Of a stretch of DNA of 64,000 bases, positions 1-64,000 are shown in pieces; position 1 is the first letter of the stretch; the number at the start of each line of letters is the position of its first letter. This DNA comes from Macrostomum lignano (taxonomy: Eukaryota). The notes under the pieces are model-generated. The model did not search any database, had not been told where the DNA came from, and worked only from the letters and a program-made list of their open reading frames with translations. The DNA lies in the NCBI GenBank assembly GCA_002269645.1, contig NIVC01002291.1, positions 124,001 to 188,000 of the forward strand, read 5' to 3'. Position numbers and translations under genes: made by a program.

Positions 1-239
1 AATTTCTTTCTTTGGTTGTCTGTTTGAATCAAACTTGAAAATTTTTAGTAACAAAAATGAAAGGCGAAAATATTTTACCGAAATTAACAAAGTAAAACAT
101 GTTTCAAGTATTTCTTCATAAATTAAGCGTAATACCATATGATACTATTCACTTAATTTTGAATTTAGGAATGAAAAATGCAAAAACATGTGACAACCGG
201 TGTACTAGCTAAGCATTTCAGTTTTAAATTTAAATATTG

Positions 240-399
240 CGATTGTTGCAAAGTAACTGTAATGGACTTCCGAAATTTGAGTAACTTACTATTACTCCGT
301 TACTAAAATAAAAAAGTAACTTGCGTAAGGAACAATTTATGGAAAAGTAACTTGCATTACCATTTGCAAGTTACTCGGTAACAGAAGTGCCCAACACTG
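240..399. mobile_element. Right end of a hAT-like non-autonomous DNA element (other end not in window)
   Basis: TGCCCAACACTG at 388-399 is the reverse complement of a CAGTGTTGGG-type hAT terminus, preceded by several AAGTAAC(T) subterminal motifs. Confidence 0.45.
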
Positions 400-1400
400 C
401 CTTTAGGCAACCTCCAAGGCCTACTTATAGGCCTTGATGCTATGCTAGCTTGCATTGAAAGCATCAACTAGTTCACAATGCCAAGCATCATGTGCAACTC
501 TGGTAGTGGTACTGGGTCTAGCAGTTTAGCAGAATCACTTTTAGGTAGCAATGAGATTAGATGCAGTTGGCAAAGTTTTTTGGCTAGAGGCTAGTGTCCC
601 TGCCTGAAACTCACCTGCCAGGTGTCAAATTGAGCCAAGCATCTGTCTTTGTGCTGGCACTTCCCATGATGGCCTACCCTTATAGTACACTAGCAGCAAT
701 GTAATCTTGGTAGTTGATACAACTAGCCACTTGAACTTGGAGTAGGCATCCACCTGTACTAGAAGTCAGGCTTGCTTGCAGTTGCTTAGAAGCCAGAAGA
801 GGTGACTATACCTAGCTTCTCATATAGGAGACTGCAAGCTACATGCTACTTTGAGTTTGGGCTTAGGGCATCAAGATGGTAAAGCTTTGCTGCCTGTCCA
901 CATTGGGGCCTTAATCTATGTGCCACTGACAATGAGCACATTTTGCATTGTTTGAAAACACTGTCTACCATTGACCTAGGTACATTATTTGGAGAGCAAC
1001 CAAGTGGTATCACAATCCTTGCTGCAAACAGCAAACTTGTCTGGCATAAAAGGGTGACATATTGCTGCATTCTTGTTGGCCCTGCTAGAGCCCACATGGC
1101 ATATCTAGCAGTTGCAGTTGCACTCAAGGCATTTAAAAGTAAGTGGTGGAAGATAGTGCAGATAGGCAATAACTTGCTTGTATGACATTCTTGGTAGTAG
1201 AGGTGTTGATGCAGGTCTGTTACCAGTTACCATTGATATCATTGATACTTTCTTCATTGATATGATATATATAATATTAAGCCATTGGATATCTATCTTT
1301 CTTTCTAACTATCTATTGGTTGAAGCTAAGAAAGTAAGAGGGTATAGGCTTTGTAACTCCAAGGGGTTTGAATAATGTCTATGGCCACTTATGAGTATAG
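400..1400 (-). pseudogene. Decayed Gypsy/Ginger-type integrase relic
   Basis: Minus strand gives GPTRMQ...VPRSMVDSVFKQCKMC (HHCC-like zinc domain) and, after a frame change, LLVQVDAYSKFKWL (resembles the integrase core VVDxxSK); stops and frameshifts present. Confidence 0.5.
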
Positions 1401-1479
1401 TTTTATAAAGGAGAGATTCTAGGTCACGTGAAAGACTAAATTGTCTATGGCCATTTCAGCTAGCTGCTATCTAGTATTA

Positions 1480-2265
1480 GGCTCATTCCATATAAGATGG
1501 ACATATTTGGAAAATAGAAAAAAGTCAATATTTTTGCTTGCCATTGCCTAATTAGCCTATTTTTTTACCAAATGTTTATATTGTGCAATATATACAATCT
1601 AAGAATAAAGGAATGGTAAAATGTTGGATTAGTATGTTATCAATTGGCAAAAAGTCATTTTTGTAAAAATTTGGACATTTTTTGAAGCAAAAGACATTAT
1701 TAAGATTTTGTACCTTTTAAAAACAAATAGAAAGCTTTTGAAGGTTGAAACAAACTATAGATAAAAGTATAGTACTTGCATCATCAGATAAAAGCATTGG
1801 TGACCAAATAATCTATTATATTTTTAATGTATTAGTACCTCAAAGTTACTGAATTGACAGAAAAAAATATGTTACGACCATAATGTTACGACCATAAGGC
1901 TGCCTTTTCTTTTGTATCTTTGTTGCCTTTTGAGTTTATATATTCTAATAAAAGAGTATGATTTCTAAAGATGTTCTTAGTCAAATTTTTAAAATGTATT
2001 GCAAAATATCAAAAATGAAAAATGTTATAAGACTTTTACCTTTTAGTTTCTATATGTCAAAAATCCTGTCGTTACGACCATAAGTGTCATTTAAGGTTTA
2101 ATAGCATCTATACTAATGATGATATCTATATGAAACTCTATAAATATATTCTAGACAAAATAATCTTTCATTTAAAATATTGGTTTAGTATATTCTATTA
2201 TTAGATTTCATTTTATAAGTAAAAATAACCTGTCATGTTACGACCATGCTTATATGGAATGAGCC
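1480..2265. mobile_element. MITE, 786 bp, 17-bp TIR, ATTA direct repeat on both flanks
   Basis: GGCTCATTCCATATAAG at 1480-1496 and its exact reverse complement at 2249-2265; ATTA at 1476-1479 and 2266-2269; AT-rich non-coding interior. Confidence 0.8.
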
Positions 2266-2693
2266 ATTATAAAATTGTGAAAAAATTGTGCCTCAAAGTA
2301 AAGTGGTTAACTAAATATAATTTAAATTTGCACCAAAAAGACATTGTTGAACACTATAAACTATATTGAAACACCTAATGCAGTTCATTAAATCTGGAAA
2401 AAATTCAAACACTTTATAAACACAGGCTTTAAAGGTATTTAAAGATAAGAGTTGATAGTTTAAATAGCTTAGTTAGATTAATCTTATACTTTTCCATTAG
2501 CTGGCTTGTAAACTTTTGCCTTCAAAACAGAATTTAGAATTTTTCCCATCTAACATCGGAACCCGCGAATTCTTTGAATTTATGTGTCTGCAAAAGACAA
2601 AAGGATGAGGATATCTTTTCCAAAACTTTAGATAAGATTAGATCAATAACTTTTACAAATTTTCCATCAACTTGCTGTTTCTGCAGTTTAGGA

Positions 2694-4256
2694 ATGAGCA
2701 GCGATTCTCCTGCAGATGATTTGTATGGCAAAATATGGGAGGCATCCAGCAAGGATGATAGAGAGGAACCCAAGCCATTGTTCTCGCCTCCGCCAACATC
2801 CCCACCACCGCCTCCGCCAACATCCCCACCGCCGCCTCCGCCAACATCCCCACCGCCGCCTCCGCCAACATGTGAGCCACCTCTCCCCCCGCCGCCTGCA
2901 TCAGCTTCCACCGATGTGGCAGTCCGGTCAACTCTATGCAGTACCCGGTATTTAGGTGCTCCGTCAGATCATTCCCAGCTGCCCAGCTGCGTCTCTGTAG
3001 TCATGGATGCAGAGTCTGGCGACGAATTAGAAGCTGGCTCTGACGAGAATATCTATTCTGATTTGACTTTGGACGAGAAGATGCGAATTACCAGCATCTC
3101 AGAGGAGGATTACCTGCGCGAAGGATTTATGCAGATGCAGTACGGCTATCGCTGGATTAAGCGTTACCTTCGGCTCACCAATTACGAGTTGTTTATCTAT
3201 GCGAAACAGTCTAGCAGCGTTTCCAAGAAAATTTTGCCACTAAGCAAACTGCTGGATGTCAGGGTAAACAAAGGCAAGTTGGAGCTCGCTCTGAGCATGG
3301 ACCGGCCGATCACCTTAGTGTTCAGGTAAATCACTACTTAATGATCTAATAGACTTATTAGTACGCACTTATGAACTCTAACCATTCAGTAGACTGCGAG
3401 ATGCCCTCCCAGATCTGTCAGTAGACTGCGAACTGCCCTCCCAGATCTGTCAGTAGACTGCGAACTGCGAACTGCCCTCCCAGATCTGTCAGTAGACTGC
3501 AAACTGCCCTCTCAAATCTGTCAGTAGACTGCAAACTGCCCTCTCAAATCTGTCAGTAGACTGCGAACTGCCCTCTCAAATCTGTCAGTAGACTGCGAAC
3601 TGCCCTCTCAAATCTGTCAGTAGACTGCGAACTGCCCTCTCAAATCTGTCAGTAGACTGCGAACTGCCCTCCCATATCTGTCAGTAGACTGCGAACTGCC
3701 CTCCCAGATCTGTCAGTGCACTTTAAACACATTGATGCCATTTAATTTCAACTATTCAAATATTTCGATAACATTGAGACGTATTTCTGGTCTGAGAACT
3801 GCACTACATCCTGAAGACTAAAGCGAGAGCTTTCAAACGATGCCCGCATATCCTTATTTTATTGGTTTAAATTGTCTCAAGGCAGTGCAGTCGGTATGAC
3901 TGCGCCCTCATCTTTGCGTACATCGCCAAGTACACGAGTATATGTTCGTTTTTATCACCCCTCTCCGCTCTCCTTCTCTCTTCCGTTGCATCTCTCGCAG
4001 AACAACTAGATTTTGTTAACAAAACCGAAGTTAGCCTAAGCATTACAGTAAATGCTAGCTTCATATTATGATAAGGCACAGATACAGACACTATGGCTGT
4101 TTTAAAAGCGGCCCTCTAGGCTCCTTACACTTGTTTCTAAATTTAGCTCAGCCGACATTCCACCCCCCCCCGAGTTAGTTCGCCTCACGCAGACTTCATC
4201 CATCGCTGAAGCTACTCTTAGTAACAAGATGAAGCTTCCGCTGTACTTTTTGATGC

Positions 4257-4304
<48 letters not shown>

Positions 4305-7300
4305 GTTATGAGTTGCGACTGGCACACACAGGGCCGTTGACGATTCGGCAGAGGAAACCTATGACGAGCCGCCGGAGACGGTGTGGCAGAACTGCATCTA
4401 TAGTAGAATCATCTCTTTGAACTTGCCGCCGGGCTTCCTAGACGAGGAAGAGCTCGGCTGGGCTAAAGTGGTCGGCCGGCACAAATACTTATTCGCATTG
4501 AATCGGAGGCGAGCCTATTTAGCCTACTATCGATCCGATGAAGAGTTCCGCGCTCACGTGCAGACTCATCGGATGTCTTTGCGCACCTGCTTAATAAAAC
4601 CCAATCCTACTAAGTCCGGCCTAGATCTGATATCGGCCAGTGTCCGGCTAACTCTGCAATTCGAGGACAGTCAGCGCTTGGAGAAATTTCGCTTGTTAGT
4701 TGAATCGGCCATTCGCACTGATTGGACAGGCGAGGAGTCTGAGCCAGCCGCCGCCGCTGCCACAGACGCTTCAGCAACCACCAACCCCAGCCAGCAGCTT
4801 CTCCAGGTCGACTCGACCTTGTCCACTTCCACATCGTCTCTGAGCCTGCCTGTTCGTCATCAGCGGTCAGCTTCAGACAGTTCAGCAGTAGCAGCAGCAG
4901 CAGCAGCAGCCGTGATGACCGCCGTGCTTAAAAACGAATCAAATCGAGTTTGCGGAGACTGCGGCGCCGCTAATCCGCTGTGGGCCTCATTGAATCTCTG
5001 CGTCACCCTGTGCGACGATTGCAGCGGGCATCACAGAAAACTGAGCACCGACTTCTCCAAGGTGCACGGGCTTAAATTTGACGTGAAAGTCTGGACTGAC
5101 GAAGTTGTACAGCTCTTTTTGCAGCTCGGAAACGGTGCTTCCAACAGGTGAGACTAATTCTGCGATTGGGCTGCGCTGCCAGCCTCTCAGATCCTCTGTT
5201 TCTGGGCCAGCCTCCCAGATCCTCAGTTTCTGGGCCAGCCTCCCAGATCCTCAGTTGCTGGGCCGGCCTCCCAGAGCCTCAGTTGTTGGGCCAGCCTCTC
5301 AGATCCTCTGTTTCTGGGCCACAGCCTCCCAAATCCACAGTTGCTGAGCCAGCCTCCCAGATCCTCAGTTGCTGGGCCAGCCTCCCAGATCCTCAGTTGC
5401 TGGGCCAGCCTCCCAGATCCTCAGTTGCTGGGCCAGCCTCCCAGATCCTCAGTTGCTGGGCCAGCCTCTCAGATCCTCAGTTGCTGGGCCAGCCTCCCAG
5501 ATCCTCAGTTGCTGGGCCAGCCTCCCAGATCCTCAGTTGCTGGGCCAGCCTCTCAGATCCTCAGTTGCTGGGCCAGCCTCCCAGATCCTCAGTTGCTGGG
5601 CCACCGCCTCCCAAATCCTCAGTTGCTGGGCCAGCCTCCCAGATCCTCAGTTGCTGGGCCACCGCTACCCGATCCCAGATCCTCATGCAGAGCCGCAAGC
5701 CAGGCAACACAGTTACAAACGCAGCCTGCTGCACCCGGCTCCCATCCAAATTCAGTTTCTGGTGCCACAAGGAGCAGCCCAGGGTGGCGCTGCGGCAGTT
5801 CGCGACCCCCCAGGACCGGCTAAATTACATAGTTCGCAAATACGTTCGCAAAGCCTACGCCGACGACACGCCGCCCCTGGAGTTCGCCAACAGCAACCCG
5901 TTGGAGGCGGTGATGCGCGCGATCCACCTGTCCAAGTTGGACTCCGTTCAGCACCTGATCTCGGACAATTCTCTAGAGAAAAAGCTTGTAGATTTGAATA
6001 GAAAAGCTGTAGGCGAAGTCCTACTGTGGGATCAGTGCATCACTAGCGGCGAACAGTTGTGGCTGTGTTTGCGGTCCAACGGCTTACTGTGTCTGTATAA
6101 ACAGGAGATGTCTGTAAAAGAGAAACTAGACTGCTCTCATTTGTGCTTCCTGCAACTGTCTGGCAGCTTTCTGCAGCTGGCAACTGAGGCTGCATCGTTT
6201 CAACTGGCTATTAAAGAGCGACTGAGCGCCTGGTGGCATCAGCTGTGCAAGCATCTGCTGCCCGGCCTAACAGATGAGGCCGCCGCCAATCAGTACAATA
6301 TGGTGCTTAAAGTCACCGTGCAGATGGCAGAGTTTGGCAGCGAACCCCTGGACTGCATTCTGGTAGGTTTATACAGTACTCCAGCCTCTAGATGGCTTCG
6401 TTCACTAATCACCCTGACAATTGTCCCCAAATCAGCCTGACAATTGTCCCCAAATCACCCTGACAATTGTCCCCAAATCACCCTGACAATTGTCCCCAAA
6501 TCAGCCTGACAATTGTCCCCAAATCAGCCTGACAATTGTCCTCAAATCAGCCTGACAATTGTCCCCAAATCAGCCTGACAATTGTCCCCAAATCAGCCTG
6601 ACAATTGTCCCCAAATCAGCCTGACAATTGTCCCCAAATCAGCCTGACAATTGTCCCTTAAATTAGCCTGACAATTGTCCCCAAATCAGCCTGACAATTG
6701 TCCCCAAATCAGCCTGACAATTGTCCCCAAATCAGCCTGACAATTGTCCCCAAATCAGCCTGACAATTGTCCCCAAATCAGCCTGACAATTGTCCCCAAA
6801 TCAGCCTGACAATTGTCCCCAAATCACCCTGACAATTGTCCCCAAATCAGCCTGACAATTTTCCTCAAATCAGCCTGACAATTGTCCCCAAATCAGCCTG
6901 ACAATTGTCCCTTAAATTAGCCTGACAATTGTCCCCAAATCAGCCTGACAATTGTCCCCAAATCAGCCTGACAATTGTCCCCAAATCAGCCTGACAATTG
7001 TCCCCAAATCACCCTGACAATTGTCCCCAAATCAGCCTGACAATTGTCCCCAAATCAGCCTGACAATTGTCCCCAAATCAGCCTGACAATTGTCCCCAAA
7101 TCAGCCTGACAATTGTCCCCAAATCAGCCTGACAATTGTCCTCAAATCAGCCTGACAATTGTCCCCAAATCAGCCTGACAATTGTCCCCAAATCACCCTG
7201 ACAATTGTCCCTTAAATTAGCCTGACAATTGTCCCCAAATCAGCCTGACAATTGTCCCCAAATCACCCTGACAATTGTCCCCAAATCAGCCTGACAATTG

Positions 7301-10300
7301 TCACCAAATCAGCCTGACAATTGTCCTCAAATCAGCCTGACGATTGTCCCCAAATCACCCTGACAATTGTCTCCAAATCAGCCTGACAATTGTCCCCAAA
7401 TCAGCCTGACAATTGTCTCCAAATCAGCCTGACAATTGTCCCCAAATCAGCCTGACAATTGTCCCCAAATCACCCTGACAATTGTCCCCAAATCAGCCTG
7501 ACAATTGTCCCCAAATCAGCCTGACAATTGTCCTCAAATCAGCCTGACAATTGTCCCCAAATCAGCCTGACAATTGTCCTCAAATCAGCCTGACAATTGT
7601 CCTCAAATCAGCCTGACGATTGTCCTCAAATCACCCTGACAATCGTCCTCAAATCAGCCTGACAATTGTCCCCAAATCAGCCTGACAATTGTCCCCAAAT
7701 CAGCCTGACAATTGTCCCCAAATCAGTCTGACAATTGTCCTCAAATCAGCCTGACAATTGTCCCTTAAATTAGCCTGACAATTGTCCCCAAATCAGCCTG
7801 ACAATTGTCCCCAAATCAGCCTGACAATTGTCCCCAAATCAGCCTGACAATTGTCCCCAAATCACCCTGACAATTGTCCCTTAAATTAGCCTGACAATTG
7901 TCCCCAAATCAGCCTGACAATTGTCCCCAAATCACCCTGACAATTGTCCCCAAATCAGCCTGACAATTGTCACCAAATCACCCTGACAATTGTCCCCAAA
8001 TCAGCCTGACAATTGTCCCCAAATCAGCCTGACAATTGTCCCCAAATCAGCCTGACAATTGTCCCCAAATCAGCCTGACAATTGTCCTCAAATCAGCCTG
8101 ACAATTGTCCCCAAATCACCCTGACAATTGTCCCCAAATCCACCTGGCAATTGTCTCCAAATCAGCCTGACAATTGTCCCCAAATCCACCTGGCAATTGT
8201 CTCCAAATCAGCCTGACAATTGTCTCCAAATCACCCTGACAATTGTCCCCAAATCAGCCTGACAATTGTCCCCAAATCAGCCTGACAATTGTCCCCAAAT
8301 CAGCCTGACAATTGTCCCCAAATCAGCCTGACAATTGTCACCAAATCAGCCTGACAATTGTCCCCAAATCACCCTGACAATTGTCTCCAAATCAGCCTGA
8401 CAATTGTCCCCAAATCAGCCTGACAATTGTCTCCAAATCAGCCTGACAATTGTCTTCAAATCAGCCTGACAATTGTCCCCAAATCAGCCTGACAATTGTC
8501 CCCAAATCAGCCTGACAATTGTCCCCAAATCAGCCTGACAATTGTCCCCAAATCACCCTGACAATTGTCCTCAAATCAGCCTGACAATTGTCTTCAAATC
8601 ACCCTGACAATTGTCCTCAAATCACCCTGACAATTTTCCTCAAATCAGCCTGACAATTGTCCCTTAAATTAGCCTGACAATTGTCCCCAAATCAGCCTGA
8701 CAATTGTCCCCAAATCACCCTGACAATTGTCCCCAAATCAGCCTGACAATTCCGTCACCTACAAACAGGCATTCGGCCAGCGCCGCATGTGGGTGGTCAC
8801 AGAGGGGCAGCTGGCCCCAGATCCAAAGCTCTGCTTTGACCTGCGCCACGTGCAGAGCTATCGCCAGTCTAACGACCAGCCTTGCTGCGTTCACCTGTGC
8901 CTGCCGCGCGGTCCGAAACAAGACGCCGTCAATTTGCGCATAGTCTCTCCGTCACCGAACCATGCCAACGAGCTGCTGCGCGCGCTAGAATCCGCCCTAA
9001 TTAGCGGGCAGAGTCTCGAGGACCAGCCGTTAGATTCTAAAGGCTTGCCATTATTGGCCTCCGCTTGCCTGCATTTCGTGGCCAACTACGGCTTTGAGAC
9101 TGAGGGCATCTACAGGCTGGCCGGAAACCAGCAGCGGGTGGCGGAACTGCTTGCCGAATTCAAAAAGTCGCCGCTCAAATTTCGCTTGTTCTATACTCAG
9201 GTGAGACTCCGATATTCCCTACCCATGAAAGAAGTAAGAGGCGGGCAGTTATGCTGGATGAAGGCATTTATAATGCTGCGAGAGGATTAGGATTGGATAA
9301 GAGCAATGCTGGGGTTTGATTATGATTGGATTATAGTGATGCTGGGAGTGGATTAGGGGTGGGATTAGAGTGATGCTAGGAGTGGATTAGGGGTGGGATT
9401 AGAGTGATGCTGGGAGTGGATTAGGTCGGATTAGAGTGATGCTAGGAGTGGATTAGGGGTGGGATTAGAGTGATGCTAGGAGTGGATTAGGGGTGGGATT
9501 AGATTGATGCTGAGAGTGGATTAGGTGGGATTAGAGTGATGCTAGGAGTGGATTAGGGGTGGGATTAGAGTGATGCTAGAAGTGGATTAGGGGTGGGATT
9601 AGAGTGATGCTAGGAGTGGATTAGGGGTAGGATTAGAGTGATGCTAGGAGTGGATTAGGGGTGGGATTAGAGTGATGCTAGGAGTGGATTAGGGGTGGGA
9701 TTAGAGTGATGCTGGGGTGGATTACGATGGGATTAGAGCGGTGCTAGGAGTGGATTAGGATTGGATTAGAGCAATGCTGGGGGTTGATTAGGATTGGATT
9801 AGAGTGATGCTAGGAGTGGATTAGGGGTGGGATTAGAGTGATGCTAGGGTGGATTACGATGGGATTAGAGCGGTGCTAGGAGTGGATTAGGATTGGATTA
9901 GAGCAATGCTGGGGGTTGATTAGGATTGGATTAGAGTGATGCTAGGAGTGGATTAGGGGTGGGATTAGAGTGATGCTGGGGTGGATTACGATGGGATTAG
10001 AGCGGTGCTAGGAGTGGATTAGGATTGGATTAGAGCAATGCTGGGGGTTGATTAGGATTGGATTAGAGTGATGCTAGGAGTGGATTAGGGGTGGGATTAG
10101 AGTGATGCTGGGAGTGGATTAGGGGTGGGATTAGAGTGATGCTGGGGTTGGATTACGATGGGATTAGAGCGGTGCTAGGAGTGGATTAGGGGTGGGATTA
10201 GAGTGATGCTGGGAGTGGATTAGGGGTGGGATAAGAGTGATGCTGGGAGTGGATTAGGGGTAGGATTAGAGCAATGCTGGGAGAACGATAACTTTGCTAG

Positions 10301-13300
10301 AAGGCAAGTAGGATGGGATGGGAAGGCTGTTGGAAGAAAATCAGGTGAGGAATGATGCTGGATGTCAACATGTGGGGCATTGGAATGGAGATTCAACAGT
10401 GTAATCTGCATCCGTATCTGTCCCCGCATCAAAAATCCAACCAATATAATCGACAGGAGAGCGATGTGCACGTGGCCACGGGGCTGTTGAAGCTGTTTCT
10501 CCGCGACCTGTCGGATCCGCCGCTGCCGCCCCGCCTGACAGAGAAGCTGGTGTTAGCCAATGAAAATCCTAGCCAATGCGCCGAGCATTTGCGTCAGTTA
10601 AAAAAACGCCGTCCAGTCAGTTACGCATTTTTGCGAGCCCTGATACTGCACACAGCTGTGCTGATTGGTTACAGCCAGCAGAACAAAATGAGCCTGGAGA
10701 ATATGTCTCTCATTTTGGGACAGAGTCTGCGCCCGTCTGAGAATGCTGGCGAGGTCTGTTTGCACAGTGAAGTATTTCTTTCATTGATGCTAGATCTCAC
10801 GTATTGATTGCTGTCCTCAGACAGTTAAGGTGTTCGCCCAGATCCCCCGCTGTTCTCCCAGATCCTCAAGTGTCCTCCCAGATCCTCAGGTGTTCTCCCA
10901 GATCCTCGGGTGTTCGCCCAGATCCTCGGGTGTTCTCCCAGATCCCCAGGTGTTCTCCCAGATCCCCAGCTGTTCTCCCAGATCCTCAAGTGTCCTCCCA
11001 GATCCTCGGGTGTTCGCCCAGATCCTCGGGTGTTCTCCCAGATCCCCAGGTGTTCTCCCAGATCCCCAGCTGTTCTCCCAGATCCTCAAGTGTCCTCCCA
11101 GATCCCCAGGTGTTCTCCCAGATCCCCAGGTGTTCGCCCAGATCTCCAGCTGTTCTTCCAGATCCTCAAGTGTCCTCCCAGATCCTCGGGTGTTCTCTCA
11201 GATCCTCGGGTGTTCGCCCAGATCCCCAGGTGTTCGCCCAGATCCCCAGCTGTTCGCCCAGATCCCCAGCTGTTCTTCCAGATCCTCAAGTGTCCTCCCA
11301 GATCCTCGGGTGTTCTCTCAGATCCTCGGGTGTTCGCCCAGATCCCCAGGTGTTCGCCCAGATCCCCAGGTGTTCTCCCAGACCCCAGCTGTTCTCCCAG
11401 ATCCCCAGGTGTTCTCCCAGATTCTCGGGTGTTCTCCCAGATCCTCAGGTGTTCTCCCAGATCCTGAAGTGTCGTCCCAGATCCCCAGGTGTTCCCCAGA
11501 TCCTCATGTGTTCTCCCAGATCCTCATGTGTTCTCCCAGATCCTCTGGTGTTCTCCCAGATCCTCGGGTGTTCTTCCAAAATCCTAAATCCTCAGGTGTT
11601 CACTCAGATCCCCAGGTGTTCTCCTAGATCCCCAGCTGTTCTCCCAGATCCCCAGGTGTTTCCCCAAATTCCCAGGTGTTCTCCCAGATCCCAGATGTTT
11701 CCCCAGATCCCCAGGTGTTCTCCCAGATCCCCAGCTGTTCTCCCAGATCCTCAAGTGTCCTCCCAGATCCTCGGGTGTTCGCCCAGATCCTCGGGTGTTC
11801 TCCCAGATCCCCAGGTGTTCTCCCAGATCCCCTGCTGTTCTCCCAGATCCTCAAGTGTCCTCCTAGATCCCCAGCTGTTCTCCCAGATCCCCAGGTGTTT
11901 CCCCAAATTCCCAGGTGGTCTCACAGATCCCCAGGTATTTATCACCACCCTCGCAGTTCCTCTATCCTCTCACCCTGCCTAGGGCAGCATCATCCAGTGC
12001 AGGCTCCATATCGTTGCCAATTTTGCTGGCCAAATTCCAGGTGATGCCAATCTCCAAGCTTGTCCAGTTGATGGTTCGAAACCGACAGCAGATTCTAAAC
12101 ATCACGGACGAGGAGGTGGATCACGAGAAGAGCATGTACCAGCAGGCTAAGCGTATTATCGATCAGCAGCAGCAGTCAACGCATCAGCAGCAGCCCCCAG
12201 TCGCCGTCGCCGATATTCTCATCCCCGTGTTCATCGGCGAAGAGACCGACCTGTCAGTGAACGTTCGCGTCGCGTCTAGTACGGATGCTCGCGACATTGT
12301 GCGGCTGGCCTGCGAAAAGCTTACTAGTCGCAACTTAAAGGTGAGCTGCCTGTTTCACGGAGCTTTTGCTATGAGCTACAGCTGACCATAGACAGCATTT
12401 GCTATGAGCTACAGCTGACCATAGAGAGACAGCATTTGCTATGAGCTACAGCTGACCATAGAGAGACAGCATTTGCTATGAGCTACAGCTGACCATAGAG
12501 AGACAGCATTTGCTATGAGCTACAGCTGACCATAGAGAGACAGCATTTGCTATGAGCTACAGCTGACCATAGACAGCATTTGCTATGAGCTACAGCTGAC
12601 CATGGACAGCATTTGCTATGAGCTACAGCTGACCATAGACAGCATTTGCTATGAGCTACAGCTGACCATAGACAGCATTTGCTATGAGCTACAGCTGACC
12701 ATGGACAGCATTTGCTATGAGCTACAGCTGACCATAGACACCATTTGCTATGAGCTACAGCTGACCATAGACAGCATTTGCTATGAGCTACAGCTGACCA
12801 TGGACAGCATTTGCTATGAGCTACAGCTGACTCTAAAAGCAGCTCATACCATGAGATTCAGTTGATAAAAGCATAATACAAAAAACCTTAAAATCCGGTT
12901 TCCAGGCTGACTCTTGCTGCCTATTCGAAACCATGGAAACGCTGGCTTCCGGGAGCGATCACGTCACCACCTCGGACCAATGTGAAACTGACACTATGGA
13001 ATCGGATGTGGCAGACGAGCTGGCTCGGGTCAATCAGTGCACCCAAATGGAGCGATTGGTTGATCCCAGAGAATTGGTTAAGCCCATACTCAATCGGTGG
13101 CAGGTGAGGGGGCGTGAGGGGTTTTTAATATGCACTGCTAATAACGGATGTTTATTATTGCGGTTGCATAGACAACCTTGGGAAGTAATAAGAACTTGAA
13201 TTATTAGTTAATTAGATATAAGCAACTGTATGATAAGTTAGTTAGAGGTAAGCACCTGGATGATTAGTTAGTTAGAGATAAGCACCTGGATGATTAGTTA

Positions 13301-16300
13301 GTTAGAGATAAGCACCTGGATGATTGGTTAGTTAGAGGTAAGCACCTGGATGATTAGTTAGTTAGAGATAAGCACCTGGATTATTAGTTAGTTAGAGATA
13401 AGCACCTGGATGATTGGTTAGTTAGAGGTAAGCACCTGGATGATCAGTTAGTTAGAGGTAAGCACCTGGATGATTGGTTAATTAGAGATAAGCACCTGGA
13501 TGATTAGTTAGTTAGAGATAAGCACCTGGATGATTAGTTAGTTAGAGATAAGCACCTGGATGATTAGTTAGTTAGAGATAAGCACCTGGATGATTATTTA
13601 GTTAGAGGTAAGCACCTGGATGATTGGTTAATTAGAGATAAGCACCTGGATGATTAGTTAGTTAGAGATAAGCACCTGGATGATTATCTAGTTAGAGGTA
13701 AGCACCTGGATGATTAGTTAGTTAGAGATAAGCACCTGGATGATTAGTTAGTTAGAGATAAGCACCTGGATGATTAGTTAATTAGAGATAAGCACCTGGA
13801 TGATTGGTTAATTAGAGATAAGCACCTGGATGATTGGTTAATTAGAGATAAGCACCTGGATGATTGGTTAATTAGAGATAAGCACCTGGATGATTGGTTA
13901 ATTAGAGATAAGCACCTGGATGGTTAGTTAATTAGAGATAAGCACCTGGATGATTAGTTAATTAGAGATAAGCACCTGGATGATTAGTTAATTAAAGATA
14001 AGTACTTGGATAATTATAAAATGATAAAATATCTAATATCTAAGTGATGAATCAATTTTGCGGTAATAGAAAAGAAAACACGGCTAAAATCATAAATCAA
14101 TCACTCACAATTTGCCAAATATGGCAGGCCTGGGCCTCCGAGTCCAGCGGAATGTCGTACTACGCCACTCGGATGCGCTTCCGATTGCGCGAGTACCCGG
14201 CCTCCGCCTGGCCAGTTTTCTACGGCCAGGATAACATACTGGTTGAGCGCAAATTCTATACCAATGTTCGGGCTGAGTACTGCGGACCCCGCACCCCTGC
14301 ATCCAAGCTGGCCAGTTGTTTGGCCACTCTGGACGGGCACGAGCTCATTCTGACGCCGTCTGGTGGCCGGCTGGCTGCTCTGCCCGGCATACAGAAACTG
14401 CAGAGTCTCGGACAGGGACACATGCTGTCCCCTGTGCGCCTAGGGCTTGCCGATCACTACCTGTTCTATGGGGCCGATCTGAGGTGTGCGAGTTATTCAC
14501 TTGACACATCATTTCAACTTATTCATTGTCTCAGATCCTCACTTCTTCCACATCCCCCTGCACTGCCTCAGATCCTCACTTCTCCCAGATCCCCCTGCAT
14601 TGTCTCAGATCCTCACTTCTTCCAGATCCCCCTGCACTGCCTCAGATCCCAACTTCTCCCAGATCCCCCTGCGTTGTCTCAGATCCTCACTTCTTCCAGA
14701 TCCCCCTGCACTGCCTCAGATCCCAACTTCTCCCAGATCCCCCTGCGTTGTCTCAGATCCCCACTTCTTCCAGATCCCCCTGCACTGCCTCAGATCCTCA
14801 CTTCTCCCAGATCCCCCTGCACTGCCTCAGATCCTCACTTCTTCCAGATCCCCCTGCACTGCCTCAGATCCTCACTTCTTCCAGATCCCCCTGCACTGCC
14901 TCAGATCCTCACTTCTCCCAGATCCCCCTGCACTGCCTCAGATCCCCACTTCTCCCAGATCCCCCTGCATTATCTCAGATCCCCACTTCTCCCAGATCCC
15001 CCTGCATTATCTCAGATCCCCACTTCTCCCAGATCCCCCTGCACTGTCTCAGATCCTCACTTCTCCCAGATCCCCCTGCACTGTCTCAGATCCCAACTTC
15101 TCCCAGATCCCCCTGCACTGTCTCAGATCCCCACTTCTTCCAGATCCCCCTGCACTGTCTCAGATCCTCACTTCTTCCAGATCCCCCTGCACTGCCTCAG
15201 ATCCTCACTTCTCCCAGATCCCCCTGCATTATCTCAGATCCTCACTTCTCCCAGATTCCCCTGCATTGTCTCAGATCCCCACTTCTCCCAGATTCCCCTG
15301 CATTGTCTCAGATCCCCACTTCTCCCAGATTCCCCTGCACTGCCTCAGATCCTCACTTCTCCCAGATCCCCCTGCATTATCTCAGATCCTCACTTCTCCC
15401 AGATTCCCCTGCATTGTCTCAGATCCCCACTTCTCCCAGATTCCCCTGCACTGCCTCAGATCCCCCTGCACTGCCTCAGATTCCCCTGCATTGTCTCAGA
15501 TCCCCACTTCTCCCAGATTCCCCTGCACTGCCTCAGATCCCCCTGCACTGCCTCAGATCCCCCTGCACTGTCTCAGATCCTCACTTCTCCCAGATCCCCC
15601 TGCACTGTCTCAGATCCCAACTTCTCCCAGATCCCCCTGCACTGTCTCAGATCCCCACTTCTTCCAGATCCCCCTGCACTGTCTCAGATCCTCACTTCTT
15701 CCAGATCCCCCTGCACTGCCTCAGATCCTCACTTCTCCCAGATTCCCCTGCATTGTCTCAGATCCTCACTTCTTCCAGATCCCCCTGCACTGCCTCAGAT
15801 CCCAACTTCTCCCAGATCCCCCTGCGTTGTCTCAGATCCCCACTTCTTCCAGATCCCCCTGCACTGCCTCAGATCCTCACTTCTCCCAGATCCCCCTGCA
15901 CTGCCTCAGATCCTCACTTCTTCCAGATCCCCCTGCACTGCCTCAGATCCTCACTTCTTCCAGATCCCCCTGCACTGCCTCAGATCCTCACTTCTCCCAG
16001 ATCCCCCTGCACTGCCTCAGATCCCCACTTCTCCCAGATCCCCCTGCATTATCTCAGATCCCCACTTCTCCCAGATCCCCCTGCATTATCTCAGATCCCC
16101 ACTTCTCCCAGATCCCCCTGCACTGTCTCAGATCCTCACTTCTCCCAGATCCCCCTGCACTGTCTCAGATCCCAACTTCTCCCAGATCCCCCTGCACTGT
16201 CTCAGATCCCCACTTCTTCCAGATCCCCCTGCACTGTCTCAGATCCTCACTTCTTCCAGATCCCCCTGCACTGCCTCAGATCCTCACTTCTCCCAGATCC

Positions 16301-17630
16301 CCCTGCATTATCTCAGATCCTCACTTCTCCCAGATTCCCCTGCATTGTCTCAGATCCCCACTTCTCCCAGATTCCCCTGCATTGTCTCAGATCCCCACTT
16401 CTCCCAGATTCCCCTGCACTGCCTCAGATCCTCACTTCTCCCAGATCCCCCTGCATTATCTCAGATCCTCACTTCTCCCAGATTCCCCTGCATTGTCTCA
16501 GATCCCCACTTCTCCCAGATTCCCCTGCATTGTCTCAGATCCCCACTTCTCCCAGATTCCCCTGCACTGCCTCAGATCCCCCTGCACTGCCTCAGATTCC
16601 CCTGCATTGTCTCAGATCCCCACTTCTCCCAGATTCCCCTGCACTGCCTCAGATCCCCCTGCACTGCCTCAGATCCCCCTGCACTGTCTCAGATCCTCAC
16701 TTCTCCCAGATCCCCTGCACTGTCTCAGATCCCAACTTCTCCCAGATCCCCCTGCACTGTCTCAGATCCCCACTTCTTCCAGATCCCCCTGCACTGTCTC
16801 AGATCCTCACTTCTTCCAGATCCCCTGCACTGCCTCAGATCCTCACTTCTCCCAGATCCCCCTGCATTATCTCAGATCCTCACTTCTCCCAGATTCCCCT
16901 GCATTGTCTCAGATCCCCACTTCTCCCAGATTCCCCTGCATTGTCTCAGATCCCCACTTCTCCCAGATTCCCCTGCACTGCCTCAGATCCTCACTTCTCC
17001 CAGATCCCCCTGCATTATCTCAGATCCTCACTTCTCCCAGATTCCCCTGCATTGTCTCAGATCCCCACTTCTCCCAGATTCCCCTGCATTGTCTCAGATC
17101 CCCACTTCTCCCAGATTCCCCTGCATTGTCTCAGATCCCCACTTCTCCCAGATTCCCCTGCACTGCCTCAGATCCCCCTGCACTGCCTCAGATCCCCCTG
17201 CACTGCCTCAGATTCCCCTGCATTGTCTCAGATCCCCACTTCTCCCAGATTCCCCTGTACTGCCTCAGATCCCCCTGCACTGCCTCAGATCCCCCTGCAC
17301 TGTCTCAGATCCTCACTTCTCCCAGATCCCCCTGCACTGTCTCAGATCCCCACTTCTTCCAGATTCCCCTGCACTGTCTCATTCGAACTTCTTTTCAAAA
17401 AACCGAATTTCAGGCGGCTAGGCCGTTCGGATCGAGGCGAGAAACGCTGCCGAGCCTTCACCCTGGTGTCACTTCACGAAGGCCTGGGCGGCGGCGGTGC
17501 TGATGTCGGCGGTAGCGGCGGCTTCCTCGGGCACACGATCGTGTTCCCAAAGAAGGAAGAGGATCAGTTCAAACCGTTTTTCACCCAGGCCATGCGCATT
17601 CTTGACGAGCTGGGCCGCTCGTCTGTGTGA
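2694..17630 (+). CDS. ARAP: ARAP/centaurin-delta-like protein (PH, ArfGAP, RhoGAP, RA domains). Exons about 2694-3325, 3882-3937 (uncertain), 4313-5147 (5' edge uncertain), 5756-6362, 8769-9200, 10457-10753, 12041-12340, 12906-13103, 14128-14483, 17414-17630
   Basis: ArfGAP zinc finger CGDC-x16-CDDCSGHHR; Rho[11 protein letters not shown] arginine finger, then [16 protein letters not shown] and [13 protein letters not shown]; PH-like segments; GT-AG junctions phase-consistent from 5147 onward. The start codon and the 3325-4313 junctions are uncertain. Confidence 0.85.
3386..3716. repeat. Intronic 32-bp minisatellite (TCAGTAGACTGCGAACTGCCCTCCCAGATCTG)
   Basis: About 10 tandem copies visible. 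Confidence 0.95.
5175..5680. repeat. Intronic 28-bp minisatellite (GCTGGGCCAGCCTCCCAGATCCTCAGTT)
   Basis: Tandem copies fill intron 5148-5755. Confidence 0.95.
6414..8750. repeat. Intronic 23-bp minisatellite (CAGCCTGACAATTGTCCCCAAAT), about 100 copies
   Basis: Homogeneous tandem array with internal palindrome GACAATTGTC. Confidence 0.97.
9285..10290. repeat. Intronic about 34-bp G-rich minisatellite (GATTAGAGTGATGCTAGGAGTGGATTAGGGGTGG)
   Basis: Tandem copies, most containing TTAGGG. Confidence 0.95.
10830..11936. repeat. Intronic 20-bp minisatellite (CCCAGATCCTCGGGTGTTCT variants)
   Basis: Tandem copies fill intron 10754-12040. Confidence 0.95.
12366..12830. repeat. Intronic 33/37-bp minisatellite (GCTATGAGCTACAGCTGACCATAGACAGCATTT)
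   Basis: Tandem copies in intron 12341-12905. Confidence 0.95.
13200..14015. repeat. Intronic 30-bp minisatellite (GATTAGTTAGTTAGAGATAAGCACCTGGAT)
   Basis: Copies stay in register with the 60-bp lines. Confidence 0.95.
14527..17378. repeat. Intronic composite about 20/39-bp minisatellite (CTCAGATCC core)
   Basis: Fills intron 14484-17413; accounts for the spurious >1000-aa ORFs. Confidence 0.97.
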
Positions 17631-17729
17631 TGGTTATGACTGTTCTGTAACCATAGCATGAATGGGGATTGCTTGGGCTTAGTTTGCACACATTTATGTT
17701 GGTCGTTAGTTAATACTCGCCCCATTCCG

Positions 17730-18000
17730 ATTTTTGTGTTTTTATTAGAGCCAGGGGGCTGTGTGCACCGCATTATGCCCATTCCGCCGACTCCCCTGCG
17801 CGGGCACACACAGGAGTGCACAGCGGCCATTTATCGTTAGGCATGTACACTTCACTGTGTCTTGAGGGGTGGCTATCAAGGGCGTTAATTGCACGAGCAG
17901 AACCAAGCCGGAGATTCCAATTTAGCCACAAATTAATGTTGACTGCACTGGGAATCGAGCCTGGGCCGCTGGCACATGAGGGCAACTCTCCGTATTCTAT
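17730..18000 (-). mobile_element. Possible tRNA-derived SINE
   Basis: B-box-like GGCTCGATTCCC on the minus strand (about 17950-17961); GGAGTCGGCGGAATG segment also occurs near 26235; A box not clear. Confidence 0.35.
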
Positions 18001-19034
18001 CAGTGGAAAACAATTAACATTTCAAGCTATTCCAGCCAAACGCACTACTAGCCTACTTGCAAGTAGTAAAAATGCGCGAGTTTCAGTTGTTCACCAATAA
18101 TTATATTTTTGTCAATGCTTCTGTGTCTCGATAATTGATTAATTATTTGTCTAGATTGATAATTGATGTATTGGACTGCATGTATTCATTAAAAATAGGC
18201 CATTTTAGCTGTGGCGAAAATTATCCTAATGTAAATATCAGCCCTCGCTGAGTATGTGTGTAAAAATATTTAATCAAAGATAATACGTGCCTATACTAAT
18301 CAGAATCAATCAGTGTGGTGCTTTTTCTACACAAAGCGATACCTTTTTTCTGTGATGACGTTTGTATTAATTATCCTTATATACTGCTAATAGTAATGAC
18401 TTTTTTAGTCCAATAGCGTATGTTTTTTTACAAAATTGCACAATATACTACTGATTACTAATTCAATTAAGTAGAGGATTCCAATAAATTAGGCTTCAAT
18501 ATCATCGATACTTGTGTATTATTTTTTTTATATAAACCAATTAAAGGCTTAGCCAGGTGTTGATACACGTTGAAAATGCGATTTGATTTCATTTTTTTAC
18601 CCAGATGGCCTCCAGTTTTATTGGAGCTTTTTTTCTTCTGTTTACAAATTGCTTGTGATTAATATGCACGCCACTGTAGTGCCTGTATCCAAGGCCTTCA
18701 ATTTGAACTCCGATTTCATAAAGCACTATTTTTGTCATTCAAATTCCTCCATTACTGTAATTATTGTTGTACTTTTTAACAATAACCCATTTGCTGTTTG
18801 ATGAGCTAATTGTGCCATTGCATGCCCTGCATATGTTGCAGATATTTCTTTCTTGTTTTTAATAATGAACTTCTTATTAATATAGCGCTTCCAGCACACT
18901 TCTCCCAAGTATATTCAAATATACATTTCATATTTAATATTCTTTTATTACAATCGCTTTCCACTATGCACATTACTTATCTGTTACTTATCTGCTTGTT
19001 AATTGCAATGTTGAGTCCGCTTCAGTCACCTTCA

Positions 19035-20125
19035 GTGTCACTCTCACTGCTCCTCATTTCAGTCACTCTCACTGCACCTCATTTCAGTCACTCTCACTGC
19101 ACCTCATTTCAGTCACTCTCACTGCACCTCATTTCAGTCACTCTCACTGCACCTCATTTCAGTCACTCTCACTGCACCTCATTTCAGTCACTCTCACTGC
19201 ACCTCATTTCAGTCACTCTCACTGCACCTCATTTCAGTCACTCTCACTGCACCTCATTTCAGTCACTCTCACTGCACCTCATTTCAGTCACTCTCACTGC
19301 ACCTCATTTCAGTCACTCTCACTGCACCTCATTTCAGTCACTCTCACTGCACCTCATTTCAGTCACTCTCACTGCACCTCATTTCAGTCACTCTCACTAC
19401 ACCTCATTTCAATCACTCTCACTGCACCTCATTTCAGTCACTCTCACTGCACCTCATTTCAGTCACTCTCACTGCACCTCATTTCAGTCACTCTCACTGC
19501 ACCTCATTTCAGTCACTCTCACTACACCTCATTTCAGTCACTCTCACTACACCTCATTTCAGTCACTCTCACTACACCTCATTTCAGTCACTTTTACTAC
19601 ACATCATTTCAGTCACTCTCACTGCACCTCATTTCAGTCACTCTCACTGCACCTCATTTCAGTCACTCTCACTGCACCTCATTTCAGTCACTCTCACTGC
19701 ACCTCATTTCAGTCACTCTCACTGCACCTCATTTCAGTCACTCTCACTACACCTCATTTCAGTCACTCTCACTACACCTCATTTCAGTCACTTTCACTAC
19801 ACCTCATTTCAGTCACTTTTACTACACCTCATTTCAGTCACTCTCACTGCACCTCATTTCAGTCACTTTTACTACACCTCATTTCAGTCACTCTCACTAC
19901 ACCTCATTTCAGTCACTTTTACTACACCTCATTTCAGTCACTCTCACTACACCTCATTTCAGTCACTTTTACTACACCTCATTTCAGTCACTCTCACTGC
20001 ACCTCATTTCAGTCACTCTTTTCACCTCATTTCAGTCACTCTCACTACACCTCATTTCAGTCACTCTCACTACACCTCATTTCAGTCACTCTCACTACAC
20101 CTCACTTCAGTCACCCTCAATAACT
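19035..20125. repeat. Intergenic 25-bp minisatellite (CACCTCATTTCAGTCACTCTCACTG)
   Basis: About 43 tandem copies upstream of UBL3. Confidence 0.95.
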
Positions 20126-20510
20126 TCATTTTAATCACTCTCACTCTCACTGCTTCATTTTTGTCACTCTTCTTCAGAATCAGAGAATACATCTGACCCT
20201 AACAGCTAGCTGAAACGCTAATCCCTACTAGGTGTGAGTAGTAAGTAATTAGCGCTAACATTTCTCTCACTTCTATTATTTACTTGCATGTTGCTGCATC
20301 AGGTGCCGAGGTGACCAAACACTAATAGCAGAATAGGCTAAACTGACGTCATCATGCCGCTTCTAAAAAGCTGTCATTAAATTCATAATTCTAGTTATTG
20401 TGCATTGTCATTCAGCATCTCCTGTCATATCAGTTCCAACAAGTTCGCTTGCACTAACAGACGGCATCCGGCATCCTAAGGAAAAATCTGAACGGTCAGC
20501 AAATAAAACC

Positions 20511-22940
20511 ATGGCCACCGTCCCCGCCGCTGTGCCCTCGGACCGGGTGAACCTTCGCCTGCTGTTGGTCAGCGGCAGCTCGCACTGCTTCTTGTTCAGT
20601 CCGGACGACTGCGCCCAGGAGATTACAGACTTTGTCTATAATAACTGGCCTGAAGGTGGGCACTAATGCGGCCTCGCTCATTTCAGTAATCGCCTTCAGT
20701 TGATTCCAGGAATCGCCCCAAATCAGCCCCAAGAATCACCCCAAAGCAGCTCCAAGAATCACCCCAAAGCAGCCCAAAGCAGCCCCAAGAGTCACCCCAA
20801 ATCAGCCCCAAGAATCACCCCAAATCAGCCCCAAGAATCACCCCAAATCAGCCCCAAGAATCACCCCAAATCAGCCCCAAGAATCACCCCAAAGCAGCTC
20901 CAAGAATTACCCCAAATCAGCCCCAAGAATCACCCCAAAGCAGCCCAAAGCAGCCCCAAGAGTCACCCCAAATCAGCTCCAAGAATCATCCCAAATCAGC
21001 CCCAAGAATCACCCCAAAGCAGCCCCAAGAGTCACCCCAAATCAGCCCCAAGAATCACCCCAAAGCAGCCCCAAGAGTCACCCCAAATCAGCCCCAAGGA
21101 ATCGCCCCAAATCAGCCCCAAGAATCGCCCCAAAGCAGCCCTAAGAATCGCCCCAAATCAGCCCCAAGAATCGCCCCAAAGCAGCCCTAAGAATCACCTC
21201 AAATCAGCCCCAAGAATCACCCCAAAGGAACTCCAAGAATCGCCCCAAAGCAGCTCCATGCCCCAAAGGAACTCCATGAATCGCCCCAAATCAGCCCCTG
21301 AGAATGTAAAAGAGTTCCTTCCTTCAATCAGCCCTAATCGCTCCAACCGCCACCCGCTCTCTGCAGACTGGTCGCAAGCCGAACGGCCAGCCTCCAACAT
21401 TCTGCGCCTCATCTATCAGGGCCGGTTTCTGCACCGCAGCGTTACTCTGGCCGCTCTGCGACTGCCCCCGGGCGGCACCACCGTTATGCATTTAGTTGCC
21501 AGGGACTCTGCTCCCGAGCCGCGCGCCGATGGTGAGCGAACTGATGATCATTATTTTACGAGTACTGCCCTCGGTTGTCCGCAGCCCTGCTCTCCCAATA
21601 CCTCAGGAATCGATCCCAGTCCTCAGAAATCGATCCAAGTCCTCAGAAATCCATCCCAGTCCTCAGAAATCCATCCCAGTCCTCAGTAATCGATCCCAGT
21701 CCTCAGTAATCGATCTCAGTCCTCAGGAATCAATCCCAGTCCTCAGAAATCCATCCCAGTCCTCAGGAATCCATCCCAGTCCTCAGGAATCGATCCCAGT
21801 CCTCAGGAATCCATCCCAGTCCTCAGCAATCAATCCCAGTCCTTAGGAATCGATCCAAGTCCTCAAGTGTCAATTCCAGTCCTCAGGAATCGATCCCAGT
21901 CCTCAGGAATCCATCCCAGTCCTCAGCAATCAATCCCAGTCCTTAGGAATCGATCCAAGTCCTCAAGTGTCAATTCCAGTCCTCAGGAATCGATCCCAGT
22001 CCTCAGGAATCAATCCCAGTCCTCAGAAATCCATCCCAGTCCTCAGGAATCCATCCCAGTCCTCAGGAATCCATCCCAGTCCTCAGCAATCAATCCCAGT
22101 CCTTAGGAATCGATCCCAGTCCTTAGGAATCAATCCCAGTCCTCAGGAATCAATCCCAGTCCTCAGAAATCAATCCCAGTCCTCAGGAATCGATCCCAGT
22201 CCTCAGGAATCGATCCCAGTCCTCAGAAATCGATCCAAGTCCTCAGAAATCCATCCCAGTCCTCAGTAATCGATCTCAGTCCTCAGGAATCAATCCCAGT
22301 CCTCAGCAATCAATCCCAGTCCTTAGGAATCGATCCAAGTCCTCAAGTGTCAATTCCAGTCCTCAGGAATCGATCCCAGTCCTCAGGAATCAATCCCAGT
22401 CCTCAGAAATCGATCCCAGTCCTCAGGAATCCATCCCAGTCCTCAGAAATCCATCCCAGTCCTCAGCAATCAATCCCAGTCCTCAGGAATCGATCCCAGT
22501 CCTCAGGAATCAATCCCAGTCCTCAGGAATCAATCCCAGTCCTCAGGAATCCATCCCAGTCCTCAGAAATCCATCCCAGTCCTCAGGAATCAATCCCAGT
22601 CCTCAGGAATCCATCCCAGTCCTCAGGAATCGATCCCAGTCCTCAGGAATCAATCCCAGTCCTCAGGAATCAATCCCAGTCCTCAGGAATCCATCCCAGT
22701 CCTCAGGAATCAATCCCAGTCCTCAGAAATCCATCCCAGTCCTCAGGAATCAATCCCAGTCCTCAGGAATCAATCCCAGTCCTCAGGAATCCACCCCAGT
22801 CCTCAGTAATCGATCCCAGTCCTCAGAAATCCATCCCAGTCCTCAGGTATATCAAACCACTCTTTCGTGCAGACGAGCGTCGCCGCGCTAAAGGAGGAAT
22901 CTGCTGCTGCTGCTGCAACGGCTGCTGCTGTGTACTTTAG
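20511..22940 (+). CDS. UBL3: Ubiquitin-like protein 3 (membrane-anchored ubiquitin fold). Exons 20511-20655, 21367-21531, 22873-22940
   Basis: MATVPAAVPSDRVNLRLLLVSG..FLFSPDD..NWPE/DW..NILRLIYQGRFLH..VTLAALRLP.G.TTVMHLVAR closely follows the UBL3 consensus; C-terminal CaaX CCVL; both introns are phase 1 GT-AG. Confidence 0.95.
20716..21300. repeat. Intronic 23-bp minisatellite (CCCCAAGAATCACCCCAAATCAG)
   Basis: Fills UBL3 intron 1. Confidence 0.93.
21600..22848. repeat. Intronic 20-bp minisatellite (CCTCAGGAATCGATCCCAGT)
   Basis: Fills UBL3 intron 2. Confidence 0.95.
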
Positions 22941-23454
22941 CGCCCCCCCCCGACTGGCTTGGCGTTTTCGGCCAAGTCGCTCCGTTTTTCTCTCTGAGCT
23001 TTCTTTGATCCTTCACAGCAATCAACAATAGTCCTAACTTAAAGAAGAGTTAAAAATAAAATGTAGAAAACCATCCAGTTTGACTGATTTTTCTTAAATT
23101 GAATGCGTTTATTGTTTTATTGGACACTGACAGGCATACCTCCACGTTTTATTGCAATTTTTTCTCTGTATTTCTATTATAAGTTGGTCCGTATGTTATT
23201 AACGTTTTATTGTGTTGCAAATTTTCTAGTGCATCTGTAAATTTGAATTTTTTGTACACAAACTTTTATTTAGACTCTTGTTGGTATGGATTAGTCTGTG
23301 TCGCGTTTTTTTGTTTGTTTAACTGCATGTTTTCATTTTTTTCGAAATTTTCATCGCCTAATTTTTTCGATAACTCGATAACTTTAGGTATTTCTTAATT
23401 ACTCAAAACGTATTTTTCTCCGTGTAACGAAAGCACCCACCGCTTAGTTAAAAA

Positions 23455-24890
23455 ATATGATCGAGTGCTCAGTTAGATGATCTGAGAGAGTGCCCAGTTA
23501 GATGATCTGATCGAGTGCTCAGTTAGATGATCTGAGAGAGTGCTCAGTTGATGATCTGTTAGAGTGCTCAGTTAGATAATCTGAGAGAGTGCTCAGTTAG
23601 ATGATCTGATAGAGTGCCCAGTTAGATGATCTGATCGAGTGCTCAGTTAGATGATCTGAGAGAGTGCTCAGTTGATGATCTGTTAGAGTGCTCAGTTAGA
23701 TGATCTGTTAGAGTGCTCAGTTAGATGGTCTGAGAGAGTGCCCAGTTAGATGATCTGAGAGAGTGCTCAGTTAGATGATCTAAGAGAGTGCTCAGTTGAT
23801 GATTTGTTAGAGTGCTCAGTTAGATGATCTGTTAGAGTGCTCAGTTAGATGGTCTGAGAGAGTGCCCAGTTAGATGATCTGATAGAGTGCTCAGTTAGAT
23901 GATCTGAGAGAGTGCTCAGTTAGATGATCTAAGAGAGTGCTCAGTTGATGATTTGTTAGAGTGCTCAGTTAGATGATCTGTTAGAGTGCTCAGTTAGATG
24001 GTCTGAGAGAGTGCCCAGTTAGATGATCTGATCGAGTGCTCAGTTAGATGATCTGAGAGAGTGCTCAGTTGATGATCTGTTAGAGTGCTCAGTTAGATGA
24101 TCTAAGAGAGTGCTCAGTTAGATGGTCTGAGAGAGTGCCCAGTTAGATGATCTGATCGAGTGCTCAGTTAGATGATCTGAGAGAGTGCTCAGTTGATGAT
24201 CTGTTAGAGTGCTCAGTTGATGATCTGTTAGAGTGCTCAGTTAGATGATCTGAGAGAGTGCTCAGTTAGATGATCTGATAGAGTGCTCAGTTAGATGATC
24301 TGAGAGAGTGCTCAGTTAGATGATCTGAGAGAGTGCTCAGTTAGATGGTCTGAGAGAGTGCTCAGTTAGATGATCTGAGAGAGTGCTCAGTTAGATGATC
24401 TGAGAGAGTGCTCAGTTAGATGGTCTGAGAGAGTGCTCAGTTAGATGATCTGAGAGAGTGCTCAGTTAGATGATCTGAGAGAGTGCTCAGTTAGATGGTC
24501 TGAGAGAGTGCTCAGTTATATGATCTGAGAGAGTGCTCAGTTAGATGGTCTGAGAGAGTGCTCAGTTAGATGATCTGAGAGAGTGCTCAGTTAGATGATC
24601 TGATAGAGTGCCCAGTTAGATGATTTGATAGAGTGCTCAGTTAGATGATCTGAGAGAGTGCCCAGTTAGATGATCTGAGAGAGTGCCCAGTTAGATGATC
24701 TGAGAGAGTGCCCAGTTAGATGATCTGAGAGAGTGCCCAGTTAGATGATTTGATAGAGTGCTCAGTTAGATGATCTGAGAGAGTGCTCAGTTAGATGATC
24801 TGAGAGAGTGCCCAGTTAGATGATCTGAGAGAGTGCCCAGTTAGATGATCTGAGAGAGTGCTCAGTTAGATGATCTGAGAGAGTGCTGAG
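23455..24890. repeat. 25-bp minisatellite (GAGTGCTCAGTTAGATGATCTGAGA)
   Basis: About 57 tandem copies downstream of UBL3. Confidence 0.95.
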
Positions 24891-25509
24891 ATGATCCAAT
24901 TAAGTGCTCAGTTCGTGGATGCCATGAAGTGCTGATATTGCTGGATTTCTGTCAAAATTCGATTCTTAAGTTCTTAAACAAAGGAATTCTCGACTAAACT
25001 ACTTGTAGATGTCAGTAGTAGTATATGGATTCCGCATAATTTCTATTTTAGCCGCTTGATAATGTATTTCCCGTCATTGTAAGTTCTTCTCACCCCCTGT
25101 TTAATATGTAAAATTTTTGTAAATAACGTCCTGCACATTACACTTCCTACTGTAAGTTTTTGTCATGATTGTGAAATATATATTTTCGATTTTTTCTTTA
25201 ACAGTGGAACTGCTTGTGTCTAACGCAAATATTTGATTGTATTCTAGCAATTCTTATCAATGCTTATTATTTAATATTGTGTGTGTCCACTGGAATTGTT
25301 TGTACACAGAAGTGAACATTTTAGCAACAAAAAATATAAGTATACACATTTATAAGATTTTAGCGGTCACAGAGAGATACAGTCTGATCTATAATTTGCT
25401 GGTTATGGGTTTATGTTTATTCATTTATTAAGTTACGAAAATTTCGTTTTGACGTAATGCTGCGCCGTATCGCTCTTGCGGCAAATTGGCTTTGAGCTTG
25501 GTCTACCCC

Positions 25510-25660
25510 CGATTCGCCGATCCCAGCTCGCCGAATCCTGGTTCGCCGATTCCTGGTTCGCCGAAATTCCCGAGTCGCCTATTCCCGATTCGCCGATTCC
25601 TGATTTGCCGAAATTCCTGATTTGCCGAATTCACATATTCGGCCAATTCGTACTACGTCG
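25510..25660. repeat. Short degenerate TCGCCGA(T/A)TCC repeat cluster
   Basis: About 8 imperfect copies. Confidence 0.7.
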
Positions 25661-25923
25661 AATATCTGGTAATGCCTGTGGCCTGTGCTAGCAAATAGAT
25701 AGGCCATTCTTTGTTTGAACTTTTAGTACATTTTTGCTTGTTTTCATTTACTCTACTATTTCTTAAGTATTAGTAGAGATAGTATTAGTATTTATAGTAA
25801 GTCACTTTAGAAATAGTAGTGTCTACTAGTAATATTACTATTTAGAAATAGTAGTATTACCGTAGAAAGTCAATGGCCGCCTGCGTGTACAGTATTGGCG
25901 CGCTTGTATATGCTATGTATATT

Positions 25924-26223
25924 GGGTTGTAGCCTAGTGGTTAGATCGTCGGACTCACGACTGAAAGGTCGGGGGTTCGATTCTCGATCCTACCGGAACA
26001 ATTTGTGTCCTTGAGCAAGGCACTTAACTACCCCAGCTAATGCTGGCACCCTTTTTACAGCTGGCGAGAACTGAAGCAATTCAGAGTTGAGGGTGTCTGT
26101 GGTGACCCCCAGTCCTTGGACTGAACAGCCGGACGCAGCCTTCAGATGCGCCGGTTGGACGTCTGGCCCAATTGGGGCAGGTGTAATCAATTATTATTAT
26201 TACTAATATTATTATTATTATTA
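25924..26223 (+). mobile_element. tRNA-derived SINE with CORE-like domain and (ATT)n tail
   Basis: A box TAGCCTAGTGG, B box GGTTCGATTC, then TGTGTCCTTGAGCAAGGCACTTAAC resembling the MIR/CORE motif, ending in (ATT)n. Confidence 0.8.
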
Positions 26224-27234
26224 TATGCTCAGGAGTCGGCGGAATGAGCAGAATTGCCTTGCCGTCAGCGCTGGGTTGTGGGACGATGCCGCCCAAGGCA
26301 TTGTAAAGAACTTTTACAAGTCAAATCTGCCATTAATTGAAAATTGATAAGAGCAGGCATACTGCTATGATTTTACTAAACTAATTAAAAATTTACGACT
26401 AAGTTATAGACTCGCCCATTGTGTTATCTGATTGTCAATTCAACTGTCCCTCGCCACGCGCAATCAATGTACATCATACTCTCCGCCCAAGCGACCAATT
26501 AGCTCACCCACCCCATCTGTCGTCCAATCAAATCAGATTTAATGGTGAGAAATAATGGCTACTCAAAAGTGTGTTAAATTGACGGTAAAAATTCTATACA
26601 ATGCACTTGTATGTTGCATCGTTGAATAATGGCCAGAACCACTCGTGCGGGCTACCATTGCCTTAGGGAGCCAAGAGCGGTGGTGCGAAAGTTTGTTTTT
26701 CATGACTGGACACTTGGCGGGGGTTGTCGGAATCACAGACTGTTATATCTACATTCGTTCGAATTGGCACCCTGCTATTTACGCACATACTGTATATAAT
26801 GAGCATCTGCAGAGTTCATGTTAAATTTACACCCCATTCAACAATAATAGGCCGGAATCAGTGCACCACCTGAGTGACGGGGTGACCCCCTAAGGTAGCG
26901 TATATATAGACTTATCACATCAAATGAGCCACCAAATCACACGAGCCTTAAAGGAATTGTGCAAATTTTTCTCACTGCACTTTTTGCTGCAATCAAATTC
27001 ATTCTGTCAATATTGCGTCATAATTTACCCCTGTAATAAACCCCAAAACCACGTGAGTCTGATCGCTATAAAGAATTCTAATTTATTAGCTAGAACTGTT
27101 GCGTAATAGATTTGACTTTTAATTGTTCAACTGTACAGTTGGTGCCTTATTTAGTGACGCACAATGCTCAGCGGCTATAAAACTCTGGCAGAGCAGATCG
27201 ACGCACGGTCTATGCTTTCTCGATCGTCCCAGCT

Positions 27235-30036
27235 ATGCAGAGATCCACAGTCAGGCATCAGCAGAGCCTGCCACTCAGCCAGCCCTCCAATGCTAACAGA
27301 GGTTTTGTTCTGCAGCAACAAACCTCGCTGCAGACTGCAGCTGCTGATGGTGCACCTTCGCGGCAGCAATTTGTGCAGATTGTGCAAAATTCCACAGGTG
27401 GACAGCGGCAGCCGCCTCAGGTGGTGTATCTGAGACCAGTGAGCTCTTCGAGTGCCGCACCGCCGGGCTCTTGCGCTGCGCTTCGGATGTTGGTAAGAAA
27501 GCGATGGGAATTACGAGGTGGGATTCCGCTCCCCGGGCCGCCCCGAATCGATTAAATAACTATTCCTCATCAGAGAGTTAATGCCAAGGACAACTTAAGT
27601 AGATATATATGTTACTTAAGTAGTCCTTGGTTAATGCTCCGGTAATACTACTCACTCTACTGAAATTTTAGCCATCGTCTTCAGTAGTACCTAATGGAGC
27701 TTTTGTTGCCAGAAGTTCGATGCGCACCCAGCAACAGCTGCAACCACGGCAGCAACTGCATCCACCGCAGCAACTGCATCCACTACAGCAACTGCAACCA
27801 CCGCAGCAACTGCAACCACCCCAGCAACTGCAACCACAACATCAACTGCAACCACCGCAGCAACTGCAACCACCGCAGCAACTGCAACCACCCCAACAGC
27901 CACGTCAGCAGCAGCTACAGAGTTTGGCACAGTTTGTCACTATCTCTGAACCGGTGAGAGAACGTTGATCACGTGATATTTTAACAATTAGCTACCTGTA
28001 GAATTGAGAACATCTGCCACTCAACTACCTGTAGAATTCAGACCATCTATCAATTAGCTACCTGTGGAATTGAGAACATCTACCAATCGGCTACCTGTAG
28101 AATTGAGAACAGCTACCAATCAGCTACCTGTAGAATCGAGAACAGCTACCACTCAGCTACCTGTAGAATTCAGACCATCTACCAATCAGCTACCTGTAGA
28201 ATTGAGAACAACTACCAATCAGCTACCTGTAGAATTGAGAACAACTACCACTCAGCTACCTGTAGAATTGAGAACAGCTACCACTCAGCTACCTGTAGAA
28301 TTGAGAACATCTACCAATCAGCTACCTGTAGAATTGAGAACAGCTACCACTCAGCTACCTGTAGAAGGGCAAATAATACTAAAAAGGAGTCTACAATCGC
28401 AGGAGCCTCCACCGCCGTACTGCTTGGTGGACAGTCATCAAAGCTTCGTGCAGCAGATGCAGTTGCTCAGCCTACCGTCCCAGCCTCCGCCCTACACCGC
28501 TGTCGCTTCATCGGCAGTCCCTGCGAGTTCGCAGACTCCAAGATTTGTTTCGTACGCCCCATCCGGAGCATTCGTTCCAGCCTCGTCGGTGGCAACAGCC
28601 GTCCAGCCTCAGGCAAGGAGGGTCGCCTTGGCCCGCTGCGGCACTGCCACCAACACTGCCGGTGTCTGGCAGAGTGGGGTACATGTTTTTCCTGCTCTTC
28701 TTTCGCTTAAGCTTTAACTAAATTCGTTGGTTTGCTCTGTTCCGCCTCTACACTCTACGCTACTCTGATTAAGTTCTCAGCTTTATAATCGAATCTACAC
28801 TCTTGCCTTCTACTCTCCACTCTACTCTTGTTTTTTACTCTCCACCCTACTCCTGTCTTCTACTCTCCACTCTACTCCTGTCTTCTACTCTCCACCCTAC
28901 TCTGTCTTCTACTCTCCACCCTACTCTGTCTTCTACTTCACTCTACTGTCTTCTACTCCACTCCACTCTACTCTGTATTCTACTCCACTCCACTGTTTTC
29001 TACTCTCTGCTCAACTGTCTTCTACTCCACTCCACTCTACTCTGTTTTCTACTCTACTCTACTCTGTCTTCTACTTTATATTCTACAGTACCTTGTATTT
29101 TATACTATTCTCACCTGTCAACTCTACACTGTAAGAGCGTACCTTCTGCCATATAAAATTTATAGTTCCTCTGCAGTCATAGCTACGATACAGTCTATTA
29201 AGTGCTGTTTTGATACACTATATACTCGTATTTTACGAGCTGCTTTTAAACCAATAGCATCAGTTAAATGTCTGGTCAAAATATTTTTCTACTTTCCAAT
29301 CATTATTCAAGGCTGCAACCAGTGTTGCAAAAACCATCACGACTATTGCATCATCGGCTGGTGCTGATGGACACGGCAGCCTTCCAAGGATTGTACTTTT
29401 AAAGTCCACTGGTGGTTCAACTTCTGCGCCTGCGGCGGTTATGGCGGCTCCAACTGGTGTCCGCTCTGCTTGTTTGTCTTCAGCAGCGTCTACTCAAGTT
29501 TGTCATTTTTTCTCCGCTCTTTGATTGGTTGGCTTCAGGCTGTTAATTAATTAATTAGCTTTTCACCATCATCCGCTCTGTTTTCGCAGCCAATTGCTTC
29601 GACTCTAGCCAACAGCAGCAGAAGCAGTGGTCTTACTGCACAGTCAGACTCTCCTGAGCCGTCTGCACCTCCGCCGCCAGAGAATTTTATCACTTGTTCG
29701 GTGCGTCTTGCCCACATTCACCTCACTTCCCTTCTATCCCTTACCCCTAGGCTGACTGCAGAGCCAACACCCACCCCACTCCCTTTCCGTCCCTTACCCC
29801 TAGGCCGACTGCAAAGCCAACACCCACCCCACTCTCTTCCGTCCCTTACCCCTAGGCTGACTTCAGAGCTAGCATGCACCCCATTCCCCTTCTGTCCCTC
29901 ACCCCAAAGATAGAGCCACCACGCACCCCACTCCGCCTCCCGATTCGGTCAGGTTCAGCTCCGGTCAACAGCTTCCTCGGTATGCGTTCCGACTGCTTTT
30001 CTGCGAACTGTGACAGTGCAGCAACCACCAATACAA

Positions 30037-30068
<32 letters not shown>

Positions 30069-30554
30069 GCAGTCGCAATTGGAGCAGCCAGAGCAAGATA
30101 AGCAAGACCAAAAGAAGAAAATCAACAAAAAGAAAATAAAACAGCAAAAATCTCTGCCTGAAGACGTCGCTGCCGCCGCCGCTGCCGCCGCCGCTACCAG
30201 CTCTGACGCTGATGAATCAGCGGAGAAGCGTCGCATCACAGCCCAGCTGCTCAAGTGCGACCGCTGCCAAAGCGACTTCAGCTGTCTGCACCCGATTCAA
30301 AAGCCACAGCCGAGACCAAACGCAGACTTGGCAGCCGACGATCGATCGGACGACGGTTTGGCTTCCGAAGACGACGAGGACGAGCTCATGTGCGGGCGCT
30401 GCAGCTCCAGGATCAGCTTATCTAGCAGGCTCGGCTACTGGCAGCGGCACCGGCTGCCGGACACCGTTGCCGCTCTGCGCGACTTGTTCAAAGGCCAGCT
30501 GTCTAGCGGTCGGAGCCGCCAGCCCTTCCAGATGGTCAAGGTTGGTGCTGTTGC

Positions 30555-30609
<55 letters not shown>

Positions 30610-33600
30610 GATGATGCCAACCACCTAACGTCAATGGCTAGGGGCCTCCTCCCTGGCCCCCCATGGTGGGTGGCCTCTCCACCACTCTCAATACTTCAAG
30701 CTTACTCCGGCTGTTCACAGACCGCCCGAAGGCCACTGTAACACCACGCCCTCCTCCTTCCATCCGTCGCCGGGCAGTCCCAGACATGCTGCATTGTCTC
30801 GTCTTCCATGCCGCAGCAACGGCATAATTGCTTTCGTCCTGGAGCCCTATCCTCTTCCTGTAGGCTGCCAATTCGGTTGAGTGGCCAGTCCGCATTCTTC
30901 TGAAGCTCACCTCCTCCCTCCTGCTGCTGAACCACGGGTCCCTATTCCTACCACACGTGCTCTCGTACACCCTCAACATTCTCTCCTGTCTCCAGCCACT
31001 TATCCGCGTACCATACCGCCTCGCTCTTTTCGCCACCGTGCTAGCCATCGCTCTAGTGCCATCATGCTTCACCTCTCCTACCGCTTCGCAGCCACCTCGT
31101 CCGCCTCCTCATTTCCTCTGATTCCGCAGTGACTATAGGGATCTAGAGCAGGATCAACAGCTTCCCCGCCTGGTCCAGCTTGCCGAACTCTTCTCTGATG
31201 AGCTTTACCAGCGGGTTTCTGCCACCTTTGCTGACCATCTGGAGGCCACTCTTGGTATTTGTACATAACACCGCTTTCGTCCAACTATACCGCGTTTCTA
31301 TCAGCCATCTTGTCGCTTCCCAAATAGCGTAGAGCTCCGCTTGCGTCGACGATGCGATCCTGCCTCCCGACACTTTCCTAGACGCCAGGGTCCGCTCCAA
31401 GTCGCCACTCTTCGCAACCATTCCGCCACCTCCGGCTCCATAGTCGTTCACTCGACCGTCCGTGAAAATAACGACATTCGCCCCTTCGCTGGCTTCCTTG
31501 ATGCCAGCGGTGCCTAGTTTTCTGCAATCCTCTTCCTCGGCCGGCCGGGAGCCTTCCGCTTGGATCGACACACCCTCCACGTTATTCCTGGTCTTTCTTT
31601 TACCACGTCCTCGAACCTTGTTATATCCAGCTGCCACATCCTCATCAACTCCGAAGCCCACCAGTTCCAGCACCGCCTATTCAAGCGGCTACTCCCTCTG
31701 TCTTCCGACAATCTCCTTCTGATCGAGCCATCTCTACACCTGAGCATTCTATCCAGCTTCTGGACAGCTCTACAGCTCGCCAGCCCACGGAGCTCCATCG
31801 GTGCCGCTCTCTTCCCTGACTCCCTCGATCGGCGTTGTAGCCATCAGACCTCCAATCACTCTCGTAGCTCTTCTCTGGAGCACTTCCAGCTTAGCCCAGC
31901 TCTCCTCTCCAAGCCACGGCATCCAGACAGTCGATCCATACATAATTTTACTCTCGACAATCGCCTCGTGCTTGCTTTGCCAACCCCAGTCGCTGCCCGC
32001 CAGCTTCCTGAGCAGCTAGACGCATCCCTTACAGGCCTAGCAGATCTCTTGCACGTGCTTACCGAAACTCAGCTTACTATCATAGGTAACGCCTAGGAAT
32101 TTAGGGTTCTTTTCCCAAATCAGGCTTCCCTCTCAGGCTGATGACCACTTCGCTAGGGATACGCTTTCGCCCGCTAACACTGAACAGAGTCAAAGTGCAT
32201 TTACTGGGAGCCACCGGCAACAGCCACCTTTTGCTCCAGTCTTCCACCAGCTCTATCACCTCCTTAATCTTCACCGCAGCTCTTCTGCTATTGTTCTCAC
32301 ACGCCCAAGCCGCCAGGTCATCTGCGAACCCGCTCACTTCAACACCTTCCATTGCCCCTATCTCCTCCAACAGGTCGTCAATGAAAATCAGGAACAGGAC
32401 CGGCGACAGCACGGAGCCCTGTGGCAGCATTTGCTTCAAACACACAACCGTGCCATCTCTATCCTGATAGCGGACGACCGCTAGCCGGTTTGCCAGCCAA
32501 TTTCTGATCCATTTCACCATTCGTCTTGCTCAATCCTTTCTGTAACGCTTTCTATGGAAGCCCATGCCTTCACACCTTATCGAACGCCCTTTCAAAGTCC
32601 ACCAGGGTCAGGACTCCGCCGTCCCCTCTCTGGAGGGCATCTTCCATCGCCTGAGAGAGTCTGAGGAGCTGGTTGATCATCTTCCCACCCGGAATACCGC
32701 TTGACTGTCACTGAGACCCTTCCTTTCCAAGTAGAATTGCATTCTGCTCGCCAATATCATTTCCATCCATTTTCCTACGCAGGACGCGAGGCATACCGGT
32801 CTATACGACCCGACCTCTGCTGCATCCTTTCCTGGCTTGAGCAGCGGGATAATGCGCCTTCTCCTCCAGCTTTGTGGGACGACCGCACTGCTATACGACC
32901 AGTTAAACAGCTCGTGGTAGACCTCAATCATACTATCAGGCAGCTCCTTGGGCAGCTTAGGGTGGATACCTTCAGGGCCAGCTGCTTTGTTGCCGTCCAA
33001 ATCCTTCATGCTGAGCTCACTGCTCTCACTCGTGTCTGGTCCCTCCTCGCTCAACATTTGAGACACCTGCCGTTTCGCCCATCTATGGCTTCTGGGGACA
33101 CGCACGTGGCTGACCCTCGCGTATTCTCTCGGAAATGCTCCCGCTTTGGCTCCATCCCATCTGTACTCCTTGCCGCCGTGCTCGAGGACCCTGCTCTTTT
33201 CATCTCCGATCTTGCCCTTAATTTGGTTGAGCACTCTCCACATCTTTAACGATGTCGCATTAGCTTCTAGGTGTTGCCGCCATTCCTGTCTCTTCTTCCC
33301 GCTGATCATTTCCTTGGCTTTGCAATCGAGCTCCGTCCAACGTTCGTCGTTCCCTTCCTTCCTCGCCCTGTTTCTTTCTTCAAGCATCAGCTGGACCTCC
33401 TCGTCAACCAGGTTTCTATTCCTGGATACATTTCCTCGCTGCCGCCAGGATGACTTGCCTCGCACCGGCTTCCACGCCTGCAACGCTGCTACAGTTGAAT
33501 CTGTACTCTCTGCATCCTTTATCAATTTGTTCTCTGAACGCCTGCCAATCGGCCTTCTTCCAATTCCAGCGGACAATCCGCCTAGCTTTGGTTTCGGAAT

Positions 33601-35409
33601 CTCTACCGCCAGCCTGCATCACTATAGGAAGATGGTCAGAGCTCAGCTTCTGGAGGGTGCTCCAGGACCACGACTGCTCCTTAGAGCCGTGACAGAAGGT
33701 GACGTCGAGAGCTGACCGCACTCCTGTGCCCTTTCCCACCCTCGTGGCAAGGCCGTCATTCAGACACACCATGCCTCTGTCGTCCGCCCATTCAACCAGC
33801 GTCGACCCCCTCACCTCCTCGTCTATCATGCCATCCCAGACCTCGTCATACGCATTGAAGTCTCCTCCTACTAACCTTTTCTCCCCTCCAGGCAATGTGT
33901 ACAGCGCATCTCTCCAGCTTCCGTCTTCGCCCGGGGCATGTAGCGGTTTAGCACGCTCAGCTTCTCCGCCATCACTTCAAGCCTCCCTCCAGCACTCTCT
34001 TCTGGGACTCTCAGACTCCTATAGCACAGTCTCTCTCTAATTAAAATGGCCCGGCCTCCGCCTCTCGCCTTCCAGCATCCCCTCCACTCTGCGCCTGCCG
34101 CGTCTCAACAGCGCGTACCCTGGAAAGACGGGGTCCGGGTCCGCAGCCCTCAGCTTCGTTTCCTGTATCAGCGCAATGTCCATCACCTCCTCCTCCAGCA
34201 GGTTAGCTAGCTCGGCTGTTTTAGTGTGCAGGTGGTCGCAGTTTCACTGAAGCACCCTCCAGCTGGGTAGCTTTCCGGCGGCAGTGTCACATTCTATAGC
34301 GTTCCCGCCACCCCCTCTCTCAGCCTCTCTCTTGCTTCCGGCACGATCTGCAAGGTCCGAGACGCATTCCCTGCATTTCCACCCACCGCTAGATCTCCAG
34401 CCGTCTAAACGCTTTCTACTCACTTCCCCAACGCAGCACCAATGCATCCTCTTAGAACACAGCGCGCAGCACGCTCCGACGTTCTTTCTACAGTAACGGA
34501 GACATTCCGCACAGCGGACCGCTTTATAGGTTGGTAAATTGGCATTATGTCCTCTTTCGTTCGGCAGTTGACTCTGACGAGCTCCCGCCTTAACACAGCA
34601 CGCCACGTGAAAGCTTGAGGACTGTGCTGCAATCCTTCCTTTTGTTGGTGCTGTTGCTGGTGTGTGTGTAAATCAGTATCCCTCAGGGTGCCTGTTACAG
34701 AAACTCCTCATGTAATTTCTGATGGCTCTCTTTCATAGCAAGTGTTTCTCAAATGGTGACCTTTTGAAGGCCGATTTTTCTAAAAAAAATACTTTTTTAC
34801 AATGTTATGTTTAAAAAAGCTGCTAGTAGAAATGCGGTTATTTTATTCTCGAATTTTCTATCAATTTAAACAAAACCGTGAACCACCGTCCAGGTGTACG
34901 ACATTGACGAGTTGACCACCGGCTGTCAGGTGGCGTTCCGCCGCAGCCTCGGCTACTACCATCACGCCATCGTGGCCGACGTTGGCGCCGAGTTCTTCGA
35001 CTCGATCGAGTACGACTTCCAGTTGCGCCGAGGTGGCGGCAGTTCCGGAGACGGCGGCGGCAGGACCTGCGTGCGCCGGCGTAGCCGGGAGTTTAAGCGG
35101 GAGCAGCCGAGCCTCTATAGGGTGGACTACCACAGCCTCGACTGCTATGAGCCGGACATTGTAGTTGACAGGGCCAATAGAAGGCTGAACGAGACACAGT
35201 ACAGTCTCATTAGGAGCAACTGCGAGCACCTGGCTGTGTGGGCCAAAACCGGCGCCTGGGAGTCCTATCAGCTGCGCCAGCTCGAGCAGAAGCTGACTAG
35301 GAGCGGTGGCGAGAGTCAGTCCGTTCGGGTGGAACCCATTCTCATCCGGGATCCCGAACAGGAGGAGGCCGGGGAGAGAACCCGCAGCAACCGTCCGCTG
35401 CAGGTCTGA
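27235..35409 (+). CDS. LRAT/HRASLS-family (permuted NlpC/P60) domain protein with a long low-complexity N-terminus. Exons about 27235-27492, 27713-27931 (frame ambiguous), 28403-28678, 29312-29497, 29590-29700, 29953-30540, 34894-35409
   Basis: Last exon has GYYHHAIV and YSLIRSNCEHL (LRAT His and NCEH catalytic motifs); all predicted junctions are GT-AG phase 0, including QMVK|VYDIDEL across the LINE. The start and exon 2 are uncertain. Confidence 0.75.
27584..27630. mobile_element. 47-bp hairpin mini-element (paired TIRs) with TTAATG direct repeats
   Basis: CCAAGGACAACTTAAGTA...TACTTAAGTAGTCCTTGG, flanked by TTAATG on both sides; the same terminus recurs at 54198-54216. Confidence 0.65.
27990..28365. 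repeat. Intronic 33-bp minisatellite (AGCTACCTGTAGAATTGAGAACAGCTACCACTC)
   Basis: About 11 tandem copies. Confidence 0.92.
28790..29075. repeat. Degenerate CTACT/CTCCACT low-complexity intronic repeat
   Basis: Visible imperfect tandem motif. Confidence 0.8.
30557..34643 (-). mobile_element. Full-length, frameshifted non-LTR retrotransposon (PHD-APE-RT-RNaseH-CCHC; Ingi/I-group-like) with (CAA)n tail
   Basis: PHD-like CAEC..CALC..HWCC..WKCREC; APE VGGDFNA and SSDHLPI; RT GSYRPVCL, LPQGSVLSP, GFADDL; RNaseH IFTDG and AELYAI; C-terminal ETMQHVWDC; 16-bp TSD GTTGGTGCTGTTGCTG at 30541-30556 and 34644-34659. Confidence 0.92.
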
Positions 35410-35889
35410 GTGCAGGTACACTTTAAATTGAGTGTCAGTTTAAACTTTATTGCATAATACATATGACAACCTCTATTGGTTGGTCAGTTCCATTAGTGCC
35501 CTCCCTCTCTCTTGTCTCTGATTGGTCAGTTCCATTCATTCTCTCTCTCTCTCTCCCTCTCTCTCCCTCTTAAATGTGCACAATTGCACAGTGTTTTTGG
35601 ATTTCGCCGTTTTAAAAAACTGACTACCCATTCTCTTACGGTGTCGTTGGGTCATTATTAAAGAAATTTGATGTTATTTTTTGTAACAAATCCTTTGTGT
35701 GCCGTCTGTGCGAGTACTGCTCAAAATTTGAAGTTCAGTTTTTTGTTTAAAAAATATGTTTATTTGTTTAATAATAAACTGTCTCGTATCATATCGGTGC
35801 TTAGAGCTTTCTGTCTTATACGATAGCAACAATAGCAATACGAACTGAAAAATAGTTCATCTATTTAGGCCTTAATTTTTTCTGCTTGC

Positions 35890-36290
<401 letters not shown>

Positions 36291-36384
36291 TACATAGCGA
36301 TTATGCCCTCACAAGTCTGTTACAACAAAGGTTAAAGCATTCGGAGGAAGAAGAGGAACTTTTTGAGGTGTTTGAGATTGAGTA

Positions 36385-37130
36385 GTCAGTCCCGAAAGCT
36401 ACTCAATTTCAAAGACAACTCAGCCCCGAAAGCTACTCAATTTCAAAGACAACTCAGCCCCGAAAGCTACTCAATTTCAAAGACAACTCAGCCCCGAAAG
36501 CTACTCAATTTCAAAGACAACTCAGTCCCGAAAACTACCCAATTTCAAAGACAACTCAGCCCCGAAAACTACCCAATTTCAAGGACAACTCAGCCCCGAA
36601 AACTACTCAATTTCAAAGACAACTCAGTCCCGAAAACTACCCAATTTCAAAGGCAACTCAGCCCCGAAAGCTACTCAATTTTAAAAGCAACTCAGCCCCG
36701 AAAACTACCCAATTTCAAAGACAACTCAGCCCCGAAAACTACCCAATTTCAAAGACAACTCAGCCCCGAAAACTACCCAATTTCAAAGACAACTCAGTCC
36801 CGAAAACTACCCAATTTCAAAGACAACTCAGCCCCGAAAACTACCCAATTTCAAAGACTGCTCAGCCCTGAAAAATACCCTATTTCAAGGACTACTTAGC
36901 CCTGAAAAATACCCAATTTCAAGGACTGCTCAGCCCTGAAAAATACCCAATTTCAAGGACTACTCAGCCCTGAAAAATACCCTATTTCAAGGACTGCTCA
37001 GCCCTGAAAAATACCCTATTTCAAGGACTACTCAGCCCTGAAAAATACCCTATTTCAAGGACTACTCAGCCCTGAAAAATACCCTATTTCAAGGACTATT
37101 CAGCCCCGAAGAACACCCCATTTCAAGGTC
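36385..37130. repeat. 34-bp minisatellite (CAGCCCCGAAAACTACCCAATTTCAAAGACAACT)
   Basis: About 22 copies with progressive sequence drift. Confidence 0.93.
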
Positions 37131-38209
37131 AGCTGAGCGCATCAAAAAAAAATCTGAGCAGTTTTGGATCATCTAACTTTCTACTCACAACGCTACAGTT
37201 AATATATAAAAATGTTCCGCACAACAGATGACAACGAAAAATGGTTATAACAGTGAGTCATGTAGTAAAAATACGTTGAGTGCAGAGTTTCCACAGTTTA
37301 AACTGTGACTGAATTAGCTAAATAAACTTAGTTAATCGAAGCCTACAATCCTAAAAATACAAAACATGCGCTTGTACAGCCAGAAACGGTACAGCATATT
37401 ATCGCATATAAGAAATTATTAAACACGAGTTGACAGCTGGCCTCACACGAAACGGACACAATTTTAATTAAAGTTGATGACAAAAGAATCATGATCACAG
37501 GCCCGTGACAGGAATGACCTGAATCTTGGTCGGGGTCTTAACGACTGGGACAGAAAATGGATAATGCAAAGGGAAAAATAATTACTCTAACACCAGCCGG
37601 TAATTATCATGCCTGTATAATTGTAACCATTTTTGGTTATCAGAGTTTTAATCAGAGTCAAACGAAATTGCTGAGATACTTCGTAGAATGTATTAGCAAC
37701 CGGTCTTTGTGGCGTCTTAAGGGTCTTAAGGGCCAAGTCACATGTTGCAGCCCTCACAGCAGCCATGGATCCCGCACCCATGTCAGCAGCTTCCCAGATA
37801 GCAACACGGGAAATCTTCAAGAAACTGAGCAGCATGTATTTCTTAGAATTTTCTGATTTTTCAGTGGCTTCCTTGCACTCAGAATAGCCACGAATCACGC
37901 GCCAACCTCGTGGGCGTTCTAGAAAATTCTAAAGCTTTCTACCTCCCATGCATATTTAGCCGGATATGCCAAGGGTACCGCTTTTTTCGCTCTAGTCAGA
38001 CAAAGTAGAATACGTCAATTTAAAAAGAATGTTTGATAGGTTAATAAAATGGTGTAAAACCTTTTAAAAATTAATAAAACCTCCCCCCTCTCTGATCTGT
38101 CTTCTCCCGATCCTCGCTTCCTCAACCATATTCAACCTTAATACATACTCCCCTTCGCCTTCCCATCTCACTCTACTCATTATCGCCCTCTACTCCTTTT
38201 CATCCACGA

Positions 38210-39700
38210 CCCCTCATCCCCACTCATCCCCTACTCCTCATCCCCTCTCATCCCCTACTCCTCACGTCCCCTCTCATCCCCTACTCCTCATCCCCTCTCA
38301 TCCCCTACTCCTCATCCCCTCTCATCCCCTACTCCTCACGTCCCCTCTCATCCCCTACTCCTCATCCCCTCTCATCCCCTCTCATCCCCTACTCCTCACG
38401 TCCCCTCTCATCCCCTACTCCTCATCCCCTCTCATCCCCTACTCCTCACGTCCCCTCTCATCCCCTACTCCTCATCCCCCCTCATCCCCTACTCCTCATC
38501 CCCTCTCATCCCCTACTCCTCATCCCCTACTCCTCATCCCCTCTCATCCCCTACTCCTCACGTCCCCTCTCATCCCCTACTCCTCATCCCCTCTCATCCC
38601 CTACTCCTCATCCCCTCTCATCCCCTACTCCTCACGTCCCCTCTCATCCCCTACTCCTCATCCCCTCTCATCCCCTACTCCTCATCCCCTCTCATCCCCT
38701 ACTCCTCATCCCCTCTCATCCCCTACTCCTCATCCCCTCTCATCCCCTACTCCTCATCCCCTCTCATCCCCTACTCCTCATCCCCTCTCATCCCCTCTCA
38801 TCCCCTACTCCTCACGTCCCCTCTCATCCCCTACTCCTCATCCCCTCTCATCCCCTACTCCTCATCCCCTCTCATCCCCTACTCCTCACGTCCCCTCTCA
38901 TCCCCTACTCCTCATCCCCTCTCATCCCCTACTCCTCACGTCCCCTCTCATCCCCTACTCCTCATCCCCCCTCATCCCCTACTCCTCATCCCCTCCCATC
39001 CCCTACTCCTCACGTCCCCTCTCATCCCCTACTCCTCATCCCCTCTCATCCCCTACTCCTCACGTCCCCTCTCATCCCCTACTCCTCATCCCCTCTCATC
39101 CCCTACTCCTCATCCCCTCTCATCCCCTACTCCTCACGTCCCCTCTCATCCCCTACTCCTCATCCCCTCTCATCCCCTACTCCTCATCCCCTCTCATCCC
39201 CTACTCCTCATCCCCTCTCATCCCCTACTCCTCATCCCCTCTCATCCCCTACTCCTCATCCCCTCTCATCCCCTACTCCTCATCCCCTCTCATCCCCTCT
39301 CATCCCCTACTCCTCACGTCCCCTCTCATCCCCTACTCCTCATCCCCTCTCATCCCCTACTCCTCATCCCCTCTCATCCCCTACTCCTCACGTCCCCTCT
39401 CATCCCCTACTCCTCATCCCCTCTCATCCCCTACTCCTCACGTCCCCTCTCATCCCCTACTCCTCATCCCCTCTCATCCCCTACTCCTCATCCCCTCTCA
39501 TCCCCTACTCCTCACGTCCCCTCTCATCCCCTACTCCTCATCCCCTCTCATCCCCTACTCCTCATCCCCTCTCATCCCCTACTCCTCATCCCCTCTCATC
39601 CCCTACTCCTCACGTCCCCTCTCATCCCCTACTCCTCATCCCCTCTCATCCCCTACTCCTCATCATTATCCCCTACTCCTCATCATTATCCCCTACTCAT
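38210..39700. repeat. Pyrimidine-rich satellite (CATCCCCTACTCCT / CATCCCCTCT)
   Basis: About 1.5 kb of alternating 14- and 10-nt subunits. Confidence 0.95.
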
Positions 39701-39767
39701 CCCTCTGTTCTCCTCTTCCCCTTCAGTACCACATTCCTTCAATCCTCTTCATCCCTCCCAGCCTCAG

Positions 39768-41481
39768 TCAGTCCTTTCCGATCTCCGTCGTGTTCCGGTC
39801 TCTTTCAGCAGGACTCGGTCTCAGCTGCGCCAAGGAAACTCCGCCGCTGGTCCCCGAGGCCTGTCGTGGGCCGCCGCCACCGCCGCCGCCGCCGCCGCGA
39901 AGACCGCAGCAGCTGAGTAGAAAGGCGCGAAAATTGGGCATTATAATAAAAAAGATGACGGGATTCACGGCGCTATTCATGCTGATTAGAAACGAGTCGA
40001 GCAGCTGCAGGAACCAAGTCCCAGTCGAGTCCTCGTCAAGGCTGTCTAGAATGAACGTGACCGAGTCCAAGGCAAACAGGGCCACGAAGGCGAAGCTGGT
40101 GACTCCGGCGGTGACGGTCAGTCGTCTGGCGGCTGAGCTCGCCGACTTTCTCTGCCTGTCCGCGCCGCTGGCATTGCCGACGCCGCTGCTGGACCGGAGC
40201 AGGGCGACCACGATGGCCGAGTAGGTGACCAGGAACAGCAGGAACGGCAGGATCCAGAACAGGACTAAATTGGCCACGCCGAAGCCTGTGAGCTGAGCGG
40301 CGGTCAGGTGGTCCCAGTTGCAGTAGCGGTGCACACTTGGCGAGCTGTCGGCGCTATCGCTTCCGCTGCCGTTGAGCGTCTGCGGCGAGACCAGACTCTG
40401 CGAGTATGGCGCGAAGACCAGGCAGAACGGCACCTGCAGAGTGGGATAGTAGCTTGGATTAGTGTCTTACATGCAGTGTTCTAGTGTCTCAGTGTCTCAG
40501 TGTGTCAGTGTCTCAGTGTGTCAGTGTCTCAGTGTCTCAGTGTCTCAGTGTCTTAGTGTCTCAGTGTCTCAGTGTCTCAGTGTCTTAGTGTCTCAGTGTC
40601 TCAGTGTCTCAGTGTCTTAGTGTCTCAGTGTGTCAGTGTCTCAGTGTGTCAGTGTCTCAGTGTGTCAGTGTCTCAGTGTCTCAGTGTCTTAGTGTCTCAG
40701 TGTCTTAGTGTCTCAGTGTGTCAGTGTCTCAGTGTGTCAGTGTCTCAGTGTCTCAGTGTCTCAGTGTCTCAGTGTCTCAGTGTCTCAGTGTCTCAGTATC
40801 TCAGTGTCTCAGTATCTCAGTGTCTCAGTGTCAGTGTCACAGTATCTCAGTGTCTCAGTGTCAGTGTCTCAGTGTCTCAGTGTCTCAGTGTCAGTGTCTC
40901 AGTGTCTCAGTGTCTCAGTGTCTCAGTATCTCAGTTTCTCAGTATCTCAGTATCTCAGTATCTCAGTGTCTCAGTGTCTCAGTCTAGTTTTGCATGTCTG
41001 TCCCACAGCGTCTCCTGTCTTCCAATTCAAAGGGAATTCTTGCCTGCAAAAAGAAGGGCGAAGCGGTCACCAGTCCCATGAGGCAGTACAGCACAGTTTT
41101 CTTATGCAGTTTGTACCACAGCGGACTGCAGAGACAGAGGCAGCGTTCCAAGGACAGAGCCACCAGATTGTAGACACTCATGCTGACGAAGGTCCAGTAG
41201 ATCAGTTGACTGAACACGATGGCGCAGAATGCCGTCCAAGCCACCTCCGAGCTGCCTCCATCCTGTAGCGGTTCCAGGATGAACGACTTCCGGTACTGCA
41301 CCAGCAGCAGGCTGGACAGCATGACGCCCAGGTCGATGACAGACTGACTGCGAAACAGGACAGTGCAGGCCCAGTTGCCGATCTTTTCACGAAAGGTGAA
41401 ACCGAGGAACAGCAGGTTCAGGAGGCAACCGATCGACTGGATGGCGGTCTTTGCGATGTCGAATCCCACTTGGAAATTCAT
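39768..41481 (-). CDS. Rhodopsin-class (class A-like) GPCR, about 367 aa. Exons 41481-41044 and 40433-39768
   Basis: Hydrophobic helices, LVALSLERCLC (DRY-like) and NSAVNPVIFF (NPxxY-like); in-phase joining requires a GC-AG intron; an alternative upstream ATG near 41592 is possible. Confidence 0.85.
40480..40985. repeat. (TCTCAGTG)n 8-bp intronic repeat
   Basis: Fills the GPCR intron. Confidence 0.95.
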
Positions 41482-41814
41482 TTTTCGGTGCTGATTTCGG
41501 GGGCTAAGGAAACTTGATAGAGAGTCGGCAGAGGGCCAGTTGCGGGTTAAGCTGGGAGGGTTTTTATTTACACGGCTCTGCAGCCCAGCCATTGGACGAC
41601 GCAATGGACAGTGTAAAGTAGGCGGTCATCAGGGGGACTGTTCTCAATACTGAAGAAGCGGGCTAACTGGTGATATTGAGCACAGACTCACACAGAATGT
41701 ACGCAGCGGCCCTGACTTGAATGTCAATTAATCGGACGCAGGCGGAATTGGATCAATGAACTGGTCGGTTAGACAGCTACGAGCGTATCAACATGAGATG
41801 TTGACTTCATCAAC

Positions 41815-43050
41815 ATCCAGTTGTGAAGTCAGTGACCGTCATGAGATAATCTGGCTGTAAAGTCTGTGACCATCATGAGATAATCTGGTTGTGAAGTCTA
41901 TGACCGTCATGAGATAATCTGGCTGTGAAGTCAGTGACCGTCATGAGATAATCTGGCTGTGAAGTCTGTGACCGTCATGAGATAATCTGGCTGTGAAGTC
42001 AGTGACCGTCATGAGATAATCTGGCTGTGAAGTCAGTGACCGTCATGAGATAATCTGGTTGTAAAGTCTGTGACCGTCATGAGATAATCTGGTTGTGAAG
42101 TCAGTGACCGTCATGAGATAATCTGGTTTTGAAGTCAGTGACCGTCATGAGATAATCTGGTTGTAAAGTCTGTGACCGTCATAACATAAACTGGTTCTGA
42201 AGTCAGTGACCGTCATGAGATAAGGTGGCTGTGAAGTCAGTGACCGTCATGAGATAAGGTGGCTGTAAAGTCAGTGACCGTCATGAGATAATCTGGCTGT
42301 AAAGTCTGTGACTATCATGACATAAACTGGTTCTGAAGTCTGTGACGGTCATGAGATAATCTGGTTGTAAAGTCAGTGACCGTCATGAGATAATCTGGTT
42401 GTGAAGTCTGTGACCGTCATGAGATAAGGTGGCTGTGAAGTCAGTGACCGTCATGAGATAATCTGGCTGTGAAGTCAGTGACCGTCATGAGATAATCTGG
42501 TTGTAAAGTCAGTGACCGTCATGAGATAATCTGGTTTTGAAGTCAGTGACCGTCATGAGATAATCTGGTTTTGAAGTCAGTGACCGTCATGAGATAATCT
42601 GGCTGTGAAGTCAGTGACCGTCATGAGATAATCTGGTTGTAAAGTCAGTGACCGTCATGAGATAATCTGGCTGTAAAGTCAGTGACCGTCATGAGATAAT
42701 CTGGTTTTGAAGTCAGTGACCGTCATGAGATAATCTGGCTGTGAAGTCAGTGACCGTCATGAGATAATCTGGTTGTAAAGTCAGTGACCGTCATGAGATA
42801 ATCTGGTTTTGAAGTCAGTGACCGTCATGAGATAATCTGGTTTTGAAGTCAGTGACCGTCATGAGATAATCTGGTTTTGAAGTCAGTGACCGTCATGAGA
42901 TAATCTGGCTGTGAAGTCAGTGACCGTCATGAGATAATCTGGTTGTAAAGTCAGTGACCGTCATGAGATAATCTGGTTGTAAAGTCAGTGACCGTCATGA
43001 GATAATCTGGCTGTGAAGTCAGTGACCGTCATGAGACAATCTGGTTGTGA
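41815..43050. repeat. 34-bp minisatellite (GTGAAGTCAGTGACCGTCATGAGATAATCTGGCT)
   Basis: About 36 copies upstream of the GPCR. Confidence 0.95.
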
Positions 43051-44397
43051 ATTCATTTTCAATGCAATCAGAATGAACAGCTAAAAATTGTAGGTTCGAA
43101 CCTATAGCTGCATGGGTATACTTCTTTAAATTGCATTCTTGCCGTTCCAGACCTAAAAAAATTGCATGACATAATGACTTCTCTTTTAAATTGTTCCTTC
43201 TTCTAACAAATCAATGTAATCAAAGGCAATAATGGAAAGGTTGTTTACCCCTAACTTCTTCTTTACAAATCAAAGGTAAGCAAAGGCAATGGAAAGGCTG
43301 TTTACTCCTAAACTATACCTGTCTTTATATGAGTCGTTGGAAACAAATTTTGCTCTAAGCAGGGGCCTAAATGAACAAGAACAAAATTTATCGATGATAT
43401 CACAGGCAACTTCCCCAATCCGAATGCTATTTTTTGGATTGAACCAATATTTTGAGAGAAAAACAAGCTATATCTACATGTAGCTATTAACCAAGTCCCA
43501 AACTACACTGACATGCATCATCTACTCAAGTTCAGGTCCTTCCATCCAGAGCACTCGTTTGGAGAGGAATCCACAGGTTCTCAGATTGGCAAGTTTATTT
43601 GACAAAAGATCCAACTTCTTTGAAGCAATCAATAATACCATTGACCCGGGACAGGGGAATTCCTAACAAGAGGATTTTAAAACTGGTTTCAGTACCAGCT
43701 AAAGGTACAAAATAGTTGCTCTCGGCCCACTGCCTCTTTGTACTAGTTGCTTTTAATTTGTAAGCCCTTGACCAGCTTCAAAGGGCCTGTCAACTTAAGC
43801 TCAAGTGGAGCTTAGTGGAGCCCTAAATTGGAGCCCGATTGCTGTAACCTATGTACTCAATGATATATACATGCACGTCATTCTGCTTACTGCAGTGACA
43901 CCCAGAAGCTGGATTTCGCAAAAAGGTGACAAAAATTGGACCATGAGATATAAGGAGAGTGTGACGTTGCCAGTTTAAGGTGGTCCCGAAAAGGGCCGTT
44001 GGACTGCTGTTTCTCTATAGTTTCAACCCTTCAGTTTCACCGTTCCAACTAAACTTTTCCATTTGTTTATTGCGACGTTTACTTGTAGTAGTGCCCAACG
44101 ATTTTGTGGCAATTTCTAATTCACTGTATATTTTGCTATCCTCTCTCGCGACCGTATAAAATTGGCACGATCAATAATTTCAAGTTCTCTCGCCAGCCAA
44201 TGAAAACTCTCCGTGTTTTACGCTACCCCCTTTTTGCGCTCTTTATTAACCCTCGCCTGGCGGGCTGGGGGTTTCACTCGTCCCTGTTCTTGTGTTCGGT
44301 GTTCTCTCTCCTTAGGCTTGTCCTCCGTCCCGTCTGGCTTGCCTAGCCTTGTCTAGCCTTGTTTTCCTTCTCTCTGTCTGGCTGCCTCGGGTCTACG

Positions 44398-44730
44398 ATG
44401 TTTGCCTGCCGGACGTTTGCCAGCCGACGTTTGCCTGCGGGACGTTTGCCAGCCGACGTTTGCCAGCCGACGTTTGCCAGCCGACGTTGGCCAGCGGGAC
44501 GTTTGCCAGCCGACGTTTGCCTGCGGGACGTTTGCCAGCCGGCGTTTGCCTGCGGGACGTTTGCCAGCCGACGTTTGCCAGCCGACGTTTGCCTGCGGGA
44601 CGTTTGCCTGCCGACGTTTGCCTGCTGGACGTTTGCCTGCGGGAAGTTTGCCAGCCGACGTTTGCCAGCGGGACGTTTGCCAGCCGACGTTTGCCAGCCG
44701 ACGTTTGCCTGCGGGACGTTTGCCAGCCGG
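44398..44730 (-). repeat. GGCAAACGTC-based repeat array, reverse orientation
   Basis: GACGTTTGCC units, the reverse complement of the array at 45545-46085. Confidence 0.92.
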
Positions 44731-45544
44731 ACAGTCGCAGGCGGCAATTGGTTAAATAAGTATGCCCTCTCTAGGCTTACAACTTGCATTTGAAAACTGT
44801 GGACATAGCACTAATAATTCCACTTTGCTGCCTACTAACTGCTATTAAATATACAGGTTACTACGCTCGTAACAAACTACTTAGAACTTAGAACGCTCTT
44901 CGTCTTATTGATATTTTAGGTAGGTTTTAGTAACATGCATGTATGTACCAAAGCAACTGATGTAACCAAAACTTTCCGAACTAGCAGAACCAAAGCGTCA
45001 CTGACAATAAAGTCAGTAAGAAGACGAGGCGTCTCAGAACTAAAACACTCAGAGTTGGCAATGACACGAAAGTGGTACAGTACTGGTAATTGATTTCAAG
45101 TTGTATTTCAGGTTATCCAACTCTTCTACCGCTTGCTAATCAGATCCACTTCGCGATTTCAGATAACCTAGCGTGGAGCTGGCACTGGCAACATACTGCA
45201 CTGTACAACAGTCTAGAACCCCAAGGAAACGGCATCTTCTACTTCTTTCTCGCATTCAAGTCAACTGTGATTCTGAGAAAGGGTAAGCTGCACTCCGAAG
45301 TTTTGAACAAGAAATAACAAACACAAAGACAACTGTACGTCCGGACGAAAATATTTTAATAACTAATTAAGAACAAACAGCAAATCAATGAATACTAAAT
45401 ATATTGGTAAAATTTGTTAGTTAATTATTTCGCCACTCAGCTGAAAATGGTGGGGCATACACGAAACTTTTTACGAGTATATATTTAGTTTTTATAATGT
45501 TACAACTGCTAAATATAGCATAAATATATATAGCTAAATATATA

Positions 45545-46085
45545 GCAGTTGGCTGGCAAATGTCGGCTGGCAAACGTCCCGCAGGCAAACGTCGGCTGGC
45601 AAACGTCGGCTGGCAAACGTCGGCTGGCAAACGTCCTGCAGGCAAACGTCCTGCAGGCAAACGTCCTGCAGGCAAACGTCCTGCAGGCAAACGTCGGCTG
45701 GCAAACGTCGGCTGGCAAACGTCCTGCAGGCAAACGTCCTGCAGGCAAACGTCCTGCAGGCAAACGTCCTGCAGGCAAACGTCGGCTGGCAAACGTCGGC
45801 TGGCAAACGTCCTGCAGGCAAACGTCCTGCAGGCAAACGTCGGCTGGCAAACGTCGGCTGGCAAACATCGGCTGGCAAACGTCGGCTGGCAAACGTCGGC
45901 TGGCAAATGTCGGCTGGCAAACGTCGGCTGGCAAACGTCCCGCAGGCAAACGTCCCGCAGGCAAACGTCGGCTGGCAAACGTCCCGCAGGCAAACGTCGG
46001 CTGGCAAACGTCGGCTGGCAAACGTCGACTGGCAAACTTCCCGCAGGCAAACGTCGGCTGGCAAACGTCCCGCAGGCAAACGTCG
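45545..46085 (+). repeat. GGCAAACGTC-based repeat array
   Basis: Tandem 14-15-nt units; shorter versions occur in each 1198-bp copy. Confidence 0.92.
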
Positions 46086-46312
46086 CTATCTCGGCTGCCT
46101 CGAGCCTCCTTATCTCACGCCACGGCTGACGCCAACCTCGCCACTGCTCATCTGCCTGCCTACTGCGTCTCACTGCCTTCACTGTGCTCATTGCCATTGC
46201 TCATCACGTTACTGTTCTGTTGTTGTATTAACGAACGCAGAAACAAGATGGATAATTATCCGGGCGCTCAGTGGCACCAAAAGAAGGGGACTTGGCCAAT
46301 AGGAGGGCGGCT

Positions 46313-46412
46313 CGTATATTTATGCACGCGGGGAAGGAAAGTTCTAGAAAGACCGGGGAAGGAAACTTCTGGAACTATGCGTAAACAAGTCCGCGGTGGA
46401 AGTTTCTAGAAA
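46313..46412 (-). promoter_or_regulatory. Heat-shock-type promoter: three HSEs plus a TATA-like box (repeated at +1198, +2396, +3594)
   Basis: GAAagTTCtaGAA (46337-46349), GAAacTTCtgGAA (46362-46374) and GAAgtTTCtaGAA (46399-46411) each match GAAnnTTCnnGAA; CATAAATATA on the minus strand at 46315-46324. Confidence 0.75.
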
Positions 46413-49400
46413 CGCTGTCCCCGAACTACGAACTACCCCTACGCATCGCGTGCCTTTGCAATACACAACAGTTACGACGCCATTGCATCATTCGTCTGCC
46501 ACTTGACTTCACATTCAAGTTATCTTCAAAAACCATTGTTGCAGCCGCCAGTGCCCAGAAAGCTATAGTTTGTGTATTGACAGTAATAACCAAGCCTAAT
46601 ATTGATACTACCAATAAAAACAACTACGGCAGTTCCTGCCTTTATCGCCAAGTGCTCCGCTACAAAATCCGCTTTACAAGAGTTGACTTCAACTTATTTT
46701 GAGACTACGACTCACTACAACTCTCGTCAAAACGGCCCTTTTAAGGGTCATAGCCATAGTTAGCCGCTACGCCAATAACGTGACAAGAGAACAAGCAACA
46801 GGAACAGGGGAGAGAACAGGGGGATAGTTAGGGACTCCAATTTATAAGATTAAGATGACAGGCCCTTTTATAATCTCAAAATAATCTCAAATTATAAAGT
46901 CAGTAAGAAGACGAGGCGTCTCAGAACTAAAACACTCAGAGTTGGCAATGACACGAAAGTGGTACAGTACTGGTAATTGATTTCAAGTTGTATTTCAGGT
47001 TATCCAACTCTTCTACCGCTTGCTAATCAGATCCACTTCGCGATTTCAGATAACCTAGCGTGGAGCTGGCACTGGCAACATACTGCACTGTACAACAGTC
47101 TAGAACCCCAAGGAACTTCTGGGACGCAGGCAAACGTCCCGCAGGCAAACGTCGGCTGGCAAACGTCCCGCAGGCAAACGTCGGCTGGCAAACGTCGGCT
47201 GGCAAACGTCGACTGGCAAACGTCGACTGGCAAACTTCCCGCAGGCAAACGTCGGCTGGCAAACGTCCCGCAGGCAAACGTCGCTATCCCGGCTGCCTCG
47301 AGCCTCCTTATCTCACGCCACGGCTGACGCCAACCTCGCCACTGCTCATCTGCCTGCCTACTGCGTCTCACTGCCTTCACTGTGCTCATTGCCATTGCTC
47401 ATCACGTTACTGTTCTGTTGTTGTATTAACGAACGCAGAAACAAGATGGATAATTATCCGGGCGCTCAGTGGCACCAAAAGAAGGGGACTTGGCCAATAG
47501 GAGGGCGGCTCGTATATTTATGCACGCGGGGAAGGAAAGTTCTAGAAAGACCGGGGAAGGAAACTTCTGGAACTATGCGTAAACAAGTCCGCGGTGGAAG
47601 TTTCTAGAAACGCTGTCCCCGAACTACGAACTACCCCTACGCATCGCGTGCCTTTGCAATACACAACAGTTACGACGCCATTGCATCATTCGTCTGCCAC
47701 TTGACTTCACATTCAAGTTATCTTCAAAAACCATTGTTGCAGCCGCCAGTGCCCAGAAAGCTATAGTTTGTGTATTGACAGTAATAACCAAGCCTAATAT
47801 TGATACTACCAATAAAAACAACTACGGCAGTTCCTGCCTTTATCGCCAAGTGCTCCGCTACAAAATCCGCTTTACAAGAGTTGACTTCAACTTATTTTGA
47901 GACTACGACTCACTACAACTCTCGTCAAAACGGCCCTTTTAAGGGTCATAGCCATAGTTAGCCGCTACGCCAATAACGTGACAAGAGAACAAGCAACAGG
48001 AACAGGGGAGAGAACAGGGGGATAGTTAGGGACTCCAATTTATAAGATTAAGATGACAGGCCCTTTTATAATCTCAAAATAATCTCAAATTATAAAGTCA
48101 GTAAGAAGACGAGGCGTCTCAGAACTAAAACACTCAGAGTTGGCAATGACACGAAAGTGGTACAGTACTGGTAATTGATTTCAAGTTGTATTTCAGGTTA
48201 TCCAACTCTTCTACCGCTTGCTAATCAGATCCACTTCGCGATTTCAGATAACCTAGCGTGGAGCTGGCACTGGCAACATACTGCACTGTACAACAGTCTA
48301 GAACCCCAAGGAACTTCTGGGACGCAGGCAAACGTCCCGCAGGCAAACGTCGGCTGGCAAACGTCCCGCAGGCAAACGTCGGCTGGCAAACGTCGGCTGG
48401 CAAACGTCGACTGGCAAACGTCGACTGGCAAACTTCCCGCAGGCAAACGTCGGCTGGCAAACGTCCCGCAGGCAAACGTCGCTATCCCGGCTGCCTCGAG
48501 CCTCCTTATCTCACGCCACGGCTGACGCCAACCTCGCCACTGCTCATCTGCCTGCCTACTGCGTCTCACTGCCTTCACTGTGCTCATTGCCATTGCTCAT
48601 CACGTTACTGTTCTGTTGTTGTATTAACGAACGCAGAAACAAGATGGATAATTATCCGGGCGCTCAGTGGCACCAAAAGAAGGGGACTTGGCCAATAGGA
48701 GGGCGGCTCGTATATTTATGCACGCGGGGAAGGAAAGTTCTAGAAAGACCGGGGAAGGAAACTTCTGGAACTATGCGTAAACAAGTCCGCGGTGGAAGTT
48801 TCTAGAAACGCTGTCCCCGAACTACGAACTACCCCTACGCATCGCGTGCCTTTGCAATACACAACAGTTACGACGCCATTGCATCATTCGTCTGCCACTT
48901 GACTTCACATTCAAGTTATCTTCAAAAACCATTGTTGCAGCCGCCAGTGCCCAGAAAGCTATAGTTTGTGTATTGACAGTAATAACCAAGCCTAATATTG
49001 ATACTACCAATAAAAACAACTACGGCAGTTCCTGCCTTTATCGCCAAGTGCTCCGCTACAAAATCCGCTTTACAAGAGTTGACTTCAACTTATTTTGAGA
49101 CTACGACTCACTACAACTCTCGTCAAAACGGCCCTTTTAAGGGTCATAGCCATAGTTAGCCGCTACGCCAATAACGTGACAAGAGAACAAGCAACAGGAA
49201 CAGGGGAGAGAACAGGGGGATAGTTAGGGACTCCAATTTATAAGATTAAGATGACAGGCCCTTTTATAATCTCAAAATAATCTCAAATTATAAAGTCAGT
49301 AAGAAGACGAGGCGTCTCAGAACTAAAACACTCAGAGTTGGCAATGACACGAAAGTGGTACAGTACTGGTAATTGATTTCAAGTTGTATTTCAGGTTATC

Positions 49401-51094
49401 CAACTCTTCTACCGCTTGCTAATCAGATCCACTTCGCGATTTCAGATAACCTAGCGTGGAGCTGGCACTGGCAACATACTGCACTGTACAACAGTCTAGA
49501 ACCCCAAGGAACTTCTGGGACGCAGGCAAACGTCCCGCAGGCAAACGTCGGCTGGCAAACGTCCCGCAGGCAAACGTCGGCTGGCAAACGTCGGCTGGCA
49601 AACGTCGACTGGCAAACGTCGACTGGCAAACTTCCCGCAGGCAAACGTCGGCTGGCAAACGTCCCGCAGGCAAACGTCGCTATCCCGGCTGCCTCGAGCC
49701 TCCTTATCTCACGCCACGGCTGACGCCAACCTCGCCACTGCTCATCTGCCTGCCTACTGCGTCTCACTGCCTTCACTGTGCTCATTGCCATTGCTCATCA
49801 CGTTACTGTTCTGTTGTTGTATTAACGAACGCAGAAACAAGATGGATAATTATCCGGGCGCTCAGTGGCACCAAAAGAAGGGGACTTGGCCAATAGGAGG
49901 GCGGCTCGTATATTTATGCACGCGGGGAAGGAAAGTTCTAGAAAGACCGGGGAAGGAAACTTCTGGAACTATGCGTAAACAAGTCCGCGGTGGAAGTTTC
50001 TAGAAACGCTGTCCCCGAACTACGAACTACCCCTACGCATCGCGTGCCTTTGCAATACACAACAGTTACGACGCCATTGCATCATTCGTCTGCCACTTGA
50101 CTTCACATTCAAGTTATCTTCAAAAACCATTGTTGCAGCCGCCAGTGCCCAGAAAGCTATAGTTTGTGTATTGACAGTAATAACCAAGCCTAATATTGAT
50201 ACTACCAATAAAAACAACTACGGCAGTTCCTGCCTTTATCGCCAAGTGCTCCGCTACAAAATCCGCTTTACAAGAGTTGACTTCAACTTATTTTGAGACT
50301 ACGACTCACTACAACTCTCGTCAAAACGGCCCTTTTAAGGGTCATAGCCATAGTTAGCCGCTACGCCAATAACGTGACAAGAGAACAAGCAACAGGAACA
50401 GGGGAGAGAACAGGGGGATAGTTAGGGACTCCAATTTATAAGATTAAGATGACAGGCCCTTTTATAATCTCAAAATAATCTCAAATTTTATCAACCTGCC
50501 GTACTGCAAACAATTGTATAGTAATCAACAACAGCAACAAGATATTTGCATGCCGGCGCGAAAGGTCAAAAAGAATATACATAAAGATCACCGCGAACAA
50601 AATTATTCGTAAAAGCATCGAGTTCTCAGCTATGTCAGAGTCAGAGGAATGACCTGCAACTTGGTACGAATGAAGTGCTACCTAGCTTATCCTCTTAAAG
50701 TCGCGACTACCTCTATACAGTACTACACAGTATGTGCAGGCGCTTGTTGGTCCGACCAGTCCAGTGCAGCTATATAACTTGTAGCGGTGTTGAAAAAATA
50801 AGGCGTGGGGTGGTGGGTTCTTAGGTAATTTGATTTATCGCGGAATTTTCTAGAATTGCAATTCATGCTACTATACAAACGAGTTGCCAAAATTACGCTT
50901 ATGCACATATTTAAGTAAAAAAATGCTTTTTTAACTTTTTAATTAGTATTTAAAACTCTAGTATACTAGCTAAGGTGAGTTTTAACGTAATAAAATTATT
51001 CCTTTAGTATTAGAATTGTTATATTAAGTAGTGGTTTATATCGCTTTCAGATTCAAACAGCATCATCTTAAGTAGAGTTACAGCTGATTGATAG

Positions 51095-52554
51095 ATGCAG
51101 GGATTCCCCGAGCGATATTCAAGATCGATATTCGGAAATAACAAAAATCTTTGCTTTTAAAGCACCAAACGCTATGATTTTTTACAGAAAAAACATCACC
51201 CACGAGATAAACCTACTTGAAAAAAATTACGGCTACAGATAGAAAGGATTTTTTACAATTTGCAAAAAACTGATGTTCCTATCTCCGCAATGTATTAGAT
51301 TGATATTCGATTTCGAGTACTTCTGCTTGCTCTCTGTCGCTGAAAATTGACATGCAGGACTTCACCCAGACACTAAGCGATTATCATAACTCAAACCGAA
51401 CTCAAAGCTTCATGCTCGAGAACTATTTGAGAGATGAGGTAAGCCACTTTTTGTCCCTGTGTCACATCTTAATCTTTGTGGCATAGTAGCCATTTGTAAA
51501 TTTTATTTCATAGCTACGAAATGCCTCGAAATTTGGACGATTTACAGATCGATAGCGTTGTGACTGATGGAATAAAAAAGTTTGCAACGCCTCGTAGTTT
51601 TAAAGCTTCGGCTCCCATCTTCTGCTACATCGCAGAACGACTAAATTTGAGGAATACCATACACAATCGAGCCATGATGTTCCACTGGATTCGCAAAAGA
51701 ACAAAAGAAAAAAATGAATTGGCCGGATTGACTGGAACTTTCTCTGAGGGCCGCATTCCTTTGATTAGTACTCCCCCTAGACCTTCTGAGGGTCACTCTC
51801 CTCCGGTTAGCACTCCCCTTAGTCCTGAAACTCATTCTATTGTATCGACTGATGTATTGTCACTCGATGTCAAGCAGAAGAGCCGCCAAAAGCAGACGGT
51901 GCAGCAACAATTGATTGGGTGAGTTGTAAAATTCTTGTACGCATAAACACCTCTGTGCCAAATATCCATACACATGTACTCACTTTACCTTTACTTCTTG
52001 TACATGCACTACGGTAGATTGAGTGCTCATCCTGTCTTGACTGGATCCACTGCGTCTGTGCATCCACAACGCAAGAAGAGGAAAACTTCTGCTGCTCGAC
52101 CTGCATCAATTTACTCAGCTGATCGATTACCATACAAGTCAATGGCCTAACTTTGTGCAGCATTAAATATGCATGACTATTAGACTATAGTCTAATGATT
52201 TAATTAAATGATAAGATTAAAGAGCTAATTGAGTTTCATCTAAATTATAATTTATTCAGTGCAAATAAACGCTTAGTGTCTGGGTGAAGTCCTGCATGTC
52301 AATTTTCAGCGACAGAGAGCAAGCAGAAGTACTCAAAATCGAATATCAATCTAATACATTGCGGAGATAGGAACATCAGTTTTTTGCAAATTGTAAAAAA
52401 TCCTTTCTATCTGTAGCCGTAATTTTTTTCAAGTCGGTTTATCTTGTGGGTGATGTTTTTTCTGTAAAAAATCATAGCGTTTGGTGCTTTAAAAGCAAAG
52501 ATTTTTGTTATTTCCAAATATCAATCTTGAATATCGCTCGGGGAATCCCTGCAT
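51095..52554. mobile_element. Mutator/MULE-like non-autonomous DNA transposon, about 290-bp TIRs, 9-bp TSD
   Basis: ATGCAGGGATTCCCCGAGCG... at 51095 and its reverse complement ending at 52554; GATTGATAG at 51086-51094 and 52555-52563. Confidence 0.88.
51434..51918 (+). CDS. Spliced ORF of unknown function inside the MULE (51434-51438 joined to 51514-51918; downstream exon not found)
   Basis: ATGAG|gtaagc ... tttcatag|C TAC GAA ATG opens a 135-codon frame ending GG|gtgagt. Confidence 0.45.
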
Positions 52555-53284
52555 GATTGATAGCTAGCCTATCCGACGGGTTGCACTCAGTGGTGGTTAG
52601 TTTGGTTAATTTCCGTCATCAATCATTTTCAAATTACCTAGGTCGTCTCTAGCCTAAGACAAAATCGTTAAATTTATACTTGGTAACGACGAGCAGTTTT
52701 GTTGCATTTGACACCACACTTTGACCTAAACATTGTCAAATTTACTCTTGCAATGTCTGAGGTAAGCTTTAAAATTTAAATCAGTATATTATATTCTCAA
52801 TCTCAACCAAAGTCTTCACGACTTTTTAACTCCTAAAAAGTGACTGGCCAGTGTCCAACATGGGAACTTTTCCTGCCAAACTGACTAGAGTTAGACAATA
52901 TAACATTGAATATTTTTTAAAATATTTCCAAACCAAAATGGCACTTTCACATTTAATGAAACAATTATACCTAGACCTATTTAATTGCAGCTGAAATATT
53001 TATATTAATAATCAGAATCAGATGCTCTTTGTTTATAATCATTTATTACACTTTTATTAATTAATATTTATTAAATTTATCATTCATATTATTATCTCTA
53101 CCTATAAAAATGAAAACAAAATGAAACTAAAACTGAGTTAAATATATTAATTAATGCTTATTGCCAATGCTATAATTATTATGTCTACTGTATTATCATA
53201 ATTCTAACATTATTTAGGCCTTAAGTTAAATACTATTCTTAGTATTATAGAAATAAATAAGCCCAGACTGGGCTTCTAAGCCGC

Positions 53285-53940
53285 TTCTTGAAGTTTATGT
53301 TGATAAAATACTTCCGTTTTTCCGATTTTTCTGAAACTTGTGGTGGACACTTATGGGACACCAAAAATCTCAAAAATGCAATTAAAACAGCAGAAAGTTA
53401 CCTGTACAGTTGACGCAATCACAATTTACTCTATTTCTTATTCTCTTAATGAGGTTCTAAAACCCCCCATTCTCCCTGCCCCGGTGGTTGGTTTTAAGCT
53501 ACAACCCCTCCCCCTATTAGGATTGAAATAAATCAACACAATCTTCAATAGGTCTCCATGCCTCTATTGAAGTTTATGTTGATAAAATCAATCTTTAAGA
53601 AGAATCTCCCCATCCTAAAACCCTTCATTCCCCATGCCCCGGTGGTTGGCTTTAAGCTACAACCCCCCACTTATTAGGATTGAAATAAATCAACACAATC
53701 TTCAATAGGTCTCCATGCCTCTATTGAAGTTTATGTTGATAAAATCAATCCTCATAAAGAATCTCCCCACCCTAAAACCCCCTAGTCCCTATGCCCTAGT
53801 GGTTGGCTTTAAGCTACATATAATTGGGTTAAAGCTACCAAAAAATGGAGCTCAAATTTGAAATCAGCACCATCAAAAACCTTTTAAAGATGGAATTATG
53901 ATCAAAATTGCAACTATTTTATCAACATAAACTTCAAGAA
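53285..53940. mobile_element. Possible MITE with 26-bp inverted termini and internal about 157-bp direct repeats
   Basis: TTCTTGAAGTTTATGTTGATAAAATA at 53285-53310, reverse complement at 53915-53940; core repeated at about 53566 and 53723; no clear TSD. Confidence 0.45.
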
Positions 53941-54604
53941 ACCCAACAAACTGATGCACCAATAAATACCAATATTGGTCCATGAGAACTCACTACCAAG
54001 TAGCTGATCCACCTGCTGGCTCATACGATTGGCATCAACACAGAGTCATATATGCAATATATGACCATATTGTCCATAATAGTTTGTATAAAATTTCTCT
54101 TATCTTTTATTATTCATGCTTATAATAGTCAACCCTCAATGACATTATAAAATGTGTATGACAGACCATAGGATGGTCAAAATCTATTATATATTACCCA
54201 AGGACAACTTAAGTAGTAGGACGCAACACTCGCATATTGTGTAATTTGTATTGGAGGCCTGGTCTTCACATATATGTAATTCTCAACTAGTTGCACGTAG
54301 AAAGCTAATTTTTTTGATGTTAGGTCCAGAATTTTGTTCTTCGTTAAAATGTAAGTAATAAAATAGTAGAGTACATGTATAAGCAGCGTACAGTTAAGTA
54401 CATTGAAAACAACTCAATTTTGTGCAATTTAAAAATATGCGAAATTTTCTTTAGAAATTTGTTAGTCTGTCACAATTCCTAGTCAATAGCAAAAATGAGT
54501 TTTTAGTTTGTAAACTAATAATCTCATTAAGCAAGTATAAAATAAAACAGTTTATGTATTATAGAAAATGTCACTGTCAAATGCCATTGGTTTATTATTA
54601 TGAG

Positions 54605-56809
54605 TGATGTAACCGCCCTTGTCGCCTGTCCGCTCCGTAGAGAGACGAACGCATGACTAGAGGGGGCAATGACCGTAGGCTGCCTATGACCGGGCAATGA
54701 CCTGACGGACCTCCAGCACCAGACTGTCCCGCCCACATGATTAGTAGCTTTGGTAGCGCTTCGTGACCAGAGGGCCAAGGACCCACATGGACCCCACCTG
54801 TAGCCAAGGTGCAATAGTTGGTCACTCGGTCATAGTATGACCGAGTGGCTGCCACCACTCTATGTGACCTGGCGCACCTGGATCTTTCTACCAGACCTCT
54901 CGAGGCTAGAGCCCCGCCTGGATTGGTTACCAGGGGATTCAGGCTAACAGGGGAGACGCATGCAGCCGAGTACAGGGACTCTGCTTGGGGCATGATCGGG
55001 AACTCTGGGCTCAATCCTGGAGGATTTCTCAGCAGGGGATCCTTTGTGGCTGTGAGCGAGGCTGACTTGCGACTTTGATTACTAAGAGTAGTATGAGGCG
55101 AACATGTACTGTCTACAGTTTAGATTGCTCAGGGCGAAGGGACGCGTTAGCATGGGGTTGCAACCTTCCTACTGCCATGCTGTGCCAAGTCTCGCTAATC
55201 CCTCTACTGCACGCACACGCGGCCCCGCAGCACGCACTCACAGGCGGGCTTTGCACAGGGAGAGGCCATTAGCTTACCCAAACTTCCTTATGCTTTGCCA
55301 CCCCGGGAGAAAGGCTTAGCAAGCCATGAGTGAAATGATGGTGAAAGATTGAATAATGATGAAGTTAGTTAATAGTTAATAATTAGGCCCTTAGGCGAAT
55401 AATCAGGCAATTAGGCGGCTTCACTATTGAGTAAAATACAGCAAAAGATACGGTATCACAATTGGCTCAGCTCTCTAATCAGACAATGGAAAATAGGCAA
55501 ACCCCGGATAAGCAAAGGCAATTAGAGCACAAATTAGTAACAGGAACTTACCGGCAGCTGCACAGAGAGAGAGAGAGGCGGAGTGACCGGTGGCGGCTGT
55601 AGGCTGCAATCAGGCAGACGGTGAAGCGGCGATGCGCTGGAGCGACGAGGCGCTGATGTGGATCAGGCAATGCTGATGATGCTGGGCGGTGTCAGACCGC
55701 TGGCCGATAGGCGAGCTCACTTGGGGAGCTAAGGATAACTTGGCGGTAACAGACCGCGGACCGGCAGGGACTCGTCTTATAGACGAATGGGTCAGAACTC
55801 AATCTGACGGCAAGTCCAAAGAAGGACGAGGAGAGGAAAAAGTTGAGGATTCTCATGCCGAAATCGCTTCCTTTTATAGACCTCACAGCCGCCTCCTCAA
55901 GGTCGTTACCATGGCTCCCTCTCTCTGATTGGCTGCCGGCAGAATGACGTCAGAATGAGTAATGATGAGAAGCATGAGACCGGCATAGCAACATGAGAAA
56001 TAGGGAAATTGCGCAATCCGGAGGTGGGGTGGGGGGATAATTGGCGCAGCGGGAGGTCGCGAAAGTGTTGCGCAAGCAAACATTGAGAACAATAGGGCTG
56101 GGGTCGAGAACAAAGGAATTGGAAATCGGGGATAATTGGGGAAAACTGAGAACAATGGAAAAGTAAACATTGGAGAAAAGGTGATAATTAGGTGCGAAAA
56201 CGAGAACAAAAGAAAGAGAAAATCGGAGAAAATGTGATAATTGGTGGGGTCGAGAGAACAAAAGAATCAAAAACGAGAACAATAGAAGCAGAGGTGGGGT
56301 GGGTGTCGCATGAGAAATTTGGGAGGAGAACAATAGCATGAGAAAAGGTTGCGCAAGAGAGGGGGATGAGTCATCGATGAGTCATCGGGGGGAAGAAGGG
56401 GTCACACGACTTGCGTCACCGTTTGGGAGTTTGGGAGGGGATGGGGAGACGGTGAGCACACAAAATACTGTAAGTAGACACAGAGAAGGAGGGGACAGCG
56501 CAGGAAAAAAAGTGCAGAGAGAGATAAAAAGAGGGGGGAAAGGGAAAGTACAGGAAGAATAGGGCGGAAACAGAAGAGATAGGGTAGAGGGGGAGGTACA
56601 GAAAGGGGTAGGGGGCTCCGGAAAGGCAGGTGTGGCGGCAGGAGAGACGGGACCAAGGCAGCAGGAGGGGTGCAGCAGAGCGGGAGTCTCCAGGCCCGGT
56701 CGGAGACCTGGCCGAGTCTCGACAGCTCTGTGCAGAGGGTGCACGGGATAGGAGGCACTTTCGAAAAAGTTCCCATGCCCTATCCCGCGACCAGAGCGTG
56801 GTTACATCA
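54605..56809 (-). repeat. 3' LTR, 2205 bp
   Basis: TGATGTAACC...GGTTACATCA 10-bp terminal inverted repeat; PPT-like GGCAGTGGGGGTG (minus strand) at 56810-56822. Confidence 0.85.
55872..55932 (-). promoter_or_regulatory. LTR promoter (TATAAAA plus upstream CCAAT)
   Basis: Minus-strand TATAAAA at 55878-55872 and CCAAT about 50 bp upstream. Confidence 0.55.
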
Positions 56810-57413
56810 CACCCCCACTGCCTTTTGTGACGGAACTGGTTCCGTCATCATCACTGCCCAACATGGAACCACACAGACGGGAGCGGGATCTCAACCGAAC
56901 GTGAAATCACAGAATTAACAAACCGCGAGCGGGAATGGAAAAAGGCGATAAAATAGAGGGGATAGCAATAAATTCACAAAACGAGATACATAGGTTGAAG
57001 TGCAATACAGAATTTCAAAAATTTCAACTGTTGCTGTGGCTAAAGTGGGAGGGGGGAAACACAGACAGCGCAATAGTAGGGAGAAAAATAGCGAATTGTC
57101 AACAATAAATTATCATAATTGGATAGAAGCGCAGCTGGGAAAGAGGAAACGGGGAAGGGTGAGGGAAGTGGGGAAAAAGAAGGGGGGGAAGGGTTGCTAG
57201 CACACAGCCAAGGGCAGAGCCTCGGGGAGAATGACAATTACACAGGGGAAAAATACTAATGCAGCGCAGTAAATTAATAAGCTAATTTCGCCGGGAGTTC
57301 AACCGCACGGAGGCCTAGCGTCCTTGAAGGCTCGGACCCCGCTTCAGCCAGTCAGAGGGCTTCGGGGCGATCGGTTGTAGGCTGGGAGGCGCCGCGCCGT
57401 GCGCTGGCCACTG

Positions 57414-57420
57414 TATAAAA
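57414..57420 (+). promoter_or_regulatory. TATA box of a putative antisense transcript
   Basis: TATAAAA in a GC-rich context about 100 bp before a consensus donor CG|GTAAGT. Confidence 0.5.
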
Positions 57421-57459
57421 GGCGCCACTGATAACGGGAGCCGGCTGCCTGCAACCTAC

Positions 57460-58747
57460 ACGGAGTCGCAGTTTCCAACCAAGGCACTCAGCGCGATTTT
57501 CCAAACTATACAACTACTCGGTAAGTCCCATCACCAACCTGATTTCCTTTCGCCTATACGTTAAACGAAATCCACCCACTTGCCATGCCTTTCATATTAA
57601 ACTGAGCCAACTGTAGTAGTACAATATGTCTTTTCTTACGGTACTAAGAGTGAGAGGCCAACACAGACTTATTTTTATGAATTTGATTGACGCACAACAA
57701 AGACTCGTATATTATTAGTAAAAGGTGGCATATTAGAAAAACAAGTTTTTATTGGAAAAATAGTGAAATTAAAAATAGTGGCACACACAGAAACACACAC
57801 ACAGGCCTCATTCACATCTCCGAAACCCTCAAAAACTTAACAGCCGAAAGAGTTTGAAAGAGGAATTAATCATTAATTTGACTGCCACCAGTTTGATGTA
57901 CTATTATAAAAGAGAAAGGGGAACCTACCACCACCTTGGCGCATTACTAAAGAAAAGAAAAGGAGGATCCGCCACCATTTTGAGAGAGGTTGCTAGGGAA
58001 AACTGCCACCAATTGTACATTAACAGGGAAGAGAAAGAGGGAACCCGTCACCACTAAGAGTGGATTGCCCGGGGAAACTGCCACCATTTGCCCTTCTACC
58101 AGAGGAGAGGAAGACGAAAAACTGCCATCACTTAGAGGTGTATCATTAAAAGAAGGCGGGGAAGAAGGCTACCACTACTTGATCACCTAGAGCTCAAGGG
58201 GAGGAGAGGGAATGAAGAAAGGAAGAAACCCCCAGGAAGGCCACTACCACACGCCATAAAGTTAAAATCCCCATCTATCTACATCCTAATACCCGGCTAG
58301 TTCCCTACTTCTATTTCATCCCTTAAATTCTCATTTTCAGGATTCCGGCCGCTAGTAGCCGAGCCCATCCTTGAAGAGGAGTCCGACTACGAAGCGCCCG
58401 AAGACAGCCATTCAGAGCCGGACGCCCCCTCTGATTCTGGGCCGGCTGCGCCATCTGGTGACATAGGCGCCGCGGCTCCCGGGCCATGCGACCGCCGGGC
58501 CGCCAGCGAACCAGCGTCCGGGGCCGGTTGGCATCCGGTACCACCGCCGTTGTCAGCCCGAGCGCACGCTCCGCCGCCGGTCGCCGCGGTGACGCCCGTG
58601 GCTGCCGCTCCACAGCCCTTGCCAACCCCTGTGGTGGAGACCGACGGCTCCTGGCATTTGGTCGTGCTGTCGACGGCCCTAATAGCCGGTCTCACAATGC
58701 ACTGGCTACTGCTCTTGGAGCTATTTCTGCGGCTTCCCAACTGCTGA
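57460..58747 (+). CDS. Putative antisense spliced gene (57460-57520 joined to 58341-58747), about 155 aa, acidic/Pro-Ala-rich with a C-terminal hydrophobic segment; no ATG (ACG at 57460 assumed)
   Basis: Donor GTAAGT at 57521, acceptor CATTTTCAG at 58340, phase-1 join open to TGA at 58745-58747. Confidence 0.45.
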
Positions 58748-59331
58748 TGCTGGTGGTTCTTAATGCTTACTTACTAATTCTGAACTATCTGTCCCCATAA
58801 CTTGACTTTAATTACTTACCTGACTTTACATTGACTAAACCACTGGCCTACTCTAAACTAATTGCTGCCCCATTTGCCTGATAAACTTAATTACATTGAA
58901 TGCCCCCCTATTGCCTCATTGAAACCAATTAAAAGTTTCCCAAAATCGGACTTTCACAAAGTGTGAACAAACACACGAAATCAGACCTAAAGGTGCTAAT
59001 TTCCTACGGTCCCAGACTTCCATTGTTCCCAGAAAATCTTAAACAGCGGGGCAGGACCTCCTGTGGAGCAGACCCATAGAAATTTTACTAGTTTCCAAGT
59101 TAATATTTACTGATAGGGAATTAACGCATACTGTACGGGCCTAATTTTCGAGCTAAAATCTTAGATATTTAAACAACACCAACGAGCACGAGGTCACAAC
59201 ATAAATTCGAGTAATAGAGGGCATACGTAAATACGCGAAAAGCGGTCTCCAACGGGGCAACACGAGCAAAATTTCGACACGCGAATCGGGGGGGGAATTA
59301 AGCAATCACTGGCTAGCTACCGATCTGTTAC

Positions 59332-59846
59332 TCAGCGGGGGTCGAATGGGAGACTCACACCTAGCAAGTAAACCTTTTCTGTTCGATAGTCTATGATAGC
59401 ATGCGTACTGGCTAGAAAAGCACTACCCAGGAGGGAAACTGCTGCTGAATTGCCAACGACCAGAAAGAGGATTCTCACCTCTTCTAGCCCAATAACTGCT
59501 GTTAGGGTGGCCTGGCCTAGCATCTCTAATTCATTGCCCGTGTAGGACACGGCCTTCACACATGGGGGCTCCAGGGCCTCCACACTCTGTCCGGTAATTT
59601 TAGTAAAGTCTTTGACTGTTAGCAAAGACAGCGCACTGCCCCATCTACCAGGAGGCGGGTGGGAACATTCTCAATTGGCAACTCTACAACAATATCTCTC
59701 CCGCGTTGTCCTCTAGCTGGTCTTGGCTGATAGAAATCGGGTACCTTCTCAAATCTAAACTTCTTGCTGGGCGGACGTGGCAGGTTAAGCTGGGCCCTAG
59801 AGAGGGAACGGGGCTGAGTTCGGGCCGGGCCATTCAGCCCTCCCAC
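59332..59846 (-). pseudogene. Retroviral-type aspartic protease, frameshifted at the active site
   Basis: VELPIENVPTRLLVDGA followed by a frameshift into LLTVKDF...LLGSAFLASTHAIIDY (LLGxDFL-like motif). Confidence 0.7.
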
Positions 59847-59972
59847 GGGTTTCCCGAACCCGGGGCTCTTCAGGCGTGGAAGGAGGAGGCATCAGAGCTT
59901 GCGCGCGCAGCTGGGCGAGCCTCTCCTGCCTCTCCCTGGTAGCCTCGTCTAACATATCTCTGCCCCACTCCT

Positions 59973-61276
59973 CTAAATCTTGCCTATGGCGATCAGTGGC
60001 GCACGAAGCTGCAATTGCTGCTGCTGCACACCCGGCGCCGGCGGCGTGGGCGCCTCCTGAATTGCAAGCGGCGGGGGCTGGGGTTGGCGCCAGTTCCTAC
60101 TGCTATTAGAGCCGCCCTGCCCCTGCCTCCAGTTCCTGTTGGGAGTGGCGGGGCGAGGGGGCCTCATCTGCTGGGGCAGCTGGGCAACAGACTCTGCTGT
60201 CGCCTTCATAGTTTCATTGAGCTGCACCAGCTGGTTGCGCAGATCTTTTTGCGTTTGCTCTAGCGCGCCCAACCTCTCTTGCATCTCTGATAGGCCGTCA
60301 CCGTCCTCCTCCGTCTCGTCAGCTTCCTGGTTCACCATCCTGACCCACTTGCGAGGGGGCCTGGGTGGCTGCTGAGGTTGCAGACGGACTTCGGTGCGGG
60401 ACTCAGACCTGGGCGGGCCACTACTGTCCCATTTCCCGGCTAAGTCTGCGGCTTCTAACAGGGCTTGCTGCTGTTCTAACACCTGCTCAATTGTCTGCCA
60501 GCGACGGCTCAACAGATCTTGTCTGACCTGGCGGGGGAGCTTAGCGTGTTCCAAGTAGGTGTACACGATTTCTTGTTCTCTCTGCTCACCCTGAATCTGA
60601 GGAAACATGGCCGTTATCTGAGATCTTATCATAGCAGCAAAAGCACTATGTGATTGGCCGGGTTTCTGGCTCAGATTCTTCAGCTTATTTCTCTTAGCCA
60701 GATCAGTGTTGGCCTCGCCCAACTGCTCTCCTAATCTAGATACGAACTGCTCAAAGGGCAATTGCCCGTCCAATCCTAAGGCTAAGTTCTGAAATTCACC
60801 TGGGAGGTGCGAGATGAGCACCTGCTTCCTAGCCTGATCTCCTACAGTTCTCTCCGCGTCCAGCTTGTAGATCATTCTCTCTACCCATTGCACAAAACAG
60901 TGTTCGCCGGAGAGAACTTTTCTACGTAGATTTTCGGCCTCTGGGCGTCTTGGCCCATGTTTAGCTGGTTAAACGCATTGGCTATAGCGGCAACTAAGTC
61001 TCCTAGCTGCGGGACTGCCTGAGGAGGATTCTGGGCTGCGTCCGGGGGAGCAGCGGCGGCTGCTGCGCCACCCTGATTGGGAGCGGGAGCTGCTACTCCT
61101 TCATCTGGTTCCTCAACTACTACTGCTTCTGGAGGCTGAGGGACCTGGTTACCAGCGGCTGCGGCCATTGCGGCTGCGGGGGCGGCAACTGCTGGGGTGT
61201 CAGCGGCCGAGGGTGGTTGACCAGGGGCGTCTGCGCACACAGCTTCTACGACCCTATCTCCACGCGCCCGTGACAT
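59973..61276 (-). pseudogene. Gag-like protein with a frameshift near 60893
   Basis: KIYVEKFSP / QWVERM..LISHL..FEQFVSRL..LKQ-like KNLSQKPGQSHSAFAAMI retrotransposon gag motifs; coiled-coil C-terminal part. Confidence 0.75.
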
Positions 61277-63625
61277 GTGAATGCCGGATAGCTGGGGGAG
61301 TACCCACCACCGGGAAGGAAAAGAAAAGAAAACCGGGCAACTACAGGTAAAGACGCGAAAAGTTGATCCGAAACACACAAACACACTCACACACACACAA
61401 ACACAGACAAAACCCACACACTTGCGGCGTCGAAGAAAACAAATTGAAAAACGGGTGGCTCCACATAATTCCATTTAGGCAGTCCTAACGGCTTCACTCG
61501 GCAAAGCACACTGACTCAAACTGCGGCTACCACTACCAGTTGTCTATGGCACATCCTGACAGGGAAAAATTGGCTATTCAGAGAGACTTGACCTTCATTT
61601 TGCGGCCATGCTAGGGAACCCAAATGCCGACCGTAAACGGACTTACGGCACCTGTACAAATTCTCCCCTAGGGTTGCGCGCCGGACCCCATTTCCTTAAG
61701 AAAGCTACTACGAAGAAGCGTTGGCGCCTGGACCCAAAAACCCAAGTGGCGGGAGCAATCCCCATGGAGGTCCTCCCACTTTACTGCCCTTGCACAGCCG
61801 GAAAACCGTCGGAGTCCAGTGGGGCTTCCACCTCAGGACTACCAATCTTGTACACGCAGCTTCACAAAAGGCGGGAATCCAGCTCCCCTACGTCTAGCAG
61901 AATCCACAAAAACCAAGACCTCCCCTTTCTGTTCAGAGCGAAGGCGCGCAGCGGGAGTCCAGACTAAACTGTCCCCGAAGTTTTCAGGTTAGGCGGATTA
62001 CAAGCCTGAAACTCTCGCCCGCTTTCCTAGGATAAACAGACCTAAGTGAGTATCTTCCTGAAATGCTTGCCCCTCCGATACTCCACCTTTGCTGCAGCTC
62101 GAAATAGCATACTTGGGACCTTTATCTGATGGCGGAGAAGTCCTACAGTTGTCAGCCTCTCCACTTTACTGTACTTGAACGCCCGTTCTACAGGAGACAG
62201 CGGTACCTCCATCTAGGTTATTCCAAGTTGCCAGAGACGTCAACACCGTCTTATTGACCTTGCGGGGCACTGGGGTGGCACTCTATGTACCGGGGCTTTA
62301 CATTAGGGGACTGCATGCAACCCTGCGTCTAAGCGCTTAGTGGGCTGCAGTGGCCAGAGGGGAAAAGAGTTGCGCAATAGCGCCTTCCTGGGCCAGGCTG
62401 ACAAGTCGGGCAGGAGCGCCGTTCTACCGGGTCGGGCTGATTGGCACCCCCACCTCCCCTATCAGACTGACAGCAGGGGGGAGGAATTACTAAAGGAGGA
62501 GAATGCAGCAGGAAACATTACGAGATCACTGGGGGCCACCAGACTTCCAGTACACCATTCCAATACTCACTGAACTCCACTATCAATAGGAGACTACGGG
62601 ATCTACTATTTCCAGCCACTGCACCAGCCCAAATGCAACCAAAGCAGTTACTACCGGGTCTGCAATGCAGTGGGGAGAGTCAGCAGACACGTTGGGATCG
62701 AATCCCAGCCATGAAGGCACCAGGGGTTACCGCAGAATTCAGGTCCGGGCTGATCGCAGGTATTCCATAGGAGGTGACACTTTTTTTAGCCCGAGATTTT
62801 TGAGTCACACTGATACCCTACAGAGATACAATCACACCGCTATTCCCATTCCTGCGAGACTTTGGTATCCCCCAATGTTTCCAAGGCCATGACTACTGCT
62901 TCCCTTACTATGCATATATAGCGAGTTCCCCATAGCCCTTGATAACTGTTCATTCTAATGGACAAACAAAACACGCTCCGGTCTCTACGCATTTCTAGGA
63001 TTAACTGAGCGATCAGGGAGAGCGACTGTTACACTCCCCCGAGTAAAAGAAAGAGGTAGGACAAAGGAAAGAAATGCTTCGCTTCCAGCTTCCCTGTGCT
63101 TGCGTGATGAGGCTTCCGTACCTGGCTGGCTGTCCACCTCAACACTCACACAGTTTCGCTGTAGGCTAGGCGAGAGAAAGAAAGGGAGGGGAAATAAAGC
63201 ATATTACCATGAAATAGAAAGTGAGTCCGGAAAATTCACTTTCGCAGTTCTTCACACACTCCGTTACCAGGTAGCTATTCTGATTGTAATCAAATCCGCT
63301 CGTCTACCACTTCACACTTTCTAGCGCTGAAACTGATCGGCTAAATTAATTTTAAATTGAATCAGGGGCTTTTGGCGAATGAATGAATCTGGAAATTTCG
63401 AATGAATTGAACGAATTCGCAGCCCGAAAAATTTGAAAAGTTACATTAATATTTTTGGACTTTGTTGCCTCACGCCATGGGAGAAGAGAATGACGATTGG
63501 CGATTTTTACGATTGGTAGATTTAGACATGGCACTCTTTGCGCTTCGGCCACCATTCTGAGGGATGCCACAGGTGCGCTTGTCACATCTAAACCACCAGT
63601 CCGAAACTCAGCGCTGTTTGCACCA

Positions 63626-63644
63626 AATCCCACCGCTGCCACCA
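63626..63644 (-). other. Primer-binding site complementary to the tRNA-Leu(AAG/TAG) 3' end
   Basis: TGGTGGCAGCGGTGGGATT located 3 nt inside the LTR; matches the recalled tRNA-Leu 3' end ...AATCCCACCGCTGCCA-CCA. Confidence 0.8.
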
Positions 63645-63647
63645 TTT

Positions 63648-64000
63648 TGATGTAACCGCCCTTGTCGCCTGTCCGCTCCGTAGAGAGACGAACGCATGAC
63701 TAGAGGGGGCAATGACCGTAGGCTGCCTATGACCGGGCAATGACCTGACGGACCTCCAGCACCAGACTGTCCCGCCCACATGATTAGTAGCTTTGGTAGC
63801 GCTTCGTGACCAGAGGGCCAAGGACCCACATGGACCCCACCTGTAGCCAAGGTGCAATAGTTGGTCACTCGGTCATAGTATGACCGAGTGGCTGCCACCA
63901 CTCTATGTGACCTGGCGCACCTGGATCTTTCTACCAGACCTCTCGAGGCTAGAGCCCCGCCTGGATTGGTTACCAGGGGATTCAGGCTAACAGGGGAGAC
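63648..64000 (-). repeat. 5' LTR (truncated by the window end)
   Basis: Matches 54605-54957. Confidence 0.9.

Follow-up and report, generated by a model that had tools for sequence, protein, structure and literature searches.

Most known examples of extra genes carried in antisense orientation by LTR retrotransposons come from plants, and no function has been established for them. Such antisense open reading frames (aORFs) are described for plants and a fungus in the relevant parts of two papers (PMC7264820, PMC11963269). The plant examples given there (maize Grande gene23, RIRE2 and Retand) are antisense to gag, follow the enzyme genes ahead of the 3' LTR, and are conserved across copies; Grande has its own internal promoter. 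One of these sources, a review, asks in its part on the subject for antisense and spliced transcripts to be looked for (PMC7264820). HTLV-1 hbz, which is spliced, and HIV-1 asp, whose product is a predicted transmembrane protein, combine a spliced antisense mRNA with an accessory protein and a shadow-frame overlap with a sense gene, and the retroviral antisense promoters are described in the section consulted as TATA-less and located inside the 3' LTR (PMC10186651).

Here we examine a 64,000-nt stretch of the genome of the flatworm Macrostomum lignano (hereafter, the window; all plain positions refer to it). We consider it probable that positions 58341-58747 are the last exon of a spliced antisense coding gene, that fuller copies of the surrounding element make from it a 215-amino acid protein with a predicted C-terminal anchor, and that the window copy, without the start exon, likely cannot. 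As in the plants, the antisense ORF has the enzyme genes on one side and the 3' LTR on the other and is kept in most copies, and the candidate promoter resembles that of Grande in being internal. Unlike the plant aORFs, the Macrostomum gene has an animal host, is spliced, overlaps a second sense accessory gene and has no TRP28 domain; its product has a predicted membrane tail, whereas the plant aORF product is described as a nuclear protein. With hbz it shares a spliced antisense mRNA (seen in contigs of runs guessed to be RNA), but it has no bZIP, its host element is not a retrovirus, and its candidate promoter has a TATA box and lies outside the 3' LTR, 600 bp into the internal region. In the literature searched we found no account of this antisense gene or of a protease/RT split pair, and Repbase and classification catalogues may list the families. 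The main text of a Macrostomum survey (PMC12801592) contains none of the terms antisense, protease, non-autonomous, ORF and splic, and its further supplements may list families.

The host element and its missing cassette

The antisense feature is enclosed by an LTR element of 11,249 bp, whose LTRs (54605-56809 and 63648-65853) are 99.7% identical. On the minus strand, the 5' LTR (63648..64000, continuing to 65853 beyond the window) is followed by a primer-binding site (63627..63644), which we take to be of the tRNA-Leu type, then by a probable gag gene (59836..61276), an aspartic protease gene (59332..59760), a polypurine tract (56812..56826) and the 3' LTR (54605..56809; 2205 bp, with TG...CA termini, beside a 4-bp target-site duplication). 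Gag has 481 amino acids in the fuller copy L086, lacks a CCHC knuckle and evolves with a dN/dS of 0.04; in the window copy its frame is broken near 60968 and near 59975. The window gag piece matches no Pfam gag family, and the gag of a sister family discussed below weakly matches PNMA (E 0.025). The protein is 23-28% similar to ORFs that head many long polyproteins in the genome. The protease has a profile match of 9.7e-20 and dN/dS values of 0.09 and 0.17. Its motif reads D-G-G instead of D-S/T-G in 58 of 69 loci; the other loci have a frameshift there, and the window-copy frame is broken at the motif. This D-G-G protease is conserved, and its activity is putative and unproven.

Neither the window element nor the fuller copy L086 contains RT, RNase H or integrase. 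The sequence-only reading, made before any database search, had described pol as missing; this holds for RT and integrase, but a protease is present, and RT and integrase are found on a protease-less partner. The window element is a young flatworm Gag+protease LTR element. A DNA search for the family gave 46 matches in the best 40 of 105 candidates, from which we put the number of young copies at about 40 or more. In the runs compared, contig depth over the LTR (55000-56800) is far above that of the internal region, as expected from many LTR copies, and the 5' leader has no contig cover in runs X1 and X5. Another chimeric form occurs at L121 (C497) and L122 (C498), which carry the family's gag (93-94%); the similarity ends near the gag end and no protease match follows. 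Elsewhere in the window, a 1198-bp unit containing a short simple repeat is repeated in tandem about four times (45400-50300; inverted copies at 44396-44732), 290-bp inverted repeats (98%) flank an 880-bp core with a 140-amino acid frame in a DNA-transposon-like arrangement (51095-52554), and long tandem arrays with units of 23, 37 and 20 bp start from 6268, 14400 and 21481.

The window copy is a deletion derivative. The fuller copies (C650, C464 and C1115) measure 13.2 kb, and compared with them about 1.95 kb is absent at 57723..57817 (between 57722 and 57798). In the fuller copies this segment holds an ATG-bearing antisense exon of 245 nt and a sense gene of 449 codons. Twelve copies (the window copy and 11 others) belong to the same breakpoint class, which appears as a joint 902->2960 in contigs of run X16; at least three further, distinct deletions affect the middle cassette in other copies.

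The 449-amino acid gene lies on the gag strand (L086:1128-2477, minus) and is under strong constraint (dN/dS 0.06-0.08); TATA-like and CCAAT-like boxes upstream of it are kept in diverged copies. Its product belongs to no Pfam family and found no match in a word-index search. A full HMMER search gave three matches, of which P0012 and P0014 are real and P0013 was rejected as a repeat-protein artefact. Homologs occur in the sister family and, as P0015 indicates (33% over 330 amino acids), elsewhere. The predicted fold has a pLDDT of 37 for the single sequence and 53 with seven sequences, with a core (residues 151-300) at 60-90; compared with PDB and BFVD, the model found no match at E<=0.001, the best (VIA Z 6.0) being generic helical bundles. 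A subfamily (L083:5956-8077 in C616; also C3922 and C3989) has a 2.1-kb insertion adjoining the promoter of this gene, and its last antisense exon is 79% identical.

Exons, constraint and predicted product of the antisense gene

The sequence-only reading had proposed, on the strand opposite gag, a spliced gene for a tail-anchored protein. Its motifs are in place: TATAAAA at 57414, a donor G|GTAAGT with its GT at 57521, and an acceptor, ...TTTTCAG, ending at 58340. The frame 58301-58747 is open and ends in TGA, the two pieces are phase-compatible (phase 1), and between TATA box and donor there is no ATG, with an ACG at 57460. As for chance levels, TATAAAA occurs 12+10 times in the window, GGTAAGT once on the + strand, and a phase match is expected in one of three cases. 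The 3' exon stands above chance on two counts: contigs of two runs use its acceptor in a GT..AG joint, and purifying selection acts on its frame.

Aligned with the window, contigs of run X1 have a loose end exactly at 58340, whose sequence derives from within the missing segment. In the coordinates of L086 the joint runs 2427->3481, skipping 1053 nt with GT..AG on the strand opposite gag. X1 and X12 contigs thereby show the acceptor (58319..58340, +) in use, but with another donor than the one first proposed. Depth at the joint is 31 in X1 (study P1), against 20-25 for the flanking intron contigs, and 28.2 in X12 (study P6), against 9.5-12. The joint is absent from X5 and X16, two of the four runs compared with the fuller copy. 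These data are assembled contigs without strand, from runs whose type is guessed to be RNA; on its shorter side the joint extends over 28 letters. The genome contains the donor-side 28-mer 32 times, in each case followed by G|GTAAG (30) or G|GCAAG (2) and never by the last exon. Automatic Macrostomum lignano gene models in UniRef join the same exons (P0008, 215 amino acids; the assigned names are meaningless), but the RNA data behind these models may be the same, and they do not count as independent of it. We hold the middle-to-last exon junction to be established with high confidence.

The middle exon has its ATG at +4 behind the acceptor, and its 245 nt leave phase 1 in 22 of 32 copies; one of the others is cut by a contig end and nine have small indels. 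Its donor is kept as G|GT(A/G)AG in C100, C201 and C513, despite an amino acid change in the overlapping gene. The last coding exon (58341..58747, +) contributes 134 amino acids, with an acidic part, a Pro/Ala-rich linker and a hydrophobic end, and a candidate poly(A) signal, ATTAAA, follows at 58928..58933.

Coding constraint on the last exon is next to certain. In the + frame, dN/dS is 0.20 (p 6.5e-7) against C100 and 0.32 (p 3.7e-6) against C616, while the value against a third diverged copy, C513, is 0.56 and not significant (p 0.14); the proposed check for dN/dS below 1 thus came out positive against two of three copies. Intron and 3'UTR controls give 0.68-1.33. Over the last 36 codons the values are 0.13, 0.09 and 0.36. 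One other frame has a low dN/dS, the minus-strand shadow, which has stops. The frame is intact in 22 of 30 near-identical loci, and two decayed fragments of 42-49% identity retain the hydrophobic end. The middle exon offers no independent evidence of constraint, its third codon positions coinciding with those of the 449-amino acid gene. We also considered the +2 frame from the ATG at 58486 (104 amino acids, hydrophobic end) and rejected it: dN/dS is about 1.0-1.3 and diverged copies have stops.

The predicted 215-amino acid product has a basic N-terminus (net +7 in 30 residues), followed by an acidic and then a Pro/Ala-rich middle. The predicted C-terminal membrane segment (58658..58717, +; KD19 2.0-2.1) spans 19-20 residues with nine residues after it, is the only hydrophobic segment and is not accompanied by an N-terminal signal. 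It is marginal, with an apparent dG of about 0 for 19 residues, and would fit a weakly hydrophobic type of tail anchor. The term tail-anchored can be retained for this family as a prediction, but not for the sister family, whose protein lacks the segment. No Pfam family was found for the last exon or for the 215-amino acid P0008 (E<=1), TRP28 (PF04195) included; ESM Atlas gave no usable match for P0008, and Rfam nothing at gathering score. All seven matches to the last exon come from Macrostomum lignano (proteins of 73-235 amino acids compared).

Small accessory membrane proteins in env-less elements have a parallel in the sORF2/FAST-like proteins of MDG1-group LTR elements. As characterized in the part of PMC11952523 that deals with them, sORF2 proteins are 63-107 amino acids long; a central transmembrane segment separates an ectodomain at the N-terminus, in many cases myristoylated, from a polybasic patch behind it. 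P0008 differs from them in its 215 amino acids, its antisense gene, a segment nine residues from the C-terminus and the lack of an MG start. The bdelloid rotifer LTR elements with ORF3 are likewise Ty3/gypsy elements of an animal whose extra genes are not env, include some with transmembrane segments and are expressed as separate units; the portion of their description seen contains no antisense gene (PMC5408684).

The sister family (gag core 39-44% identical; protease D-S-G; no RT) has the same layout, known there from genomic sequence: a TATA-like box, a donor, the homologous sense gene, an ATG exon and a last exon. Its sense gene aligns to the 449-amino acid gene with a score of 84, which none of 300 shuffles reached. 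The ATG exon (89 nt, phase 1) lies inside the start of the sense gene in all six cassette-bearing copies examined; the cassette was found in one of the first eight stretches and in six more from a targeted search. The last exon has a dN/dS of 0.18-0.19 (p<=6e-16). The encoded protein, however, lacks a hydrophobic segment (KD19 max 0.94) and is unrelated in sequence to that of the window family, 66 of 300 shuffles scoring as high. The same layout with unrelated proteins indicates that the layout is old and conserved and that the tail anchor is family-specific. The first exon of the sister family (L105:4540-4697 and equivalents) has a stop-free frame continuous with that of the next exon in 15 of 16 stretches, and one of its positions reads ATG (9), ATC (6) or ATA (1); it may be partly coding.

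Where transcription may start, and the alternatives

The TATA box (57414..57420, +) is the likely antisense promoter. It is kept in the diverged copies C100 and C616 and in the RT-integrase partner, and is deleted in C513. We lean slightly toward a transcript that would start there, with a probably non-coding first exon (57421..57520, +; 5' end approximate; no ATG, ending G|GTAAGT) whose donor at 57520 would be spliced to the middle exon. The contigs of six runs contain no joint from this donor to the middle or the last acceptor, and an X12 contig (496-2429) crosses both donor 57520 and the middle acceptor unbroken. The middle exon would overlap the first ~95 codons of the 449-amino acid gene, whose promoter would lie in the next intron; that the two head-on units restrain each other is about an even bet.

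The sequence-only reading had instead spliced the TATA exon straight to 58341, with coding from a non-AUG start. Such a form, either an alternative isoform or the main product of the deletion copies, is phase-compatible, and its first-exon frame is open in five of six haplotypes, with seven synonymous against six non-synonymous variants and one stop variant (one-sided p 0.035, uncorrected for three frames). Twelve copies have the window deletion, most of them with an intact last exon, and the sister first exon, too, reads through in frame into the next, 9 of 16 stretches having an ATG. But the predicted junction 57520/58341 was found in none of the six runs, searched as assembled contigs, which drop rare forms, and among the loose ends listed. 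Among 53 distinct copies (four duplicate loci removed), position 57460 belongs to an ACG in 51, and to an ACC and an ACT in the two most diverged; none has ATG, so that the ACG is rejected as a decayed ATG, and the start codon is found in the middle exon that the window copy lacks. Moreover, the RT partner shares the TATA exon but lacks the last exon, and the deletion copies, being ~99% identical, are too young for an intact frame to mean selection. After direct splicing in the window copy, the first ATG encountered would be 58486, which is out of frame. We consider this form unlikely.

A less improbable variant, though still one we would not expect, keeps the coding exons and changes the 5' end: transcription would begin just upstream of the middle exon, or a spliced leader would be added at its acceptor, and the TATA box and donor would serve another RNA, e.g., a regulatory antisense RNA common to both partners. 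Spliced-leader trans-splicing is common in flatworms, the ATG lies 4 nt behind the middle acceptor, and the TATA exon is kept in elements that lack the coding exons; the unbroken contigs and the missing first-to-middle joint also fit. Yet no loose end falls at the middle acceptor among those listed, TATA box, donor and middle acceptor follow in the same order in both families, and short 5' exons are presumably easily lost from contigs. Finally, the antisense transcript might act as RNA alone, through silencing or transcriptional interference, with an incidental open frame. The conservation of the transcription layout, but not of the protein, between the two families would agree with this, and non-coding antisense RNAs of retrotransposons are known, as the passage on them in PMC7264820 relates. 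The third-position bias and dN/dS of 0.18-0.32 in the last exon of both families, where no minus-strand gene overlaps, make it very improbable.

A spliced coding gene is the reading we prefer, and the broader claim, that the usual place of pol inside this LTR element is taken by a spliced antisense accessory gene whose predicted product has a hydrophobic segment near its C-terminus, is supported. Protein, anchor and function are predictions from sequence and contigs. It is tempting to propose, if only tentatively, that the protein would be a trans-acting accessory factor that positions or regulates particle assembly, its basic N-terminus carried on a disordered stalk and its tail held in an organelle membrane. 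Action in trans, as proposed, would account for deletion copies that keep multiplying.

A protease-less partner and a possible two-part element

The partner is a 12.3-kb Gag-RT-RNaseH-integrase element found in nine copies (L116:1939-10000 and L117:1-4272 in G000 C936; also C691, C1115, C2436, C2803, C2925, C3880, C4365 and C1708). It shares with the window family the LTR (97%), the 5' leader (99.95%), the first 78 Gag residues, and 902 bp adjoining the 3' LTR that include TATA 57414 and donor 57521. Its frame of 1553 codons encodes a divergent Gag, RT, RNase H and integrase in gypsy order, with no protease family and no D-S/T-G before RT. A protease profile had no match in any of six partner copies tested (of nine found) or in two of two sister-family partners (best iE 0.094), against 1e-19 to 1e-32 for three positives. 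The 15 outside homologs examined were selected because they span the region and have a protease family; in every one the protease motif precedes the aligned part by 89-170 residues. Among the best 150 candidates scored of 1197, none was a closer RT lineage with a protease. The sister family has a protease-less partner of its own (C3095, C1757), which carries the sister LTR and is 54% identical to the first. A long antisense open frame, with an acceptor-like site and then an ATG near 5777, also runs over the integrase tail of the first partner (L116:5094-5996, +) and may be due to chance.

The gene content of the two LTR-sharing elements is thus complementary in two family pairs. A preprint reportedly treats a plant copia pair with split coding capacity. 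In wheat RLG_Cereba/RLG_Quinta, as set out in the account used here, a Gag element without RT and integrase has the primer-binding site, LTR termini and LTR sequence of its RT partner (PMC11302176), and the Macrostomum pair has these three in common as well. Cereba, however, encodes its own protease and is autonomous (according to the same portion of PMC11302176), whereas the Macrostomum RT partner has no detectable protease, so that neither element encodes all enzymes. With an RT partner lacking protease and a Gag element carrying it, dependence would run both ways, and we infer that the two elements may be mutually dependent.

Gag+protease and protease-less RT elements with common LTRs suggest a two-part retrotransposon. 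On balance we find somewhat better than even support for an animal two-segment LTR retrotransposon, in which one half would carry Gag, protease, the 449-amino acid gene and the antisense gene, and the other a divergent Gag, RT, RNase H and integrase without protease. The split would be old, given two diverged pairs, and the antisense membrane protein, serving both the Gag+protease element and its RT/integrase partner, would help the halves meet or balance. The role of the antisense gene is testable, since its host has transgenesis (as reported in the part of PMC5730564 consulted), junction and selection evidence are at hand, and natural deletion variants exist. An RT-seeded survey, such as that of PMC12801592 as far as its main text describes it, would by itself miss the Gag+protease half. 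If true, a complementary pair that occurs twice in one genome would amount to a segmented retroelement genome, a form of cooperation usually discussed for viruses.

What the first reader, a model, noticed from the sequence alone, without database searches (positions are those of the whole stretch)
57881..58255. Array of PBS/LTR-junction mimics with about 40-bp periodicity
Seen: about nine degenerate CTGCCACCA-like cores separated by variable purine-rich spacers (57881, 57924, 57969, 58002, 58044, 58078, 58121, 58169, 58242). The first reads CTGCCACCA-GTT-TGATGTA, versus CTGCCACCA-TTT-TGATGTA at the true PBS-LTR junction (63636-63654). The one at 57969 reads GCCACCATTTTGA. On the genomic RNA these are TGGTGGCAG sites complementary to the tRNA-Leu CCA end. 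Inference: extra tRNA or 3'-tRF binding sites (decoys against tRF silencing, packaging/dimerisation signals or alternative priming sites), or fossil junction duplications from template switching.
Basis: partly seen in the sequence, partly recalled or inferred. Interest (0 to 1): 0.7.

Follow-up and report, generated by a model that had tools for sequence, protein, structure and literature searches.

The report
Repeated half primer sites in retrotransposon
A young jumping gene that lacks its own copying enzyme carries near its tail a worn tandem repeat of its "repeat end plus half a tRNA primer site"; these copies likely act as spare, non-essential tRNA docking sites, and one insertion bears what is likely the scar of one being used.

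Summary
The array is real: 8 in-register cores plus a decayed ninth, against 0.6 expected. It is not repeats with unrelated spacers. The spacers are homologous, so it is an old 33-47 bp minisatellite whose unit holds the LTR end (CA + 2-3 nt) and only the first 9 of 18 PBS bases. It lies in the 3' non-coding region of a Gag-protease-only Ty3/Gypsy family, inside a spliced antisense intron. The partner family with the same LTRs, which encodes RT/integrase but no detectable protease, lacks it (10 of 10). A sister pair carries one conserved copy of its own junction; ten other Gypsy elements carry none. One insertion has a deletion at unit 6 that reads as the first 12 PBS bases, a likely tRNA or PBS copying scar. 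Against function: cores are no better conserved than spacers among 44 young copies, and pairing is weak. A tRF decoy is unlikely. The scan noted repeated junctions in other genomes, in leaders or LTRs. Best reading: junction-derived repeat serving as optional tRNA docking sites, about 0.5.

The parts
57882..58249 (-). Degenerate minisatellite of 33-47 bp units: [CA + 2-3 nt][9-nt half PBS][pyrimidine tract][mixed tail]; 8 cores plus a decayed ninth
57882..57900 (-). Last unit, 18/19 match to the LTR-end/PBS junction; absent in diverged copy C100
57969..57977 (-). Unit 6 core; in insertion G000:C237/C2392 it is the left break of a 1.94-kb deletion whose junction reads as the first 12 PBS bases
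63627..63644 (-). True 18-nt PBS for tRNA-Leu(AAG/TAG), 3 nt after the LTR end
63648..64000 (-). End of the 2.2-kb 5' LTR (runs past the window); holds a further 10-nt PBS-like copy at 63892-63900, predicted to lie in a hairpin
54605..56809 (-). 3' LTR, 99.7% identical to the 5' LTR; 4-bp target duplication at 54601-54604
56810..56826 (-). Polypurine tract
59973..61276 (-). Gag-like gene; reads with frame breaks in this copy, open in many others
59370..59700 (-). Aspartic protease region, in two frames in this copy; no RT, RNase H or integrase in the element
57414..57520 (+). Predicted antisense promoter (TATA 57414) and first exon; donor GT at 57521; shared with the Pol partner family
   Evidence: sequence; this donor was not seen used
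57521..58340 (+). Antisense intron that contains the array; acceptor AG ends at 58340
   Evidence: the acceptor is used in contigs of two studies, from a donor in the cargo-bearing subfamily
58341..58747 (+). Antisense coding exon, 134 codons, Pro/Ala-rich with a hydrophobic C-terminus
   Evidence: pN 0.051 vs pS 0.237 against copy C100; no Pfam hit

Best explanation
The array is an old tandem repeat that likely grew from one copy of the element's own LTR-end/half-PBS junction, and its cores likely serve as weak, non-essential docking sites for the CCA end of tRNA-Leu on the genomic RNA. Shown: repeat structure, junction match, unit gain and loss, place in a Gag-protease-only family. Inferred: a piece of the junction was copied into the 3' region by a reverse-transcriptase template switch, then amplified and trimmed by slippage. 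Inferred: in the particle, Gag chaperones tRNA-Leu onto 9-10 nt cores, which could raise the local supply of primer and of the RT that this RNA must borrow from its Pol-encoding partner. Occasionally a core would prime or receive tRNA/PBS-derived DNA, leaving scars like the unit-6 deletion. Selection on any single core is weak.
For: Spacers are homologous (score 13.8 vs 9.8+/-1.1, 0 of 1000 layout-keeping shuffles; 37-76% pairwise identity), while cores are 82-86% alike between units. CA precedes 6 of 8 window cores (p=0.009) and 6 of 6 in C100. The array persists with 5, 6 and 8 units in three diverged lineages. All 45 recovered arrays keep at least 2 perfect or G:U-compatible cores. The sister pair B/E has one copy of its own junction (2-nt spacer; here 3-nt) in the 3' region in 10 of 11 copies read, with 17 of 18 columns invariant against 70 of 111 in the flanks (p=0.007, 9 carriers). 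None of 10 other Gypsy elements has a junction copy in its 3' region. In C237/C2392 a deletion starting in unit 6 carries 4 filler bases absent from both parents that complete a 12-nt match to the tRNA 3' end; none of 51 other parsed unit-6 alleles reads so. 4 of 7 core changes in the window are G:U-compatible with tRNA (p=0.048).
Against: Among 44 young copies cores vary as much as spacers (7/72 vs 12/224, p=0.27), and pair-breaking alleles are the majority in two units (42 of 44 and 33 of 41). Diverged comparisons are not significant (6/54 vs 39/193, p=0.16; 4/45 vs 26/152, p=0.24; 5/45 vs 36/149, p=0.06). Duplexes with the tRNA 3' 18-mer are -12 to -21 kcal/mol against -39 for the PBS, and ordinary internal 24-mers reach -21.6 (5th percentile -16.1); the cost of opening the acceptor stem is not counted. 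The Pol partner C lacks any copy (10 of 10), as does young copy B_C380. The scar is one insertion seen on two contigs (same flank) and could be templated by the PBS rather than by tRNA. Units were delimited by their cores, which inflates core identity. The B/E test is post hoc on few lineages.
Confidence: 0.5

Rival explanations
1. Neutral fossil: a junction fragment was copied once, expanded as an ordinary minisatellite in a repeat-prone genome, and is decaying. Any tRNA binding is incidental.
For: No core-over-spacer conservation in 44 copies; frequent unit loss; absent from the Pol partner; the 9-mer is no more common in repeats than permuted controls; TRF finds many minisatellites in the window.
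Against: Cores 82-86% alike while spacers are near saturation; array kept in three diverged lineages; separately placed, conserved junction copy in the sister pair.
Confidence: 0.3
2. The cores are protein-binding sites unrelated to priming: a DNA enhancer or insulator array for the nearby antisense or cargo promoters, or intronic splicing signals of the antisense transcript.
For: The array lies in a spliced antisense intron about 90 nt from the acceptor and just upstream of a cargo gene with a TATA-like box. The same 9-mer recurs in U5 of both LTR types. The gypsy insulator is a recalled analogy, not tested.
Against: Does not explain the LTR-end bases in each family's own register or the PBS-like filler. 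No binding data.
Confidence: 0.13
3. The cores sponge 3'-tRNA fragments away from the true PBS.
For: Multiple sites complementary to the CCA end on the genomic RNA. 3'-tRF repression can be seed-independent (PMC12853362, passages).
Against: Only the 3' 9 nt pair; the distal half matches 0-2 of 9. tRF3a is reported as highly mismatch-sensitive and 3'-UTR sites as seed-dependent (PMC7472051, passages). Binding is far weaker than at the PBS.
Confidence: 0.04
4. The excised antisense intron, which carries complements of the U5-PBS junction, pairs with and blocks the PBS.
For: The intron is spliced and its last unit is complementary to the junction over 18 of 19 nt.
Against: The commonest core changes (positions 7 and 8) would break antisense-PBS pairs while keeping tRNA wobble pairs. 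No stable intron RNA was shown.
Confidence: 0.03

Closest known systems
Second (3') tRNA-binding site of Drosophila gypsy (Gabus et al. 2006, PMC1635307; abstract, one Results section and Discussion read)
   Same: An extra short (11-nt) primer-tRNA site near the 3' end of the genomic RNA, loaded by the NC-like Gag region and dispensable for cDNA synthesis.
   Different: Gypsy's site is single and pairs with the anticodon/TpsiC stems, so one tRNA bridges both ends. Here the sites are multiple, pair with the same CCA end as the PBS, include LTR-end bases, and no spacer set pairs with the tRNA body better than shuffles.
Bipartite PBS of yeast Ty3 (PMC5371799; passages read)
   Same: tRNA-binding sequence in the 3' untranslated part.
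   Different: Ty3's 3' part completes a short 5' PBS and is needed for priming. Here the 5' PBS is a full 18-mer and the array is dispensable in the partner family.
Antisense additional ORFs between pol and the 3' LTR in plant Gypsy elements: Grande, RIRE2, Retand (PMC7264820; parts 1-2 of 3 read)
   Same: 3' region with an antisense gene and its own promoter. The cited Retand paper's title mentions an amplified tandem repeat.
   Different: The parts read mention no PBS-derived repeat.
Wheat Fatima subfamilies with divided labour (PMC6097303; passages read)
   Same: One subfamily with RT/integrase, others with gag and protease, proposed to complement each other.
   Different: Plant case. Here two such pairs in one animal genome, each pair sharing 2-kb LTRs; Gag/protease sides are 39% alike and Pol sides 54% alike.
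Drosophila micropia (antisense RNA confirmed in PMC6797199 and PMC7264820 passages; 3' tandem repeats and a second PBS are recalled only, the primary paper was not held)
   Same: Gypsy-group element with antisense transcription.
   Different: Its antisense RNA is reported as non-coding. Its repeats could not be compared.

Membership tests
Ty3/Gypsy LTR retrotransposon (host element) | TG..CA LTRs, target duplication, tRNA PBS, PPT | tested here: met
Ty3/Gypsy LTR retrotransposon (host element) | RT-RNase H-integrase order in pol | tested here: met
   Met in LTR-sharing partner C (Pfam RVT_1, RT_RNaseH, rve). Family A itself has no RT/IN (0 of 3 copies).
Functional primer binding site | Complementary to the tRNA 3' CCA end | tested here: met
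   9-10 nt only
Functional primer binding site | Full-length pairing like the element's own 18-nt PBS | tested here: not met
   distal half 0-2 of 9
Functional primer binding site | Adjacent to an LTR and defining the integrated end | tested here: not met
   56 of 56 LTR-PBS junctions continue into the normal leader. 53 of 76 hits to the last unit's CA continue into the array; the other 23 are near the control count of 17 and their context was not read.
Functional primer binding site | Primes or receives tRNA-derived DNA in vivo | tested here: inconclusive
   one insertion with a 12-nt tRNA-complementary junction; a PBS-templated double switch is not excluded
Gypsy/Ty3-type 3' tRNA site | Pairs with a tRNA region other than the acceptor end | tested here: not met
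   spacer-tRNA body duplexes not better than shuffles (z -0.8 to +2.4)
Gypsy/Ty3-type 3' tRNA site | NC-chaperoned tRNA annealing | not testable with these tools
   needs an in vitro assay
3'-tRF target or decoy site | Extended or seed-side complementarity to the 18-22 nt fragment | tested here: not met
Minisatellite | Homologous head-to-tail units with copy-number variation | tested here: met
   too degenerate for TRF
TRIM tandem array (TA-TRIM; definition recalled) | Each unit holds LTR, PBS and PPT | tested here: not met
   units hold about 10 nt or less of LTR end and a pyrimidine, not purine, tract on the sense strand
Insulator or enhancer array | Protein binding or enhancer blocking | not testable with these tools
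   no data

The most novel reading that the evidence does not exclude
In a split animal retrotransposon (Gag-protease RNA plus Pol RNA sharing LTRs), the RNA that lacks RT carries a bank of primer-junction mimics that load tRNA-Leu and RT onto it, a cis-acting lure for an enzyme supplied in trans. The unit-6 scar is a record of such priming.
Probability: 0.2. Interest if true: 0.75.

Novelty: new variant of a known kind. Interest (0 to 1): 0.5.

Why it matters
How RNAs without RT capture RT and primer from a partner is poorly understood. A repeated half-PBS confined to the Gag-protease half of a split element, with a single copy in the sister pair and none in the Pol partner, gives a natural series for testing whether extra tRNA 3'-end sites help. 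The split Gag-protease / Pol pairs themselves, seen twice in one animal genome, may matter more than the array. If the array is neutral it is still a clear example of a minisatellite seeded by a reverse-transcription junction.

Tried and rejected
Genome-wide excess of the 9-mer in minisatellites (1489 vs 43 for the reversed pattern) was rejected: the reversed control contains CpG, and two fair permutations give 1348 and 1620. Coding role of the array: no open frame spans it on either strand in the window copy. Routine plus-strand landing on the mimics: 0 of 56 LTR junctions fused to array sequence. Elements ending at the mimic CA: no excess over control. Ty1/Ty3-like extra boxes in the spacers: none. 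A complementary partner for the junction in the sense RNA: best -19.6 kcal/mol, not compelling. Sense-strand splicing into the cores: no such joint listed, but only contigs were available, so this is no evidence of absence. No run was on record as RNA; the laid runs are guessed RNA. Homology between the accessory ORFs of A and B: none by blastp (the A antisense exon was in the wrong frame, so that pair is untested). Pfam found nothing for Gag, protease, cargo or antisense exon. Literature searches for a second, additional or PBS-like repeated primer site gave 0, 0 and 2 unrelated papers; micropia searches gave no passage on its repeats; searches for split elements gave 0, 41 and 1 papers, of which one was read. 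The cargo protein could not be looked up in the Atlas. No supplements were read.

Full report
Observation. The unit at 57882 matches the LTR-PBS junction at 18 of 19 bases. The 9-mer alone is weak evidence: another stretch of the window has more hits, and genome-wide it is as common in tandem repeats as two permuted controls.

Setting. The array lies in a young minus-strand LTR element (family A): 2.2-kb LTRs at 99.7% identity, a 4-bp target duplication, an 18-nt PBS exactly complementary to the genome's tRNA-Leu(AAG/TAG), and a PPT. The 6.8-kb interior holds gag and protease but no RT or integrase. Family C shares LTRs, leader, the start of gag and the last 830 nt at about 97% and encodes RT, RNase H and integrase with no detectable protease. 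Families B and E form a second such pair. A similar division of labour was proposed for wheat Fatima (PMC6097303, passages). Earlier notes of this scan call the host a flatworm (not checked). The array is in the A-specific segment, 1.1 kb before the 3' LTR; 10 of 10 C copies lack it.

Opposite strand. The array sits in an intron of an antisense gene. Contigs of two guessed-RNA runs from two studies skip 1053 nt with GT..AG ends, from a donor in the cargo-bearing subfamily to the acceptor that corresponds to 58340 (2 of 4 runs laid). The exon behind it is under purifying selection (pN 0.051, pS 0.237). The window copy's own donor at 57521 was not seen joined.

Anatomy. On the genomic RNA each unit reads CA plus 2-3 nt, the first 9 PBS bases, a pyrimidine tract and a mixed tail. 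Spacers are homologous beyond what layout gives (13.8 vs 9.8, 0 of 1000 shuffles), and arrays differ by whole units: 10 of 45 recovered lack a 75-nt pair, and diverged copies C100 and C513 have 6 and 5 units. It is therefore a degenerate minisatellite. CA precedes 6 of 8 cores (p=0.009), the distal PBS half is absent (0-2 of 9), and cores are 82-86% alike between units while spacers are 37-76% alike. Units were cut at their cores, which favours this contrast.

Comparison across families. Of 17 elements scored for a copy of their own 17-nt junction in the 3' region, both A copies, E and two of three B copies had one (1-3 mismatches, reached by 0 of 200 shuffles). C, one B copy and ten other Gypsy elements had none; two of those ten use tRNA-Leu, and one has a lone 9-mer without LTR-end context. 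The B/E copy is single, has that pair's 2-nt spacer rather than A's 3-nt one, lies at a different place relative to the cargo gene, is present in 10 of 11 copies whose 3' region was read (one more was truncated), and is better conserved than its flanks (17/18 vs 70/111 invariant columns, p=0.007; nine carriers, B_C305 left out because its upstream flank is not homologous).

Conservation within A. Among 44 young copies (C100 set aside) 7 of 72 core columns and 12 of 224 spacer columns vary (p=0.27), and two units carry pair-breaking majority alleles. Against diverged copies cores differ less than spacers, but not significantly (p=0.16, 0.24, 0.06); these three comparisons are not independent. 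Four of seven core changes in the window keep G:U pairs with tRNA (p=0.048), three of five in C100 (p=0.076).

A likely scar. One insertion, present on contigs C237 and C2392 with the same flank, has a 1.94-kb deletion from unit 6 into the end of the cargo gene. BLAST leaves four filler bases. With them the junction reads as the first 12 PBS bases, which neither parent supplies: 51 other parsed unit-6 alleles break off at position 8 or 9 or earlier, one locus was not parsed, and six cargo loci agree with each other. The other five non-array deletion junctions listed do not start at a core. The simplest account is priming at unit 6, plus-strand read-through into the tRNA and a jump to a short homology. 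In Ty3 plus-strand synthesis is reported to copy 12 nt of tRNA (PMC5371799, passage), though that length may be yeast-specific (recalled). A double switch through the true PBS, using the 13-nt likeness with unit 6, is not excluded. It is one event.

What was not found. No LTR end is fused to array sequence (0 of 56), and there is no excess of elements ending at the last unit's CA. Duplexes with the tRNA 3' end are -12 to -21 kcal/mol against -39 for the PBS and overlap the background tail; spacers do not pair with the tRNA body.

Verdict. Origin from the junction followed by tandem amplification is well supported (about 0.85). That the cores are kept as optional tRNA docking sites is my best single mechanism (0.5), ahead of neutral decay (0.3), protein binding (0.13), tRF decoy (0.04) and antisense blocking (0.03). 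It works most like the dispensable 3' tRNA site of Drosophila gypsy (PMC1635307) but fails that type's defining pairing geometry, so it is a variant, not a member. Ten literature searches in the held library showed no description of such a 3' array; subscription papers, including the primary micropia work, were out of reach. This scan has noted repeated LTR-end/PBS junctions in other genomes, in leaders or LTRs (e1-7360011, e1-9523320, e1-7217699; unchecked), so junction duplication looks recurrent; no look-alike of this stretch was listed. Interest 0.5.

Noticed in passing
window 54605-64000 with G000:C936, C2925 (family C); C151, C380 (B); C3095, C1757 (E): Two apparent split retrotransposon pairs. 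A and B encode Gag plus protease only (no RT/IN in 3 and 5 copies). C and E share their LTRs, leaders and 3' ends at 92-98% and encode short Gag-RT-RH-IN with no protease by an HMM that finds it in S, G, J and P.
   Followed up: partly
L151:581-1942 (-), G000:C650: A subfamily carries an extra 2-kb cassette after the array, with a TATA-like box and a 454-codon open frame under purifying selection (pN 0.12, pS 0.66 vs C100), no Pfam hit. The antisense donor lies inside its 5' end and joins in frame with the antisense exon, so the two genes overlap.
   Followed up: partly
window 63892-63900 and 63546-63554; B/E LTR about 240 nt before its end: Further PBS-like 9-11-mers in U5 at a similar distance from the LTR end in both LTR types, and one in the leader 90 nt after the PBS.
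   Followed up: partly
window 55552 and about 61291 (- strand): Predicted splice donor in the LTR and acceptor just before gag; splicing would remove the PBS from the mRNA. No such joint was listed.
   Followed up: partly
G000:C4958, C546, C3414: Pairs of PBS junctions 9.03-9.05 kb apart, suggesting tandem copies that share an LTR.
   Followed up: no
G000:C254:570000-571700, C514 (families F/D): Gypsy elements with a third ORF whose start looks like a J-domain by eye; many other families also have a third ORF.
   Followed up: no
L036:8428-8964 (-): Family A protease has D-G-G where family B has D-S-G at the catalytic motif.
   Followed up: no
window 45500-50500: A unit of about 1198 bp repeated several times with 14-bp sub-repeats and inverted copies at 44396-44732.
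   Followed up: no
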